A DNA stretch of 64,000 nt from positions 32,001-96,000 of IMG/VR virus record IMGVR_UViG_3300037111_000040, one strand, 5' to 3'. The translations under genes and the position numbers were made by a program. The notes under the pieces are model-generated. The model had not been told where the DNA came from. It saw nothing but the letters and a program-made list of their open reading frames with translations, and ran no database searches. How positions within the stretch are numbered: the first letter of the stretch is position 1; each line of letters opens with the position of its first letter. The DNA is from a virus. This document shows, piece by piece, positions 1-64,000 of this stretch.

Positions 1-1
1 C

Positions 2-586
2 GAGCAAGCTTGCGAGATCACGAGCCGCAGGATGAACCCCGCCCAAATGGTCCCGTTCGTAGCGTGCATGGCCGCTTGGTATGGACAGAAGGCGAAGGAC
101 TGGAGAGGCGTTAAGTTCGCCATCGAGCAGATCAGGGGACCGGGAGATACCTGCCAGAACCAGCTAAAAATCATGGGCTTCAACTACCACCACGTCCCGC
201 GCCGGTACGACTCGAAGAAAGTGAAGGACGACTCGAAGCACAAACAGGGATGGTACTCGACGACATGGAGTGTTCCGATCCTGATGACGCGCTTCGTCGA
301 GGCCGTGAACGGAGGGTGGTATATTCCAAAGTCTAGGTGGTTGATCGAAGAACTGAAAACGCTTGAGCGCCACATCACCGGAAGCAAATCGAAGATGGAG
401 CACAGGAGCGGGCAATTCGACGACCGCGTGAGAGCAGCGGCACAGAGCTACTTCACGACACACGATCTTGACGATCTTGCCGAGAGAGCGCAGAAGCGCT
501 ACGCTATCCCACAAAGGAAAAAGCGCGATCAGGAACCGGCAATGTGCGCGTCAAATGTTTTTTCAGTTGGAGACTGGAACGATTAA
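2..586 (+). CDS. Terminase large subunit, C-terminal nuclease domain (5'-truncated by window edge)
   Basis: Frame is open from base 2. Motifs 'AIEQ..GPG', 'LIEELKT', 'H.SGQFDDRV.AAA' resemble the terminase RNase H-like domain. Lies two genes upstream of the portal. Confidence 0.8.
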   Translation, partial: EQACEITSRRMNPAQMVPFVACMAAWYGQKAKDWRGVKFAIEQIRGPGDTCQNQLKIMGFNYHHVPRRYDSKKVKDDSKHKQGWYSTTWSVPILMTRFVEAVNGGWYIPKSRWLIEELKTLERHITGSKSKMEHRSGQFDDRVRAAAQSYFTTHDLDDLAERAQKRYAIPQRKKRDQEPAMCASNVFSVGDWND

Positions 587-597
587 GGGAGAATATC

Positions 598-987
598 ATG
601 AACGCACAATTAGGCAAGAAGCCAGTTTTCTACTATGACAGCACGCGGGGAGAAATACGTTCAGGTCTTCCAGAGCAGTTTCCGGCCCCGTATGGGTTCC
701 AGAAAATCGTTTGCAATACGGCTCATGAGGCTGAGATGTGGTCTGCTCGGCAGCGGAAATGGGAAGATTTCATCAACGGATTGACGGATCACGAGCGTGA
801 AATGGCTGAAGGACCAATACGCGACCAGATTCGCTCCGAGCGACGGCACTTGATGGCAAATGCCCGCAACAACTTCAACAGAGACTTCCTGCGTCGGGCT
901 CAAGAAGAGAGCGAAAAGAGGGAATATCCGTGGAAGTCCAAGCGCGAGAGTTACCTGCATTCGGAAGGCTTCGAGAGCGGACATTGA
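598..987 (+). CDS. Hypothetical protein
   Basis: ATG at 598 after GGGGAG RBS; 129 aa. Confidence 0.7.
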   Translation: MNAQLGKKPVFYYDSTRGEIRSGLPEQFPAPYGFQKIVCNTAHEAEMWSARQRKWEDFINGLTDHEREMAEGPIRDQIRSERRHLMANARNNFNRDFLRRAQEESEKREYPWKSKRESYLHSEGFESGH

Positions 988-1033
988 CAATTTTGTAGAC
1001 GCAAGAACGGCTTTGCCGTAAACTTCACACTGA

Positions 1034-3202
1034 TTGGGATTTGCAGCAGCAGTCGCTTGGGAGGCGACTGAACCGGGAGAGAACGAAGGCCGCGTGCCGC
1101 CAGAACTCGAAACAATCAGATGGCAAGTTCCCGGCTGGGAAGCCAGAGCGAGCGACAAGATCGCATGGATCGAAGAGCAAATAAAAGAGGGTGAGGGATA
1201 TCTTAGCAATCAGCCCTCGTACACGAACCTCACGCGCAATCTTCGCATTTTTGACGGCATATTCAAGGACAAAACAAAGTCTTCTCTCGTCACGAACCAA
1301 CTGAAATACAACATCAGAAAATTCTGTGAGACACTCGCTGAGGTCCGTGAAATCGCCGGATTTTCGAGCGATGTTCCGGCCTACAAACCGATGGCTGAGA
1401 TGCTCACGAAGGTCTCGAAGTGCGTCTACATCGAGTCCGACTTCCCGTACCAAATCCTCAGAGTCCTGCAATACGCGACCGTGATGGGTATCGGATATTT
1501 GTGGCCGAAAGTCGTCCCCACTGAGTACGGGTTCGGCCCGCGCGAGATGCGCTTCGATGCGCTCGGATTGCTGGACGTTGTCCCTGTCCAGATTCCTTCG
1601 CGAAGCAACGACGTGCAGGACGCCTATGCGGTCACAATCTACGACTACATGCCGATTGCTGAGGCGTATGCAAAGTTCCCGTTGTTCCAAGGCCAATTGC
1701 AGACAGTCGGGAGGAACAACTACAAGACGCTGATGCAAGCCCAGCGGCAGGATTTTGCGGCGACGTGGCGCTACGGAAGCATTGCAGAGACGCAAAGCCG
1801 CAGCTTCGGAAACCTCTACACCGAGATCAGGTACACGTTCATCCGCGACATACGGATCAACACGACAGACAAAGAAATGTTGATGGGCGATCCCGGAACG
1901 ACGTGGTTTTACAAGGTCCCTTACCTTGGTCAAGAAATTTTTGGAGGGATGAGAAATGGGCAACCTTACTATCGCCCTGCAATGGTGGAGGATTGCCGGA
2001 TTTACCCCAATCTCCGGCTCATTATATCTTCCGGTGGACTCGACAGGCCGATGTACGACGGCACTTCATTCGATTGGGATTCCAAGATTCCGATCATCCA
2101 GTACACGGTAGACGACTGGGCGTGGGAAGCGCTTGGACGCTCGCTTGTTGGGAACGTGGCGTCGATTGAGTCGACGATCCGCAAGCACGAGCGCCTCTTC
2201 GATCAGGTTCTCTCGGCTAGGCTCAATCCGCCGATGGGCTACGACTTGGACAGCACTGGTGGACCGAAGGTCGAACACTTCGACATCTTCGAGCCCGACG
2301 TGCGCCTCGGATTGGCGGGCGGCGAGCCGAGTAAAACATTCCAGTCGATCCTTCCAAAAGAGGTTGATGTAGGCGCAGAGAATCGCGAATTTTTGAAGTA
2401 CCTCGGCGATAAGGAACTCGCGCAACTTGGCCTCAATGACGTTGGAAACTTGGCCAACATCAAGCTGAACATCGCCAACGAAACAGCCGACAAGATGCTG
2501 GAGTCGATTGGTCCCATCGCGAAGGGAATCGCGATGAGAATCGAGAAGGCCAACAAGCGCGTTGGCGAAAGACTCAAGTTCCTTATCCCGCAGTGGTTCG
2601 ATGCGGCGAGGCTCATCGATTACGTCGGACAAGACAATATCGCCAAGGAAATGTTTGACTACGATCCGAGCCAGATGGTTCCAAGCCACTTACCGGATGA
2701 ATTCATCAGCGGTCTCTATCCGGAGACAAAGTCTCGCTATGACTTGACAACCAGAGCAAAGTTCTTCGTCAAGAAGCTGAGGCTCATATCTGTACCGAGC
2801 ATGTTGCTGAAGATCACGGCCATGCAGGAGCAACTGAAGTTCCTGCAATTAAAGCGGTCTCCAGATTGCCCGATCAGTTGGGACACGGTATTCAAGAAGC
2901 TCGACATTGCCAATCCAAAAGAAGAGATGCAAAAGTATTTCAAGGAGCAGTTAGAGCTTACGAAGATGAAGCTTCTAGCGGCGGCTCTCGCTCAGCAAGA
3001 AATGAAGAAGCTTGGTCTGCAACCTCCAGAAGAAGGCGGAGGCGCTGGCGGAGGCAAGGGTGGTGGCGGCAAGGGAGGAGGCGGTGGAGGTGGAGCACCA
3101 CACGCCGGAGGCCGTCCACCTTCAGGTCAGCGTGGGCCGAGGCTCGCGCAAAAAGGCGGAGCAGGCGGTGAGGCGAGAACGGTTGTGAAGGAATCGAGTT
3201 AG
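1034..3202 (+). CDS. Portal protein with Gly-rich C-terminal tail (start uncertain)
   Basis: About 720 aa, helical, between terminase and scaffold/MCP; size fits P22-like portals. Confidence 0.75.
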   Translation: MGFAAAVAWEATEPGENEGRVPPELETIRWQVPGWEARASDKIAWIEEQIKEGEGYLSNQPSYTNLTRNLRIFDGIFKDKTKSSLVTNQLKYNIRKFCETLAEVREIAGFSSDVPAYKPMAEMLTKVSKCVYIESDFPYQILRVLQYATVMGIGYLWPKVVPTEYGFGPREMRFDALGLLDVVPVQIPSRSNDVQDAYAVTIYDYMPIAEAYAKFPLFQGQLQTVGRNNYKTLMQAQRQDFAATWRYGSIAETQSRSFGNLYTEIRYTFIRDIRINTTDKEMLMGDPGTTWFYKVPYLGQEIFGGMRNGQPYYRPAMVEDCRIYPNLRLIISSGGLDRPMYDGTSFDWDSKIPIIQYTVDDWAWEALGRSLVGNVASIESTIRKHERLFDQVLSARLNPPMGYDLDSTGGPKVEHFDIFEPDVRLGLAGGEPSKTFQSILPKEVDVGAENREFLKYLGDKELAQLGLNDVGNLANIKLNIANETADKMLESIGPIAKGIAMRIEKANKRVGERLKFLIPQWFDAARLIDYVGQDNIAKEMFDYDPSQMVPSHLPDEFISGLYPETKSRYDLTTRAKFFVKKLRLISVPSMLLKITAMQEQLKFLQLKRSPDCPISWDTVFKKLDIANPKEEMQKYFKEQLELTKMKLLAAALAQQEMKKLGLQPPEEGGGAGGGKGGGGKGGGGGGGAPHAGGRPPSGQRGPRLAQKGGAGGEARTVVKESS

Positions 3203-3219
3203 GGATACAAGGAGATTGG

Positions 3220-3459
3220 ATGACGATCAAGGTCAAAGTTCAAAGGGATTACTTGAAAACTGAGGTTTCGTTGGACCTTCCGGCAAGTGTGTCGGAAGCA
3301 GACGAAATCATGCGGACGATGGAGAGCAACGGCAAGATGGTTGTTCTCTACAATGGCGGTCACGTTGCTGGAATAAACTTGGAGCAGAATACGAAGCTGA
3401 ACGAGACGCAGTCCGAAAAAGTTCGCCATTTAATTGCGATCAAGGATGAGATTCTGTAG
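3220..3459 (+). CDS. Hypothetical protein
   Basis: AAGGAG RBS; 79 aa. Confidence 0.7.
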   Translation: MTIKVKVQRDYLKTEVSLDLPASVSEADEIMRTMESNGKMVVLYNGGHVAGINLEQNTKLNETQSEKVRHLIAIKDEIL

Positions 3460-3521
3460 CGCATGGACGCGCTCGGAAAGCGCAGTTACAAGAAACTCTT
3501 AGACTTATCTAAAAATTTTGC

Positions 3522-3550
3522 TTGACAAGAATTTGGATAGGGTCTAAGTT
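3522..3550 (+). promoter_or_regulatory. Sigma70-like promoter for head genes
   Basis: TTGACA-17 bp-TAAGTT in an AT-rich intergenic region. Confidence 0.6.
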
Positions 3551-3667
3551 ACGGAATTGAATCATAGCGCGTGCCCCCCTCCTTTGGGAACAAGCGGCGG
3601 CTAGAGCGAAACGGCTCAGCCGCCGCTTTCGTTTGCAACCAACTTCAAACCACAAAGGAGAATCACC

Positions 3668-3769
3668 ATGAAGCATCGCGTATCGCTCAAGGGAGCACAC
3701 GTCAAGAAGGCCAAGGGCGGCAAGCGTCGCAGCAAGCGCCACAGCAAGAAGTCAGCCCTCAAGGCTTAA
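3668..3769 (+). CDS. Small basic protein MKHRVSLKGAHVKKAKGGKRRSKRHSKKSALKA
   Basis: AAGGAG RBS; 33 aa K/R-rich; below ORF-track cutoff; translated by hand. Confidence 0.75.
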   Translation: MKHRVSLKGAHVKKAKGGKRRSKRHSKKSALKA

Positions 3770-3805
3770 TCCGGTAGCCAACCTCTGAACGGGAGTTAGA
3801 AGCAC

Positions 3806-4117
3806 ATGGCTACGACAGGAATGCCTTCGCCAGATCAGCAGAGTCCGAGCGCCGCTCCACCCTCACCGGGTGGCGGCGCTTCGGCTCAGGTGCCATCGTC
3901 AGGCGGCTCCCAGTCAGGAGCACCGTCCCAAAATCCTGCCAATCAAATCCAACAACTGCTAGGCAACTGGAGTAACGTCGCGCAGCAAGTCGCGCAAGCG
4001 TACCCGCAAATCGCTTCGCAGATGAACAAGATCGTTCAGGCGATAGGCGAAGCACAGACTGCGATGGTCACGCCTTCACAGCCGACGCCTAGCGCACAGC
4101 AACCAATGATGGGCTAA
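3806..4117 (+). CDS. Pro/Gln/Ser-rich hypothetical protein
   Basis: GGGAG upstream; low-complexity 103 aa in the head module. Confidence 0.65.
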   Translation: MATTGMPSPDQQSPSAAPPSPGGGASAQVPSSGGSQSGAPSQNPANQIQQLLGNWSNVAQQVAQAYPQIASQMNKIVQAIGEAQTAMVTPSQPTPSAQQPMMG

Positions 4118-4134
4118 CAAAATCCGGGAAAACG

Positions 4135-4632
4135 GTGAATCTGAAAGTGAAATTTCCAAAGCCAACACGGGAGCCGAGCGAGATCGATTGGGCGAGACTA
4201 TCCGCCTTCATCGACGGAGAAGGTTCGATAACGATCGACAACAAGATGCACCCAAGCGGGAAAAGACTAACGTACCTGAAATTGGCCGTCTACAATTCCG
4301 ATCCCCGTCTCCCGGAGTGGCTCCGCGAGAGATTTGGAGGAGCGATTTATTTAGTAGATCGCGGCGGACAAAACTGGGCGAAATCTTATGCATGGCAGGT
4401 CTCAGCCGCACTCGCAGCTTCGATATTGACAAATTGCCTTAATTTTTTTGTTATCAAGCGCGAGCAGGCAGAGATTGGGTTGGCTCACCAAAGATTGGTT
4501 TTTAGGCCGGGAATCAAGGGCCACGATCCAAAGAATTACGAGCATCGGTTGGAACTGAGAGATCAACTCTCAATGCTCAAAACACCCACTTCTCGTCGGA
4601 AGGACCTGCGGGAACAGCCAACAATTCAATAA
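4135..4632 (+). CDS. Free-standing LAGLIDADG homing endonuclease
   Basis: 'WARLSAFIDGEGSI' motif, 'FGG' and 'LVIKREQA'-like C-terminus. Confidence 0.85.
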   Translation: MNLKVKFPKPTREPSEIDWARLSAFIDGEGSITIDNKMHPSGKRLTYLKLAVYNSDPRLPEWLRERFGGAIYLVDRGGQNWAKSYAWQVSAALAASILTNCLNFFVIKREQAEIGLAHQRLVFRPGIKGHDPKNYEHRLELRDQLSMLKTPTSRRKDLREQPTIQ

Positions 4633-4643
4633 ACCGGGAGATA

Positions 4644-5657
4644 TTGACTATGAAGACTTTAGGACAAGTTCTTTTACAAAGTGGCTGGACGCAGGAGCAG
4701 ATAGACGCTCTTGATTCGAAAGCTGTCAACGGACTCAATACCGTTCTGACCACGGCATCTCAAGCAGAGGCGACCGCGATTCAGAAAGAGCAAGAAGCGA
4801 CGGCGGCGGCGGCAAAGGCCGAAGCTGATCGCAAAGCCGCTGAAGATTCGGCGGCGGCGGCAAAGGCCGCACAGGACGCGGCAGAACTTTCCAAGCGCAG
4901 CGTCGACGAATTTTGGCACAACACCTACAATCCCGGCATCGCGCAGTGGGAGAAGGAACGCAACGAGTTGACGAAGAAGGCCACGGACGCAGCAGCCGAA
5001 GCGGCGTTCTATAAGACACAGAGAGAAGGCTACCTGAAGGAGTTCAAGATCGATCCGTCAAGCGCGCCGACCTTCGTTGCCCCGACCCCGGACCCAAAGA
5101 ACCCTGCCAGTCCGCCGACACCCGGCACTCCTCAGTTTGTCGACCCGAACGTGGTAGTCAGCCGCGTCGGTGACGGCATGAACGAACTTCTGAACATCCA
5201 GTGGAAGTACCAGTCGCTCTACGGCGGCGCACCGCTTCCAATGGCCCCGAGCGAACTCATCACGCAGGCGACGGCTTTAAAACTGAGCCCGATGGAGTAC
5301 GCGTCGAGGACGTTCAAGTTCGCCGAGAAGGAAGAGGCGGCACGCCAAGCAGCGGCCAAGGCCCACGACGATCAGGTCGCGGCGACGGCGACAGCGGCCA
5401 AGGACGAAGCGCACAAGCTGGAGCTTCAGAAACTTCAGGACGAGTTCAACGCGAAGGAACGGCTCCGCGCCGAACAAGCTGGAAGCAATGGCGATGTGAA
5501 GTTGCCTCCGGGATCATCGAAGTTCGCCGATTTACGGCGTGCGACGAGTGCTGGCGAGCGGCCCGATCCGACGAAGTTGACCCAACAACAGCGCAGAGAG
5601 TTGACGCTCAACAACATCCACAAGGCTGTCGAAGAGCGCGAGCAAGCAGTAGCGTAA
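4644..5657 (+). CDS. Capsid scaffolding protein (putative)
   Basis: Ala/Glu/Lys coiled coil immediately upstream of the MCP. Confidence 0.65.
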   Translation: MTMKTLGQVLLQSGWTQEQIDALDSKAVNGLNTVLTTASQAEATAIQKEQEATAAAAKAEADRKAAEDSAAAAKAAQDAAELSKRSVDEFWHNTYNPGIAQWEKERNELTKKATDAAAEAAFYKTQREGYLKEFKIDPSSAPTFVAPTPDPKNPASPPTPGTPQFVDPNVVVSRVGDGMNELLNIQWKYQSLYGGAPLPMAPSELITQATALKLSPMEYASRTFKFAEKEEAARQAAAKAHDDQVAATATAAKDEAHKLELQKLQDEFNAKERLRAEQAGSNGDVKLPPGSSKFADLRRATSAGERPDPTKLTQQQRRELTLNNIHKAVEEREQAVA

Positions 5658-5703
5658 GAAGTTCGATTGAAATAACGGCCTAACAAGCCAAAAGGAAACC
5701 AAA

Positions 5704-6984
5704 ATGCCAACGACACCGACCGATCCTCTCTTCAACGAAATTGATTCTTCGAACTTGGAGAGCGTCCGCAAGGAAGTAGTCTGGAATAACTTCTTCGTCG
5801 GAACTCCGTTCCTCGAAGAGCTACGCCGTGCGGGAGTAGCCGATCCGTACCTTGGCGGCGCTGGCATGACCGAGCCCTTCCTCTACGGTCGTCCGCAGGG
5901 AGCAGGCGTCAATCCGGGTCAGACGATCACGGTAACGCGCCAGCAGATCACCGACAAGCTGAAGTTCTACGAGAAGGGGTACGCGTCTTGGTTCCCGATG
6001 GACGACTGGGAAATGGACGACGGCTCCGGCACGGGCGGCGTCATCAACTCCGGTCCCTCGCGCATTTTCGATCTGTATGCGATCTTCATGGAAGCTCTCG
6101 TGATGCAGATCAACACCATGCTCGAAATGGACTCGTTCCGCCACGGGCAGCAATCTTCATCGACCGTTCAGGACAACCGCTACAAGGTGTCGAACGGCTT
6201 GGACGAGGCCCTCAACAACGGCATCGACACGTCGCTGTACGGCAACCGCTACACCTCTTACGGCCAGCAGGCTCGTAACGGCGCGGTTGGCGTTGCGATC
6301 AACACGACGCCGCTCTACCTCGGCCAGCAGGTTACGACCGGAACGGCGGCAGCGCCGTCAACGAGCAACCCCGGCCAGATCAACTTCGGTTCGTTGATCC
6401 AGCTTTGGTCGCAGTGCAAGGTCACGGGCGGACAGCCGAAGTTGGGCATCACGAACGTCTTCGGCTTCAAGGCCATCGCGATTGCGCTCGATGCATACCG
6501 GCGCGATATTTCGAACACGAAGCACGACATCACGTGGGACGCGCTCGAATTCAACGGGACGCAGATTTACTCCGATCCCCTCGCACCATCCGCTACAGCG
6601 CAGTACTACATCCCGCTCAGCGGCAACGCAGGGGCTTCCGGCAACACGTCCTTGGTCGACGGCGTGGGATCAAACACCACGACGATTGCTTACACGACTC
6701 CGCAGTTCTTCAGCACCACAGGCGCACCTTCGCTTCTGTCGCCGACGAACTCTGGTTTGCCATCGAACTCGATCATCCAGCCGTCCGAGGCCGTCTACTT
6801 CCTGACGCCGAGCACGTTCAAGCTCAGGACCACGGACAAGCCGGGATGGAACTTCGGCGTGCGCAGGACGAGCCAGTGGAACAACGTGAGCGTCGACACG
6901 ATCTTCATGCGGTTGGCAACGAACCTGTACTGTAACCAACCACGTCAGAACGCATATGCCTTCGGCTTCACCGCCATCGGCTAA
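5704..6984 (+). CDS. Major capsid protein
   Basis: 426 aa with strong C/G3 codon bias; position after scaffold; C-terminal 'TNLYCNQPRQNA' resembles P22/SU10-type MCP ends. Confidence 0.75.
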   Translation: MPTTPTDPLFNEIDSSNLESVRKEVVWNNFFVGTPFLEELRRAGVADPYLGGAGMTEPFLYGRPQGAGVNPGQTITVTRQQITDKLKFYEKGYASWFPMDDWEMDDGSGTGGVINSGPSRIFDLYAIFMEALVMQINTMLEMDSFRHGQQSSSTVQDNRYKVSNGLDEALNNGIDTSLYGNRYTSYGQQARNGAVGVAINTTPLYLGQQVTTGTAAAPSTSNPGQINFGSLIQLWSQCKVTGGQPKLGITNVFGFKAIAIALDAYRRDISNTKHDITWDALEFNGTQIYSDPLAPSATAQYYIPLSGNAGASGNTSLVDGVGSNTTTIAYTTPQFFSTTGAPSLLSPTNSGLPSNSIIQPSEAVYFLTPSTFKLRTTDKPGWNFGVRRTSQWNNVSVDTIFMRLATNLYCNQPRQNAYAFGFTAIG

Positions 6985-7038
6985 GACTGAGCGAAGCAGT
7001 TTTTGATTGACGGAACGAAGTAGTCAAGGAGAAACAAA

Positions 7039-7890
7039 ATGCCATTTCAGCCAGCACTTCCTACATGGCTTGCTCTGAACAACGTGAACAACTCGTCGCC
7101 CTCCGGCATGACCGATCCCATGACGGGATTCCCATACGAAGGCGGCGGGCTGAATCTCGGCGATTACTTCGACCTGACCAACGAGGAAGCTGCAACCGCC
7201 TACACGACGAACGGCATTCTCTACAATGGGCGCTACCGTTTCGTGCAAGTTGACTCGGGCGCGACCGCCGCAAACGTGAAGACGGGAACAGTCGGCTATG
7301 TGCGCTCTGGATCGACGGTCAAGTCGGTCATCGTCCTGACCCAAGGAACCGGCCAGACGGTCGGCACCTACCAAGTAGCGGCGACCGTTGGAAGCGGCGG
7401 TGGACAGGGAGCAATCATCCAAGTCATCGTCACTTCTCCCACAGCGATTTCTGTCTCTGTGCTCAACGCAGGATTCGGATACGTCTCCCCGCCGACTTTC
7501 ACCTTGGCGACGGGCGGAACTCCGGGTACCGTGGTCGCACAGTTGGGTCTCGGCCAGAACGTGGTCACGAGCGCGGACATCGCGTTGACCCCTTCAGGGA
7601 CAAACGCTGGCATCGGTCCGGTTCATCCTGTGATCTTCCTGAACTCCATCACTCCGGGCAATTACGGCTTCGTTCAGGAGAGCGGTGTGGCGACGGTTCT
7701 CGCAGCCTCTGGAGACACGCAGGCGCAAAGCCAGAACGCTCTTCCGTCCACGAGTTCGGCAGGCGAGATGGTCGCGTCATCGGCGAGCTACAGCATTCTC
7801 AATCTCGGTATCGTCATCGATCCGGTGACTGCACCGCTGGCTCACACTCCGTTCAAGATTCAGATGACAACGCCAATCTTCCAAGACTAA
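7039..7890 (+). CDS. Capsid decoration/cement-like virion protein
   Basis: Follows the MCP; 'GRYRFVQV...GNYGFVQESG' pattern; G/T/S-rich. Confidence 0.55.
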   Translation: MPFQPALPTWLALNNVNNSSPSGMTDPMTGFPYEGGGLNLGDYFDLTNEEAATAYTTNGILYNGRYRFVQVDSGATAANVKTGTVGYVRSGSTVKSVIVLTQGTGQTVGTYQVAATVGSGGGQGAIIQVIVTSPTAISVSVLNAGFGYVSPPTFTLATGGTPGTVVAQLGLGQNVVTSADIALTPSGTNAGIGPVHPVIFLNSITPGNYGFVQESGVATVLAASGDTQAQSQNALPSTSSAGEMVASSASYSILNLGIVIDPVTAPLAHTPFKIQMTTPIFQD

Positions 7891-7915
7891 ATGCAGGGGA
7901 GAAGAGGAAGAAACG

Positions 7916-8254
7916 ATGATTCTCAATACGCTTACTCCAGTCTATTACCCGAACTGGATCGGGAACCGGCAGGTTTATGTGGGAACGGGGACCGGACCGG
8001 CGTCCTACAACGCCACGAATGGTGATCCATTGTCGGTTAACTTCACGCCGTTCTTCGTCGATTCTGTCCTCGGCCCCTGCATTTCCGTGAGCGGGAACTA
8101 CATTGTGTTCCCTCAGATTTCGGTATCCGGCAAAGGTGGAAGCTGGATTCTCTACTGGTACGCTTTCAACAAAGCCACTGGAGCGTTGACCACCGCATCA
8201 GCAGCCAATCTTGCGGCGGAAGTCGTTCAGTTGGGTGTTGTCGGCGGTCCGTAA
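7916..8254 (+). CDS. Small virion protein (putative)
   Basis: RBS; beta-rich 112 aa in the head operon. Confidence 0.55.
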   Translation: MILNTLTPVYYPNWIGNRQVYVGTGTGPASYNATNGDPLSVNFTPFFVDSVLGPCISVSGNYIVFPQISVSGKGGSWILYWYAFNKATGALTTASAANLAAEVVQLGVVGGP

Positions 8255-8303
8255 ACGACTTTTCACAAGGTCTGCTAGACCCCTCCCGGTTGCAGACTAT
8301 CAA

Positions 8304-8345
8304 GCGCCTCCCTGCGGAACCCAATCGCCGTTGGGAGGCGTTTTT
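8304..8345 (+). terminator. Intrinsic terminator after capsid genes
   Basis: GCGCCTCCC...GGGAGGCGT stem followed by a T run. Confidence 0.6.
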
Positions 8346-8362
8346 ACTAAGGAGAAGAGGAC

Positions 8363-8527
8363 ATGAAGAAGATCAAGATTCGCAATCGCAAGGGCGTCGA
8401 GCATCGTTACGCGAAGCACGCGGTTTCCACGAACGCGCACAAGAAGGGGAACCTGAAGCTGACGGTCGCGAAGGCTAAGGGCGGCAAGAAGCACAGGAAG
8501 GGTTCGCACAAGACCCTGCTGACGTAA
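8363..8527 (+). CDS. Small basic protein (MKKIKIRNRKG...KGSHKTLLT)
   Basis: AAGGAG/GAGG RBS; 54 aa K/H-rich; hand-translated. Confidence 0.75.
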   Translation: MKKIKIRNRKGVEHRYAKHAVSTNAHKKGNLKLTVAKAKGGKKHRKGSHKTLLT

Positions 8528-8540
8528 GCCGGAGCCGAAA

Positions 8541-8696
8541 ATGGCGAAGCCCAAGGCAAGTTCGAAGCACCTGCTTATCGGCGCGGGCACCAAGTCGCTT
8601 GGCAGACCAGATGTCGTGTTCCCGAAAGGCCGCATGAGCCGGAAAAGCGGGAACGGCAAGACAACTTCGCGCAAGAAGCGTGTTTCGGGGAAATAG
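8541..8696 (+). CDS. Small basic protein (MAKPKASSK...RKKRVSGK)
   Basis: GGAG RBS; 51 aa; hand-translated. Confidence 0.7.
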   Translation: MAKPKASSKHLLIGAGTKSLGRPDVVFPKGRMSRKSGNGKTTSRKKRVSGK

Positions 8697-8700
8697 GCAC

Positions 8701-8937
8701 ATGGCGACCACTGGACGCATTCTTCCGAAGGCTCCAAAGGACAGAATCCCGCCTCCAGCAGGCAAGGATGATCGCTTCTTGGAGAAGATCGGGCCGCGAA
8801 ATACTCGCTACAACGAGACGGTACGAGCGAACAACAAACGCGTCAAGCGTGGGCAACTCAAATCTATCAAGAAATTCCCGCGCGGCAAGGCGGGCGACAA
8901 GATTTGGAAAGCCAAAAAGCGTGTGGCGGGGAAGTAG
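8701..8937 (+). CDS. Small basic protein (MATTGRILP...KKRVAGK)
   Basis: ATG 4 nt after the upstream stop; K/R-rich. Confidence 0.7.
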   Translation: MATTGRILPKAPKDRIPPPAGKDDRFLEKIGPRNTRYNETVRANNKRVKRGQLKSIKKFPRGKAGDKIWKAKKRVAGK

Positions 8938-8956
8938 GAGTGGAGTGTGGGGAGTG

Positions 8957-9496
8957 TCAGTCGTAATCGGAGCGCGGAAAATTGGTGCAAGCAAAGTCGC
9001 CGAACAATTCGATGGCCTTGCGGTCGTAGGCTCGCGCTGCGTCAATCGGATCATCAAAATACCCAGCATGGTATTTCTTCCCATTAACGAGAAGCTGAGC
9101 CCTCCATCGATTGTTCCAAACCACACCTTTATATCCAGACGTATTGTGTTTTCTCTTCTCACAGTTCCCGCCATTTTGGGAAACTGTGGATGGACGCAAA
9201 TTGCTCTTCACGTTATTCAGAGTATTGCGGTCTGCATGGTCATTTATCTTTCCATTGCTCATGACTTCGTTCTGCATGGCGATCATACGTCTTGGCGGTC
9301 CATCCTTGACTTTGCTGTAGCGGCGGGCATAGTAGGAACGTGTGTACTTATTCCAAGTCGCCATCCAATTATTAGCGCTAATTCTCTCGTACTCAGAGGC
9401 ATCAACTCTGGCCGTTTTACCTTTTGTGAGGGGAATGAGTTTGATAGACTGATCGAGCGGCTGCTCAACAGGGTGACGTTTCACTCTGGGCTCCAT
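8957..9496 (-). CDS. HNH-AP2 homing endonuclease (antisense to the structural operon)
   Basis: 'IPLTKGK', 'DHADRNTLNN..SNLR', 'NTSGYKGV', AP2 'AARAYD..AIELFGDFA.TNF'; own TGnTAAAAT -10 upstream. Confidence 0.9.
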   Translation of the reverse strand: MEPRVKRHPVEQPLDQSIKLIPLTKGKTARVDASEYERISANNWMATWNKYTRSYYARRYSKVKDGPPRRMIAMQNEVMSNGKINDHADRNTLNNVKSNLRPSTVSQNGGNCEKRKHNTSGYKGVVWNNRWRAQLLVNGKKYHAGYFDDPIDAARAYDRKAIELFGDFACTNFPRSDYD

Positions 9497-9571
9497 AGTC
9501 TCTCCGTGAAAGAGATTGTGCAGCAGAGAGCCGCACTGATTTCTGATTTTACCATGATCGGAGGCAGTTAA

Positions 9572-10816
9572 ATGGCCTTCGTGAACATGGTGCAAGAGAT
9601 GCTTGGAGTGCCGGGAATGAATCGCGGGCTTGCCGCGACAAGGATTAACGAGGCATTTCAGAAAATACAAAATGAGAACGTTTTTTCCTTCCAGTGCATC
9701 ACCGGAGGATGGTTAACCGCTAATCTTCTCGGGGGACCAACCTCCCAAAACTCGTTCCTGAGCCCCGGCACGATCACGGTCAATCCATTCAGCACAACCA
9801 TCACCGCCGACGTGGCCGCGACGATGGCGTGGGTCGCGCCAATCCCCTATCCTCCGTTCCTCACCCAGCAGCAGATCAGGTGCCCAAACTACTCGCTCTA
9901 CAACATCATCGCTTTGGGGAACAACGGGACGGTCGCATACGTCACGACGCTCACTCCGGGCTCGGGACAGACGCCGGGAACCTACACCGTGCCGATCACA
10001 GACCTTAGCGGCGGCGGCGCGGCAGCGACCGTCATCATCACCGTCGACGCGAGCGGGGCGGTTACGCTTCCGACGATTGTCAATGCTGTGGGAAGCAACT
10101 ACCAGACCCCATCGATCACGTTCGCCGAGGGAGGAACTCCGGCCACGTTCTCGGTCACGCTGATCGCGACGATCACGATTGACCGGCCTTGGATGGAGCC
10201 TCCGCAATTCAACGGCCCGTATGCGATCTACCAAGCCTACTATCCAGCGCCGCCGAACTTTAAGCGCTGGTTCAACATTAGGGACACAACCAACGACGAG
10301 GCGATGAACTGGTGGGATTACACGCAGATTGATCTTTCGGAAGAGGACCCACAGCGCGAGATATTCGACCAGCCTGAGTACGTTGTTCCGTTTCAGATCG
10401 ACAACAGGCCGGGGAGCCCGACGCTCGGCCAGATGCTTTTCGAGTTGTGGCCGCATCCGATTACCCAGTTGCCTTACACGTTCGCGTGCCAAGCCAATTG
10501 GCCTGCGCTAACGGCTCCTACCGATACTCTTCCGTACCCTCTCACCGAAGAGCTTGTGAAGGAGAGAGCTTACGAGATGGTGTCGCTGTGGAAGGAATCT
10601 CAGAAGGGCGACGACATGGAGCGCGGCTCCGGAGCAAACTGGCAATTCCTTGTTCAGGCTCATCACGAGGAGTACAAGGACTTGCTGAGACAGATCAGGA
10701 TTATGGACCGGCACTTGATGGAGTTGTACTTCACAAAGGCCGGAATGAGCGTACCGTTCAACGCAGGCGAGCCGTTCACGAACACAAACGGCAGCGCTAA
10801 CGTGGGCATGTGGTAA
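9572..10816 (+). CDS. Head-tail adaptor/connector-like virion protein
   Basis: Helical N-terminus 'INEAFQKI', 'ELWPHP' motif, position after head genes. Confidence 0.55.
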   Translation: MAFVNMVQEMLGVPGMNRGLAATRINEAFQKIQNENVFSFQCITGGWLTANLLGGPTSQNSFLSPGTITVNPFSTTITADVAATMAWVAPIPYPPFLTQQQIRCPNYSLYNIIALGNNGTVAYVTTLTPGSGQTPGTYTVPITDLSGGGAAATVIITVDASGAVTLPTIVNAVGSNYQTPSITFAEGGTPATFSVTLIATITIDRPWMEPPQFNGPYAIYQAYYPAPPNFKRWFNIRDTTNDEAMNWWDYTQIDLSEEDPQREIFDQPEYVVPFQIDNRPGSPTLGQMLFELWPHPITQLPYTFACQANWPALTAPTDTLPYPLTEELVKERAYEMVSLWKESQKGDDMERGSGANWQFLVQAHHEEYKDLLRQIRIMDRHLMELYFTKAGMSVPFNAGEPFTNTNGSANVGMW

Positions 10817-11357
10817 TTTTATGACGATTCGCAAAAGCAAATTCGCCATGCTGTTCGCGTTCGGCCTCGACGCGCCGATCTATGGCTTTTTGTTTGTCAT
10901 CTTCTTTATACTGTCCAAGATAAGTGCGTTTACCATTAGTGTTTATGTACACAATCCAGACCTGATCTCGTTCGCGCCAAGAAACTCCAGCGTGGCCGCT
11001 GTTTGTGTTCTTGTAGACGCCGCGATTTTGGCGGTTGCCGTTTTGATTGGTCACACGAAGATTGATTCTGCGGTTGTTAAGAGTATCGCCATCCCAGTGG
11101 TCTACCTGCACATTTGGATCGGTTATGCCAAGAATGTATCGGTGCATTCCCGTTCCACCATGCGTGCCTCTGGCATAAAAGCATTTCGTGTGATCGTCCC
11201 AGAGAGCAACCCAGTTTTTTATCATCAACCTTTCGTAGTCGGTTGCATCGACAACGGTTGTCTTGCCTCTAGTCAGCGCGATTATTTTGATAGACTGATC
11301 GTGCGGTTGGACAACAGGCTCTCGCTGGACGCAGTATTTGGCGGGACGCTTGGCCAT
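10797..11357 (-). CDS. HNH-AP2 homing endonuclease (antisense)
   Basis: 'IALTRGK', 'MHRYILG', 'VDHWDGDTLNNRRINLR', AP2-like C-terminus; TAGAAT -10 and GAGGTGG RBS upstream. Confidence 0.9.
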   Translation of the reverse strand: MAKRPAKYCVQREPVVQPHDQSIKIIALTRGKTTVVDATDYERLMIKNWVALWDDHTKCFYARGTHGGTGMHRYILGITDPNVQVDHWDGDTLNNRRINLRVTNQNGNRQNRGVYKNTNSGHAGVSWRERDQVWIVYINTNGKRTYLGQYKEDDKQKAIDRRVEAEREQHGEFAFANRHKITTCPR

Positions 11358-11428
11358 GATTCCACCTCGAATGGAATTGCGGTGTTCGACCGCTTTTCCA
11401 TTCTACCGCAGCTTGAAGGAGGTTTTTA

Positions 11429-11839
11429 GTGCCCACATATCCCGGACCCGGTTTAGCAACGCTTCTTCGTGTCAACCGCCAAGGATTCTTGTGGAACGTG
11501 GAAACGGTTCCTGCGGGGACCTTTCCGGGTTCGCTGAGTCAGGGGTTTTTGCTGGAACGTCTCGACAATGCTTTCTACCCGTGGGGAGCTTCGTTTGAAG
11601 TGATCTTCTCAGCAAATCCCGGAACCTTCGAAGTAGATATTTTAGGTGCCAACATTGACGCGGCACCGAACTACATCCAACTGGCAAGCATCAAGAGCAC
11701 GGGGTCTACTGGCCAAACCGGAACAAATGGATTTGTCTGGCGCTACGACATGGCGAGCAATCTATGGCCAAAGTATGTCGCGGGGTGGATGGCCAGCTTA
11801 ACCAATGCAGTTAACGTAACACTGATGGTAACTAGGTAA
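11429..11839 (+). CDS. Virion structural protein (putative)
   Basis: GGAGG RBS, GTG start, beta-sandwich-like. Confidence 0.6.
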   Translation: MPTYPGPGLATLLRVNRQGFLWNVETVPAGTFPGSLSQGFLLERLDNAFYPWGASFEVIFSANPGTFEVDILGANIDAAPNYIQLASIKSTGSTGQTGTNGFVWRYDMASNLWPKYVAGWMASLTNAVNVTLMVTR

Positions 11840-11854
11840 CACAGGAGGAATCAA

Positions 11855-12130
11855 ATGGCTATTGGCATTAACAATGTGACATCAACGGTTAACTCGATAA
11901 CCATGAACATAGCTGGAGATGGCACAAGCACATCGATGTCGTTCGATCTCAAGAAGGCTCCATTCAATCTTGTATTCAATGACAACCCTCCAGTAGCGGT
12001 GGTAAACGATCTCGGTATTGGCGGCAGTTCCGTCAGCATTTCCGGAACAATTGTCGTTGTGACGTTCTCTTCTGCTCCGGGTAATGTCAACAATTGCACC
12101 ATCTTCTTGACCTACATCGGCCTGAGTTAG
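11855..12130 (+). CDS. Small beta-rich protein
   Basis: AGGAGG RBS; 91 aa. Confidence 0.6.
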   Translation: MAIGINNVTSTVNSITMNIAGDGTSTSMSFDLKKAPFNLVFNDNPPVAVVNDLGIGGSSVSISGTIVVVTFSSAPGNVNNCTIFLTYIGLS

Positions 12131-12198
12131 AACATTGGCCGCGTGGATGAAGTCTATCGGGAACGCTGTTTTGGTAACACTCACCGTAAGGAGGTAAC

Positions 12199-15100
12199 AT
12201 GAAGCGCCTGATTTTCCTACTGACGTTGCTCGCTCCAGTCTCGGTGCTCGCTCAGGCCACGGGATCGATTCAGGGATACTGCGACCTTGGTGGAAGGCAA
12301 GCCACAATCGCCGGACTCAACTCATCCAATTATCTTCAAGGGGTGATTCCACACTGTCTGGTCAGCGTTTACCTCACGGACTCCCAGACTCTCGCGACGA
12401 TCTACAAGGACGGAAGCAACACACCGCTTACGAACCCGTTCAAAGCAACGACCATCTCTTCGACACAGACCGGGCACTGGCTCTTCTATGCGGCGCAGGG
12501 ACAAGGGTACGACGTTCAATTGAGCGGCGGTGATCCACCTCTCGTATTCCCATCCCCGGTTGTGGCGGCTGTTGATGTATTTGCGAGTGGCGGTACCGGA
12601 AGCGGAGGCTCATGCTCACCGAACATCATCTCCGCTGGATGCACAGGTGGAACCTCAGCGCCAGCCGCACAAGCCAACATTCTCGGAAATCCAGCGGCGG
12701 GTCTCTACGCCATCAATTGCACCAGCAGTTCTGACTGTCAGCCGTCTATTCTCTCCTCCGCTTTCTTCTACCAGACCGTCCAAGCGAACACCGTTTCCCT
12801 CACGCAAGAGGCTAGGCTGAATCTCAAGTCCGGTTCCAACTCCACGGTAAGCTGCGTGGATAATCCCGGAAATAATTCGACTGACTGCACGATTAGCTCA
12901 ACTGGTGGAAGCAGCGTCACTTGGCCTACATCGGGAGACTTAGTGATTTCTAACGGAACGAATACACCTACTGGCCTTCCCCCTCAACTGAACCTTTGTC
13001 TCGGCGGCGTCGCGGGGCCGGTATTCGGGGATATGCCGTGCGTGTCATCGCTGACGACTACGGGGTCGAGTGGCGCGGCTGCCTTTAACACGGTGACCGG
13101 CGCGCTCAACATCCCGGTCTATTCGAGTGGCGGTGGCGGAGGATTTACACCGGCTAATGGAATCTTTGCCGGAGACAGCGTCAACGATGACGACGGCAAC
13201 GTGATCGAGCCGACGTTCGCCTTGACGGGATTCACCTGCACGGGCGTCACATGCACGGTGACAAACAGCGGGACGAACAACCTGGCCGCTGGCGATTGGG
13301 TCAACATGCGTTTCTCGAGCGCGTGGACTTCGACCTTCTCAGCACCGACCGACATCAGCTATTCGACCGGATACACGCTTTTCAAGGTACTCTCATCCGG
13401 CTTAAGTTCTACGCAGTTTGAGTTTAGTTTTGCCAGCAGCGGCACCTGCGCCTCAACCTGCGGCGTCGCAGCCAAGGCCACATATAACCTGCCTTTCAAC
13501 ACGGCGAATCTGGCCGGGCTCAGTGGCAAACTGACGCCCTATGTGGTGATCCCGAATCCTGTCACCGAGCAGGCGCTCAACACCTATTACTCGACAATCC
13601 TGCACCCACTGAGCGAGGCAGTGACCGGCCAGCCGACCTACTTCATCTTCGGGCAGTTAGAAAACGATGCCTTTGCGAACGGTTGCACTTCGGCTGCAAC
13701 GATCGAGGCGGCGCTTAACTCCCTATGGGCGCAGGTACATGCCGACAGCAGCTCTGTGGTGGTCTGGAGCACGAACGCCGTCAACCTCGGGCAGACCGGC
13801 CTCGGAATCTGCTCCTCCGGCTACCAGACCCTGATCGCGCTGGAACAATGGCTGCCTCTTCAAGGGAAGAGCGCGGCGAATCAGGCCAGCGGCCAGTATT
13901 GGGATGGTTTCGTTGATGTGGCTCGTGTGGTCAACGATCCGGGAAACTCATCGCTCGTTGCCGGGAACGGCGGATTCGGCCCAGGCGGCGTGAACCTGGC
14001 AGCGGCAAAGATTGCGAATGTGCTGCTCTCCGGCGTGAGTGACCCACTGGACAAGCGGAGCGACTATTTTGGTTCGGCACCCGGAGTCGCGGGGGTAGGT
14101 AACGGCTTCATGCAGATTCCCACTTACGATTCTGTTTACACCTATCAGTGGTTTTCCGCTTCATCGGGAAGCACTCTCGGCTCGCAGATCATGTCTTTGG
14201 GAACGCTATTCGGTTACCAACACCTGACTGTCAATTCAGATTCTCCAAGTACCTTCAACAGCACTAGTCAAAACAGCGGAAATCATTATCCTTCTACGGC
14301 GGCGGTGCAGGAGCCTAGCAGTTCGAGCACGGCTTTTAACTACCCCATTTTTGGCGTGTTAGGCCCGAATATGCCAACGGGCTATTCGATAAAGGAAGAC
14401 CTCGGAAGAGATAATGCAACGAACGATGTGTTGAGAATGCAATTTTATTATGCCGGTGCGGGCTCAGCTTCTAACTATGCGATTTTCGGATTGTATGGGG
14501 CAAACGGTTTATCGATTGATGGCAACGGAAATGTTGTCATTCAAGGGCTTTCTCCTTCGACAAGCCCCATATGCCCACACGGAACGGGCGGCGCGTTGAC
14601 AACCAGCGGCTGTGCTAGCGGTAGCTCGGGCCTCTCGGGCATGACAGCGACTCAGGTTGGTGTCGCTGGGTCATCCAGCACGATCACCAGCAGCAAGGCT
14701 ATTGCGGGTACTGGAGCGGGGCTGGCATCGGGACCAACTTCTGCAACTGTGGCAGGAGATGTAGTGACCTACGTGGACACGGCTGGCACACAGCAGGATA
14801 GCAGCACGCTCCTCTCATCGCTGGCTCCGAAGGCCAGTCCGACCTTCACAGGAACGCCAGCGGCCCCTACTGCGACGGGGGGCACGAACACGACGCAGCT
14901 TGCTACCACGGCTTTCGTGCAGGCGGCTATTGCGGCGGCTGGGACGGGCGCAGGCATCGTCACCTATTCGGGACCGGCGCTGACTTTTACCGGGACGTTG
15001 TACTTCCCTATCGGCGGCGGCGGCTTGTCGAGTGCGACCGAGACGAATGTGGATATCGATTCACCGGCAGCGGTCACCATTCAGAACATGACGGTGCAAT

Positions 15101-16197
15101 TGAGCACCGCCCCGGGCGTTGGAAATTCGATTGCTTTCACTTGGCGCAAGAATGCTTCGAGCCAAACGCTCACCTGTACGATCAGCGGAGCATCGGCTAC
15201 TTCATGCTCAGACACGACGCACAGCTTTACGACGGCATCGCTCGATTTGCTGGATATTCAAGTTGTCACGACCGGGACCGTCGTTGGCACGCCAACTGTG
15301 GTTATGGCTGCGCAGGTTGGCGTTGCGGCCACCACGACGACTGCTTTTTCTGCCATCTCCAGCGGGACCAATACGAGTGCTGCGATGGCCGTTGGTTCGG
15401 GAGCCAGCTTAGCTCCGAGCGGCACGGGGACAGTCAGCGCAAACCAACTGAATGGCGTCCCTTTCTGCACCGGCTTTACACCGACGACGGGGCAGAATTT
15501 GCAGTACACGACCGCAAGCACCCCGAATCCTTGCTATACGGCGGCTGCTGGAGGAGGATCAACTGTAGTAGCCGCGCCGCCATACATCGAAATTGGCTCG
15601 ACATTCTACGACCCCGATATGTTTGCTGTGACAAAACCAGTGATATGCGCTTCTCAGGTTTTCATTGGCACAGGGCCGACTTGCACAAACGGAACGAACG
15701 GGAATGTCGTTCTTAGCTCTACTGCGGCGACTACAAATTATTGGTCGAAAATTTCATTGAGCAGTTCTATCGATATTGATTTCAGGCAACTGTGCGCCGC
15801 TGTTGGCACGAATAATTGCAATGGAGGAATCTGGATTCACGACAACACAAATGGGTTAGTGTGGTCACTGAGTTGGCAGCAGGGAAATGCCTCTCTCTCT
15901 ACAGCAACGCTCCAAATCGGAGAATATAACTGTACAAGCACTTGCCCCGGATCGGTTGCCCCATCTTTTGTGAGTAGTGTTGTTTATCAGGGCGCGGAGT
16001 GGTTTGGATCAAGTATTCATTTGAAGCTGTCTGTTTCAGGGACGATTCTCTCATATCTGGTTTCGACTGACGGAGGCGCTACCTATCAGACGATAGGAAC
16101 TCAGACAGTCGGCACAATTGATTTTGGGGGGATTGCTTTCTATAGCGGATTAGGGACCATTGCAGAGATAAATCTGCTTAGCACGAGCGTCATCTGA
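12199..16197 (+). CDS. Large fibre/spike-like protein with Sec signal peptide and SGNH-like domain
   Basis: N-terminus MKRLIFLLTLLAPVSVLA|Q; head-binding-like 'LATIYKD.SNTPLTNPF'; 'FAGDS' and 'ENDA' blocks; fibre motif 'APKASPTFTGTPAAPTA..GTNTTQLATTAFV'. Confidence 0.7.
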   Translation: MKRLIFLLTLLAPVSVLAQATGSIQGYCDLGGRQATIAGLNSSNYLQGVIPHCLVSVYLTDSQTLATIYKDGSNTPLTNPFKATTISSTQTGHWLFYAAQGQGYDVQLSGGDPPLVFPSPVVAAVDVFASGGTGSGGSCSPNIISAGCTGGTSAPAAQANILGNPAAGLYAINCTSSSDCQPSILSSAFFYQTVQANTVSLTQEARLNLKSGSNSTVSCVDNPGNNSTDCTISSTGGSSVTWPTSGDLVISNGTNTPTGLPPQLNLCLGGVAGPVFGDMPCVSSLTTTGSSGAAAFNTVTGALNIPVYSSGGGGGFTPANGIFAGDSVNDDDGNVIEPTFALTGFTCTGVTCTVTNSGTNNLAAGDWVNMRFSSAWTSTFSAPTDISYSTGYTLFKVLSSGLSSTQFEFSFASSGTCASTCGVAAKATYNLPFNTANLAGLSGKLTPYVVIPNPVTEQALNTYYSTILHPLSEAVTGQPTYFIFGQLENDAFANGCTSAATIEAALNSLWAQVHADSSSVVVWSTNAVNLGQTGLGICSSGYQTLIALEQWLPLQGKSAANQASGQYWDGFVDVARVVNDPGNSSLVAGNGGFGPGGVNLAAAKIANVLLSGVSDPLDKRSDYFGSAPGVAGVGNGFMQIPTYDSVYTYQWFSASSGSTLGSQIMSLGTLFGYQHLTVNSDSPSTFNSTSQNSGNHYPSTAAVQEPSSSSTAFNYPIFGVLGPNMPTGYSIKEDLGRDNATNDVLRMQFYYAGAGSASNYAIFGLYGANGLSIDGNGNVVIQGLSPSTSPICPHGTGGALTTSGCASGSSGLSGMTATQVGVAGSSSTITSSKAIAGTGAGLASGPTSATVAGDVVTYVDTAGTQQDSSTLLSSLAPKASPTFTGTPAAPTATGGTNTTQLATTAFVQAAIAAAGTGAGIVTYSGPALTFTGTLYFPIGGGGLSSATETNVDIDSPAAVTIQNMTVQLSTAPGVGNSIAFTWRKNASSQTLTCTISGASATSCSDTTHSFTTASLDLLDIQVVTTGTVVGTPTVVMAAQVGVAATTTTAFSAISSGTNTSAAMAVGSGASLAPSGTGTVSANQLNGVPFCTGFTPTTGQNLQYTTASTPNPCYTAAAGGGSTVVAAPPYIEIGSTFYDPDMFAVTKPVICASQVFIGTGPTCTNGTNGNVVLSSTAATTNYWSKISLSSSIDIDFRQLCAAVGTNNCNGGIWIHDNTNGLVWSLSWQQGNASLSTATLQIGEYNCTSTCPGSVAPSFVSSVVYQGAEWFGSSIHLKLSVSGTILSYLVSTDGGATYQTIGTQTVGTIDFGGIAFYSGLGTIAEINLLSTSVI

Positions 16198-16212
16198 CAA
16201 ATAAGGAGACAC

Positions 16213-16578
16213 ATGAAACGCATTTTCGCGGCACTCTCGGTTCTGGCTCTTGCGGCCCCGCTTGCCGTGTGCCAGGCGAAGGTGACGACGTGCGAAGTGA
16301 ATCTGACGTGGGATGCGCCGCTAAGTTCTCCTGATCCCGTTTCCAGTTATGACGCCTTCCGCGCTCCAAGCGGAGGAACTTCATATCAGCAACTCAATAC
16401 AACAGCGATCACGTCAACTACCTATAGCGATCTGACAGTTCAAGCATCTACCTACGACTACATTGTCGAGAGTGTCGATGCGAGTGGAGTGACAAGCGCG
16501 CCTTCGAACGTGGCTAGTGTCGTAGTTCCAGCCTTACCGCCATCACCGTCTAAACCAACCGTAAAGTTCAACCCGTAG
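16213..16578 (+). CDS. Exported fibronectin type III-like protein
   Basis: Signal peptide; 'VNLTWDAP', 'YDYIVESVDASG..SAPSN'. Confidence 0.75.
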   Translation: MKRIFAALSVLALAAPLAVCQAKVTTCEVNLTWDAPLSSPDPVSSYDAFRAPSGGTSYQQLNTTAITSTTYSDLTVQASTYDYIVESVDASGVTSAPSNVASVVVPALPPSPSKPTVKFNP

Positions 16579-16589
16579 GGAGGAGTTCT

Positions 16590-17126
16590 ATGAAGTCGAT
16601 AAATCTGAAGTTCGCATCATTGCTGATTTTGCTTTTCGCAGCCGCTGGCTGTAAGCCACAGGCCCCGGTCTCGCCACCGCCATCGGCAACTGTAAATTGG
16701 ACTGCTCTCCCATGCCCGACTGGATATAGCTGCGGCTACATCGTCAGTTCGGCCACATGCACGAGCGCCACAGTATGCCCAACACCATCCAGCAGTGGAC
16801 CGTACACGCCAAAACAGACGGCGAGTTCCCCGCTCACCACAAACACGTACACCGACACAGCGCCACCGACCGGAGTATACGAAGCCTACACGGTACAGTT
16901 TGTGGAGACGCCAACTGGAGGACAACCAGCAACCGGAGCACCTTCTCCTGCGTCAGCACCCGTGTTGATTGCGCTCTATCCGGGCACGCCGGGACAGCCT
17001 TCGGTAACATCTGTGGCCGAGCTTGCACCTCCGCTTTTTCCAGACGCTTCGGAACAGCAAGTCGCAAGCAACTCGATTCCTGTTGCGGTACGTCCAACAG
17101 TTAAGATTTCATACCCACGTCTGTAA
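16590..17126 (+). CDS. Lipoprotein with FN3-like domain
   Basis: Lipobox-like 'FAAAGC'; W..Y..'YTDT' FN3 pattern; Pro-rich. Confidence 0.65.
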   Translation: MKSINLKFASLLILLFAAAGCKPQAPVSPPPSATVNWTALPCPTGYSCGYIVSSATCTSATVCPTPSSSGPYTPKQTASSPLTTNTYTDTAPPTGVYEAYTVQFVETPTGGQPATGAPSPASAPVLIALYPGTPGQPSVTSVAELAPPLFPDASEQQVASNSIPVAVRPTVKISYPRL

Positions 17127-17167
17127 GTTGAACGCGATCTATAATTACGTTCGAGAAAGGTAAGAAA

Positions 17168-17506
17168 GTGGGCACGACAAGCGAGGCAATCGTGGCAGAA
17201 CCTAAAACAAATAGCGAAGGAATGGCTGAGTGGATGAAGTGGGGCATATCCGCGCTCGTTTCAGCCCTCACCACGACTGCTCTGGGAGCGTGGTATATGT
17301 CAGCCACGCTCACCACTATAAACGACCATCTGGATCGCCTCGACAGCGGAGAGAAGGCAATCATGGAGCAACATGCGGCGCTCTCGGACCAGATTTATAC
17401 GATCAACGAGGAGCAGAATATCGTGATCACACTGCTGCATGATGAGCATACAAGCAGGATTCCGCTTCCGAGTCCTTCGAAGCACGATGGGTTTTCCGAC
17501 CGTTAG
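17168..17506 (+). CDS. Single-TM coiled-coil membrane protein (holin/spanin-like candidate)
   Basis: One hydrophobic helix followed by a heptad segment. Confidence 0.5.
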   Translation: MGTTSEAIVAEPKTNSEGMAEWMKWGISALVSALTTTALGAWYMSATLTTINDHLDRLDSGEKAIMEQHAALSDQIYTINEEQNIVITLLHDEHTSRIPLPSPSKHDGFSDR

Positions 17507-17520
17507 GAAAGGTGAAAGAG

Positions 17521-18849
17521 ATGGGAAACTGGATTCAGCTACTTGCTCAATTGGTCGCCAGCATCCTTGAACGCGCATTTGGAACCAAACCAAATACCTT
17601 GCTGACAATCACAGGGATCATAGGTGGCGTCGCTGCCATTTTAGCGGCGCTTCCAAGTTCGGTGATTCCGGCCAAGTACCAACCATACCTCATAAGCGCC
17701 GCTGGGTTTTTCTCCGTCTTGGCTGGCGTGCTCGGCTACGGGAAGGGCACCACGCCGCCTCCACTCGCGCCGCCGTTGAACCAGACGAACGTGAAGCCGC
17801 TGTCGCCGCGATTCAACTGTCATCCATACGTGAAGCGCCTTGCCGCTGGAGTCCCGACCGCGTCTGGTGCGTGGGAAGTTGATGACCTTTGCGCTGCCTA
17901 CGAGTGGCCGACCGGTCTGAAAGGGGGAGGAACCATCGGGATCGTGGAGCTTGGCGGCGGGTGGGTGCAATCGGACATTGACGCCTACTTCCAGTCCATC
18001 GACCAGCCATCGCCATCTCTGACAGATGTGTCGGTCGATGGAACGAAGAATTCTCCGGGTAACGACAATGATATGGAGGTTGCTCTCGATATTGAGGTCG
18101 CGGGTGCCGCCTACTTCGTGGCCACCGGCAAGCCAGCCACCATTCGCGTGTACTGGTCACAGGACATTGCTTCGGCGGTCGCCAAGGCTTCCAAGGATGG
18201 CTGCGCCGTTTGCTCTATCTCGTGGGGCGCTGACGAAGCCGCATGGGGATCGGAAGCTTGCAAGCAAATGGATGCTGCAGCAAAGGCCGCGACCGATGCC
18301 GGGATGGTAGTGTTTGCCGCTTCCGGAGACAATGATTCAAGCGACGGCGGTCGCAATGCCGCCAACGTGGATTGCCCAGCGTCATGCCCGCACGTGGTGG
18401 GATGCGGCGGCACGTCGAAGACAGCAAGCAGCGAGACGGTTTGGAATAACAACCCCGGCAAAACGGACGGCTCTGGAACTGGCGGCGGATATTCCACCAT
18501 TTTCCCGGCTCAGGCTTGGCAAGTAGACATCCCTCCAGCGCCCAAAGGTCTGGGCCGCATGGTCCCCGATCTTGCCGCCAACGCCGATCCCGATACTGGG
18601 TACCTAATTTTTCAAGGGGGGCAGCAACAGATTGTTGGAGGAACGAGCGCCGTGGCACCGTTGTACGCTGGCCTGTTCGCGGCGTGGGGTAGGAAGGTTG
18701 GATTCATCTCGACAAGGCTTTGGGATCATCCACCCTCTTTCACGCTCATTACCACGGGCGGTAACGGCCAGTACGAAGCTGGGCCGAAGCCGAGCCCATG
18801 CACTGGTCTGGGTGTGCCAATCGGGAAGAAACTTTCACAGATTTTTTGA
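17521..18849 (+). CDS. S53 (sedolisin/kumamolisin) serine protease fused to an N-terminal two-TM domain
   Basis: 'EVALDIE' (E-xxx-D), 'AASGD', 'GGTSAVAP' catalytic Ser, 'CTGLGVP' C-terminus; two hydrophobic helices at the N-terminus. Confidence 0.88.
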   Translation: MGNWIQLLAQLVASILERAFGTKPNTLLTITGIIGGVAAILAALPSSVIPAKYQPYLISAAGFFSVLAGVLGYGKGTTPPPLAPPLNQTNVKPLSPRFNCHPYVKRLAAGVPTASGAWEVDDLCAAYEWPTGLKGGGTIGIVELGGGWVQSDIDAYFQSIDQPSPSLTDVSVDGTKNSPGNDNDMEVALDIEVAGAAYFVATGKPATIRVYWSQDIASAVAKASKDGCAVCSISWGADEAAWGSEACKQMDAAAKAATDAGMVVFAASGDNDSSDGGRNAANVDCPASCPHVVGCGGTSKTASSETVWNNNPGKTDGSGTGGGYSTIFPAQAWQVDIPPAPKGLGRMVPDLAANADPDTGYLIFQGGQQQIVGGTSAVAPLYAGLFAAWGRKVGFISTRLWDHPPSFTLITTGGNGQYEAGPKPSPCTGLGVPIGKKLSQIF

Positions 18850-18857
18850 GGAGCATT

Positions 18858-19466
18858 ATGAATCGTAGAATGTTTTTGCAACTCTCAGGAACCGGTGCAG
18901 CGGTCGCGGTGGCGGCACCGACCGTATTGCTGACGACTGGATGCTCGACAGCGTGGATCACGACGGTCATCGACGATATACCGGTCGTAATCAACATCGT
19001 GAACAGCGTGGTGTCGGTGATCGCTGAGGCAACCAGCAATGGGGGCCTGCCTGCAAGCGTCGCAGCGGCTCTCACGACGGCCATGAACGTTGCGATTGCC
19101 TCGCTCAACGCGTTCCAAGACGCGGCCAACGCCTACAACGCGAACAAGTCGCAGGGCAACCTAAACGCGCTGATTGCGGCACTGACGAAGGTACAGAGCG
19201 ACGTACAGGGCGTCATCGCAACTCTCCCGGCTGGATCAGTATCGCCATCCATCGTCGCCGTGATCGTAGCGGCTTTGGGAACGGCCATCTTGACTCTGTC
19301 CAGCATTCAGGCGCTCATTCCCGGCGCAGCGCCAGCAGTGGTGACGGCGAGGGCTGTGGCAGCGGTCGCGACAGGCAAGGTCGAACCGCCTAATGCGGCC
19401 ACTTTGAAGTCCAGCTTCAACGCGGTTCTCGGGCTTCACGGATACCAGAAATTCCAATTGCAATAA
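18858..19466 (+). CDS. Tat-exported helical lipoprotein
   Basis: 'MNRRMFL' twin-arginine motif and 'LLTTGC' lipobox; GAGGAG RBS. Confidence 0.7.
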   Translation: MNRRMFLQLSGTGAAVAVAAPTVLLTTGCSTAWITTVIDDIPVVINIVNSVVSVIAEATSNGGLPASVAAALTTAMNVAIASLNAFQDAANAYNANKSQGNLNALIAALTKVQSDVQGVIATLPAGSVSPSIVAVIVAALGTAILTLSSIQALIPGAAPAVVTARAVAAVATGKVEPPNAATLKSSFNAVLGLHGYQKFQLQ

Positions 19467-19480
19467 GATCGAGGCGAACG

Positions 19481-20080
19481 ATGAAACAAGGATTGATGAC
19501 CAAGATGCTTTGGGCCGGGATCGCGTTGCTGGCAATTTCGACAGTCGCCAGCGCGCAATCCGGCCTCGTTTTTTCGAGTGCCGCCGAGGCTACGGCTCTC
19601 GACTACCAGAAGTCATGGACAGCCGCCACGCATACAACAGAATCACTTGACCTGATCGATTGGGGAGTACAGAAAGGGAACAGCCTTTCAGTAGAAGGCC
19701 ACGAAATTACGGCGTCGCCATTCAACGCATACTTCGGAGGTGTTCGGTACTCGCCCGATCTCTCGGCGTTATTCGCGAAGACAAACCTGCCCGCAGATTC
19801 GTTCCAAATCTTCATCCAAGGAGCGGGCGGACTGGCGACATTCACAGCGAATAACCAAATCGCTTTACTCTTCGGCGGTGGAGCGTCCTATCGGATCACT
19901 CCGAATCTTCAGTGGTCCACGCTCGACATACACTTCATGCGTGTCGGATCGAATAACGCAATCGAGATGACGAGCGGGCTCGCGTACTATTTCAACCCGC
20001 AGGCAACGAAGAGCATGGCGCTTCGAAGGATGATTTTGCACAGGGCGATGATCAAGGCCGCGACAGCAGGGATAAAGTAG
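19481..20080 (+). CDS. Outer-membrane beta-barrel-like protein
   Basis: Signal peptide ('ASA|Q'); amphipathic strands 'FGGGASYRI', 'SGLAYYF'. Confidence 0.6.
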   Translation: MKQGLMTKMLWAGIALLAISTVASAQSGLVFSSAAEATALDYQKSWTAATHTTESLDLIDWGVQKGNSLSVEGHEITASPFNAYFGGVRYSPDLSALFAKTNLPADSFQIFIQGAGGLATFTANNQIALLFGGGASYRITPNLQWSTLDIHFMRVGSNNAIEMTSGLAYYFNPQATKSMALRRMILHRAMIKAATAGIK

Positions 20081-20087
20081 GTGTCGG

Positions 20088-20540
20088 ATGACTCTTCAGG
20101 ATCAGGTCGTAGGTGCTATCTGTGCATGGAAGGAAGCGCGCGGCGGTGGCGCGCAAGGGATGCATTCGATCCTGAACGTGCTCGTGAACCGCGCGGCCAA
20201 AGCGAAGAGCAGCGTCTACGAGGAGGCGTTGCGGCCTGAGCAGTTTTCGAGCATGACCACACCCGGCGATAAGGAACTTGGAATCGGCCCAAACGCGCTC
20301 AACGCTCCAGACTGGAGTGCCTTCATCACCTCCCTGTCGCTGGCCGCTGACATCTCCGCAGGGGTGCTTCCAGATATCACAGGTGGCAGCACCCTCTACT
20401 ACAACCCAAAAGGCATCCGGACGACGGCAACCTTCACACTTCCAAGTGGCACCGTGGTGCCGTTCCCGGAGGGCTGGAATCCTGCGGTCGTGACTTACCG
20501 GTGCGAGATCGCTGGGCAGTTATTTTTCACGGAGAAGTAG
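20088..20540 (+). CDS. Cell wall hydrolase, SleB/Hydrolase_2 family (endolysin)
   Basis: 'WKEARG', 'V..NR', 'QFSSM', 'DITGGSTLYYNP', 'IAGQLFF'. Confidence 0.85.
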   Translation: MTLQDQVVGAICAWKEARGGGAQGMHSILNVLVNRAAKAKSSVYEEALRPEQFSSMTTPGDKELGIGPNALNAPDWSAFITSLSLAADISAGVLPDITGGSTLYYNPKGIRTTATFTLPSGTVVPFPEGWNPAVVTYRCEIAGQLFFTEK

Positions 20541-20541
20541 G

Positions 20542-20721
20542 ATGCCAACCGAGACGTTCAAGAGCGAGGAAGCCTACCGCGAGAGCCGCGCGTACACGCA
20601 CATCCACGGCATTCCCACGCACGCCGAAAAGGTTTGCATCAAAGGCAAAGGATGCCACAAGGTTCAGCACGGCAAGAAGCGCAAGAAAGCGCAGAAGAAG
20701 AGAGTATCGCGAAAGCGCTGA
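20542..20721 (+). CDS. Small basic protein (MPTETFKS...KKRVSRKR)
   Basis: GGAG RBS; 59 aa; hand-translated. Confidence 0.7.
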   Translation: MPTETFKSEEAYRESRAYTHIHGIPTHAEKVCIKGKGCHKVQHGKKRKKAQKKRVSRKR

Positions 20722-20727
20722 TTTTCA

Positions 20728-20756
20728 GTGACAGCGGCTCTCGATTGCGGTATAAA
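20728..20756 (+). promoter_or_regulatory. Sigma70-like promoter
   Basis: GTGACA-17 bp-TATAAA. Confidence 0.5.
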
Positions 20757-20857
20757 CAGCAGTGAGCAACGTGCCTTCCCGATCCCATCCTGACCGGCTC
20801 GGGAAACAAGCGGCGGCTCCGACGTAAAAGTCGGGGCCGTTTTTGTTTGGAGGAACA

Positions 20858-21511
20858 TTGGCGTTTCCGTATTCAAAGCGTCGCTTCAAGGGAACCTGCC
20901 TCGCCTGTGGGAAGCCGCGCCGTGGCGAAAAATACTGCTCCAGGAGTTGCGCTGCACCCTTTAAGACTCACCATCCGAGGCCGAAGGTTTGGCTTGTGTG
21001 CTACGTGTGCGGGGTCGATTTTGAATGCTACAAATCAGTATCGAAAGATCGTCGCTACTGCACGAGAAAGTGTTCACGGGTCGCGGTCGGAATGATGCTA
21101 TCGAAAGATAACAATCCGAACTGGAAGGGCGGAATTTCTGATCGCGAGTGGAAGAGCAGGACCGCAATCGCTCGCGTGAAGCGCAAGAGAAAAGCCTGCG
21201 AAAGATGTGGATCGACCGCGAATCTTCAGGGACATCATAGGCTTCCATACGCCGATTTCCCAGAAAAGCGAGACGCTGAGGAAAACATAGAAATCATCTG
21301 CGCCGATTGCCACGCGAAAGAGCACCCACATCTTGCAGGAATGATCATGATTCCTCGCCAGAGATCGGGAGTTTACCTCGAATGCAGATTTTGTAAAGCT
21401 AAGTTTTATCGTCCAAAATGTCACGCTTCAGGATCGAAATTCTGTTCCAGAAAATGCCAGTACGATTCATGGCGCGGAAAGAAGTGGGAGGAGATTCGAT
21501 ATGCCGCATAA
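20858..21511 (+). CDS. HNH endonuclease with repeated Zn-finger (CxxC...CSxxC) modules
   Basis: 'NPNWKGG', 'CERCG...HH...N...C.DCH..EH'; TTG start after GGAGG. Confidence 0.85.
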   Translation: MAFPYSKRRFKGTCLACGKPRRGEKYCSRSCAAPFKTHHPRPKVWLVCYVCGVDFECYKSVSKDRRYCTRKCSRVAVGMMLSKDNNPNWKGGISDREWKSRTAIARVKRKRKACERCGSTANLQGHHRLPYADFPEKRDAEENIEIICADCHAKEHPHLAGMIMIPRQRSGVYLECRFCKAKFYRPKCHASGSKFCSRKCQYDSWRGKKWEEIRYAA

Positions 21512-21767
21512 GAAGAAGCACGCGAAGAAGTCAAAGAAGTGGATTCAGGGCGCGGTTAAGCACAAAGGGAGCTTGACCAAAGCCGCAGAGGCTCACGGAA
21601 AATCTACCACTGCGGAAGCTGAATCCGAAGCATCCTCGCCCGACAAGAGCAAGTCCGCGCGTGGTCGTCTGGCGCTGCGGTTCATGGGGAAGGCGAAGCA
21701 CGGCAACATCAAGAAGGCCAAGGGCCGCAAAAAGCACCACGGCAAGCGCATCGCTTCGAAGGCGTAA
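21501..21767 (+). CDS. Small basic protein (MPHKKKHAKK...GKRIASKA)
   Basis: GGAGG RBS; K-rich; 'KWIQGAVKHKGSL...RGRLA'. Confidence 0.8.
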   Translation: MPHKKKHAKKSKKWIQGAVKHKGSLTKAAEAHGKSTTAEAESEASSPDKSKSARGRLALRFMGKAKHGNIKKAKGRKKHHGKRIASKA

Positions 21768-21770
21768 ACG

Positions 21771-21896
21771 ATGGGGAGCGAAGTCGGGGCGACAAACTTG
21801 GAATCGGTGAAAAAAGCGTCGGCCTGCTGCGCTCCGAAGCTCTCAGGCAAAAAGAAAGGCAAGGGGACACGCAGGAAAATCGTGACGAAGAGGTGA
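21771..21896 (+). CDS. Small basic protein (MGSEVGA...RRKIVTKR)
   Basis: Fills the gap between two basic ORFs; 41 aa; hand-translated. Confidence 0.6.
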   Translation: MGSEVGATNLESVKKASACCAPKLSGKKKGKGTRRKIVTKR

Positions 21897-21900
21897 TGTG

Positions 21901-22206
21901 ATGGCGAAGAAGCGGAAGAAGAGCAAAAAGTCAGCAGAGAACACGGCGTGTGCAGCGCCCATGTCGTCTCCGGACCGGAGCGCCAATGCTGGGATCGAAG
22001 AGGCCGAGAATGGCTTCATCGTCCGCGTGAGCAGCGAGGGCCTTGGAAAGGGCAAGAAGCACCAATACACGAGCAAGAAATTTGTCGCCACAGATCACCC
22101 GACTGCGCTGCGAATCGCCTCTCAGGGCTTCGCTGGCCTCGCGAAAAAAGTCAGCGGAAAGGGCAAGAAGGGCGGCAAGAAAAAAGTCTCAGTGAAGAAA
22201 ATGTAA
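21901..22206 (+). CDS. Small basic protein (MAKKRKKS...KKKVSVKKM)
   Basis: GAGGTG RBS; 'IEEAENGFIV' core with K-rich ends. Confidence 0.75.
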   Translation: MAKKRKKSKKSAENTACAAPMSSPDRSANAGIEEAENGFIVRVSSEGLGKGKKHQYTSKKFVATDHPTALRIASQGFAGLAKKVSGKGKKGGKKKVSVKKM

Positions 22207-22224
22207 TGAAGCCCGCGAGGGGAA

Positions 22225-23553
22225 ATGGCAGGAACGTACCAATGGCTGAGCCTAACGACCGCTATCTCACAACTGGGGCAGAGGCTGAATATCTCTCCGT
22301 CTTCAACGTCGACGTGGACAACTGCCGAGTTGATCGTTTACCTCCAGCAAAGCCTTCGGCAGTTCAATGTGTTGAGCTACATGTGGAGACAGGATTTCAC
22401 CTACAGCGACCCGACCAATGTCTGGAACTCGTTGGGGCAACTGGCAAACTCTCCTCGCCTCCGCACGATCACCGATGTCTACTGCTACACCGAGCTTGAG
22501 TACATGCTATTCGAGCCGCCAACGGGTGGGACGTGGACGGGCACAAATCAGTTCTCAATCGCGACAGTATCGCAAGCTCTTCAGACTCGCCGGGACGAGA
22601 TGCTTCAGGTCAGCAATGCTAACCAGTCGCTGCTCTCTGGCATTGCGCTGACGCCGGGTACGACCAGAACACAACTTCCGGATACCGTCATCGACGTGGA
22701 GAGGGTGCGCTACCTTCCAACTGGAGGCACGCCCAACACACTGTACCGTGACGACACGGTAGCGCAGGAATTCTACGAGGCTCCTCTTTACCAACTGGCA
22801 CCGGGAACGCCACAGACGTTCAGTCTGTCCTCCGAACCGCCGCTCACTTGGGATGTGGATGTAGCTCCGGATAATGCCGGAACCTACGAAGCCGTGGTCC
22901 TGCAATCTGGAGCAGCGTTCAATCCGCCCGCAGCGACCCCCATTGGCATCCCCAACGACTTCGCGTGGGTATTGGAGTGGGGAGCCCTAGCGGACCTTTT
23001 GGGGCACGAATCTGAGGCCACAGACAGGGAACGAGCCGACTATGCCTTGAAGCGCTACCAAGACGGGCTCCAATTGCTTTTGAAGACGCCATGGATCGAA
23101 CTCGGAAAGGTGAACGGAGAAGCGGTGACAATCGACTCAATCGTATCGATGGACCGTTATTCTGCGGAGTGGGATTCGAATCCGACTGGATTCGGACCCG
23201 TGATCGTCTCGGGTGGCGTGGATTTCATCGCCGCTCCGCAGGGATCGGGAATCGGCGTCACCGTCCTCGCAAACGCGCCGTACCTCGACTCGACAAATAC
23301 CTACGTGCAGGTATCGAGGTCGGACTGGGATACGGTGCTCGATCTTGCTCAGAGCCGGTGCCTATTTAAGCTCGGGGGCGGCGAGTGGAAGGCGGGTCTG
23401 GAGCTTGAACTGAGGGCGATTCAGGCGTGCGCCGCCGAGAACTCAAGGCTCCAGAGTATGGGAGCCTTCAGCGACATTCTCGTGGAGCGCGCTCAGACAC
23501 AGGAACGTGACATGAACAGATACAACTCCGCTAACAAGAAGAATACCCGGTAA
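22225..23553 (+). CDS. Tail/adaptor virion protein
   Basis: Adaptor-like repeats ('WTTAELIVYL', 'LPDTVIDVERV'); position. Confidence 0.55.
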   Translation: MAGTYQWLSLTTAISQLGQRLNISPSSTSTWTTAELIVYLQQSLRQFNVLSYMWRQDFTYSDPTNVWNSLGQLANSPRLRTITDVYCYTELEYMLFEPPTGGTWTGTNQFSIATVSQALQTRRDEMLQVSNANQSLLSGIALTPGTTRTQLPDTVIDVERVRYLPTGGTPNTLYRDDTVAQEFYEAPLYQLAPGTPQTFSLSSEPPLTWDVDVAPDNAGTYEAVVLQSGAAFNPPAATPIGIPNDFAWVLEWGALADLLGHESEATDRERADYALKRYQDGLQLLLKTPWIELGKVNGEAVTIDSIVSMDRYSAEWDSNPTGFGPVIVSGGVDFIAAPQGSGIGVTVLANAPYLDSTNTYVQVSRSDWDTVLDLAQSRCLFKLGGGEWKAGLELELRAIQACAAENSRLQSMGAFSDILVERAQTQERDMNRYNSANKKNTR

Positions 23554-23555
23554 CT

Positions 23556-26500
23556 ATGGCGATCCGCTTCAGAGGTTTCGATCTCGTTCACCCCATCAAC
23601 CGCCTCGCGGCTGGCTTCGCGACGCTGGCTACGAACGTTCGTGCCTACATCAACGGCGGATTCACGTTGCGCAATCCGCTCACGACTCCAATTGGTCCAG
23701 CGAGCCTTGGTTCGGAATCGGTGAGCACCGGAACGGTGTCGCAAACTGGCGGTGGAACGGCATGGACGAATCCATCTGACATCTTCTCGACGAGCGCCAC
23801 ATCCGCGCAGGTAAGCATCGCTCCGGGCGCAAGTTCGCAGACCTTAAACATTTCGGCGTTGGGGTTTGCGATACCGGCTACTGCGACGGTTACCGGCGTT
23901 GAGTTCTTGTTCTACAGCGGCTCCGGTTCTCTCCAGACAGCAAATGCAACGCTTCAGCCGACAGCAAATGGCATCGCCGCTGGACCTTCGGTCCCGACTA
24001 CTCTTGGTGGAACGATAGGCTACCCGGTTCTATGTGGAGGGATGGGTAACCTTCTCGGCTTCGCGTGGACACCTACGAACGTCAATGGAGCAACTGGAAT
24101 TGGTTTTCAAATCACTTGCGCCGTGGCTGGAGGCGGTCACTTTTTCGCTAACATAAGTCTTAATGCACTCGTCGTCACGGTCTACTACACGACCCAGATT
24201 CCCATCGCCCTTCCAGATGCTCCCTATACCATTCGTCGTCTGAACGACTCAACGCCTAATGGACCGTCTTCCGGTTATGCTCTGGTGATCGGCGCGGGTG
24301 GGAAGATGTACGTCAACAACACAGAGGTCGCCTCCGGACTCTCCGGAAACCCTGTGTCGCTGGTCCCGTTCCGCCCGAACGCTTCCGTTCAGCCGTGGAT
24401 GTACGTTGGAGATTCGGCACCGCAGGGAGACGTAACGATCACGGCATCCGGGTTCGTCTGCTCGGGGATGTTGAAGATTCGATCTGACGGTCTGACTTAC
24501 AAGATGGGCATCAAGGAGCCACAACTTGCGCCCGTAGTCTCGACTTCTTCGGGGACAGTGACCACGACAGGTACTCTGCTCGCCACGGATATCCCGTGGA
24601 CAAACTACCTCGGCCAAAATCCATCCTTCAACTACGGCGAATCGCACGGTCCGCCCGACCCGACGCCAGACGGGACGCCACCGTTCATCATCGAAGTTCT
24701 AAACGCATCGACGGTCACGGTCACATCGTTGACCGGCACAGCAACAATCAATGGCGGTTTGAAGGTCCCTACTGATGCTGGTCCGGCTCCGGGACCAACA
24801 AACCCCGGTGGCTACGTGCAGGTTGGCGGAGTCGTTCCGGGCTCAGTGTCGGTGGTCGTCGGCGCGTTCACGGACGGCGCTGGCAACGTTCTTCCACTTG
24901 GCCTCGCTCCGCTCTACATCACTTCGGTGGTCGACGTGGGCGGCAACATCGGCGTTGCGATCCCAGTTCCCTTCGGGGCGGAGCAGTTTCAAATCGGCAT
25001 CAACTCGACAGGCAACACGTTCTCCTCTAACTCTGGATCATTCGCACTCGTGGCTACAGTCACAACGAATGCACTGCCCACGACCACGGCTCTTCTTGGG
25101 AACCTGTCGCTCAGTTATTTTGACGACTCCCCGACGAGCGGAGGCGTCGCGGTGTATCTCTGGAGGAATCCGGATGATCCTTCGGGCTCCGGCCCATCGC
25201 ACTCGATCAGCAATGCTGTCGGAACCACGACAGGCAATTCGCTCATCTTCGACGCCAACTTCGGTTCGCAGGCGGTCCCCGCTCAACCGACAGGCATTCC
25301 CGGACCTCCAAGCCTCGATGAATACTCGACCGCTCCATCTGTCATTACCGTGCCGATGCAGTGGTTCGATATTTCTCCGGAAAGTGTTGTACTCGGAAGC
25401 GCTCCTGTATTCCCGGCACCGCTGACAAAGACTTATCCAACCAACACGAGCTTCGACAACTTCAATTTCTGTCTGACAGGAAATATCTACTTTCCATCGG
25501 CAGGAAACTACACCTTTGTCCTCACGTACAAAGACGACATCATCTGGGGAATCGGAGGGGGCGTAACTTTGTTCTCTGCGTCTGGAGAAAGCTTTCAGTA
25601 CGCATCCGGGAACCCGCCGACACTCTCATCGACCACCTCTCGGTCCACTACGCTATCTGAAGCCGGACAGTCGATCACAGTGGTGAGCGGTTTGCCGCTT
25701 CTTCCGCGCGTCACAGCGCTGTTCTCGGGCCATGGGCTTGGAGGAGTGGAGTCGCAGGCTACGGTCGTAGTAAGCGTCCCAAATGCTGGCGTATATCCAA
25801 TCGAGGTCGATTACGACTTCTGGTACCACTCAGGACGCATTCTTCTCATCAATGTCTCAGCTACCGCTGGTGGAGCGCCGACACTTGTTCCGCCGCTCCC
25901 AGCCAGTGTTCGTCAGGAAACACAGTACCGCTATGTCTATCGCTCCTCGACGACTGGGGCATTGTCTAATCCCTCTCCAGAATCCGCGCCAGAGACGGTA
26001 CCGGTCACGGCGAACACTGTCACTTCGTACTGGTCCAACGATCCGCAAGTCGATGTGGTGGATTACTATCGCGTCGACTCTACTACGGCAAATTTTACCT
26101 ATGTGGCGACCGGGCCAAACGACGACTTAGGTGGTGGTGGAACGAACACCCCGATCACCGACTCGCTTACCGATACAGAATTGGGCACCCAGCTTTTGGA
26201 GTACGACAACTTTGAACCATTCCCATCGATTGATCTTCCGCAGAAGGGAACTTGCAGCGTCTCAGGTGGAGTGATCACTTGGGTTTCAGGTGGCGCGATA
26301 GGAGGTTCGGCAACTGGATTCAACATCCGTTGGCTCGGAGGAACGGTGATCCTGATTGGTTCACCGACATCTCTCCCGTACATCTTCATCGCGCGTCCAA
26401 CGTCCACGACGACGATAGAAATACCCAATGTCCCGGATGGAACGAATCTCGTGTATGAGATTCCGGAACCTATTCTGGCAGCGCAGCCGATGCCTTACAT

Positions 26501-28871
26501 TGCCGGTCCTACCGACAACATTCCGTTCGCTTGCGGGGTTGGTGATCCGTTACGCCCAGCAACCTACTACTGGTCGAAAGGCAACAATCTTGATTCGGCT
26601 CCTGACACTAACCAGCAGGACATCACCGATCCATCGGAGACTCTCATCAACCTCGTGATGACGACTGGAAAAGTGCTCTTGGGTTCGATCAAGAGGTTCT
26701 GGAACATCGTTCCCAACTTCTTCAATGCACTCGCCACGGCCACTGGCACTTCAGGATCGACTTGGAGCACACGCCTCACGCCGATTGATCGTGGTCTGTT
26801 CATGCCGCGTTGTGTGGCCGTTTCAGGTGGAGGAAACGTGTTCTTCCGCGTCGATGACGGAGTCCACGTGTCGGTTGCTGGCTTGTCATCGAAGTCGATC
26901 ACAGATGAGACTCTCTATCCTCTCTTCTCGCATGAAGGTTCTATCCCAACTCCAGTCACAAGAAATGGCGTGATCATCTATCCTCCGGACGACACCCATC
27001 CACAATTCCAGCAATTCACCTACCAGAATGGGTATCTCTACTACGACTACGGCTACAACTTCAGCGGAACGATAGTTACGAATGTCAGCTTTGTTCCAGA
27101 GAATGCCGCGAGCGCTGGGAGCGGCATAGCGTGGTTGAACCCACCGGGCGCTCTGCTGTCTGGAACGCCAGTATCCGCTACGATCACGAGTTGGTCGGTA
27201 AGCGGCGGCGTAATGACATTCATATCCGATAACGATTTTGTGGCTGGAGAAGCGGTTAATTTTGCGGACATGGTGGCTGGTTCATTTCTTAACGGAATTC
27301 CGCTGGTTGTAATATCTTCTGGTTTGAGTTCAACGCAGTTTTCGGCGGTCTTCCCCTATCCAGACACGGGAGCGACGGCTGATTCCGGAAACGCCACTCC
27401 AGCCATCCCTAACTATGCGTCTCTTTCGATTCCGAATCCTCCGTTTACTCCTGACGCTGGAGAATATGTAGCTTATTCTCTTCCAACCGCTGCACTACCT
27501 CCAAACAGCGGATTCACTACGTTCGCCGGAGCAAAGGCTGGAATCGCGTCGGCAAGCTGGATTGCAGGCGGAGCCTGTGGCACGGCTAATACCGGAACTC
27601 CAGACACTCCATTCCTCACCGACGTGGACTGTGGATGGAGCGGTTTCACGGTTCCCACTCTCCCCGTGGGTGCTGTCATCACCAGAATCTATCCTGTGGC
27701 AGTCATGGCGAATTTTGAAACAGCCAGCGGTTTTTATTTTGTTCTATCGGGTGGTGTTGGTGTCACAGAGGTGTGGAGCGAGTATGTTACAGCGGACGGC
27801 CAATATAGTGCTCCCTCACCAGCAGATTCATTGGGAAGTTTGGCTGCCGATATCACTGGAGCTTACCTCAATCTAAACCTCACGGCTCGAACTGGACCAT
27901 GGCCGGGTCGAGTTGATGTCTCTTCCGTCGCACTTGCCGTCTACTACACGGTTTCAAGCGGTGCTCTGCCATCGAATCAATCACAGACCTTAGAACTCAC
28001 AGGAACCGGGTTGTCGATTCCTCCGGGGGCTGTGGTAACTGGTATCGAGATCGATTTCGAAAGCGGATTGGTTTTCGGTGGCGCAAGCGACGAGACCATT
28101 CAACTGACAGTAAGTGGAACTCCAGTCGGAAATGTTAAGGCAATCAATCCGGGATCGTGGCCTTTGCCGTACACCCTCGGCGGAAACGGCGATCTATGGG
28201 GACAGGGAGGAATGTCGGGCACACAGGCCAACAACTTGGGAGCGAACTTCGCTTCAGGTCTGAATCTAGGATCACAGTTGAATCTTAATGAAGTGTCTCT
28301 GACTGTTTTCTACGAGGCTTCCGTTGAGGAAACAGGGAACGCTACCTTGGTATTTGACACCGCCGCTGAGGGATGGATTCTGGATAAATACATCGGCCCA
28401 ATTCCAACTATACACGCGGCAGACGAAGGTGAAAGCCAGCAGGGAATCCTTGTCGGTTGCTCGGACGGCACAGTACGCCTCATGTCTTCCTCCGGAACCG
28501 AAACCGTAACTGGAACGGTTCTCACCCCCGCTTTCGGCGGCGTCGGATGGCAGAATATGTACGAAGCGACGGTCGAGTACACTTCAAATCAGGCGGTGAC
28601 ACTGACGTTCATCGTTGCCGATGAAGGCAACGGAAGTTATGGACCTCCGCCAATCACACTCCCGGCGACGACGGAGGAACCTACGAAGTACACCTTCAAG
28701 GTTGGTGCGAACAAGTACAAGCTCCTGCAGATGCAGTTCCAGTCCACGGACCCCGCTTTGGCGGTGTACCTTGACGGCTGTATCTTGAACGTCCATGACT
28801 GGGGCTCCTCGGCACCATACCGCCCGGTTAATCCGTTCACACCTTCCGGAGGCACAGGGGGTCAAGCATGA
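23556..28871 (+). CDS. Large tail (nozzle/stabilisation-like) protein with inserted beta domains
   Basis: 1771 aa G/S/T-rich; 'YRYVYRSS..GA.SNPSP' and propeller-like 'YYWSKGNN.DS' segments; PA14-like insert. Confidence 0.6.
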   Translation: MAIRFRGFDLVHPINRLAAGFATLATNVRAYINGGFTLRNPLTTPIGPASLGSESVSTGTVSQTGGGTAWTNPSDIFSTSATSAQVSIAPGASSQTLNISALGFAIPATATVTGVEFLFYSGSGSLQTANATLQPTANGIAAGPSVPTTLGGTIGYPVLCGGMGNLLGFAWTPTNVNGATGIGFQITCAVAGGGHFFANISLNALVVTVYYTTQIPIALPDAPYTIRRLNDSTPNGPSSGYALVIGAGGKMYVNNTEVASGLSGNPVSLVPFRPNASVQPWMYVGDSAPQGDVTITASGFVCSGMLKIRSDGLTYKMGIKEPQLAPVVSTSSGTVTTTGTLLATDIPWTNYLGQNPSFNYGESHGPPDPTPDGTPPFIIEVLNASTVTVTSLTGTATINGGLKVPTDAGPAPGPTNPGGYVQVGGVVPGSVSVVVGAFTDGAGNVLPLGLAPLYITSVVDVGGNIGVAIPVPFGAEQFQIGINSTGNTFSSNSGSFALVATVTTNALPTTTALLGNLSLSYFDDSPTSGGVAVYLWRNPDDPSGSGPSHSISNAVGTTTGNSLIFDANFGSQAVPAQPTGIPGPPSLDEYSTAPSVITVPMQWFDISPESVVLGSAPVFPAPLTKTYPTNTSFDNFNFCLTGNIYFPSAGNYTFVLTYKDDIIWGIGGGVTLFSASGESFQYASGNPPTLSSTTSRSTTLSEAGQSITVVSGLPLLPRVTALFSGHGLGGVESQATVVVSVPNAGVYPIEVDYDFWYHSGRILLINVSATAGGAPTLVPPLPASVRQETQYRYVYRSSTTGALSNPSPESAPETVPVTANTVTSYWSNDPQVDVVDYYRVDSTTANFTYVATGPNDDLGGGGTNTPITDSLTDTELGTQLLEYDNFEPFPSIDLPQKGTCSVSGGVITWVSGGAIGGSATGFNIRWLGGTVILIGSPTSLPYIFIARPTSTTTIEIPNVPDGTNLVYEIPEPILAAQPMPYIAGPTDNIPFACGVGDPLRPATYYWSKGNNLDSAPDTNQQDITDPSETLINLVMTTGKVLLGSIKRFWNIVPNFFNALATATGTSGSTWSTRLTPIDRGLFMPRCVAVSGGGNVFFRVDDGVHVSVAGLSSKSITDETLYPLFSHEGSIPTPVTRNGVIIYPPDDTHPQFQQFTYQNGYLYYDYGYNFSGTIVTNVSFVPENAASAGSGIAWLNPPGALLSGTPVSATITSWSVSGGVMTFISDNDFVAGEAVNFADMVAGSFLNGIPLVVISSGLSSTQFSAVFPYPDTGATADSGNATPAIPNYASLSIPNPPFTPDAGEYVAYSLPTAALPPNSGFTTFAGAKAGIASASWIAGGACGTANTGTPDTPFLTDVDCGWSGFTVPTLPVGAVITRIYPVAVMANFETASGFYFVLSGGVGVTEVWSEYVTADGQYSAPSPADSLGSLAADITGAYLNLNLTARTGPWPGRVDVSSVALAVYYTVSSGALPSNQSQTLELTGTGLSIPPGAVVTGIEIDFESGLVFGGASDETIQLTVSGTPVGNVKAINPGSWPLPYTLGGNGDLWGQGGMSGTQANNLGANFASGLNLGSQLNLNEVSLTVFYEASVEETGNATLVFDTAAEGWILDKYIGPIPTIHAADEGESQQGILVGCSDGTVRLMSSSGTETVTGTVLTPAFGGVGWQNMYEATVEYTSNQAVTLTFIVADEGNGSYGPPPITLPATTEEPTKYTFKVGANKYKLLQMQFQSTDPALAVYLDGCILNVHDWGSSAPYRPVNPFTPSGGTGGQA

Positions 28872-29029
28872 AATTCGGAAGCATAACATCTCGACGCTGT
28901 CGTAGGTGCGGAGCCGTTAGCAATGCACAGTTGCCTGATACTGATACCCATCGCAACCTAAACACGCATCGGCTGTGTGACAAATGCACGAAGTGGCAAA
29001 AAGTAAATCAGAAGAGGGCTGTTAAATGA
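28868..29029 (+). CDS. Small Zn-ribbon protein
   Basis: ATGA overlaps at both ends; CRRC...CDKC; 53 aa; hand-translated. Confidence 0.5.
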   Translation: MKFGSITSRRCRRCGAVSNAQLPDTDTHRNLNTHRLCDKCTKWQKVNQKRAVK

Positions 29030-30342
29030 GCACAAACCCAGTCTCAATGCGATTGCCAATCGGAATCGAGGGAAAAGCCGAGCCCGAAGTTGTGGAGACT
29101 ATTCAATACCACGACGACGCGATTACCGACCTGCAACAGGCGATTCCGAAACTAAAATCTCAGATCGATTCTTTGGTGACTACTGTCGGGGCGGTGACTG
29201 CGTCATCTTCTTCGTCGAGTGGCTCCTCACAGAGCATCACGAACATCATAAACAACATTGGGTTCGTCAACCCGCAACAGGGAGTGACCATCTATGCGAC
29301 GCAGCCTAGCGATGAGGGTGCGCTGATCATTCTGAGTGACGCATCGCCTATCGCGGTGACCCTCACATCTGCCGGATCGATTCCCGGAATCACTCTTCCG
29401 TGGTACACATTCTTCCTCAATTTAGGATCGGGAACCGCCACTTTGACTCCAGCTACAGGGACGATCAGCTATCCCGGAAACCTTGGCGCGGCCTCCATGC
29501 CGGTGATCGCCGAAGCTATGGCGCTGGTCTACTTCGACGGGACAAATTTCTGGGCAGCTACCGTAATCGCAGGTGTGAGCGGATCAGGAACGACCGGCTA
29601 CATCCCTGTCTTTACAGGACCGACTGCCTTAGGAGACAGTCATCTTGACGATGGCGTAACGACTACTGGCATCATAACATCAAGTGAACCTTTAACTTGT
29701 AGCGATACTTCAACTACACCATCTTACTTTGCCGGTGTCTTATCTGGTGGTAGTGGTGCTGTCTTCGGCGCGACAGGTCAATCAGCTACTGACTTGTATA
29801 ACGACCTTGTTGGTAACTTTGGCAACATTGTGCCGATTCTTGCTGTTGCGGAAGGTACCTCGTACTTCGGGTCGTTGTCAACAGCACCTGGTGTTTCACC
29901 TACTATACTTTGGTCAGGAGCTTTCCTCGGTGTCAGTTGTGATGGCACTACTGCTGGTTCTAATGGATTCCTTTCATTCTTTGATAACAACTTCGCTGAG
30001 ACGCCCTTTTACATTGGCGGCACGAATCAGATCTACGTTCAACCGGCTAATAATACTGACTACCCATCTGCTCATGGCTATGTTGGTATTAACAACCCCT
30101 CTCCGGCTGTCCAGTTAGATGTAATTGGAGACATAGGCATAAGTGGTAACATAGCTATTCCTGCTAAGGTCACAGGTTATCACGGAACGGGTGCCGGTGA
30201 TGTTGATGTGCAGATGAGCGATGGGACAGGTTCTGCCGGAAACATGGCTATTTTTGACGCAGGCGGTGGTCTCACAGATGGCGGACCACCGGCAGGCGGC
30301 GGTGTTGGTTTCGCTCAGATATTTTTGTTGATGGGTGCATAA
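29026..30342 (+). CDS. Tail fibre protein
   Basis: N-terminal coiled coil; fibre motifs 'GSGTTGYIPVFTG', 'VGINNPSPAVQLDVIG'. Confidence 0.65.
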   Translation: MSTNPVSMRLPIGIEGKAEPEVVETIQYHDDAITDLQQAIPKLKSQIDSLVTTVGAVTASSSSSSGSSQSITNIINNIGFVNPQQGVTIYATQPSDEGALIILSDASPIAVTLTSAGSIPGITLPWYTFFLNLGSGTATLTPATGTISYPGNLGAASMPVIAEAMALVYFDGTNFWAATVIAGVSGSGTTGYIPVFTGPTALGDSHLDDGVTTTGIITSSEPLTCSDTSTTPSYFAGVLSGGSGAVFGATGQSATDLYNDLVGNFGNIVPILAVAEGTSYFGSLSTAPGVSPTILWSGAFLGVSCDGTTAGSNGFLSFFDNNFAETPFYIGGTNQIYVQPANNTDYPSAHGYVGINNPSPAVQLDVIGDIGISGNIAIPAKVTGYHGTGAGDVDVQMSDGTGSAGNMAIFDAGGGLTDGGPPAGGGVGFAQIFLLMGA

Positions 30343-30669
30343 ATGCCGACTACGATCAGAGTTCTCGCACAAGCATATCCCACGGCCACGGTCGAGACGA
30401 CTCTCTATACCTGTGCGACGACATCAGCGGTCATCTCCACGCTTACCATCTGCAACAACAGTGCCACCGCAGACGCGATCACTATGAGAATATGCGTCGG
30501 GGGGGCTGGCGATTCGAACGAGCAATTGATTCTTAGTGGAACGACTGTTGGAGGAAATGGAGTGCTTGCTCTGACAGTCGGCATCACCATGGAGAACACG
30601 GACGTAATAAAAGTCACTTCCGCAAATGGAACAAGTGCATTCAATTTGTTCGGTCAGGAAAACTCATGA
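30343..30669 (+). CDS. Small virion/fibre-associated protein
   Basis: 'TTLYTC...STLTICN...FNLFGQE'; translationally coupled. Confidence 0.6.
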
Positions 30670-31445
30670 GCATCGAATCTTATCCTCCCGGATTTCAGGG
30701 TCCCCAAGGCGCAACCGGCAGTCAGGGAAATGCTGGCGTACAGGGAAACACAGGCACTCAAGGTGCTACGGGAACACAGGGTCCGACAGGTTCGCAAGGC
30801 ACCACCGGCACTACTGGTACTCAAGGAACTCAGGGAGTACAGGGAACCCAAGGTGTTCAAGGAACGGTTGGAACTGGCACTCAAGGCACGACTGGCACGC
30901 AAGGAGATACTGGAGGAACTGGTTTACAAGGCACACAAGGAGCACAGGGGAGACAGGGAGCACAAGTACAGGGTGCAACCGGAGGGACTGGGCCTCAAGG
31001 AACTCAAGGACTTCAGGGGCCAGCACAAGGGTTGCAAGGTGCAACTGGTGGTACTGGACCTCAAGGAGCCACTGGTGCTCAGGGAGCACAAGGCAGACAG
31101 GGTGCCACTTCGGATATACGGTTGAAAAAAGATATTCGACCCTATCCCGGTGGCGTGCAGACAGTATTAGGAATTAAGCCTTGTATCTTCAAATACAATG
31201 GCCTGTACGATACCGCAGACGATGGCATTGACAAGGTTGGTATCATTGCTAACGAGTTGCAGGGCGTCATACCACAAGCAGTCTATGGGGTCAAGGGTAA
31301 GCTTCACCCTGAAGATGAGGAAACTTCCGACATTCTGCATTACGATTTGACGCCTTTAGTGATGGCAAACACGAACGCCATAAAAGAAGTCGTTGCGACA
31401 GTGGATGATCTGCTTCTCAGAGTCAAAAAGTTAGAAGGCGAATGA
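30666..31445 (+). CDS. Collagen-like fibre with C-terminal S74 intramolecular chaperone
   Basis: G-X-Q/T triplet repeats, then 'SDIRLKKDI' cleavage motif and 'GIIANEL'. Confidence 0.85.
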
Positions 31446-31484
31446 CCATGCTGTGCTGCTCAGCGGTCAGAAAGTTAGAAGGCG

Positions 31485-33311
31485 ATGTCTAATAGGAACT
31501 TCGTCCGCTCGGTGTTGGCAGAGGGCGGCGAAATCAAGCAACTAATGATTGCTTCCACAGACTCCGGTGGTCTCGGACTGTGTAATCCATCTGTGTTTGT
31601 TGACCGCGACGAACTCTGGATGATTCTGCGAAACGTCAACTATACACTCTACCATGCGGAGAACGGGCAAACGTTCAACAATCGCTTCGGTCCTCTCGCC
31701 TATCTCAATCCCGAAAACGACCTGCATTTACGGACAACGAATTTCCTTTGCAAACTCGCTCCAAGCCTCGAAATCGAACGCTATTGGAAGATTGACACAA
31801 GCATGCTCGATAAAGAGCCGCTATGGGAGTTTGTCGGGCTTGAGGACGCACGCCTCGTTCGGTGGGATGGACATCTCTATGCCATTGGGTGTCGGCGAGA
31901 CACCACAACCAACGGGCAAAGCAGAATGGAATTTTCAGAACTGGAAGTGACAGATAAATCTGTAAAAGAAATTGGTCGCTACCGCATTGAGCACCCCACA
32001 AATCCTGAATGGTATTGCGAAAAGAACTGGATGCCTGTGCTCGATATGCCGTACCACTTCATCCAGTGGACAAATCCTGCCGTGCTGGTCAAGGCTGACC
32101 TAACGACGCTGAAATCGTGTCGCGTGCGGGAAGTGGATGAAGCCGATAAAATTGAAGGGATGCCATTTCTTCGTGGTAATTCCCAAGTCATTCATTGGAA
32201 GGATTACTACGTCTGCGTAGTTCACGACTGCGACCTTTTCAAGAACAACATCGGGCAGAAAGACGCCACGTATATGCACCGATTTGTGGTCTATGACCAG
32301 AACTGGAAAATCGTAAGAATCGGTGAACCATTTTCGTTCTTGGATGGGGAGATAGAATTTTGCTGCGGACTGACGGAGTGGCAAAACGACCTGCTGATAA
32401 CTTTCGGGTTCCAAGATAACTGCGCTTTCATTCTTCGGGTGCCGGAACGGGCGATTCCCAAGGTGCTGGGTCTGAATGAAACCTCACAGCAGCCAAGAGT
32501 TAAAAATAAGTGGCACACAACTTCCTACCCGACACTTGAAATAACAACCGCCATTCCAAAGAATGGATGCCCACCGCATTGCGCGTTCTGCCCACAAGAT
32601 AAACTAGTCGCGGTATACAACGGGGAACGCATTCTGTCTTTGCCGGATTATGTAAAGCTTATCGACAAGGTGCCGCCAGAAATACAGATTACCTTCGCTG
32701 GTTGCGCAGAGCCTTTTCTAAACCCCAATTGCGCGGCGATGATATGCCATGCCCACGCTACGGGGCACAAGGTTTCCCTGTTCACAACTGGGATGGGGAT
32801 GAGCCTCGCCGACTTCGAGCAGATTAAGGGGATACCGTTCACAGGAGTGCAGGGCGGGTTCGTCCTTCACCTTCCCGACGTAGAGGGTTACTTTTCCCAT
32901 CATTCAGACAAATACACGCAACTGTTAACGGCGATTAAGCGTGAATCACGTCATATCGAGAATTTCCGCTCCATGACGATGGGGACACTATCACCGGCTT
33001 TGCGAGGGCTGTTCCCTGAAACAATCAGACCTGCTATGTACAATCGGGCGGGTAATGTGAAGAAAACTGAGTTCATTCAGATTAGTCTCAACACAACGGA
33101 AATGAGAAATAGCGATACAACTTGTGGTTGTCCAGAGCGGCTGTATCATAGTGTTCTGTTGCCAAACGGCGATGTCTCACTCTGCTGCATGGATTACGGT
33201 TTGGAGCACATACTAGGCAATTTGTACAAGCATTCCTTTGAAGAAATCGTTCCCAAGGATGGCACGCCATTCGTATTGTGCAAGACCTGTGAAAACGGAG
33301 TTCCAGCATGA
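31485..33311 (+). CDS. Glycosidase-like beta-propeller fused to radical SAM/SPASM domain
   Basis: 'NPS','GLEDARL','EKNWMP','IEFCCGL' (GH130-like); 'CPPHCAFCPQ' and SPASM 'PNGDVSLCCMDY..EHILGNL...CKTC'. Confidence 0.7.
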   Translation: MSNRNFVRSVLAEGGEIKQLMIASTDSGGLGLCNPSVFVDRDELWMILRNVNYTLYHAENGQTFNNRFGPLAYLNPENDLHLRTTNFLCKLAPSLEIERYWKIDTSMLDKEPLWEFVGLEDARLVRWDGHLYAIGCRRDTTTNGQSRMEFSELEVTDKSVKEIGRYRIEHPTNPEWYCEKNWMPVLDMPYHFIQWTNPAVLVKADLTTLKSCRVREVDEADKIEGMPFLRGNSQVIHWKDYYVCVVHDCDLFKNNIGQKDATYMHRFVVYDQNWKIVRIGEPFSFLDGEIEFCCGLTEWQNDLLITFGFQDNCAFILRVPERAIPKVLGLNETSQQPRVKNKWHTTSYPTLEITTAIPKNGCPPHCAFCPQDKLVAVYNGERILSLPDYVKLIDKVPPEIQITFAGCAEPFLNPNCAAMICHAHATGHKVSLFTTGMGMSLADFEQIKGIPFTGVQGGFVLHLPDVEGYFSHHSDKYTQLLTAIKRESRHIENFRSMTMGTLSPALRGLFPETIRPAMYNRAGNVKKTEFIQISLNTTEMRNSDTTCGCPERLYHSVLLPNGDVSLCCMDYGLEHILGNLYKHSFEEIVPKDGTPFVLCKTCENGVPA

Positions 33312-34516
33312 GCGAACTGCTGAATTACGTCAGTGACCCCGAGAACGCGGAGTATAACTTTTCGCTGGGGAACTGGTATGAAAACCAAGGTCACACCGCC
33401 GCAGCAGCCGGGTTCTACATCAGGACAACTGAATACTCAACGAACGCCTTGCTCATCTACGAGGCGCTTTTGCGACTTGCCAACTGTTTTACACGGCAGG
33501 GCTGTCGGGTCTACACGACCAAAGGCATTTTGCTCAGGGCCATCTCTCTGATGCCCGACCGGCCAGAAGCCTATTTTCTTCTGAGCCGCTTGTACGAGGT
33601 CAACAAGGATTGGCAGGAATCCTACACCTTCTCGATTATGGGTCAGAAGCTGCATGAAGACCACCCAAAGTTACGCACGAACGTGGACTATCCGGGGCGA
33701 TACGCCTTGGTGTTTGAACAAGCTGTATCTGCATGGTGGATTGGTCTGTTCGATGAATCCCTTCATCTCCTTAGACAATTGAAGAAGAATCCCACGATGT
33801 TGCCAGTACACATTATGGCCGTACAGAATAATCTACAGAGGCTCGACGGCACGTTGTGGACTGACCCACTAATCTACTATGGCTCGATGTACGAGCAACT
33901 GCGGGTCAAATTCCCCGGTTCACGATTCATCGAACGCAACTATTCGCAGATGTACCAAGATATGTTCGTGTTGACGATGCTCAACGGGAAGCGCGATGGT
34001 ACGTTTTTTGAACTCGGATGCGGAGACCCCACCTTCACGAACAATACGAAACTGCTTGAGGAGTGGGGATGGAGCGGTGTGTCCATCGACATAAAACCGT
34101 CAATAACAGCGAAGTACGCCAAGGAACGAAAAAGCACCGTCATCACTGGTGATGCCGTAAAATTGGACTACGATGCGCTAATCACAAAAGACTACGACTA
34201 TCTGCAAATCGACACCGACCCGAACTCCTTCAACGTATTGTTGCAGCTACCGTTTGAAACTCGAAAATTCGCTGTGATTACATTTGAACACGACGACTAC
34301 CTCTCTCCTGACCCCACTGTCAAGGAGCGTAGTAGACGGTATCTTGAATCACATGGCTACCTTCTAGTCGTTGGTGATATTGCACCGAGGAAATACGATA
34401 GCATGGAAGACTGGTGGATTCACCCCGATCTGGTCGATCCAAAGATCGTGGATCGAATGCGCGACAACGGTACCGGCGTTAAAAGAGCGGACGAGTACAT
34501 GCTCATGCACGCGTAA
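33308..34516 (+). CDS. TPR + FkbM-like methyltransferase
   Basis: 'PDRPEAYF' TPR; 'YSQ..QD.FV..ML..KRDGTFFELG', 'VITFEHD', 'EDWW'. Confidence 0.75.
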   Translation: MSELLNYVSDPENAEYNFSLGNWYENQGHTAAAAGFYIRTTEYSTNALLIYEALLRLANCFTRQGCRVYTTKGILLRAISLMPDRPEAYFLLSRLYEVNKDWQESYTFSIMGQKLHEDHPKLRTNVDYPGRYALVFEQAVSAWWIGLFDESLHLLRQLKKNPTMLPVHIMAVQNNLQRLDGTLWTDPLIYYGSMYEQLRVKFPGSRFIERNYSQMYQDMFVLTMLNGKRDGTFFELGCGDPTFTNNTKLLEEWGWSGVSIDIKPSITAKYAKERKSTVITGDAVKLDYDALITKDYDYLQIDTDPNSFNVLLQLPFETRKFAVITFEHDDYLSPDPTVKERSRRYLESHGYLLVVGDIAPRKYDSMEDWWIHPDLVDPKIVDRMRDNGTGVKRADEYMLMHA

Positions 34517-34613
34517 GGATTTTTAGGGCGTTTATCTTGTAATCGGTGTAGAATGGCGATGTGTTGAGCGGCGGTCCGGGAGCCGGTGCTCGCCTCGCGT
34601 TTGGAGGTGTGCC

Positions 34614-35123
34614 ATGGGCTTCTGGGAATCGGTTTTCGGCGGTCAAAATCTAGGTCTCAACGCGGCCATCGGCCAAACCAGCCAAGCCGCTGGCGAAGCT
34701 ACCCAGCGAGGCGAGAAGAACACAGCCGCTGCATCCGATTGGTGGAACTCCATCGTGAGCGGCGATGCCACGAAGACGGCGCAGGCAATCGCTCCCGAAA
34801 GAAGCGCCGCCGAAAAATCCACACAACAAGACATCAAGAGTGCTACCGAACTGGGCACACGCTCGGGAGGTACAGCCGCGTCCAACGCCGCGACGAAGGA
34901 CAAGCTCCACGAGTATATGACGAACCTCATCGGCAGTCTCACAGGAAGCTCTGTGAGTGGTCTTGCGACAACTGGCGGTGATCTCTTGAAGACTGGCATG
35001 ACCGGCATCGGGCAGGAGGCCGAACTGTCCCAGCAACGGTATGAGAACTGGAACAACAGTATCCTTGGCCGCGCTACCACGACTGGTGCAGCGGCTGGGG
35101 AAGCATTTGCACTTGGCGGGTAG
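34614..35123 (+). CDS. DNA ejection/pilot-like protein
   Basis: G/A/T-rich, 'MGFWESVFGG' start, GGAGG RBS; TAGAAT -10 upstream. Confidence 0.55.
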   Translation: MGFWESVFGGQNLGLNAAIGQTSQAAGEATQRGEKNTAAASDWWNSIVSGDATKTAQAIAPERSAAEKSTQQDIKSATELGTRSGGTAASNAATKDKLHEYMTNLIGSLTGSSVSGLATTGGDLLKTGMTGIGQEAELSQQRYENWNNSILGRATTTGAAAGEAFALGG

Positions 35124-35151
35124 CGTCACAAATCACAAGGAGACGACAAAA

Positions 35152-35418
35152 ATGGCGAACGACGAAGCGTGGCAAGCTGGAATGGATATTGCCTCAAAGC
35201 ACAAGGACAAAAAGAACAATAAAGGCAAATTTCTCGTCCAAGCGAGCGCCGACAAAATGGCGAGCCCGAAGTCCTTCAAGAAGGGCGGAAAAGTGAAGAA
35301 ATCGGGGTACGCTCGCGTCCACAAGGACGAGGTGGTTCTCACCGCTGGGCAGGCCAAAGGTCGCCGTAAGGGCGGCAAGAAGAAGGCCGCGCGGAAGAGA
35401 GTCGCGAGGAAGGCATAG
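35152..35418 (+). CDS. Small basic protein (MANDEAWQAG...RKRVARKA)
   Basis: AAGGAG RBS; 'FKKGGKV...VHKDEVVL' motif. Confidence 0.75.
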   Translation: MANDEAWQAGMDIASKHKDKKNNKGKFLVQASADKMASPKSFKKGGKVKKSGYARVHKDEVVLTAGQAKGRRKGGKKKAARKRVARKA

Positions 35419-35422
35419 CCAG

Positions 35423-37018
35423 ATGGCGAACGAGAGTGCATGGCAAGAAGGTTGGCAGCTTGGCGCACAGCGCGGACAAGAACGGCGCGCTCACAAGCAA
35501 GCTTTGTCCGACGCTGAGTTTCAGGAAAAGCACAACGAAATTCAGGGGATGGTGGACAACCTCCAGACCAGACTCTCGACGCTCGATCCCAGCAGCACGG
35601 AGTATCTCCAAACACGCGACCAACTAGCGCAAGCTCTGCAGACACGCGACGAGCATTGGGGAAGCCAGACCCATCCGAACGCGCTGATGAGATTCGGAAA
35701 GATGTTGGGCAAGGACCTCCGTTTCCCTAAGAAGCCAGCATCGGCTCCCGCTCCGCCTCCGATCTACGGACAGTCGACGATTGACGCGAACGGAGAGAAA
35801 ATTCCAGCAGGCCCAGCCTACGAAATCCGCGAGCAGGGTTCACAAACGCCGGAGCAAGTTAAGGCACAGGCCGAGGCTACTCAGCTTGCCTCCGCAGGAC
35901 CGCCGTCTCCAACCGAGCAAGGAGAGGCAACAGCGCAAACGGAGATCACAAGAACAAACGCTGTTAACCAAGCGACGATTGAGTGGCTCAAGAAGAATAA
36001 TGCCCCACAAGAGGTAATCGATCAGGCGGTGGCGAGCCTCGCCAAGGTTCCTCTCACGAAGGGCGTGAAGGCGATAGGACAGCCTTACAAAGACTCGAAT
36101 GATGGAAAATTCTACCAGCGTTTCTTGAATCCGGACGGCACCGATTTCCGCGAAGAGGTTCCCGGATACACGCAGCCAGCAGGAAAGGCGAGTCATTCGA
36201 AGTTCGCTGAAACGGAGGCCGCATACAGACACGACTACAACATCCCTGAAGGGGAGCCTCTGACTGTGGCCGATATTCTGTTCATCAACCAGCAAACGGC
36301 GCTATCGAGTGCGGCCCCCTCCGAGAGCATCACCACCACTCTGAAGCAGGACTTAAACGGCTGGTATGTGCCGGTTACGGAAACGAATCGCCGTGTCCCC
36401 GGATTTGGGGTAATCCTGAAGCCACCCCGTGGGCCGTTACCGGGCGAAGATGAAAATGCTCAACCCGGAGAGGGACAACCGACGCATTTGGGCGGGGTAA
36501 AGAAAAAGGCACAGGCTGCTGGCTCACCGACCGCGTCATCTGGTGCAACTCATGTCGGCAAGGCGGTTCTCCGTGGCCGCACACCGGAGTACACGGCAGC
36601 GTACAAGGACTACGAGACTGCCAAGGGATTGTCTAAAATTGCTGATCTGGTGGCACAGCATCCGGACGATGCGATCAACCAGAAGCGCCTTGCTGTTGCT
36701 CTTGAGAAAGTCAGCGCCGGAAGGTTCACGACACAGGCTCTCGACTACATCATCACATCCGGATGGGGGAACACGATTCAGCAGTGGGTCAATAATCCGA
36801 CACACGGTGCTTTGCCAGCCGATATTCTCCGCCAATTGATTGACGGCGCGCATGAAAACGAAACGGCGAAGAAGCAAGTTCTCGACGACATAAACACATC
36901 GGAAAGCGAGCCCGAAGGTTCCACACCGCCGTCGTCCACGAATCCCGACCTAGATGCGATCATGAGAACCCTACAGAACGGACCATCGCAAACCGCACCT
37001 GCGCATCCGCCACAGTAA
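35423..37018 (+). CDS. Internal virion/ejection protein (putative)
   Basis: Helical, Q/A/P-rich; position. Confidence 0.55.
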   Translation: MANESAWQEGWQLGAQRGQERRAHKQALSDAEFQEKHNEIQGMVDNLQTRLSTLDPSSTEYLQTRDQLAQALQTRDEHWGSQTHPNALMRFGKMLGKDLRFPKKPASAPAPPPIYGQSTIDANGEKIPAGPAYEIREQGSQTPEQVKAQAEATQLASAGPPSPTEQGEATAQTEITRTNAVNQATIEWLKKNNAPQEVIDQAVASLAKVPLTKGVKAIGQPYKDSNDGKFYQRFLNPDGTDFREEVPGYTQPAGKASHSKFAETEAAYRHDYNIPEGEPLTVADILFINQQTALSSAAPSESITTTLKQDLNGWYVPVTETNRRVPGFGVILKPPRGPLPGEDENAQPGEGQPTHLGGVKKKAQAAGSPTASSGATHVGKAVLRGRTPEYTAAYKDYETAKGLSKIADLVAQHPDDAINQKRLAVALEKVSAGRFTTQALDYIITSGWGNTIQQWVNNPTHGALPADILRQLIDGAHENETAKKQVLDDINTSESEPEGSTPPSSTNPDLDAIMRTLQNGPSQTAPAHPPQ

Positions 37019-37020
37019 AA

Positions 37021-39567
37021 ATGGCAAACGATCTCACTTACGATCAGGCAATCGAGAAGCTCAGGAAACTCTCAGAGCCCGAGCAGAGGCTTGTCCTTGG
37101 AAAGATGTCTCCAGATGCGCTGAAGCAAATTCGGCAAAGGCTCGAAGCTCCACAAGCGGACTTCACCGCGAATCCGAAGGGCGAGGGGCTGTACCGGATG
37201 CTCCCCTCATCGGATCAGGGATTCACAAATATATCGGATGAGGTTCAGATTCCTTTCAGCAACGTGCAAAAGGCCATCGATGCCGGTTTCCATCTTCATC
37301 CAGACGAAGCACCGCGCTACCAAAGGGACTTCGAGCATCAAGGCGAGGGACCGACCATTCTCGAAAGGGCGAACGACAAGATTCAAAATCTCTTGCAGCC
37401 ATCCACTGGGCGCATTGGTCAGATGCCGATTGCTCCGTCTGGATTCGATGTTAACGCTATGAAAGCGGCTGGCAGAAGTCTTTACAGCGCACCGGAGTTT
37501 TTGAAGGATTTGTCAGTGGCTCTTTATGGGGCGGTGCGTCCGAGTGCTGGCGCGCAGGATGTGAACAATCTCCTCAACATGATCGATCCGACGCAAGTTC
37601 CGGACCAATTGCGTACACAGTTCCGTGAGGACGCGAAGAAGGACCCAAAGTTGGCTGTCGACAATTTGCTGGGGAGCATCGCGGGTATGGGCATACTCGC
37701 CGCCGTCACTCACGGAGCGGCAAAAACCGTGGGGGAGGTTTACGCGAAGACGAGTATAGTTCCAGCCGAGCATTTGCGTACTGGGATCAGGGATACATTG
37801 GGCGTATCCGAAAACACCGAGCGGACGGTTGAGAAGTTCGGCAAGGAATCCGAGGATGTGCGGAAGAAAAACGTCAATGAGACTGAGCAGAACCGAAAGG
37901 ACAAGATCAAGGCCATCAAGGACCGGCAGGAAGAGGAGGCCAAGCACCAGCAGGCAACCGACGAAGTACGGAAGCGCAACGATGCGGTCATGCGCGACCG
38001 CCAGAAGCGCGTCGACACGCAACAAAAGTTGGACACCGCATCGAAGGAACTCGACGACAAGATCGCTAAGGCCGAGAAGGACGCGAACGCCGCTAACAAT
38101 GCCGCGTGGAAGGTATGGCGCGCCAAGGTCGCCAATGTCCAAGTGGATATGCAGACCGTGGTCGACGCGATCAAGGCACAAACGGACAAGATGAGTCCGG
38201 AGCAAGTTTCAACGTTCAAGGAAATCCTTCGCGAGACAGCGCCAGCGGAAGAGGATTTGTCCGAGCTTGACCAGACGAGAAACTCTATCGCGAAGAACGC
38301 AGGCTACGACAAACCATACGCAGAACTTCCGCCCGACAGAAAAGCGGTCATTGACGATCAAATAAAGCGTATCGGTTTGGGCGATCTAGCCGATGAAGCC
38401 ACTGGTGGTGAAGGTGGTGGCGCGACGGGCGGCGGACGCGGTCTTAAACAGATTTCCGCCAGCCGTCTCCATGGGTGGAAGACTCAGTTGGAAGATGCAG
38501 TGCGCGCCGACCGCACTGGCAATGTGAAGTACGCCATCGGACAGGTGCTTCAGGTCGTCCGAAAGCTTGAAGAGGATGTTTCAAAAGAGGCCGGAGCCGA
38601 CGATGAGTTGAAGAAAGCGCGCGCCCTCCATGGCCCCTACGTCGACACATTCCGGAACACGCAGACGACACCGGGAACCGCCGCGAACTACGTCAGGTCG
38701 AAGGTCACACCGGGCTTCACGAGGGACGCGAAGCTGGAAGACTACCTTGGAAGGGTCGGGCAATATGATCATTCGATTCCGAAGCTCGCGCAACACGTCG
38801 AAAACTTGCAAGCAGGACTGAAGGCACTTCCCAAGGATCAGCCTCTTCGCGAGCAGATCACACTTCCGCCGCCGCCGCTTGAACCAGCATCGAAGTTTGA
38901 GCCAAAACCACTCACTCCGCATCCAGAGGTTCCCAACATTCAGGCGGAGAACGTACAGTACATCGACCGTGGATTGCGCAAGTACGGCAAGGTCGGAAGC
39001 TGGGTATTGAGAATTGTCGTTGGCGGACTAACCACGAGGCTGGCACACGGTAATTTGAGCGAGTTCGGTGGAGAATTGCTCGTTGGACAAGTCGGTGTGA
39101 CGCTACTGACAAAAGCCTTGCGCTCGCCGAGCGTCCTCGAATGGCTGGCAAGGCCGAGCGCCGAAGACATGCAGATGATCGAGAGCCTTCCGCCACAGGA
39201 TGCGGACAAGCTTCGTCTATCGCTCAATCTTCTCGCCAACGAGGACAAGCTCAGAGACCCGCGCCTAAATAGCTTGCAGATCGCTCCAGCAATGGCGGCG
39301 TGGCTTGCCGGGGGAAAGGCGACACAGCAAACACCTCCAGCGCTACTCGATGTCAAGAAGCAGGGCGAACAGTTGCAAGCTCCACCCGCCCCGCCTCCGG
39401 CCCCACCGGCTGCGCCACCGCCTCCACCCGGACCGCAGGCGTCGGTAGCGGCAGCTAATTTGCAAAAGATCATCGAATCGGCTCAGGCGCTCCAAGGCGG
39501 AGGCGGACCGAAGCCCGTTTGGAGCCACGTCTACAGCGAAGAGCTTGGGAGAATAATACCCGTTTGA
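37021..39567 (+). CDS. Large internal virion/ejection protein (putative)
   Basis: 848 aa coiled coil with hydrophobic patches; position. Confidence 0.55.
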   Translation: MANDLTYDQAIEKLRKLSEPEQRLVLGKMSPDALKQIRQRLEAPQADFTANPKGEGLYRMLPSSDQGFTNISDEVQIPFSNVQKAIDAGFHLHPDEAPRYQRDFEHQGEGPTILERANDKIQNLLQPSTGRIGQMPIAPSGFDVNAMKAAGRSLYSAPEFLKDLSVALYGAVRPSAGAQDVNNLLNMIDPTQVPDQLRTQFREDAKKDPKLAVDNLLGSIAGMGILAAVTHGAAKTVGEVYAKTSIVPAEHLRTGIRDTLGVSENTERTVEKFGKESEDVRKKNVNETEQNRKDKIKAIKDRQEEEAKHQQATDEVRKRNDAVMRDRQKRVDTQQKLDTASKELDDKIAKAEKDANAANNAAWKVWRAKVANVQVDMQTVVDAIKAQTDKMSPEQVSTFKEILRETAPAEEDLSELDQTRNSIAKNAGYDKPYAELPPDRKAVIDDQIKRIGLGDLADEATGGEGGGATGGGRGLKQISASRLHGWKTQLEDAVRADRTGNVKYAIGQVLQVVRKLEEDVSKEAGADDELKKARALHGPYVDTFRNTQTTPGTAANYVRSKVTPGFTRDAKLEDYLGRVGQYDHSIPKLAQHVENLQAGLKALPKDQPLREQITLPPPPLEPASKFEPKPLTPHPEVPNIQAENVQYIDRGLRKYGKVGSWVLRIVVGGLTTRLAHGNLSEFGGELLVGQVGVTLLTKALRSPSVLEWLARPSAEDMQMIESLPPQDADKLRLSLNLLANEDKLRDPRLNSLQIAPAMAAWLAGGKATQQTPPALLDVKKQGEQLQAPPAPPPAPPAAPPPPPGPQASVAAANLQKIIESAQALQGGGGPKPVWSHVYSEELGRIIPV

Positions 39568-40442
39568 TCTTCAAACAGCGGCAAGTCTGCTAGATCATCT
39601 TCTCTGCAACGCTTGTGCCTGTTTAGATATGCAAGCGCGCGTCTCGCGAGCTTCGGGTATTTCTCAAATCTCTCAATCCACGTATTGCAAAGTACACAAA
39701 GCAAACCACGGCGGCATTTGTCGCATGACCGACCGGGTTTACAGCAATTATGATCGTGGTCGATAGAAAATCTTCCGGTTGGATACCTACTGTCAGGCGA
39801 CCCGCAAATAGCGCACACTCCACCTTGAGCGGCGAGGGTCTTTTCGTACCACTCTAAATCTACTCCACGACTTTTCAGTCTGTTTTTTCTGTCCCATGTT
39901 GCAACATCTTGATTATTCATTCTTTTACTCCTTGCTTTAGAGGCTATCGCCCCCTTATTTCTGAGATAAGAGTTTGAACATATACGCTTTCTGTATTCGG
40001 GGTCTTCCTCCAATTTTTTCAGCAGCCATAATCGCTTATGTCCCCTATTTTTATTTTCTGATTTCCTTTTTATCTCCTTGACGTGATCGGCGTCTTTCTC
40101 ATACTGCCTCTGCTGATAGGATCGCCCGCATTGCTTACATCGCGAGGCACGACCGTAGAGGCCGCTTTTTGATCTTGAATAGTTGCCCAACGGCTGAGGC
40201 ACCCCATTAAATGAGCAGGTGCAAGAAGAGCATATTTTTGATTCTGGTCTGACGATCTCGCGTTTCGGATGCTTCTCTCTGTAGCTTGCTTTCTTGTCAG
40301 AGTACGTGCATATTTTGCATTTATACTTTCGCCCATGCGGCTCTCCTCGATCAACATGGAATTCCTCCAGTATTTTCGGGATACGGCATTTGCAGCAAAC
40401 CCGCTTTATGCTTTCTGGTATATTTTCTTCGTGGGGTGTCAT
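39531..40442 (-). CDS. Endonuclease VII-type (recombination endonuclease VII) homing endonuclease
   Basis: 'QGGVCAICG...IDHDH...RGLLC..CN'; N-terminal Zn fingers. Confidence 0.85.
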   Translation of the reverse strand: MTPHEENIPESIKRVCCKCRIPKILEEFHVDRGEPHGRKYKCKICTYSDKKASYREKHPKREIVRPESKICSSCTCSFNGVPQPLGNYSRSKSGLYGRASRCKQCGRSYQQRQYEKDADHVKEIKRKSENKNRGHKRLWLLKKLEEDPEYRKRICSNSYLRNKGAIASKARSKRMNNQDVATWDRKNRLKSRGVDLEWYEKTLAAQGGVCAICGSPDSRYPTGRFSIDHDHNCCKPGRSCDKCRRGLLCVLCNTWIERFEKYPKLARRALAYLNRHKRCREDDLADLPLFEDQTGIILPSSSL

Positions 40443-40539
40443 CGGAAACCTCTTTTCCGGTTGGCGTGAGCCGGGTGCGCAAACACCTGACGCCCCGATT
40501 ATACTCCGTAAATCGTTGAATTTCGTCTATAATCGTGCC

Positions 40540-43500
40540 GTGCCTGCACAACACAAACTCGTCAAGGTGGACGATTCGATCATCGCCTTTCCGGCCACTC
40601 TGCCCGACGAAGACGTTGCTGCGGTCATCAAAAAATTCAAGCAATCGAAGCCGACAAAAGACAAATCTCTGAGCCAGTCTCCGTTGCCATCTTCCGCTGG
40701 CGTGATGACGGAAGAGTCGGAGCACGCGCGCCAGTTGGCCCCGGCGCAACCTGTAGGCTCCGCCATCCCGGATTGGCTTACGCAGCCGATCCCACAAACG
40801 GCTGACAGGATCAACAAAGCATTCAACCTGATGCTCGGATTTCCGGGTGGCGTCACTCCAGCCGAAGCCGAAATCAACGAGCGCAACAGAAAAGCCAACG
40901 AGGCGTTCGACAAAGCATTCCCGCTGACTGGCGGCGCGATGATGGGCGCGCATAATTTTGCAGAGGGACTGCTGACGCCAGCGAACCTCATGCTGATGCT
41001 CACGGCTCCGGAATCGAAGCTCCTGAGCGCCTTCTTCGCGACGCAGGCCATGAGGGGATCGTATCGCGACGCGAAGGAAGCGGAAAAGGATTTTAAGGAA
41101 GGGAAGAACAAAGAAGCGGCTCAGTACATTACGCAATCGCTGCTCGGTTTGGGAGTGGCTGGTCTCGCGGGCTCGCACGCCGTGCGTGGAACGGCGGTCG
41201 ACACAAGCGCGCTTTTCCCAGAGGGACCGAAGACCATCGAAGGTGAGTTTGAGCGCGCCGGAGAGCATGAAATCGTTCCGCAATCGACCGGAGTCAGATC
41301 GGTTGTTGACGCGATGGCGAAGATGAAGAGAGCCGAGCCTCCGTCGCTGCCGGAAGTGAAGGCTGAGGCAAACAAGCTTGCGGTTGCACCGAAAACAATC
41401 GGCCCGAAGGAAGCGGAGGTAAAGCGGCCTTCGTTCAAGGAACCAGATTTGTCAACAGCGGAAGTAGTGTTCTCCGCCAACAAATCACCGGACCGTCTCT
41501 ATCGCGGCACGAATGGCGAAGAAGAACTTGGAAATATACTCGCGTCGAAGAGCATAGCCTCCACTTCTGAAACGGCATCGCGCTTAGGAAAGAGCGGACA
41601 TCAAGGGTTGACATTTTTCTCTGATCGTCCGAATGTCGCGACGAGCTACGTTCACGACGGGGGCTATGTGATTGAATTAGATGCATCGAAAGTCCCAGAA
41701 ACTTCAGGACATGGCGCTGGGGAAATAGCAACTAACAAGCCAACTTCGCTCGATGCGGTCACTCGCATTTTCAAGATCGGCAAGGACGAGAATGGATACC
41801 ACGCTATCGACGTTACAAAACAAGTTCTTCCGCAATTAGGCGGCGGGAAAATTCGGAGCGCCACACCAGAGGGCATCAGGGAAGAAACGCAACATGTCAT
41901 TGGCGGTAAGCAGGATTCCATTCATCCACTGGAAGTTGTGAACACTGCGATGCTGGCGCTCGGTAAGAACAATAAGGTTTCTAGGATCGTTATTCAGTCG
42001 ATCCCCGTCGATGTGGTGGATGTGCTTGCCAAGAACGGCTTCACTACCAAACAACTTTTTAGCCAGTATGATGTGGTCAGCAACGCTCTTCCCGTCGATG
42101 ACCGAGCGACGGTAGCCAGAGGGCTTTCGAGTGCTCTTCAATTGGCTGGCACACGCTTTAGAGCAGCACTTGATGGGGTACTTCCTCCGAATCCTACAGG
42201 TAGAGACAAGGAATTCTTGGCCGCAGTTCGCGCAGTTAAGGCGAACCCTAGCGTCCTTGGGGCTTTTGCGCCCTTTGTTAGCAGCACTGATCTTAGCGGC
42301 GATCTTGGCCTTGGCGGCGGGGTCTTGGGAAATGGCGAGTTGGGCGCAGGAAACGGAGCACCATCGGCCCCAATTCTTGGCGGCGTTGATCTGGCTCGGG
42401 TATCTCCAGAACTCAGCCCCGCACAACTCGCAGAATCTTTGAACAGGCATGGACAGATCATAGCGAAAAATGGTCCAACTGAATCCGTCGAAGATAAAAA
42501 TAACAGGCCGTTCGCGTTGTTCAAGCTGCTCTACAAACCGCAGCCCGCAAGCGAAGTCGAGATCGCCAGAGAGGAAATGGCGCTCTACGAAGTGCAACGT
42601 ATGCTTGATCAGATTCCACCGCCAGCGGACCCTGTCTCCACAAGCACGCCGGAGCAGATTGAGAAGTGGGGTGCTGAATATAAGGCGTGGGCACAGAAGG
42701 CGGCTCCCTCTCTTGAGCGGTACAAGGAGATCGCCCAACGCATTGGGGAACTGAAGAACAAAGAAATCGGCGAGATTCGCAAGCTTCCCGATGGAAACAG
42801 AGTTCTCTACCTGAACCGTGGCGGACTTAAGGCTCTCTACCACGGTTTGATGGGTGGACCGCCGCCGAAGAATTACGGCCTCAGCGGACTCTCGCTCGAT
42901 GTTTCAGACATCAAGGCGATCACAAACAATCTCGCGTTGCTGAAGCCACTGCTCCACGGCGAACTGACGCAGATGATGCTCAGGGGCATGGACAAGAATG
43001 GCCTGACAATCTCTATGATGCCGAGGAAGGGAGAGAGTCTGAGTGAGGCGCTCGCCACATTGCGCGAGGAATTGAACCATGGCTGGCAAAGGCGATTCGC
43101 GGACGCAGCAGGAAACCATCTTTCTCCGGAACACTTTGCGAATTTGAACGTCGCGATGCCGAAGACGATGAGCGATTATCTCGGCACCAACTATCCAGAG
43201 ATCAAGAACGACGGAAGTGAAGTGATGAACCGCAGGCGTGTCCTTGAAGCGTCTTCCAAGATGCTTTCTGAGTCCCCAAGAAGTTTGGGCTTGACGGACG
43301 ACGAGTGGGCCGCATATCTCTTTCAGTATTTCCACGCTGTCGAAGCAGAGCACGGAGACAAGGCGCTCAACGAGCTTCTCCACATCACCGCATTAGCAAA
43401 GGAAGTGAAAAATGTCTACTTCTCGACCACAGACCGATTCCCCGGAGTCCAAGAAAATGCGAGAGGCATGGGAGGCGTACAAAAAGGACGGCCTCAAGGG

Positions 43501-44430
43501 GCTGAGGGAACTGGCCCGCCAGCGCAACGCGGAGGAGCGGAAGGAGTCGGCCTAGAAAAGGTCAAGCGCGAAGCTGAGGCTCTGCAACCTGCCGCTGCGA
43601 GGACGGATACTCCCGAATTCAAGACGTGGTTCAAAGAATCGAAGGTGACCGACGAAAGTGGGAAGCCTAAGCCCGTGTTCCACTCCGGATGGTTCGACGA
43701 AAAAGAGGACCCCGTTCCGGACATCGGAGAAAACGGATTTCATTTTGGAACACGAGATGCGGCTCAGTCGAGGAACGGCGGGAAGCTTGTCGATGACTTT
43801 ATCCGTGAGGGCAAGGTCGAACAATACGAAAACGAAGACGGAAAGATGGTATGGGGATGGTCGTCGGGGAGTGAGGAATCTTACGACTTTGACGAAGAGG
43901 GGTTTGAAACGGAGGCTGCAGCGAGACGCGATCTTGAGCAACGCGCAACCGAGCAAGAAGTTGACGAAGATATGCCTCTCACGGAAGCATATCTTTCAAT
44001 TCAAAATCCAAAACGCGTAAAGGATCAGGAAGACGATTGGGCTCCTGCTGTTGCGAAAGCAAAGCGCGAAGGCTATGACGGCATTGTTTATCGGAACGAG
44101 TTTGAAGACAAAGGCACCGACTCGTATATCGCCTTTTACCCCGAGCAGATAAAATCTGTAAAAAATGAGGGCGCACACGATCCTTCGAACCCCAACATCC
44201 TCAAGAGCGTGAAGAGGGCGGCGGAGAAGCTGAAGCCGCCAACAGACCTGTCACAGAAGGCGACGGAGTGGGCAACGAAGCATATGCACGATTCGACGCC
44301 TGCGGCTAACAAGGAATTCGGCAAGTTCTACGCTGAGAAGTTTCCCGATGGCGAAACTCCGATGGGAAGGGCGTGGATGAAGTTCCACGGCTTTGGCTCG
44401 GTGAAACCCGGACAACAGTTTGGACAATAG
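40540..44430 (+). CDS. Polyvalent internal virion protein with two ADP-ribosyltransferase-like domains
   Basis: Leaderless GTG 6 nt after TATAAT; 'LYRG...FFSD' ART-like; 'SKVTDESGKPKPVFH...YLSIQNP...GYDGIVY...IAFYPEQIKS' ART-PolyVal-like. Confidence 0.7.
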   Translation: MPAQHKLVKVDDSIIAFPATLPDEDVAAVIKKFKQSKPTKDKSLSQSPLPSSAGVMTEESEHARQLAPAQPVGSAIPDWLTQPIPQTADRINKAFNLMLGFPGGVTPAEAEINERNRKANEAFDKAFPLTGGAMMGAHNFAEGLLTPANLMLMLTAPESKLLSAFFATQAMRGSYRDAKEAEKDFKEGKNKEAAQYITQSLLGLGVAGLAGSHAVRGTAVDTSALFPEGPKTIEGEFERAGEHEIVPQSTGVRSVVDAMAKMKRAEPPSLPEVKAEANKLAVAPKTIGPKEAEVKRPSFKEPDLSTAEVVFSANKSPDRLYRGTNGEEELGNILASKSIASTSETASRLGKSGHQGLTFFSDRPNVATSYVHDGGYVIELDASKVPETSGHGAGEIATNKPTSLDAVTRIFKIGKDENGYHAIDVTKQVLPQLGGGKIRSATPEGIREETQHVIGGKQDSIHPLEVVNTAMLALGKNNKVSRIVIQSIPVDVVDVLAKNGFTTKQLFSQYDVVSNALPVDDRATVARGLSSALQLAGTRFRAALDGVLPPNPTGRDKEFLAAVRAVKANPSVLGAFAPFVSSTDLSGDLGLGGGVLGNGELGAGNGAPSAPILGGVDLARVSPELSPAQLAESLNRHGQIIAKNGPTESVEDKNNRPFALFKLLYKPQPASEVEIAREEMALYEVQRMLDQIPPPADPVSTSTPEQIEKWGAEYKAWAQKAAPSLERYKEIAQRIGELKNKEIGEIRKLPDGNRVLYLNRGGLKALYHGLMGGPPPKNYGLSGLSLDVSDIKAITNNLALLKPLLHGELTQMMLRGMDKNGLTISMMPRKGESLSEALATLREELNHGWQRRFADAAGNHLSPEHFANLNVAMPKTMSDYLGTNYPEIKNDGSEVMNRRRVLEASSKMLSESPRSLGLTDDEWAAYLFQYFHAVEAEHGDKALNELLHITALAKEVKNVYFSTTDRFPGVQENARGMGGVQKGRPQGAEGTGPPAQRGGAEGVGLEKVKREAEALQPAAARTDTPEFKTWFKESKVTDESGKPKPVFHSGWFDEKEDPVPDIGENGFHFGTRDAAQSRNGGKLVDDFIREGKVEQYENEDGKMVWGWSSGSEESYDFDEEGFETEAAARRDLEQRATEQEVDEDMPLTEAYLSIQNPKRVKDQEDDWAPAVAKAKREGYDGIVYRNEFEDKGTDSYIAFYPEQIKSVKNEGAHDPSNPNILKSVKRAAEKLKPPTDLSQKATEWATKHMHDSTPAANKEFGKFYAEKFPDGETPMGRAWMKFHGFGSVKPGQQFGQ
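41836..42450 (-). CDS. HNH endonuclease nested antisense inside the polyvalent protein gene
   Basis: Two CxxC..CS..C fingers, 'GYRR', 'HHIDGDRLNNDPRNL.VL...QH..VH'; TATGAT -10 six nt before ATG. Confidence 0.85.
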   Translation of the reverse strand: MPVQRFCELCGAEFWRYPSQINAAKNWGRWCSVSCAQLAISQDPAAKAKIAAKISAANKGRKSPKDARVRLNCANCGQEFLVSTCRIRRKYPIKCCSKACASQLKSTRKPSGYRRSVIDGKSVADHIILAKKLFGSEAVLGKHIHHIDGDRLNNDPRNLIVLTERQHRSVHNFQWMNGILLTANDMLRFFPDALWCGAPNFPAA

Positions 44431-44446
44431 GTGGTAAATTGAAGCC

Positions 44447-44686
44447 ATGCTGATTCAGATTCTCGACGAACTTTGGCTGGACATCTGGGCGGTAACCGCC
44501 ATCAAGAAAATCGACGAAAAAAGCTGTGCGTTGTGGCTTACCGGTCAATCCGGGGAGGAGGGGCTCGTGTTGGACTATCCAGCAGAGGAAGTTGCTCAAG
44601 CGATCAACGACGAACGCGAGAAAGATGGCGAAGAGCCGGAAGAAGAGAAGAACGCGGAGCCGGAAGAGGACGACGAGGAAGAGTGA
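44447..44686 (+). CDS. Acidic hypothetical protein
   Basis: Leaderless after TGnTAAATT; 79 aa. Confidence 0.6.
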   Translation: MLIQILDELWLDIWAVTAIKKIDEKSCALWLTGQSGEEGLVLDYPAEEVAQAINDEREKDGEEPEEEKNAEPEEDDEEE

Positions 44687-44750
44687 GCTATAGTAGGGCC
44701 AGCGGTGTTTGAGCACCGGCCTTGCGGCCCAATCGTCGAAGGAGGACGAT

Positions 44751-45491
44751 ATGCCAGCCCATAGTTTCACATTAGCACCAAATCTTTGTATTTGCCGCGA
44801 TCCAAACTGCGACGTTCCGCTAGGCTATTGCCACTGCGGATGCGGAATAAGGACGGCTGTCGCGCGACAATCCAGCACAAAACGTGGGCATGTAAATGGA
44901 ATGCCCAAAATGTGGATCAGTGGTCACTCGCAAGCACACAAGCGAATCGATTTCAATGACGCAAAACCCTTCAAAATTGATGGCGTATATTGCAAGTTGA
45001 TTGGCCTAACCTTCGGCATGTATGCAGTCGTATGCGAACGTGACCATAAATGGCTAACAAGGTGGAGGTGGCAGGCCGCTTGGAGCAGCGCGGATGAGTG
45101 TTTCTACGCGATCAGAACCCACCGTGAAAAATGGAAAAAGCAGGAAACAATTAGGATGCACAGGTTCATCCTTGGACTCACTCGGAAAGATTTGCGAGTT
45201 GTCGATCATGAAAATGGGAATACGCTCGATAATCGGCGCAGGATTAGAGGGCGCGGAAATCTTAGAATCGTTACGCATCGTCAGAGCAAGCTCAATTGCG
45301 GGGTACGCAAGGATTGCGTGAGCGGTTTCAAAGGTGTCGGCGTAGACAAACATACTGGACGATTCAGAGCCCGCATTACAATTCACGGCAAACTTACCTC
45401 TTTAGGGCATTTTGAGACTCCAGAAGCGGCTCATCGGGCCTACTGTAAAGCGTCGAGGGTTTACCACGGCGAGTACGGGAGAACAGAATGA
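44751..45491 (+). CDS. HNH-AP2 homing endonuclease
   Basis: 'CHCGCG', 'MHRFILG', 'VDHENGNTLDNRR', AP2 'SGFKGV...EAAHRAY'. Confidence 0.88.
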   Translation: MPAHSFTLAPNLCICRDPNCDVPLGYCHCGCGIRTAVARQSSTKRGHVNGMPKMWISGHSQAHKRIDFNDAKPFKIDGVYCKLIGLTFGMYAVVCERDHKWLTRWRWQAAWSSADECFYAIRTHREKWKKQETIRMHRFILGLTRKDLRVVDHENGNTLDNRRRIRGRGNLRIVTHRQSKLNCGVRKDCVSGFKGVGVDKHTGRFRARITIHGKLTSLGHFETPEAAHRAYCKASRVYHGEYGRTE

Positions 45492-46429
45492 GCGCCGGGA
45501 CGGACGAACTCCTTACCGCTTTCGAGGAGTGCCGCCGCAAAGCCTTCTGGATGCGAGAGTGGGAATCTACGAAGCTCACCGCGACCCAGATGCTCCAGAT
45601 CGGCGTCCGTACCGGTCTGACGGAGCCAACGAAGAAAGATTGGGGTCTGGCGGCTGGTGAGGCGCTCTACTCATTGGGTGCCAACCATGGACTGGTGAGC
45701 AAACAATTAAACATTCACGACGAAATCGTCCATCTCTCAGCCATAGCCGAAGCCGTGGCCACCGTCCTGCGCAAAGATGCCCCGTGGAAGCCGCCTGAGA
45801 CGGTCGAGATAGGAAACGGCCACGCGTGGTCATCGGACGTGCTCCTAGACCCCTCTGGAGCCCGTCTACGCCGTATCGTTTTCGCTTCCTCATGGAACGA
45901 TGACCGGCATTATAGCCTTTGCCGGTCTTGGGGCAGTCTCGGAAGCGTCTGCGTCCATAATCTCCCGCTTCAGATAGGCGTGGTTCTTTTAGGGGCGCAC
46001 AAAGATGGAAAATTCCATAGCTGCTGGTCCAAAGCCTACAGTCATCCCGTGAACAGGCAGATAAGATTTAGAAGGAGAAACAACGTAAGCGAAGGCTTCA
46101 AAAGCACTTGGGGACAAATTTGGCGTGAGGATCATGGCGAGTTTAGCACCCAAGATTGGTTGCAAGCCATGCTTGACGACTCAGTTTTACAGGACGCGCT
46201 CCTTGTAGTTGATCTTCCTGTCCCAGAAAAGGTGGCGCGACAAAGAATCCTCGATCTCGCCGCGCGAAGGCTGGATGAAATATGGGCTACGAAGGAACTT
46301 CCGGATCAACAGCTATCGACCTGTGATTGGCCCCAACCGTGCGGTTTTCGCTCAAATTGCCACTCGGGGAACCAGCCCAGCGGGCGCTACGGCTTTGTGC
46401 CCGTGTCCAGTTTATCCACCTCTGGATAG
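45488..46429 (+). CDS. Cas4-like/PD-(D/E)XK-fold nuclease (possibly degenerate)
   Basis: N-terminal 'FEECRRK' and C-terminal 'C.....C.F...C' Fe-S ligand pattern. Confidence 0.55.
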   Translation: MSAGTDELLTAFEECRRKAFWMREWESTKLTATQMLQIGVRTGLTEPTKKDWGLAAGEALYSLGANHGLVSKQLNIHDEIVHLSAIAEAVATVLRKDAPWKPPETVEIGNGHAWSSDVLLDPSGARLRRIVFASSWNDDRHYSLCRSWGSLGSVCVHNLPLQIGVVLLGAHKDGKFHSCWSKAYSHPVNRQIRFRRRNNVSEGFKSTWGQIWREDHGEFSTQDWLQAMLDDSVLQDALLVVDLPVPEKVARQRILDLAARRLDEIWATKELPDQQLSTCDWPQPCGFRSNCHSGNQPSGRYGFVPVSSLSTSG

Positions 46430-46594
46430 CTCCCTTTGGCCTTCTCAAGCGCGGCGAACATCAAGCGCCAATAGGTGACTCCAGCTTCAAGCATTTTACG
46501 CGCCTCTTCCTCACTAAGTTCGCGCGGCGGCGCTCGCGCAGGTCTCCATTCTGATCCCGGTAGAACGAAATATCGACACGAACCTCGTCTTCGC

Positions 46595-46798
46595 TCATAA
46601 AACCCTGTCTTTTATGTCGCGCAGCCAGAAAAGTTGCTTGACGGAGCAGTTGCCGAAAGCCTCAACCTTCGCCATCATGTCTTTCTCGTTGGGGCGAATC
46701 TCGGATTCAAAGCCTTCGAGCATCTCGATGATTCGATTGGCCTCATCCAGACGTTCATCTGGCGTCAAGGTGCATTCGCTCAGGTCGTGATAGCTCAT
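46595..46798 (-). CDS. Hypothetical protein
   Basis: 'SVKQLFWLRDI' motif; 67 aa. Confidence 0.6.
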   Translation of the reverse strand: MSYHDLSECTLTPDERLDEANRIIEMLEGFESEIRPNEKDMMAKVEAFGNCSVKQLFWLRDIKDRVL

Positions 46799-47424
46799 CG
46801 CCAACCATCCTTTGTCTGCCTCTGCGGCTCATCGCTCGGAACGTAGTCGAGGTCCATGGCTCCGCCGACCGCCGTGTTCGGGACCAGCGGCACGGGCGGG
46901 CCTGAAATTCCCGGAATGGGCACGGCGTTGGTCCGGTAGAGCGCCTGATCGATTCCGTCTGGCGGCAGCGGCACCGGCTCGGAGATGGGCTGTGGCTGGG
47001 CGAATTGCGCGCCATCCGGAGGTGGGAAGCCCTGCGTGGGGCCGACGAGAGCTTGGGGATGCACCGTGCCGCCTAGCGCCCGGATTACTTGGACGAGCGA
47101 AGGAATCTCGACGTTGAGCATCGCCACACGCTGCATGGCTTCAGCCCGCTCTTTGAGGGCCATCGCGAGGCGCTTCTCCGCGTAGTTGTGCGCCTTGCCG
47201 AACTCTTTTGGCTGTGTTTTGCGCGGCTTTTTGGGGGTTACTATCGGTGCTGGTTCCTGCTCTGGTGCTGGGGCCGGTGGATCAGCTTGCGCTTGCTCAG
47301 CTTTGACCTTAGCCCATCGCGCTTTTCCGGCTTCTCTGGCTATTTCCTTGCGCCGCTCGGGAGTGAGATTCGCATTGCGTGCCTTGCCGCCTTCGCTGCC
47401 CATGTTTTCCCTCGTGCTTGCCAT
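46795..47424 (-). CDS. Protein with KGG-like basic N-terminus
   Basis: 'GSEGGKARNANLTPERRKEIAREAGKARW'. Confidence 0.65.
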   Translation of the reverse strand: MASTRENMGSEGGKARNANLTPERRKEIAREAGKARWAKVKAEQAQADPPAPAPEQEPAPIVTPKKPRKTQPKEFGKAHNYAEKRLAMALKERAEAMQRVAMLNVEIPSLVQVIRALGGTVHPQALVGPTQGFPPPDGAQFAQPQPISEPVPLPPDGIDQALYRTNAVPIPGISGPPVPLVPNTAVGGAMDLDYVPSDEPQRQTKDGWR

Positions 47425-47459
47425 TCTTGCACTATGCTTGCAAAAGTGCAAGCGCCCCG

Positions 47460-48116
47460 TTATCGATCAAGCGCTCCATTAAAAGGTTTGTCGAACCTTT
47501 CCTTTCCGGGAGGCCCTCCGTGCTTCTGCTCGTAATAGAACCCGTAGAGTGGAAAGGTCACGCCGTTGATGAAATTTAACTTTGGATCGCTCTTGATCGT
47601 CTGTGATGGTTCGTGCTTGACTGGGAGGCCCGTGTCGATGCACTCCCAGCCCGCGAGTCTCAGGCGGCGATATGTATCGTTATCGCTGAAGTATTGCGGA
47701 AGGTTCGTGTCCCATCCGCCGATGTCTTCGAAGGCGTTCACGTTGAACGCGGCGAGAGCATCGTAATTTGTGAAGAGCACTCCCCACTTCGTGCCTTCGG
47801 CGGTCAGCTTTCGTGCCTGAGATATCAGCGCCATCACTGAACCCGGACCGGCCTCTGCGTCCGAGTGCATGAATACGCAGATTTTTGCGTCCGTATCTCG
47901 CGTGATCTTGAGGATCAGATTCATCGTCTGCGAAAACGTGTATGGAACGACAGGTCTGAAGGTCTGAGACTCGAAGTTATCCCATGGATATTTTTGATCT
48001 CCCACCGAGTTGTCGATGATGGCGAGGTACTGCTTCACGTCTGCCAGCGATTCGACGGCGTTGTGGAGCAAGTCGGGACGGTTTACAAACGGCACAAAAA
48101 CGCGGTAGTCGCTCAT
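47460..48116 (-). CDS. GT-A fold glycosyltransferase (GT2-like)
   Basis: 'VPFVNRPDLL','IIDNS','HSD','IGGWD...YFSDND'. Confidence 0.8.
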   Translation of the reverse strand: MSDYRVFVPFVNRPDLLHNAVESLADVKQYLAIIDNSVGDQKYPWDNFESQTFRPVVPYTFSQTMNLILKITRDTDAKICVFMHSDAEAGPGSVMALISQARKLTAEGTKWGVLFTNYDALAAFNVNAFEDIGGWDTNLPQYFSDNDTYRRLRLAGWECIDTGLPVKHEPSQTIKSDPKLNFINGVTFPLYGFYYEQKHGGPPGKERFDKPFNGALDR

Positions 48117-48637
48117 GCTTCCTCCGTGGTCCAAATGGTTTCAACCAGCCTAAAGTTTGGAATCAGTTCGTCGACGGCTTGCTTCACCCCAGCCCACTCG
48201 TTTCCATAATCGTGGCCGCACAGGATTCCACCATGGCTCAACAGTTGTCGCCACGCAAGAATGTCCGCCTTCACGTCCTGATATTCATGCGAAGCATCGA
48301 TAAAGATCATATCGAAGTCAACGACGCACTCCGTAAGGACCGCACACGCTCTCAGTGATGCCATTGGAACTGGAAGGATGTTGTTTAAGCCTTGAGTATT
48401 GCGAAGAAAATCAGGCAATACCTGCACGCTCAGTTCGCTCCTGTGATCCATGCTTCCAGTCCAGCTATCGACAGCGTAGACGACACCTTTCGTGTTCTCA
48501 GCCAGAGCTATCGTGCTGCGTCCTTCCCAGCTTCCAATTTCGAGGATGGTACGGCGTCGACTCGCAGCCTCGGCCAAGTAAGACAGTTCCCCTTCGCTCA
48601 TCCAACCGGGCGTCGCCAAAGCTCGCGCGATATTCAT
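48113..48637 (-). CDS. Class I SAM methyltransferase (Methyltransf_24)
   Basis: 'LEIGSWEGRST','IFIDASHEY','GGILCGHDY'. Confidence 0.88.
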   Translation of the reverse strand: MNIARALATPGWMSEGELSYLAEAASRRRTILEIGSWEGRSTIALAENTKGVVYAVDSWTGSMDHRSELSVQVLPDFLRNTQGLNNILPVPMASLRACAVLTECVVDFDMIFIDASHEYQDVKADILAWRQLLSHGGILCGHDYGNEWAGVKQAVDELIPNFRLVETIWTTEEA

Positions 48638-49437
48638 TTCAGTCTCTCTTTCAGTGCTGCTAGAAATCGTTGAATCGTTCGGTCGTCTACATCCATCGCC
48701 TGCACCCAGAGCCAGCGATTTTCGTCGCGCCCCCAAGTCTCACCGCTCGTGTCTATGGGATGCCGTTGCTCCCACTCTTTACGCGACTTTGTAAAGTAAT
48801 GATTGAGCCGGAGGATGGAAGAGCGCGGTGGTGCCTCTCTGTCGAGCAGAGGCGTTCCATCTTCGTTGATGGTTCCACCGCTGGTCTGAAAATGGTGTTC
48901 ACTGCCAAGCGTTGAGAGGGCAGCATCGTCCAGTCTGACGATGCTTTTGTACATGCGGTTGTACGGAAGACTTTCGTTCGGCCTCCAAGTAAATCGCTCG
49001 ATCACTGGAGCGTCTTCCCATTCCTGCTTCCCGCTCGATCCGAACATCATCCAGTGGACCCCAACAGCGCCGCACGTTTGCGGCAAAGTAGCGAGCGCTT
49101 CGGTAACAGTCTCGTAGCGGGGCGAGAAAAGAAATTCATCGCTGTCGATTAAGGCAAGCCATCCCTTTTGCCCTTTGATTCTGTCGATGCAGTCTTGATT
49201 CGCATCGATCTGGGCGTTCCTGCCCCCGCTATGATGACACCTATACGGCCACTCTTTCACATCAACGATGCGTCGCTCGACATACGGATGAAGAACTTCC
49301 CTCCAGCCATCTTCCGGCGTGCTGGTTCCCTGATGGTAGAGATAAAATCTCCCTACACCCATTAGCAGATGAAATTCGATCCACTCGCGAAGATAGAGCG
49401 CATCGTTGCGAAACATGCTAGATACGGTAAGATTCAT
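48634..49437 (-). CDS. Glycosyltransferase family 92-like
   Basis: 'EWIEFH...GV..FYLY','IDSDEF','KSIV','LNHYFTKS'. Confidence 0.85.
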   Translation of the reverse strand: MNLTVSSMFRNDALYLREWIEFHLLMGVGRFYLYHQGTSTPEDGWREVLHPYVERRIVDVKEWPYRCHHSGGRNAQIDANQDCIDRIKGQKGWLALIDSDEFLFSPRYETVTEALATLPQTCGAVGVHWMMFGSSGKQEWEDAPVIERFTWRPNESLPYNRMYKSIVRLDDAALSTLGSEHHFQTSGGTINEDGTPLLDREAPPRSSILRLNHYFTKSRKEWEQRHPIDTSGETWGRDENRWLWVQAMDVDDRTIQRFLAALKERLK

Positions 49438-49946
49438 TATCTTCCCCAAACTAACGCCGTGTGCGGCAACTGTCTGTCGTCGAGGATGCCAAACCTGAAT
49501 CCTGTAACCGCAGCGTGATAGCGCTCCCAGTCGTGTACGAGAACGCTTGCTCTTCTTGGTTGCCGGGACGAGATGTACTTCAGCGTTTCAATACGCCGTT
49601 CGGCTTTGTCGGAATTGTCGACGAAAATCAAATCAAAATTCTCTAAATCAAAGTCGTCGAGAAATGGTTCGATGGGCTCTGGATGGATATGAATTTTGTG
49701 CCGCGCGTCCTCTGACTGCTGAATCCATCCACGGTCGCTTTCGACTGAGACTAAGGTATCAAGAAAGGGAAACAGGGCTGAGTTGAGGAATGTTGGCGTA
49801 GAGTATCTCCCCATACCAAGTTCCAAAACCCTCGTCGCCCAGCCGCAGGTTCTCAGCAGCGGGAGGTGAGAAGCCCAATTGTTACAGGCCGTCTGCTTCC
49901 ACGCTTCCGAAGCTTCCGTCATGCTCACGATTACCAATTTGTCCAC
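49437..49946 (-). CDS. Methyltransferase-fold protein
   Basis: 'SHLPLL','VLELGMGRYST','DLIFVD','VHD'. Confidence 0.7.
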   Translation of the reverse strand: MDKLVIVSMTEASEAWKQTACNNWASHLPLLRTCGWATRVLELGMGRYSTPTFLNSALFPFLDTLVSVESDRGWIQQSEDARHKIHIHPEPIEPFLDDFDLENFDLIFVDNSDKAERRIETLKYISSRQPRRASVLVHDWERYHAAVTGFRFGILDDRQLPHTALVWGR

Positions 49947-50554
49947 TCCTTTCGCCTCGTGGCGTTATAGAAATCCCGCTCTGGATTAGGTCCCGGACCT
50001 TCGTACCAAGGAAGGTGCTCGAACTGATATGGCGGAGCCAATCTGCAACCTTGGAGCCCATTATCCCAAGCGCGCGGCATCGTTCCCTCCTCATACATCG
50101 AGAAAGTTGTATCGAGATTGGCCTCAAACCCTCCATCTACAGGACGCTGCCACCATTGCTGCTCCCAAGCGATAACCCTATTTTTAGCATCGTAACAGTC
50201 GGGAAGGTTGTCGATACGAAGTGACGGCCCGACCGTACTGTATCCCCTGTCCATCATTAGGCTCATACGCTCAAGGAGGTCTCTGGGACAGTTCGCGCAG
50301 GGAACAACATCTGGGTCCGTGACGATGAACCTTCTTGCTGCTTGATGAAAGCCAAGTTCCCAAAACGCATAAGGCCCAAGATTCTTCTCGCAACGGACTA
50401 TGGGAAAATGCGCGGCCTCGTAATACCTAAGCAGCGGCTCCCATGTCGATGCATTGTCGATGACAGTGAAGGGAACATCAGCCTCGATGAGCCAATCAAC
50501 AAGACGGCTAAACCCTCGATTTAGGTTATTGAAATTGGTGATCCACACACTCAT
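49931..50554 (-). CDS. GT2-like glycosyltransferase
   Basis: 'IDNASTW','NLG','VTDPD','DTTF','HLPWY'. Confidence 0.75.
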   Translation of the reverse strand: MSVWITNFNNLNRGFSRLVDWLIEADVPFTVIDNASTWEPLLRYYEAAHFPIVRCEKNLGPYAFWELGFHQAARRFIVTDPDVVPCANCPRDLLERMSLMMDRGYSTVGPSLRIDNLPDCYDAKNRVIAWEQQWWQRPVDGGFEANLDTTFSMYEEGTMPRAWDNGLQGCRLAPPYQFEHLPWYEGPGPNPERDFYNATRRKEWTNW

Positions 50555-51789
50555 TTCACCGCGTCCCGAAACCACTTCTCCCACGCAACCCAATTGTTCT
50601 TCCACTCGTAGCGCGGATCGAGATGCGTTCGCTTTCCGATCCATTCGTTCGCCTTCGCCGCCCAATTTTCTGCGTTGTAAACAGGGCGCTTGGTGCCAAA
50701 TGATCCCGCATGGTAAAACGCTGCACTTCCCGAACCGTCAACCATCGGATCGACTTGCATTTCCTTTGGGACAAAATCCGCTGCGCCAGCGTAAGAGCCA
50801 GTGATCACGGGAGTGCCGCAGGCGAGACTTTCGGCTAACGGGAGTCCAAAACCCTCGGGTCCGATTCCGAGCATGAGGTCGCAGGCGGATAGTGCTTCTG
50901 CCATTTTTTGATCGGTAATTTGGCCCAAGCTGATTATCGTTTTGTCGATCATCCCGTAGTCGCACAATAGCGCTGGTATACTCCAAAATCGCTCGAATGC
51001 ATCTGTGTGCGCCCAAAGGCGGACCTTGCGATTTCTGGCAAGTATCGCCGCCGTTTCGATACCCAACGCCCAATTTTTGCGATCCTGATTTGTGGCGACT
51101 ATGGAAATCAGGCATTCATCTTCCGTGATGGGGCCGTGATCCTCCATAATCTGCTGCCCGCCCGTGATCTGGAAGAACATGTGACGGCAAAGAGCGCGGT
51201 TTCTCTCGTAAAAGACATCGCCATCAAAGCCGTGTGGCAAATTTGTCAGATGACGCTCAGCCGCTTGCTTATCGCCGATGGTTCTGCATAGGACGCCTTC
51301 ACCAAACGGACCGTAGGCCAGCAGACGGTCGAAGCCCAGCGCCGTCCGCATAAGGGGAAACGAGAGCCTGTCGTTCGGGCCTGAGCCGTCTATTGGCACG
51401 TACCCAAAGAGCTTGAACGGACGTTTGACGAGCCACTGGCGCAATTCCGGATTCTTGAGCACGGCGGCTTCAGAGTATTTTGGCTGCGCAATCCAATCTA
51501 AGCGCGATAGGTCCCAAATAGTGCAGATGATACCCGGTTCGTTCCCAGCAAAATCCTCCCAGACTTCAGGAAGTGTTGGGATGGCCCACTCCTGCATTCC
51601 CTCGATCACATAATTTACGAAACCGAATCTGCGGGAGCCCGGTCCGCCGTGGCCTAAGACTCCGACTCTGTAGACATCCGTCAAATGCTCGTGCGCCCTT
51701 GTCGTGAGGTCTCGGCATATCCTGCCGAGGCCACTCGACGATGACGGACTATCGGAAATAAAGAGGAGCGGCGTGGGTTGCTCAGCCAT
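50551..51789 (-). CDS. GT-B (GT4-like) glycosyltransferase
   Basis: 'SDSP...SGLGR','NQDRKN','EGFGLPLAESLACGTPVI'. Confidence 0.85.
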   Translation of the reverse strand: MAEQPTPLLFISDSPSSSSGLGRICRDLTTRAHEHLTDVYRVGVLGHGGPGSRRFGFVNYVIEGMQEWAIPTLPEVWEDFAGNEPGIICTIWDLSRLDWIAQPKYSEAAVLKNPELRQWLVKRPFKLFGYVPIDGSGPNDRLSFPLMRTALGFDRLLAYGPFGEGVLCRTIGDKQAAERHLTNLPHGFDGDVFYERNRALCRHMFFQITGGQQIMEDHGPITEDECLISIVATNQDRKNWALGIETAAILARNRKVRLWAHTDAFERFWSIPALLCDYGMIDKTIISLGQITDQKMAEALSACDLMLGIGPEGFGLPLAESLACGTPVITGSYAGAADFVPKEMQVDPMVDGSGSAAFYHAGSFGTKRPVYNAENWAAKANEWIGKRTHLDPRYEWKNNWVAWEKWFRDAVK

Positions 51790-51796
51790 GCGCTTG

Positions 51797-51825
51797 AAGA
51801 TAGTTTGGATGCTGTTCACTGTCAA
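51797..51825 (-). promoter_or_regulatory. Sigma70 promoter giving a leaderless GT operon transcript
   Basis: TTGACA-17-TATCTT-7 nt-ATG on the minus strand. Confidence 0.7.
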
Positions 51826-51879
51826 GTGAATAAAAGATCGCAATTGACACAAAAACTGCTTTGTGAAACAGTATCGTCC

Positions 51880-52059
51880 ATGAGACTAGGAACTGTTCTT
51901 CGCAAGTGGCGAGCGATGGAAGAGAAAAGTGTACGCGAGGTAGCCAAGGAAATCGGCACCTCCTCAGCCACTCTCAACCGCATCGAGCACGACAAACCGT
52001 GCGAGTCTGGCACGCTGGCGAAGGTACTTCTATGGCTGATAGGCAAAGAGAAAAAGTGA
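51880..52059 (+). CDS. XRE-family HTH protein
   Basis: 'LRKWR...SVREVAKEIGTSSATLNRIE'. Confidence 0.8.
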   Translation: MRLGTVLRKWRAMEEKSVREVAKEIGTSSATLNRIEHDKPCESGTLAKVLLWLIGKEKK

Positions 52060-52071
52060 CGGGAGGGACAA

Positions 52072-52419
52072 ATGGACTGGAAAGCGTGGGCAAAGAAGCA
52101 GGAAGAGGACGGAACGGCTGAGGTTCACACGCCGACAGAACTTCAGTTCGCCGAGACAGGCGATGGTCCTTGGGCGCTGTACATCTACGGGCGCGCCGGA
52201 TTCCATACCGGGAAAGTCTGGTTCCGCAAAGGACCAATGAAGTACCCTGACGAGGAAATCACCGCCACCGAAGCCAAGGAGCGCGTGGAGAAGGCCATTG
52301 GTGACGGGCGCGAAGTTCGCATCTGCAACGGCGGCGACATGCTCGTCTTCCACTCCGAGCGCGGTGTGGTGCTCTATCCAGACAGCGCCGAGGAGTTCTG
52401 GAAGGCGGTAGGCGTGTGA
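52072..52419 (+). CDS. Hypothetical protein
   Basis: GGAGG RBS; 115 aa. Confidence 0.65.
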   Translation: MDWKAWAKKQEEDGTAEVHTPTELQFAETGDGPWALYIYGRAGFHTGKVWFRKGPMKYPDEEITATEAKERVEKAIGDGREVRICNGGDMLVFHSERGVVLYPDSAEEFWKAVGV

Positions 52420-53189
52420 TGAGGCTGTTCGATCCGTTTCAGTACGTCCCTACTGACCGTCGAGGCACTCCTCCAGAGCAAGCCTTCGACAATATGGTCG
52501 AATCGTATGCGTACAGCGTGCAGGGAAAGAGGGGTGATGGGCGTCCTCCGCTCCGAATGGGGGTTTCGGCTATTCCAGTCGAAGACGCTAGGCGTCTGTT
52601 CGTCCATTACGTTTCGTACTGGGAGGGATTCTATCGCAACGTGAGCCAAGCTCTGAACGATCACATGTCGATCTGCACGAGCCCGCCTCCGATCTTCGCG
52701 GAAATGAGAAAGGGCGATATGCGTAGCCTGTTCTCTCAAGGATACGTGGTGAACGCGGATCGCCGGAGCGGGAAGACACAAGCACTCTTCGACGAGGCCG
52801 ACGAGGTTTCACGGGCAACATCCAGCAGGATTGCCATCGTAGCACCGCGCAAAGATTACATCATGGCCGAAGCAGTGAAGAGACGCTTGGAGCACGCGAC
52901 GCCGGGACAATTCAACAGGCTGGAGTTCATTGGTGAGGATGAACTACATAAGCTGGATGGGCTGAGTCGAGATGTGATGGTGGACGAATGGTGGCATCTT
53001 TCCGAACGGACGCGTGAAACACTCGCGGACAGATTCAACATCATGGCGGCGGTTGGGACATTGCCGCATGGCGCGCGGATACCAATCACATCTCGCGCAC
53101 TGCGGGACGAAGACGGCTACTACGGCAGGAAGCCGGACACCTACAACCCGTTAGCGATGGCACGGGTCGAAAGAGAGGATAGGTACTAA
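52416..53189 (+). CDS. Protein with short P-loop NTPase-like domain
   Basis: 'RRSGKT' Walker A-like, 'VMVDE' Walker B-like. Confidence 0.55.
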   Translation: MMRLFDPFQYVPTDRRGTPPEQAFDNMVESYAYSVQGKRGDGRPPLRMGVSAIPVEDARRLFVHYVSYWEGFYRNVSQALNDHMSICTSPPPIFAEMRKGDMRSLFSQGYVVNADRRSGKTQALFDEADEVSRATSSRIAIVAPRKDYIMAEAVKRRLEHATPGQFNRLEFIGEDELHKLDGLSRDVMVDEWWHLSERTRETLADRFNIMAAVGTLPHGARIPITSRALRDEDGYYGRKPDTYNPLAMARVEREDRY

Positions 53190-53338
53190 ATGACATGCAG
53201 CAAGTAGAGGATCAAGAGCAGGACCAAGATGGTGCCGATTCCAATGCCAGCGCCGCCGCCCGGACCCCACTGTGTATTACCCCAGTAGCCGCCGCCGAAA
53301 CCGAAAATCAACACCAACACGATAACGAGGATAAGCAT
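53186..53338 (-). CDS. Small membrane protein, DUF3309-like
   Basis: MLILVIVLVLIFGFGGGYWG...GIGTILVLLLILYLL; AGGAGG RBS; hand-translated. Confidence 0.7.
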   Translation of the reverse strand: MLILVIVLVLIFGFGGGYWGNTQWGPGGGAGIGIGTILVLLLILYLLHVI

Positions 53339-53348
53339 TTCGAACCTC

Positions 53349-53522
53349 CTAGCTGAAGTTTTCTTTTATCCACGCTGTGACGCGTTCGAGAATAGTCGGA
53401 TCGTGAACAATGACTTCGACGACCGGCGCGGGGTTTTGAACAATGATTTTTGTGACCGCTGTGTTTTTCTTTGTGGCTACAGGTTTCTTGACAACGATCT
53501 TGGGCTTCTTCGTCTTTGGCAC
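53349..53522 (-). CDS. Small hypothetical protein
   Basis: GGAGG RBS, GTG start, 57 aa; hand-translated. Confidence 0.55.
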   Translation of the reverse strand: MPKTKKPKIVVKKPVATKKNTAVTKIIVQNPAPVVEVIVHDPTILERVTAWIKENFS

Positions 53523-53539
53523 ATCATCCTCCTATGAGG

Positions 53540-53701
53540 TTAGTGACCGATGTGAAGCGGCAGGATTCCGTTGAACAGGATGGAGGCCACGAAGAACGCA
53601 AATGCAGCCCAACCGAGGCTCCAGCGCTGCGGAGGGTTCGGAACACCGAGCGCCGCAAGGATCGCTAAAACTAAAGCGAAAACGAGCAGGATCGTTGACA
53701 T
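53540..53701 (-). CDS. Small two-TM membrane protein
   Basis: GAGGTG RBS; MSTILLVFALVLAILAALG...LGWAAFAFFVASILF. Confidence 0.65.
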   Translation of the reverse strand: MSTILLVFALVLAILAALGVPNPPQRWSLGWAAFAFFVASILFNGILPLHIGH

Positions 53702-53926
53702 AGTTCACCTCAAGCCGATTATATGCTAAGATTGCGATGGATGGCTGTTCACTACTGAACATTTTGAGCACATGGCGGCGCAGTGTTTCCAGAAGCCCGA
53801 TTCGAATCCCCCCATCTGCGGGGTTCACAACGTTCGGCTTGTTCCAAGTGATGTGCCTTTCGATGGGAAGAAGATCGCCTGTCTGCGTTGTCCAGTGAGC
53901 CGATTCGTGGTGGACGAAGAAAAACG

Positions 53927-53955
53927 TTGACAACCCACCAATTCCATGGAATGAT
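53927..53955 (+). promoter_or_regulatory. Promoter of tRNA operon 1
   Basis: TTGACA-17-AATGAT with TG extension. Confidence 0.65.
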
Positions 53956-53964
53956 GGTTTCGCT

Positions 53965-54033
53965 ATGAAGACAGTGTGCCTCAGTTCGCTCTCCTCGTAT
54001 AGCTCATTACTGAGCGGTGGCGGGGGTTCGTGA
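53965..54033 (+). CDS. Leader peptide 1 MKTVCLSSLSSYSSLLSGGGGS (putative attenuator)
   Basis: Codons 5-17 are all Cys/Leu/Ser/Tyr, matching the downstream tRNAs. Confidence 0.8.
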   Translation: MKTVCLSSLSSYSSLLSGGGGS

Positions 54034-54062
54034 ACTGAGTCCAAAGTGGAATTCAGTCAGCG

Positions 54063-54087
54063 GCCTCCGAGAAATCGGGGGCTTTTT
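54063..54087 (+). terminator. Attenuator terminator before tRNA operon 1
   Basis: GCCTCCGA-GAAA-TCGGGGGC-TTTTT. Confidence 0.85.
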
Positions 54088-54094
54088 AGTTTGT

Positions 54095-54171
54095 GCCCGT
54101 GTACGCCAAATGGCAGAGCGCGACTTCTTAAAAAGGTCGGGATGGGGTTTCGAGTACCCCTGCGGGCACCA
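54095..54171 (+). tRNA. tRNA-Leu(TAA), short variable loop
   Basis: Cloverleaf, loop CTTAAAA, CCA end. Confidence 0.8.
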
Positions 54172-54172
54172 T

Positions 54173-54248
54173 GGATCGGTGGCGAAGTGTTAAACGCGGC
54201 AAGCTGCAACCTTGCTAATCGCTGGTTAAAATCCGGCCCGGTCCTCCA
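54173..54248 (+). tRNA. tRNA-Cys(GCA)
   Basis: Loop CTGCAAC, U73, CCA. Confidence 0.85.
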
Positions 54249-54256
54249 AGTTTCAC

Positions 54257-54333
54257 GCGCGAGTAGGCAAACAGGCAAAGCCGCCAGATCGAGGGTCTGG
54301 TGTTTGGGGATTCGATTTCCCCCTCGCGCACCA
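54257..54333 (+). tRNA. tRNA-Leu(GAG), short variable loop
   Basis: Loop TCGAGGG, A73, CCA. Confidence 0.8.
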
Positions 54334-54334
54334 C

Positions 54335-54414
54335 GGGCAGGTACGCAAATTTGGCAAAGCGGCAGTCTTCAGACGGCTGTGATTTTGTGGATTCGAATTC
54401 CACTCTGCCCACCA
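54335..54414 (+). tRNA. tRNA-Leu(CAG)
   Basis: Loop TTCAGAC, CCA. Confidence 0.8.
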
Positions 54415-54448
54415 AAGATTTGAACCATGATGGTATAATTGAACCATC

Positions 54449-55189
54449 ATGAAGTACACAAAGGAAATTCTCGAACAGGCCGTGAAAGAAAGTTTTTCAA
54501 TGGCAGACGTATTGAGAAAATGCGGAGCACCAAATCTGGCTGGTGGAACATCTCACCATGTTTCGAAGAGGATTAAGGAATATGGGATCAGCACAAGCCA
54601 CTTCATCGGAAAGCGTTGGCATTTAGGAAAGCCCAGTTTGAATCGAAGGGAAGCCGATTCATATTTGGTTTACCATGCAGACCTGAAAAGGCAGAGAGCA
54701 AAGGTGCTTGTGCGTTCGCTGCTCGACATTGGACGGCCATATAAGTGTTATGTTTGTGGGCTTCGCGAGTGGCGTGGAAAGAAACTGATTCTTGAGATAG
54801 AACACAAGGATGGAAACTTCCAAAACGATGTAGAGGAAAACCTAGAGTTTATTTGCCCCAATTGTCATTCCCAAACTCTTACATTTTCTCGCAGAAAGGA
54901 TTCGAAGCAATTCCTCCCACCTAAGCTCAGGCCAAAGAGGCAAGGGAGAGAGGTCAGGCACCCGTCTTCGGACGGTTACTGGAGAACAAGGGACAAGCCG
55001 CGTTTGAGAAAAGTGGACCGACCGAGCCCTGTAGAATTGCAATCCTTATTGCAAACGTTGCCGATGATAAAGATTGGTGAAAAATTCGGAGTCTCTGACA
55101 ACGCTGTTAGGAAGTGGATTCGGCGATATGGCATGGAGATGCCCAAGGTTTTCGGCAGGAGTCGTGGCAATAAGGATGTGCGCGTGTAG
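54449..55189 (+). CDS. HNH endonuclease with HTH modules
   Basis: 'CYVCG...LEIEHKDGN...NLEFICPNCHSQT'; C-terminal HTH 'IGEKFGVSDNAVRKW'. Confidence 0.88.
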   Translation: MKYTKEILEQAVKESFSMADVLRKCGAPNLAGGTSHHVSKRIKEYGISTSHFIGKRWHLGKPSLNRREADSYLVYHADLKRQRAKVLVRSLLDIGRPYKCYVCGLREWRGKKLILEIEHKDGNFQNDVEENLEFICPNCHSQTLTFSRRKDSKQFLPPKLRPKRQGREVRHPSSDGYWRTRDKPRLRKVDRPSPVELQSLLQTLPMIKIGEKFGVSDNAVRKWIRRYGMEMPKVFGRSRGNKDVRV

Positions 55190-55265
55190 CAAAACGGAAA
55201 AGCGCCGGTTTTAGGCACCGGAGGGGTAACACCCATTGCGAGTTCGAGTCTCGCCACGCGCACCA
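55180..55265 (+). tRNA. tRNA-Leu(TAG)
   Basis: Loop TTTAGGC, long variable arm, CCA. Confidence 0.85.
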
Positions 55266-55270
55266 AGTTT

Positions 55271-55348
55271 GCGGATGTGAAGGGAAACGGAATACCTCTG
55301 AAGCTCAAACCTTCAGGCTTATCGGTTCGAGGCCGATCATCCGCACCA
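55271..55348 (+). tRNA. tRNA-Leu(CAA), short variable loop
   Basis: Loop CTCAAAC, CCA. Confidence 0.8.
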
Positions 55349-55356
55349 AGTTTTAC

Positions 55357-55442
55357 GGAGCGCGGGCAGGATGGTAATGCAACGGCTTGCTAAGCCGCAC
55401 AACCGCGAGGTTGACAGTGTTCGATTCACTGGCGCTCCGCCA
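55357..55442 (+). tRNA. tRNA-Ser(GCT)
   Basis: Anticodon GCT, long variable arm, G73, CCA. Confidence 0.88.
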
Positions 55443-55451
55443 TATTTTTAC

Positions 55452-55538
55452 GGAAGGGTGAGCGGAACGGTATCGCCCCCGGCTGGAAACCGGGTCACGT
55501 GAAAGCGTGTGCAGGTTCGACTCCTGTCCCTTCCGCCA
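55452..55538 (+). tRNA. tRNA-Ser(GGA)
   Basis: Loop CTGGAAA, long arm, CCA. Confidence 0.88.
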
Positions 55539-55543
55539 GTTTT

Positions 55544-55631
55544 GGAAGCGTTGGGCATTTGGCAGGCCCACCCCGTTCGAAGCGGGACACACCTTCGGGT
55601 GTTGAGCGTTCGACTCGCTCCGCTTCCGCCA
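55544..55631 (+). tRNA. tRNA-Ser(CGA)
   Basis: Anticodon CGA, long arm, CCA. Confidence 0.85.
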
Positions 55632-55637
55632 AGTTTT

Positions 55638-55727
55638 GGATGGTTGGCAGAGTCTGGTTGATCGCGCTGGCCTTGAGTACCAGTAGACCGAAGGGTCTCG
55701 GGGGTTCGAATCCCTCACCATCCGCCA
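55638..55727 (+). tRNA. tRNA-Ser(TGA)
   Basis: Loop CTTGAGT, long arm, CCA. Confidence 0.85.
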
Positions 55728-55831
55728 GTTTGTAAGGGGGAGATTGACAGGTCGTGCAACAACGGTGAAGCAGTACCAGACTCCCCCTTTGGCGGCATCA
55801 TGAGGCCGTCCTGAACGGAAGTTTACCACGT

Positions 55832-55922
55832 GCGTTGGCTGGAGAGACGGTGGACTCTACCAGACTGTAAATCTGGATCATCTTCGATGACGCTGCAGGT
55901 TCAAATCCTGCCCAACGCACCA
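55832..55922 (+). tRNA. tRNA-Tyr(GTA)
   Basis: Loop CTGTAAA, long arm, CCA. Confidence 0.88.
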
Positions 55923-55947
55923 GAATTTCTGCGCTATACTCTGGCAC

Positions 55948-56331
55948 ATGCGAACGTATCGGTTTCAGACGACGTGGTCCCCGATGGACGATGACGATCT
56001 CCAGAATAACTTCGTGAGAATGAGGAAGAAATACTGGATAAAGCGTGGCCTTTGGATTCCAGAGAACGTGAAAACAGTTTTCCGGCACATACGTGACACA
56101 ACTGTGTGGCAGAACCATCCGTGTGGCCAACTTGATACTCTTCGAAGAGGCTACAAGATAGTTGTCTCTCCACCATTGGCGTTCATCTACTGTGTTGCGC
56201 ATATTACCCTCCTGCATGAAATGGCGCACCTTTATCGAATTGCGAACTTCAACGATCACAGTCACGGAGATGGGTTCAAGAAGGAGATCGACCGCCTCTA
56301 TGCCGCAGATGCATTTAGAAAGCTAATTTGA
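55948..56331 (+). CDS. SprT-like zinc metallopeptidase
   Basis: 'TLLHEMAH...HG..FKKE..RL'. Confidence 0.7.
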   Translation: MRTYRFQTTWSPMDDDDLQNNFVRMRKKYWIKRGLWIPENVKTVFRHIRDTTVWQNHPCGQLDTLRRGYKIVVSPPLAFIYCVAHITLLHEMAHLYRIANFNDHSHGDGFKKEIDRLYAADAFRKLI

Positions 56332-56334
56332 TTT

Positions 56335-56877
56335 ATGCTACACTCCTGTCATTCCGTGGCAACACGGAAATACTTACGCAGGAGAAAATCAATGAACCCC
56401 ATCAGCTTCCGTAACTCGAAGATCGTTTACTATGGCCCCCACACATGCGAAAATTGCGGCGTTTTCATCGTCAAGATGGGAACAGAGTGGGGCGGAAACG
56501 CGTTCACCAACCCAGAAGGTCCGATCTACCCAAACACAGAGTGGTTCCCACACGTTTGCGATCAGCAGTTAGTTCGCCAGCGCAAGGGCATGTCTGCGGC
56601 CAGCCGGGTCAGAGATGATTTCCCACTTGCACATGCGATCATGCTCAACAACGTCGGTCATGTGATTCTCGGGGAACCATGCAACCCACAACATAAGCAC
56701 GCCCTTGTTGTGAGTGAAAATAAGCACTACTATGACACGGAAGATGCGGCATGGGTTGGTGCTTTGAATCGGATTCTCAATGACTGGCCGACGTCGCACA
56801 TCGATCTGAGTATGTACGGGGTCCACACTCGATTGACAGATGATCTGGCTACCCTGCCACAGTGCCCGTCAGAGTAA
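56335..56877 (+). CDS. Hypothetical protein (probable start 56392)
   Basis: AGGAG RBS before 'MNPISF'; CxxC motif. Confidence 0.55.
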   Translation: MLHSCHSVATRKYLRRRKSMNPISFRNSKIVYYGPHTCENCGVFIVKMGTEWGGNAFTNPEGPIYPNTEWFPHVCDQQLVRQRKGMSAASRVRDDFPLAHAIMLNNVGHVILGEPCNPQHKHALVVSENKHYYDTEDAAWVGALNRILNDWPTSHIDLSMYGVHTRLTDDLATLPQCPSE

Positions 56878-56915
56878 TTCTTGCACGCGCGCAGGTTCCG
56901 TGGTACTGTAAATAG

Positions 56916-56992
56916 CGCGTGGTGGAGAAGCGGTCTATCTCGCCAGCCTCATAAGCTGGAGATCGAGGGTTCGAATCCCTCCCTCGCAACCA
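56916..56992 (+). tRNA. tRNA-Met(CAT), initiator-like
   Basis: C1:A72 mismatch, loop CTCATAA, CCA. Confidence 0.8.
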
Positions 56993-56998
56993 TTTTTT

Positions 56999-57073
56999 GC
57001 GGGCGTATCCTAACGGTCAGGTACTGCACTGTCTATGCAGTTCAAGCGGGTTCAACTCCCGTCGCTCGCGCCA
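56999..57073 (+). tRNA. tRNA-Asp(GTC)
   Basis: Loop CTGTCTA, G73, CCA. Confidence 0.82.
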
Positions 57074-57077
57074 TCTT

Positions 57078-57155
57078 GTCCTGTTCGTCTAGTCTGGCCA
57101 AGGACGTGACCCTCTCAAGGTCAAAACGGCGGTTCAAATCCGCTACGGGACGCCA
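57078..57155 (+). tRNA. tRNA-Glu(CTC)
   Basis: Loop CTCTCAA, CCA. Confidence 0.88.
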
Positions 57156-57161
57156 AGCTGT

Positions 57162-57241
57162 GGGGTAGTAGAAGGTGTCTGGAATCTTTCACCTGACTTT
57201 CACTCAGGAGTTCGCGGGTTCGAATCCCGTCTGCCCCACCA
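57162..57241 (+). tRNA. tRNA-Glu(TTC)
   Basis: Loop CTTTCAC, enlarged D loop, CCA. Confidence 0.8.
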
Positions 57242-57244
57242 TAT

Positions 57245-57802
57245 ATGAACGGTGACTCCTCAATTTGCAACAAATGTGGTAAGTCTGAGCCAGAGGTCAC
57301 ATTTGCGCTGCGCCTCGTAGGCGGGAGACAGTATCCGAAATATATTTGTCGAAGCTGTGATACTAAACGTAAACAAATTTGGCGGCGGTCGCGTGGAAGA
57401 ACAGAAACGATAAGGTTGTCAGCGATGATTCGCCAAAGGCGCGAAAGAACAGATCGAGAGCAGATACCGCGTGTGATAGTCGTTGACTGTCGGCGATCAG
57501 ATAAGAAAAAAGGATTTGTTTGTGACCTCACGATTGAGTTCGTGAAAGAATCCATAAAAGATGGTTGCTCTTATTGTGGGGAGATAAGAATACGCGTCGG
57601 CTTAGATCGCATCGACAATGCGTTGGGCCACTCTCAGAATAACGTCGTAGCGTGCTGTGGGCGCTGTAATTATCTCCGGAGAGATATGCCCTATGCGGCA
57701 TGGATGATGCTGGTTCCACAGGTGAGAAAAATCCGAGAATCTGGGGCTTTTGGAGACTGGGATGGGTTCGGCAGATATCGAAAGGGAAAAAATAATCTGT
57801 AA
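57245..57802 (+). CDS. HNH-type endonuclease
   Basis: 'CSYCG...GLDRIDN..GH...NVVACCGRCN'. Confidence 0.85.
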   Translation: MNGDSSICNKCGKSEPEVTFALRLVGGRQYPKYICRSCDTKRKQIWRRSRGRTETIRLSAMIRQRRERTDREQIPRVIVVDCRRSDKKKGFVCDLTIEFVKESIKDGCSYCGEIRIRVGLDRIDNALGHSQNNVVACCGRCNYLRRDMPYAAWMMLVPQVRKIRESGAFGDWDGFGRYRKGKNNL

Positions 57803-57844
57803 AACCTCTTGACAAATTCTGCGCTTTCCTTCACTATGCTGAAT

Positions 57845-58297
57845 ATGACGTAGATCGATTCCAAGACGTACTTTTACCTCTTCGTTCGGCAAGACCTCCC
57901 CATCGCTGCACAGATCGTGCAGACGAACCACGCGACATTTGATATGGCTTACACGCTCACCCAGAGCGCCGATCCTTCTACGCCTTCCATCGTGCTCATA
58001 GGCGTTCCCGACAAAAAAGCGCTTCACAAGGTAATCCAGAAGCTCAAGCTGAATCGCATCGAGTTCTCGGAGTTCCACGAGAGCGATGACGATCTGGGAC
58101 TCACTGCGGTCGCGACGATTCCTCTCGACGAGGATCAGCGCGCGGTGCTCCAGAACTACAAGCTTTGGAACGAAAACAATTTGACATACGCGCCTAGCTC
58201 AGTGGTCAGAGCGCCGTTGCAGTCTGACGGAGGTCCGAGGTTCGAATCCTTGGGCGCGTACCAACGGGCGGATAGCTCGACTATGCAGGAGGTGTGA
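57845..58297 (+). CDS. Peptidyl-tRNA hydrolase Pth2-like, interrupted by in-frame TAG at codon 3
   Basis: ATG ACG TAG ATC GAT... in frame with 'YLFVRQDL..AAQIVQTNHA...IVLIGV...E.D..LTAVAT.P...YKLW'. Confidence 0.75.
58188..58263 (+). tRNA. tRNA-like element with aberrant anticodon loop (GCAGTCT; nominal AGT)
   Basis: Perfect acceptor, D (TAGCTCAGTGG..AGAGC) and T (GGTTCGAATCC) arms and CCA; no U33 or purine 37. Confidence 0.7.
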
Positions 58298-58592
58298 ATC
58301 CTCCGCCGCCCGGAACGTAGTTCTTTGTGTTGAGGTCGGGAACGTCTTTAAGGTCAACCGAGACGAACCGTTCTTCGAACCGCGTGTCGAACAACGTCAG
58401 GCTGAACTTGTAGGTGGACTTTTTGTCTTCCCGGAGCTTCTTGATGTAGGTGTTGAAGCCGCCGATGGTGTCGTCGACACAACTTCCCATTGAGCCAGAT
58501 TTGTCGAGAACAAAGTTAATCAGAACGCTTCCGCGATTTTCTTTGCCCTTTGGCTTTGATTCTTTTTTGGTTTTCTTTGTGGACTTGGCCAT
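58281..58592 (-). pseudogene. N-terminal fragment of a vWA-domain protein
   Basis: MIDAS 'FVLDKSGSM', 'TIGGFN'; ends at 'YVPGGG' where 'T.L.DA' would follow. Confidence 0.65.
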
Positions 58593-58836
58593 GGATTTCT
58601 CCTCGCGAGATCGTCGCGGCTGTGGTTGAAATGTTTTCTGGGACCGTGTACGTCATAGTCGCGCTGACCCCGAGAGATTCAGTGATACTCCTGCCCGGTT
58701 CACGGCGGCGATTGTAAACGTCATTGAGGTAGGACGGCGACACGCCCAATGTCTGGGCAAAGTCCTTCTGGCTTTTCTCGCCCTGAAGCGTCTTCATGAT
58801 TTCGAGGAGGCCATCGATGTTCGTCACCGTGTGCAT
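58516..58836 (-). CDS. XRE-family HTH protein
   Basis: 'SQKDFAQTLGVSPSYLNDVYNRRREPG'. Confidence 0.75.
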   Translation of the reverse strand: MHTVTNIDGLLEIMKTLQGEKSQKDFAQTLGVSPSYLNDVYNRRREPGRSITESLGVSATMTYTVPENISTTAATISRGEIHGQVHKENQKRIKAKGQRKSRKRSD

Positions 58837-58932
58837 AAATTCGAGAATACGCGGATTTGCGTATTTGTCAAGAAGGACACCGCAGATGAAGAATTTATTG
58901 ACTACCGGCCCGCGAGGCGCTACCGTTCTGGT

Positions 58933-59166
58933 ATGGCAAGTACCGCCTTTCAGCCGATCATCGACCTTGTCAAGGGCTGGTCTGACAAGTTGCAGGGCGC
59001 TGAGGATTTCATCAATAAGCTTCCGGTTCCCGGAAAATCCTCCACCATGAAAACCAGCAGGGGCAAGCCCCCCCTCGCGACCTCGTGGTACTACTACGGC
59101 AAGCAACAGCCGCCGCGCCCCGGCGAGCAGAAGGCCGTGGCCCGCAAGCGCATCCCAAAAAAGTGA
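58933..59166 (+). CDS. Small basic protein ending ARKRIPKK
   Basis: Leaderless ATG downstream of a TTGACT promoter-like site. Confidence 0.55.
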   Translation: MASTAFQPIIDLVKGWSDKLQGAEDFINKLPVPGKSSTMKTSRGKPPLATSWYYYGKQQPPRPGEQKAVARKRIPKK

Positions 59167-59182
59167 TAAACCGATGAAGTGA

Positions 59183-59887
59183 TTAAAGGTACTTTAGATT
59201 ACATTCATCGCAATGCCATGTGGTTGATGGGCTTTTGCAGGCGACACACAGCCCTTTCATCCGAATGGCGCGAGTTCGCTCGCTTGTTCGTTTGGCGTTA
59301 GCTTCGCGACAGAGATCGCATCTACATCTGTGATAGGTATAGGTCGTGGTGACACCATGTATTGGCTTTGGTTTTACTCGTGGAGGCAAGGATGCCCGCG
59401 AGAGAGCATCACAAGAGAAGCCAAGCAATCCGGCTATTTGCCTCACCGTTTTCCCGTCATTTCGCAGCGATTCTATTTCAAGGATGTTGGCTCGAATCTT
59501 CTCTGAATTAGATTGACGAGCGGAAGATGAACCGACAATCTGGCGCACATATTCTCTTGTAAAACCGTATTTATTCCCAATTTTTTGCAGTGTCCAACCA
59601 TCCCTACGGAGGACTTTCATTTCCTCTCTGCGCGGATCGGCAGGTTTGGGTGGTATGGAGGCCCCAAGATCGTAGAATCCTGCCAACTCTCTGTTTAATC
59701 CCGGCCCATTATCAACGTGCCACTTGCTGTGACAAAATAAGCAAAGCCAACGCACATCTAGTGGTCTTGCATAATCGTCGTGGTGGGCGACAAGCCGTCG
59801 CTGTGCCCCACATTCTTCGCATAAGAGCGCGATTGTAATGCTTCCACGCTCAACCGCTGCTTTGACGAGTAGGTGAACGCGGGCCAT
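59183..59887 (-). CDS. HNH-like endonuclease with HTH and Zn-finger modules
   Basis: 'CEECG...AHHDDY..PLDVRWLC..CH..WH'; 'TLQKIGNKYGFTREYVRQI'; 'CRCDLC'. Confidence 0.8.
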   Translation of the reverse strand: MARVHLLVKAAVERGSITIALLCEECGAQRRLVAHHDDYARPLDVRWLCLFCHSKWHVDNGPGLNRELAGFYDLGASIPPKPADPRREEMKVLRRDGWTLQKIGNKYGFTREYVRQIVGSSSARQSNSEKIRANILEIESLRNDGKTVRQIAGLLGFSCDALSRASLPPRVKPKPIHGVTTTYTYHRCRCDLCREANAKRTSERTRAIRMKGLCVACKSPSTTWHCDECNLKYL

Positions 59888-59903
59888 TTTTTTCAAAAAC
59901 CTC

Positions 59904-59932
59904 TTGACAGTTTTCCTGATTGATTATATCGT
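59904..59932 (+). promoter_or_regulatory. Promoter of tRNA operon 3
   Basis: TTGACA-17-TATCGT, 7 nt before the GTG of the leader. Confidence 0.75.
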
Positions 59933-59939
59933 GGAAAAC

Positions 59940-60011
59940 GTGAGAACCCGATTCCATAACGCAGCGACACAGCCGACGCAACCAGCCGGTAATAGCGGCG
60001 GTGCGGACTAG
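59940..60011 (+). CDS. Leader peptide 2 MRTRFHNAATQPTQPAGNSGGAD (putative attenuator)
   Basis: Codons 2-18 are all R/T/F/H/N/A/Q/P/G, matching the downstream tRNAs. Confidence 0.8.
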   Translation: MRTRFHNAATQPTQPAGNSGGAD

Positions 60012-60053
60012 GGGTCTCAGACAGATTTTTTCCTAACACAGATGGAAAAACTT

Positions 60054-60093
60054 GAGACCCCCAGAACCGAAAGGAACTGGGGGTTCTCGTTTG
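60054..60093 (+). terminator. Attenuator terminator before tRNA operon 3
   Basis: ACCCCCAG..CC-GAAA-GG..CTGGGGGT-TCTCGTTT; left arm can alternatively pair with TAGGGGTCTCAG. Confidence 0.7.
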
Positions 60094-60102
60094 TGGGGAT
60101 GT

Positions 60103-60177
60103 TCAAGGGTAGCTCAATGGTAGAGCCCACGGCTGTTAACCGTGTCGTTGTGGGTCCGACTCCCACCCCTTGAGCCA
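60103..60177 (+). tRNA. tRNA-Asn(GTT)
   Basis: Loop CTGTTAA, G73, CCA. Confidence 0.88.
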
Positions 60178-60187
60178 GTTTAGAAGT

Positions 60188-60263
60188 TGGCTCTTCGTTC
60201 AATGGTTGAGGACCTTCGCCTCTGGAGCGAATGATCTGGGTTCGAGTCCCGGAGAGCCAGCCA
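60188..60263 (+). tRNA. tRNA-Gln(CTG)
   Basis: Loop CTCTGGA, U1-A72, CCA. Confidence 0.88.
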
Positions 60264-60275
60264 AGTTTGAGTTGT

Positions 60276-60349
60276 TCCCGGTTCGTTCAGTGGCAGGACG
60301 TGGGCCTTTGGAACCCAACACGGGAGTTCGATTCTCCCACCGGGTGCCA
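60276..60349 (+). tRNA. tRNA-Gln(TTG)
   Basis: Loop CTTTGGA, CCA. Confidence 0.85.
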
Positions 60350-60350
60350 C

Positions 60351-60424
60351 GCGGGGTTGATGTAGCGGTAGCATCGAAGTGTGCCACACTTTGCGCATCG
60401 GTTCGAACCCGATACCCCGCTCCA
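60351..60424 (+). tRNA. tRNA-Gly(GCC)
   Basis: Loop GTGCCAC, U73, CCA. Confidence 0.85.
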
Positions 60425-60503
60425 CTTTGGAGGAAGAAGAATGAAGATCGATTTGAACGCCGACATGCAGCATGTTTTCGCACGGTTGGCGAAAGGATTT
60501 CGA

Positions 60504-60578
60504 GCACCGTTAGTTGAGTCGGCACAACACGACCCTCGTAACGTCGAAGCCCCGGTTCGATTCCGGGACGGTGCTCCA
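60504..60578 (+). tRNA. tRNA-Thr(CGT)
   Basis: Loop CTCGTAA, CCA. Confidence 0.82.
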
Positions 60579-60611
60579 CAGATTGACGAGAGGTAGAAGA
60601 AAGGGGATTCC

Positions 60612-61157
60612 ATGGCACTCATACGGAGAGCGGTACTACAACTTAACGCGTCGTATGAGCCGCTGAGAATCGTCAGCGCGCGAAAGGCGCTCACGCTCAT
60701 AACCAAGGGCGTTGCCGTGGTGGAGGTGCCAACCAGCATCCAAGTCCACAAGGGAATCTACCTTCCTTCCGTCATCCGTTTGCGGCACTACAGGAACGTC
60801 CCGCACCGGATGCAGCAGGTTTCGAGGAAGAACATTTTCATTCGCGACGGTTTCAGGTGCATGTACTGCGGCGCGAAGAAGAACAACGGGGCAGAGCTTG
60901 AACTGGAGCACGTGATCCCGAGAAGCAGAGGTGGTAAGCAGTCATGGGACAACCTTGTTGCTGCCTGTTCCCCGTGCAATAGACGTAAGAACAACCGGAC
61001 GCCGGAAGAGGCTGGAATGAAGTTGATCCATAGGCCGCTGCCCGCGAATATCTTTACAAGCCGCTTCATTTTGAAACAGCTTGGCAGAGAAGTTGAGGAA
61101 TGGGGAAAGTTCCTTTTTTCTGATTCCGAAGGCGAAACGAGGTTACAATTTAGGTAA
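60612..61157 (+). CDS. HNH endonuclease (McrA-like)
   Basis: 'LNASYEPL','PSVIRL','RD.F.C.YCG','EHVIPRSRGG..SWDNLVAAC..CN.RK'. Confidence 0.9.
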   Translation: MALIRRAVLQLNASYEPLRIVSARKALTLITKGVAVVEVPTSIQVHKGIYLPSVIRLRHYRNVPHRMQQVSRKNIFIRDGFRCMYCGAKKNNGAELELEHVIPRSRGGKQSWDNLVAACSPCNRRKNNRTPEEAGMKLIHRPLPANIFTSRFILKQLGREVEEWGKFLFSDSEGETRLQFR

Positions 61158-61160
61158 AAG

Positions 61161-61883
61161 ATGCGCAAACTCGTCGGCAAAATTTACTTAATTCGTAATC
61201 TCGCGAACGGCAAGGGGTACGTCGGCCAGACCACGAAACAAACTGTGTGGATAAGGTTCAACCAGCACAAATACGAGGTCAAGCGCGGAAGCAATCTGCC
61301 CATACATAGGGCGATGAGAAAGTGGGGAGTTGAAAACTTCACAGTTATCGAAGTCGCCTCGTGTGATCCACTTTTGCTCGACGATCTCGAAAAGCACTTC
61401 ATCAAATTCTACAAAACCTACATCACAAGCGGTCGCGGCTATAACAGGACGGCAGGAGGGTACAGCGGATTCAACAGAGACGGAATCAGGATTCTTACAG
61501 AAAAGGGAAGCTCGACACTTTCAGATGTCCATAAGGGAAACTCTTATGCCAAGGGGCACAAAGTATCGGAAGAAGGAAGAGCGAGAATGGCCGAGGCTGC
61601 TAGAAATAGAGGACCGGTAACGCGCTCGCCAGAGTTGAGGGCCAGAATCTCGGCCACCTTGAAAGGACACCCTGTTGCAGAGGAATCGAGAGCGAAGATG
61701 TCAGCGTCGCACAAGGGGGTAAAAGTCGGCTACCGGAAACGCAGGCCGATGTCGGATGAGCACAAGGCGAAGATTTCCGCGAGTATGCGTGGAAAGAGGA
61801 AAACTCCGGAGTCCATAGCCAAGAGACTTGCGACTTGTGCTTTGCTTAACACGGGTGACACAAGATACCAGTTTGTTAACTAA
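61161..61883 (+). CDS. GIY-YIG homing endonuclease with NUMOD3 repeats
   Basis: 'KIYLIRNLANGKGYVGQT','GYN.T.GG', repeated 'SEE.RAKMS.S.KG'. Confidence 0.9.
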   Translation: MRKLVGKIYLIRNLANGKGYVGQTTKQTVWIRFNQHKYEVKRGSNLPIHRAMRKWGVENFTVIEVASCDPLLLDDLEKHFIKFYKTYITSGRGYNRTAGGYSGFNRDGIRILTEKGSSTLSDVHKGNSYAKGHKVSEEGRARMAEAARNRGPVTRSPELRARISATLKGHPVAEESRAKMSASHKGVKVGYRKRRPMSDEHKAKISASMRGKRKTPESIAKRLATCALLNTGDTRYQFVN

Positions 61884-61927
61884 CATAAATGTTCGTTATC
61901 GTCTCCAAATTTTGCTATACTCGGGAG

Positions 61928-62653
61928 ATGAAAAACGAAGAAAGGCGAAAAGCTGCTCGGAGGCGGTGGTACTACAGGAACAGGAAATCCAAGAAGGTGT
62001 TGAAGTCGCGAATTCCTGACGTACCGCTGCTTTCTGTTGAGGAACGTAAGACTATTAGCAGGGCGAATGCTGTGGTTGCGCTGGCGAAAGCTCATGCTAA
62101 AGCAAAAATCAAATCGGATCAGATACAACGTAAGAGAGAAGAGCGTCGATGCGTAATTTGCGGCGGTCCTGTTCTCGTTAAGAATCTGAAAGCAAAATCG
62201 TGCTCGGTGAGATGCGCGAAGATCGCCAGACGAAAAAGAAGAGAGAATTGGGAAAAGGCTTGCGCGTACTGCGGTTCCACATGTTCTGGTCAGAACAAGT
62301 ATTGCGACGACTGCAACAAAAGCCAAATCTACAAGATGGCTCAGTCTACTGAAGATGTAAGCGATTCAAAGGCTGTCAAGCGTCTGGTGCTTCGGAGAAG
62401 AGGACACAGATGCGAAGGATGCGGTTTAGATCAGTGGATGGGAAAAGCCATCCCGCTTGAACTTCACCATGTGGACGGGGATTCAGAGAATAACAAAGAT
62501 GAGAACCTGCAACTTCTCTGTCCTAATTGCCACGCTTTGACTCCAACGTTTCGTAATCGAAACAAAAGGAAGGCGAGCGAAAGAAGAAGAAAGATAAGAA
62601 AGACGAGAGAGTTTGCCGAAGTAGCTCAAGAGGAAGTAGCGGCGGTTTTGTGA
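61928..62653 (+). CDS. HNH endonuclease
   Basis: 'CEGCG...LELHHVDGD..NN..ENLQLLCPNCH..T'. Confidence 0.88.
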   Translation: MKNEERRKAARRRWYYRNRKSKKVLKSRIPDVPLLSVEERKTISRANAVVALAKAHAKAKIKSDQIQRKREERRCVICGGPVLVKNLKAKSCSVRCAKIARRKRRENWEKACAYCGSTCSGQNKYCDDCNKSQIYKMAQSTEDVSDSKAVKRLVLRRRGHRCEGCGLDQWMGKAIPLELHHVDGDSENNKDENLQLLCPNCHALTPTFRNRNKRKASERRRKIRKTREFAEVAQEEVAAVL

Positions 62654-62690
62654 ACCGCTGATGGGATTTCGAGTATCCCCTTCGGCCCCA
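62615..62690 (+). tRNA. tRNA-His(GTG) copy 1 (no encoded G-1)
   Basis: Loop TTGTGAA, C73, CCA. Confidence 0.75.
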
Positions 62691-62773
62691 AGCTCACTGG
62701 GACACGCGGAATCTCCCGCTTACGGGCGGGAGGGTGCTACCAAGCTATAACGTGTCCCGGTAGCGCGATTCAT

Positions 62774-62852
62774 GGCGGTGTTGGCAGAGCGGTCTATTGC
62801 GCGTGTCTGTGGCACACGTATTACATCGGTTCGAATCCGATACGCCGCCCCA
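62774..62852 (+). tRNA. tRNA-His(GTG) copy 2 (G-1:C73)
   Basis: Loop CTGTGGC, CCA. Confidence 0.85.
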
Positions 62853-62861
62853 AAGTTTTAC

Positions 62862-62937
62862 GGGCCTATAGCTCATTTAGGAGAGCGCCGCACTTGCAAT
62901 GCGGAGGCGGTCGGGGCGGAGCCGACTAGGTCCACCA
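62862..62937 (+). tRNA. tRNA-Ala(TGC)
   Basis: G3:U70, loop CTTGCAA, atypical T loop. Confidence 0.85.
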
Positions 62938-63032
62938 AGTTTGACTGGTGCCTCACCTGTAACGACGTAAGGGTGAAGGCGTCACGGGTCGCACGTCGCA
63001 AGGTAGAGGCCCGCTAAGTTTTTAGGAGAAAT

Positions 63033-63281
63033 ATGCGTCAATTCATAAAGCGATCCGAGCGCGGTTTTTCTCAGCGAAGACATGAGGGAGATTTGCGTAG
63101 GAGAAAGCAGTTCGCAAGCAAGATCGCGGATTGTTTCTTTGCTGAGAGTCCTTTCCAGCGGATGCTCATGAGGTGTGGACGCGCTCGGAAGCTGATGCAG
63201 GCATATCGCGCGAAGAAGATGATTCGCAGGCCGAGCAACTTTCGGCAGGATGTTTGGCAAGAGTTTTGTCGATTGAGCTAG
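63033..63281 (+). CDS. Arg-rich hypothetical protein
   Basis: AGGAG RBS; stop lies inside tRNA-Phe. Confidence 0.45.
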   Translation: MRQFIKRSERGFSQRRHEGDLRRRKQFASKIADCFFAESPFQRMLMRCGRARKLMQAYRAKKMIRRPSNFRQDVWQEFCRLS

Positions 63282-63343
63282 TGCAGTCATAGCGTCCGCC
63301 TGAAGAGCGGAAGAACTCGGGGCAGCACCGGGAGTCGACACCA
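63268..63343 (+). tRNA. tRNA-Phe(GAA)
   Basis: Loop CTGAAGA, atypical T loop, CCA. Confidence 0.78.
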
Positions 63344-63344
63344 T

Positions 63345-63421
63345 CGGGGAGGGGCGCGGTCAGGTAGCGCTTCGGTCTCGGGTACCGAAGGTCATGGGTT
63401 CGAATCCCATCTCCCCGACCA
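63345..63421 (+). tRNA. tRNA-Pro(CGG)
   Basis: Loop CTCGGGT, CCA. Confidence 0.85.
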
Positions 63422-63434
63422 TTTTGGAAGTCAC

Positions 63435-63511
63435 ACGGGTGTAGCGAAGTCTGGAAACGCACCTGCTTTGGGAGCAGGGGATCGGGGGTTCAAATCCCTC
63501 CACCCGTACCA
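63435..63511 (+). tRNA. tRNA-Pro(TGG)
   Basis: Loop TTTGGGA, CCA. Confidence 0.88.
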
Positions 63512-63521
63512 TTTTGAATGA

Positions 63522-63598
63522 GGGCCTATAGCGTAGTTGGATGACGCGGCAGACTACGAATCTGTTATACGGGGGTTCGAATCCCTCTAGGCCCTCCA
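63522..63598 (+). tRNA. tRNA-Arg(ACG)
   Basis: Loop CTACGAA, CCA. Confidence 0.88.
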
Positions 63599-63617
63599 TA
63601 AAAAGCGCAGAATTTGC

Positions 63618-63646
63618 TTGACGCGTTTTTGGAACCGTTGTAAGGT
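63618..63646 (+). promoter_or_regulatory. Sigma70-like promoter for the ncRNA repeat cluster
   Basis: TTGACG-17-TAAGGT. Confidence 0.55.
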
Positions 63647-63677
63647 TAGAGACGTTGCGTTTTTGAGATTGAGTTTT

Positions 63678-64000
63678 CGCTGACTGTTTGGCTTACATGC
63701 GCCTCAAAGCGAGGCATTTCAATTGAGATGAAACGAACCGGGTGCGATTCCCGGATGTCCCGAAAGGGTTGCCTGACGACTACAGCGGAGAAAAAAATTG
63801 GCTTGACTGATTTGCATACATGCTTTGAGAGCAGGAACACCATGCAGATCGACTACAAGCCATAAAGTTTGTGCTGACTGACTTGCTTACATGTCCTTTG
63901 GAGACCGAGGTCGGAGGTTCGAATCCTTCATCCTCCACCATCAAAGAATTGACGGGGGATTAGCTCAGCGGTAGAGCGCGTAAAATAGCAGATCGACTAC
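63678..64000 (+). ncRNA. Three tandem Y-RNA-like ncRNAs; the third has a permuted tRNA module (YrlA-like), truncated by window end
   Basis: Units share 5' (C/T)TGACTG..GC.TACATG and 3' GC....CGACTAC ends; unit 3 has T arm and acceptor before the D arm. Confidence 0.6.

Follow-up and report, generated by a model that had tools for sequence, protein, structure and literature searches.

Leader-peptide attenuators and a probable case ahead of phage tRNA genes

The attenuators of the trp, his, thr and ilv operons, each of which depends on a leader peptide, are of a well-known kind, and the multivalent leaders of thr and ilv are the nearest in spirit to the phage leader considered here. In these amino-acid operons, as proposed for the phage, a promoter-proximal ORF contains regulatory codons, an arm at its stop codon competes with an arm of the terminator, and the position of the ribosome decides the outcome. 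The differences are that enzymes are controlled there and tRNAs here, that the present element belongs to a phage, and that the run of one or two amino acids found in amino-acid leaders is replaced by a panel of about nine amino acids and 11 anticodons, mostly represented once or twice each; the phage leader also differs in its probably leaderless start, its doubtful region 1 and its weak U-tract. In the T-box, too, a leader RNA couples tRNA charging to a choice between terminator and antiterminator. The T-box, however, makes direct contact with the tRNA, does without an ORF and has mostly synthetase and amino-acid genes as its targets, whereas the phage leader, for which the same kind of choice is proposed, would use an ORF and control tRNAs.

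Among published systems, the trp attenuation model is summarised in the available portion of a paper on Deinococcus deserti (PMC4007540), while pheL, the leader-peptide attenuator of the phe operon, appears in the available portion of another (PMC3082878). The former describes leaderless leader peptides, with the start codon at the mapped transcription start site (TSS), that precede tRNA synthetase and amino-acid biosynthesis genes and for which attenuation has been proposed (PMC4007540). So far as that partial source goes, those leaders sense one amino acid, have protein-coding targets and rest on mapped TSSs, whereas the TSS of the phage leader is only inferred. A long accessory tRNA array, the trn operon of Anabaena, is described in the portions available of two further papers as silent by default and made when translation is impaired, its control being exerted by a repressor, TrcR, on direct repeats over the -10 box (PMC8421152; PMC10272220). 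The main text of PMC8421152 nowhere uses the word leader, the word terminator or any word beginning with attenuat-, and within these limits the Anabaena case is bacterial and involves no codon matching, whereas the leader described here (leader 2) is codon-matched and belongs to a phage. A full-text search of the literature, confined to open-access main texts, returned no description of attenuators ahead of tRNA genes.

The phage and its relatives

The window, by which is meant the whole 64,000-nucleotide stretch of DNA that was analysed, comprises bases 32001-96000 of a source record of 121,714 bases, with 54.5% G+C and 36 tRNA genes. PHROG matches to portal and major head proteins identify a tailed phage, and the sequencing runs that contain its DNA carry the labels of peat, permafrost and lake metagenomes. 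There are 27 tRNA genes in the window, all on the + strand, in blocks split by HNH and GIY-YIG homing-endonuclease genes.

Neither blastn of 59850-60600 against phage records nor megablast of 30000-54000 turned up a cultured relative: the former gave 44 records matching in their tRNA parts only (none with at least 80% query cover), the latter no match. The major head protein led to 30 related viral contigs. A plain DNA search of five relatives with 59880-60430 gave no match, after which the relatives that carry the leader were reached through tRNA searches: the tRNA arrays stand in the same order in four of them, of which two are complete and two are partial and more distant, and a homologue of leader 2 is present in all four. 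A pattern search at the Asn-Gln junction returned only the two relatives already known, and a protein-based search with two ORFs adjoining the array returned none.

A loose pattern for the leader itself matched at least 116 stretches; among the 80 matches listed nearly all were due to chance, with tRNAs behind them only in known relatives. A pattern built from five sequences (the window and the four relatives) found 44 metagenome loci, of which 11 are leader-2 homologues with tRNAs behind them and 33 are chance matches. This yielded six further distinct homologues, in which the pattern dictates the promoter and the first codons and leaves everything downstream free. The comparison set thus consists of 11 sequences, the window and ten distinct homologues from relatives and metagenomes; it must be remembered that these are kin, and that a count of 11/11 does not represent 11 independent trials. 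A scan of genomes with the leader pattern gave 12 matches (untranslated), several of them in freshwater Actinomycetota, and revealed neither a prophage nor a host.

Most of the 33 rejected loci belong to one family ('MASRF...') without a + strand tRNA within 6 kb. It is abundant and conserved (L153, L177, L185, about 20 other metagenome loci and possibly some of L196-L207), and is probably an ordinary gene on the opposite strand, unrelated to the leader; its member L177, from a metagenome, and the genome locus L206 lie at the same position in contigs of equal size.

The tRNA block downstream of the leader

The genes that the leader is proposed to control, referred to below as block 2, are laid out as follows.

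60103..63598, + strand: controlled block of 11 tRNAs, interrupted by HNH and GIY-YIG genes (60612-62653)
63701..63725, + strand: terminator-like site that may end the operon

The order of the tRNAs is Asn, Gln(ctg), Gln(ttg), Gly(gcc), Thr(cgt), Thr(tgt), His, Ala(tgc), Pro(cgg), Pro(tgg), Arg(acg). An earlier, sequence-only reading of this DNA had put 12 tRNAs downstream of the leader, which has to be corrected, as ARAGORN gives 11 from the leader to where the block ends; a stretch resembling a tRNA, at 63695-63758, reaches only 20.7 bits, under Rfam's 29. No promoter-like or terminator-like site was found on the + strand within 60103..63598 in the scan.

Several other features of this region may be recorded. 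Just after the operon there is a sub-threshold match to Y RNA-like (YrlA) RNA at 63904-63985 (27.9 bits, E 0.0005). The gene for tRNA-Thr(cgt) is overlapped by a 51-codon ORF (60441-60596) whose Shine-Dalgarno sequence (GGAGGAAGAAGA) is strong. Homing-endonuclease genes lie within the tRNA operon. In five relatives (L033, at 2910-3100, and L162, L166, L173 and L176) an extra ORF lies between the terminator and tRNA-Asn, and since it sits after the terminator it would come under the control of the attenuator.

Promoter and reading frame of leader 2

The leader itself occupies about 160 nt, and its parts are these.

59904..59932, + strand: sigma70-like promoter, TTGACA, 17 nt, TATCGT (10/12 matches)
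59940..60011, + strand: leader ORF MRTRFHNAATQPTQPAGNSGGAD, 23 codons and TAG (60009-60011)
59941..59949, + strand: possible region 1 TGAGAACCC, able to pair with region 2 in the full-length minimum-energy fold
60008..60020, + strand: region 2, a G-rich arm over the stop codon, putative 5' arm of the antiterminator
60027..60050, + strand: middle hairpin TTTTTCC / GGAAAAA, stacking on the helix of regions 2 and 3
60052..60064, + strand: region 3, the arm common to antiterminator and terminator
60054..60094, + strand: terminator hairpin 60054-60088 (-21.2 kcal/mol) and U-poor tail GTTTGT

The codon string given in the earlier reading, from GTG at 59940 to TAG at 60009-60011, is exact. In the window the GTG start follows the -10 box after 7 nt, and the whole geometry (-35 box, 17 nt, -10 box, 7 nt, start codon) recurs in the window and the four relatives that were found independently of the motif; the 7-nt distance itself holds in 11/11 sequences, six of which were selected by the pattern. 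The ORF probably begins at the 5' end of the transcript, making it leaderless, with a TSS that is inferred in the absence of mapping. Against this, a GTG at the 5' terminus is a poor leaderless start in some bacteria.

The same geometry is seen elsewhere in the window, on the minus strand at 51787-51826 (CTTGACA, 17 nt, TATCTT, 7 nt, ATG), where the gene behind it encodes a 412-aa glycosyltransferase (Pfam Glycos_transf_1). The pattern of promoter, 7 nt and ATG occurs at two sites in the window, against 0 expected, which points to a use of leaderless mRNAs by the phage for ordinary genes as well. The promoter motif, AAAACCTCTTGACA, occurs a second time at 57803-57852, where ATG ACG TAG, a two-codon minigene, comes after it, and an ORF after the minigene (57917-58297), without a Pfam match, runs into tRNA-Thr(agt).

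The frame is open in all 11 sequences, over 22-29 sense codons, while frame 2 stops at codon 1 in all 11. Gaps between homologues within the ORF are mostly multiples of three, L166 having one of 4. The peptides themselves differ widely, as in MKTRFQNANPTATATPQGHGAESGSQ vs MSSRFHNFAQTPAANQPTGNRATTG, with their composition unchanged, except that an R-F-H/Q motif is conserved at the N-terminus. This motif would suit a small protein with a function of its own, the hairpin being merely its terminator and allowing some read-through. However, the remainder of the peptide is shuffled between relatives and varies from 22 to 29 residues, its C-terminal residues follow the RNA arm, and the two other tRNA blocks of the genome have the same layout with unrelated peptides, so that such a function must be rated very unlikely indeed.

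Codon content of leader 2

Simple wobble rules, applied to the 11 anticodons of block 2, show that 16/22 sense codons and 19/22 residues of the leader fit the block, the genome-wide frequencies of these sets being 0.298 and 0.459 respectively. Random 22-codon windows of long ORFs do as well in only 31/200000 cases for codons and 765/200000 for residues. As to coverage, the leader contains a cognate codon for every one of the 11 tRNAs, while random windows average 5.05 and reach 11 in 120/300000 cases. The claim that the leader codons match the downstream tRNAs is thus borne out beyond chance. The same holds in relatives, where the sense tRNAs of a complete block 2 are all sampled (11/11 in G001, G002, L164 and L162; 9/9 in L166), and the only unsampled block-2 tRNA is one reading UGA, in G001 and L166. 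This tRNA (anticodon tca; SeC according to ARAGORN) ends block 2 at 9380-9453 of L031, and in L166 at 2747 nt after the start of the leader; the genome of the window has no such tRNA.

The six of 22 leader codons that are non-cognate to the block of the window are AGA and ACC (codons 2-3), TTC, GCC, and AGC and GAC near the stop. Unmatched codons are concentrated at the two ends of the ORF, in its first 1-2 and last 4-6 codons. A ribosome stalled at those near the 3' end would mask region 2, in keeping with a non-sensing role for them, and codons 4-18 are likely to be the sensing stretch. Within this stretch, CGA to AAT, 14/15 codons fit the tRNA set of the phage family, GCC being the only exception, and 13/15 fit the block of the window itself, which is without tRNA-Phe.

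The sequence-only reading had listed AGA, ACC, ACA and GCC as having no dedicated tRNA in the window, and had proposed that relatives be checked for the missing genes. For ACA this was mistaken, as Thr(tgt) lies at 62615-62690. For the others it may be refined: a reader of AGA, Arg(tct), is present in the genome in the third block, outside the window; a reader of ACC, Thr(ggt), is absent from the phage genome and present in block 3 of relatives; and Ala(ggc) was found in none of the genomes examined. In the relatives, then, the check placed Thr(ggt) in operon 3 and Ala(ggc) nowhere, and it brought to light in operon 2 a tRNA that had not been foreseen, Phe(gaa). This explains the unmatched TTC, which the window keeps although its tRNA-Phe has gone; the leader is thus more stable than the tRNA content, which seems to be reshuffled by homing endonucleases.

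The choice among synonymous codons is a different matter. When codons were redrawn from genome usage with the peptide kept, the match of the window was equalled in 1408/20000 draws, the range over the 11 sequences being 344 to 7660/20000. Synonymous choice is thus only weakly matched, and the signal therefore lies mainly in which amino acids and isoacceptor pairs occur.

Predicted competing RNA structures

The earlier reading had claimed that a segment spanning the stop codon is complementary to the left arm of the terminator, and this is the case: 60008-60020 pairs with 60052-64 at 12/13 positions (one A.C mismatch, one G.U). The duplex of regions 2 and 3 has a predicted energy (RNAduplex) of -20.6 kcal/mol, compared with -10.1 +/- 2.4 for dinucleotide shuffles of the upstream leader, of which 1/1000 was as good. 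Region 2 is the best partner of the terminator 5' arm in 11/11 sequences; the best partner overlaps the stop codon in 10/11, and in L176 ends 11 nt before it. The duplex beats shuffles at the 5% level in 7/11, while for the other four homologues 85 to 144 of 1000 shuffles were as good. The leader as a whole also folds better than shuffles (z -2.63). That the two structures are mutually exclusive, as had been proposed, is supported in silico by the presence of an arm linked to the stop codon, together with a competing terminator, in all 11 sequences examined.

Other elements are more variable. The middle hairpin has energies of -5.7 to -12.5 kcal/mol in 7/11 sequences, with differing stem sequences, and is weak or absent in L035, L036, L173 and L176. 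Pairing of the 5' end with region 2 occurs in the full-length minimum-energy fold of 7/11 and loses to the pairing of regions 2 and 3 once region 3 is present; because the latter wins whenever region 3 exists, the role of region 1 is uncertain.

Covariation was counted on a table anchored at the C-run of region 3. In at least 10/11 sequences the core, at positions -2 to +2, is paired with region 2 in one helix and with region 4 in the other, and base changes in the shared arm are matched in both partner arms: at position -1 two sequences have the triplet T/A/T, six have T/G/C and two C/G/C, and at position +2 ten have G/C/G and L176 has A/T/A, its whole shared arm being different and both partner arms following. 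This covariation is consistent but not strong, there being few events and the sequences being related. A standard analysis (MAFFT and RNAalifold) recovered only 7 terminator pairs, two with compensatory changes, and no antiterminator, which it missed because MAFFT misaligned region 3.

As to the terminator itself, all 11 sequences have a GC-rich hairpin, with energies of -17.5 to -25.7 kcal/mol, and in the window it ends 14 nt before tRNA-Asn, which starts at 60103. However, the consensus terminator scan did not flag 60054-60088; the tail, GTTTGT, is not a clean T-run, and it is similarly broken in the homologues. The hairpin cannot be the end of a + strand gene upstream, because the adjacent gene on that side (59183-59896) runs on the minus strand.

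These shortcomings are where the locus comes closest to being simply the untranslated, structured 5' leader of a tRNA precursor, concerned with processing or stability, in which case the frame and the codon match would be coincidental or a by-product of structure. The poor U-tract and the failure of the scan to call a terminator both suit this explanation, translation data are absent, and the conservation of CGATTCC and of the G-rich arm, which is seen at the nucleotide level, could be structural. It would nevertheless have to account for a frame that is open in every sequence and always closes at region 2, for the ORF gaps being mostly multiples of three in spite of the single exception in L166, and for a codon coverage as rare in random windows as that given above. 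Nor does the leader match any known family: at the gathering threshold no T-box or other Rfam family apart from tRNAs was found in the window, and 59850-60110 gave only noise, with E values up to 10. On balance the explanation as an untranslated leader is judged decidedly unlikely.

Returning to the attenuator, the folding check proposed in the earlier reading gave a divided answer. At equilibrium the full-length RNA favours the terminator in 10/11 sequences whatever ribosome mask is applied; since these masks do not switch the structure, the switch must be kinetic, taking place during transcription. When the transcript is cut before region 4, on the other hand, region 3 is paired upstream with p=0.58-1.00 if the RNA is free or carries a footprint at codons 8, 12 or 16, and with p=0.02-0.64 if the footprint is on the stop codon. 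The cut transcript, in other words, forms the antiterminator unless a ribosome is on the stop codon.

Other leaders in the same genome

Leader 2 is not the only element of its kind in this genome, two others having the same layout of promoter, leader and terminator.

Window 53965-54033 (unit 53927-54094): leader 1, MKTVCLSSLSSYSSLLSGGGGS, ahead of Leu, Cys, Ser and Tyr tRNAs
Genome 102906-102995 (unit C1:102870-103061), outside the window: leader 3, whose block comprises Trp, Met, Lys, three Arg, Val, Ile and Gly(tcc)

In both, clean T-runs follow the hairpin, unlike leader 2, and the best partner of the terminator 5' arm coincides with the stop codon or immediately precedes it. A promoter-like site is also found at a fourth, small cluster (Met, Asp, Glu, Glu), where there is no room for a leader. 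If each leader is scored against each block, the resulting matrix is diagonal: coverage is 10/11, 11/11 and 9/9 where leader and block correspond and 1/11 to 4/11 where they do not, with leader 2 sampling 1/11 of the block-1 tRNAs and 1/9 of those of block 3. Such diagonal 3x3 matrices were obtained in three genomes, the two complete relatives giving 9/9, 11/11, 8/8 and 6/6, 11/11, 8/8.

This result bears on another possible form of control, in which the ORF is translated and gates the terminator and yet reports only general translation status (for example host shut-off or ribosome shortage), the codons being irrelevant. The logic of the structures needs only a ribosome that reaches or misses the stop codon, and the weak matching of synonymous codons would suit such a device. 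There is also a precedent, in the available portion of the source, for a tRNA array induced by general translational stress, in Anabaena (PMC8421152). Against this, three leaders in one genome have three compositions, each of which fits its own block only, and composition is kept while peptide sequence drifts, so that indifference to the codons is an unlikely explanation.

RNA-library data

Sequences identical to parts of the phage occur in four metatranscriptome runs, and one contig of 244 bases covers 59982-60210 without mismatch, extending over the terminator into tRNA-Asn and tRNA-Gln. As these libraries may contain DNA, the contig amounts to no more than a faint indication of read-through RNA. 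The data are assembled contigs, giving no ends, no strand and no information on the TSS or on any response to stalling. All four runs cover the bin 59974-60340 and none covers 59240-59606; tRNA parts attract contigs from other organisms, however, and neither coverage nor its absence supports any conclusion as to TSS or expression.

Two further observations come from these libraries. Contigs pile up at 63644-64000, and in a contig of run X21 the GGGG run at the stop codon (60011) is one G short, which is the form found in L166, implying that a close strain variant co-occurs.

Proposed mechanism and its standing

In the mechanism proposed, transcription would start at about 59940, as inferred from the promoter, and a ribosome would start on the 5'-terminal GTG and read 22 codons, of which the central 15 run from CGA to AAT. 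On reaching TAG it would cover the G-rich arm at 60008-60020, regions 3 and 4 would then be left to pair, and RNA polymerase would be expected to stop before tRNA-Asn. If instead the ribosome lagged at any hungry codon, the G-rich arm could pair with region 3 once the latter had been made, an inference to which the folding calculations lend support; with the antiterminator formed there would be no terminator, and the tRNAs, together with the intervening homing-endonuclease genes, would be transcribed. Since the product restores decoding, the circuit would amount to negative feedback on the supply of charged tRNA. It would, however, be blind to the difference between lack of a tRNA and lack of its amino acid, and in the absence of any translation the model predicts read-through rather than termination.

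How far is this supported? What one requires of an attenuator is a short promoter-proximal ORF upstream of the genes to be controlled, an enrichment of that ORF in codons linked to their product, and an antiterminator that cannot coexist with the terminator and that a ribosome standing at the stop codon would cover. The first is met, with translation not shown; the second is met and is replicated in relatives; the third is met in silico only. Two further features of such attenuators are less clear-cut here: of an intrinsic terminator ahead of the first controlled gene, the hairpin is there in all 11 sequences, with a broken U-tract and no call from the scan, and a pairing of regions 1 and 2 is seen in the full-length folds of 7/11 and gives way to that of regions 2 and 3. 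All the sequence-level predictions of the attenuator reading that could be tested have held, and that leader 2 is a ribosome-mediated transcription attenuator of the trp type, controlling a phage tRNA operon, is accordingly considered probable, in the absence of data on the TSS, RNA 3' ends, translation or stalling. The mechanism would be a known one and the class of target genes, tRNAs, new; experimentally it is unproven.

A more specific proposal is that phages use such leaders as checklists of codons, each tRNA operon being turned on independently of the others as soon as ribosomes are slow at any one of its codons, with loss of host tRNAs as the natural trigger; such loss might come about during infection through host anticodon nucleases or phage-driven turnover. 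This can be put forward only tentatively, and remains rather doubtful. If it were true, leader 2 would be the first known leader-peptide attenuator of tRNA genes, a compact part forming a circuit for tRNA replacement on demand.

How phages control their own tRNA genes, and why large phages carry near-complete sets of them, is largely unknown. Should the checklist proposal prove correct, the phage would gauge decoding capacity codon by codon and top up only what is short, and attenuation would extend from the supply of amino acids to that of tRNA. If, moreover, the trigger is the loss of tRNA through host defence, tRNA arrays would be linked to the arms race between phage and host.
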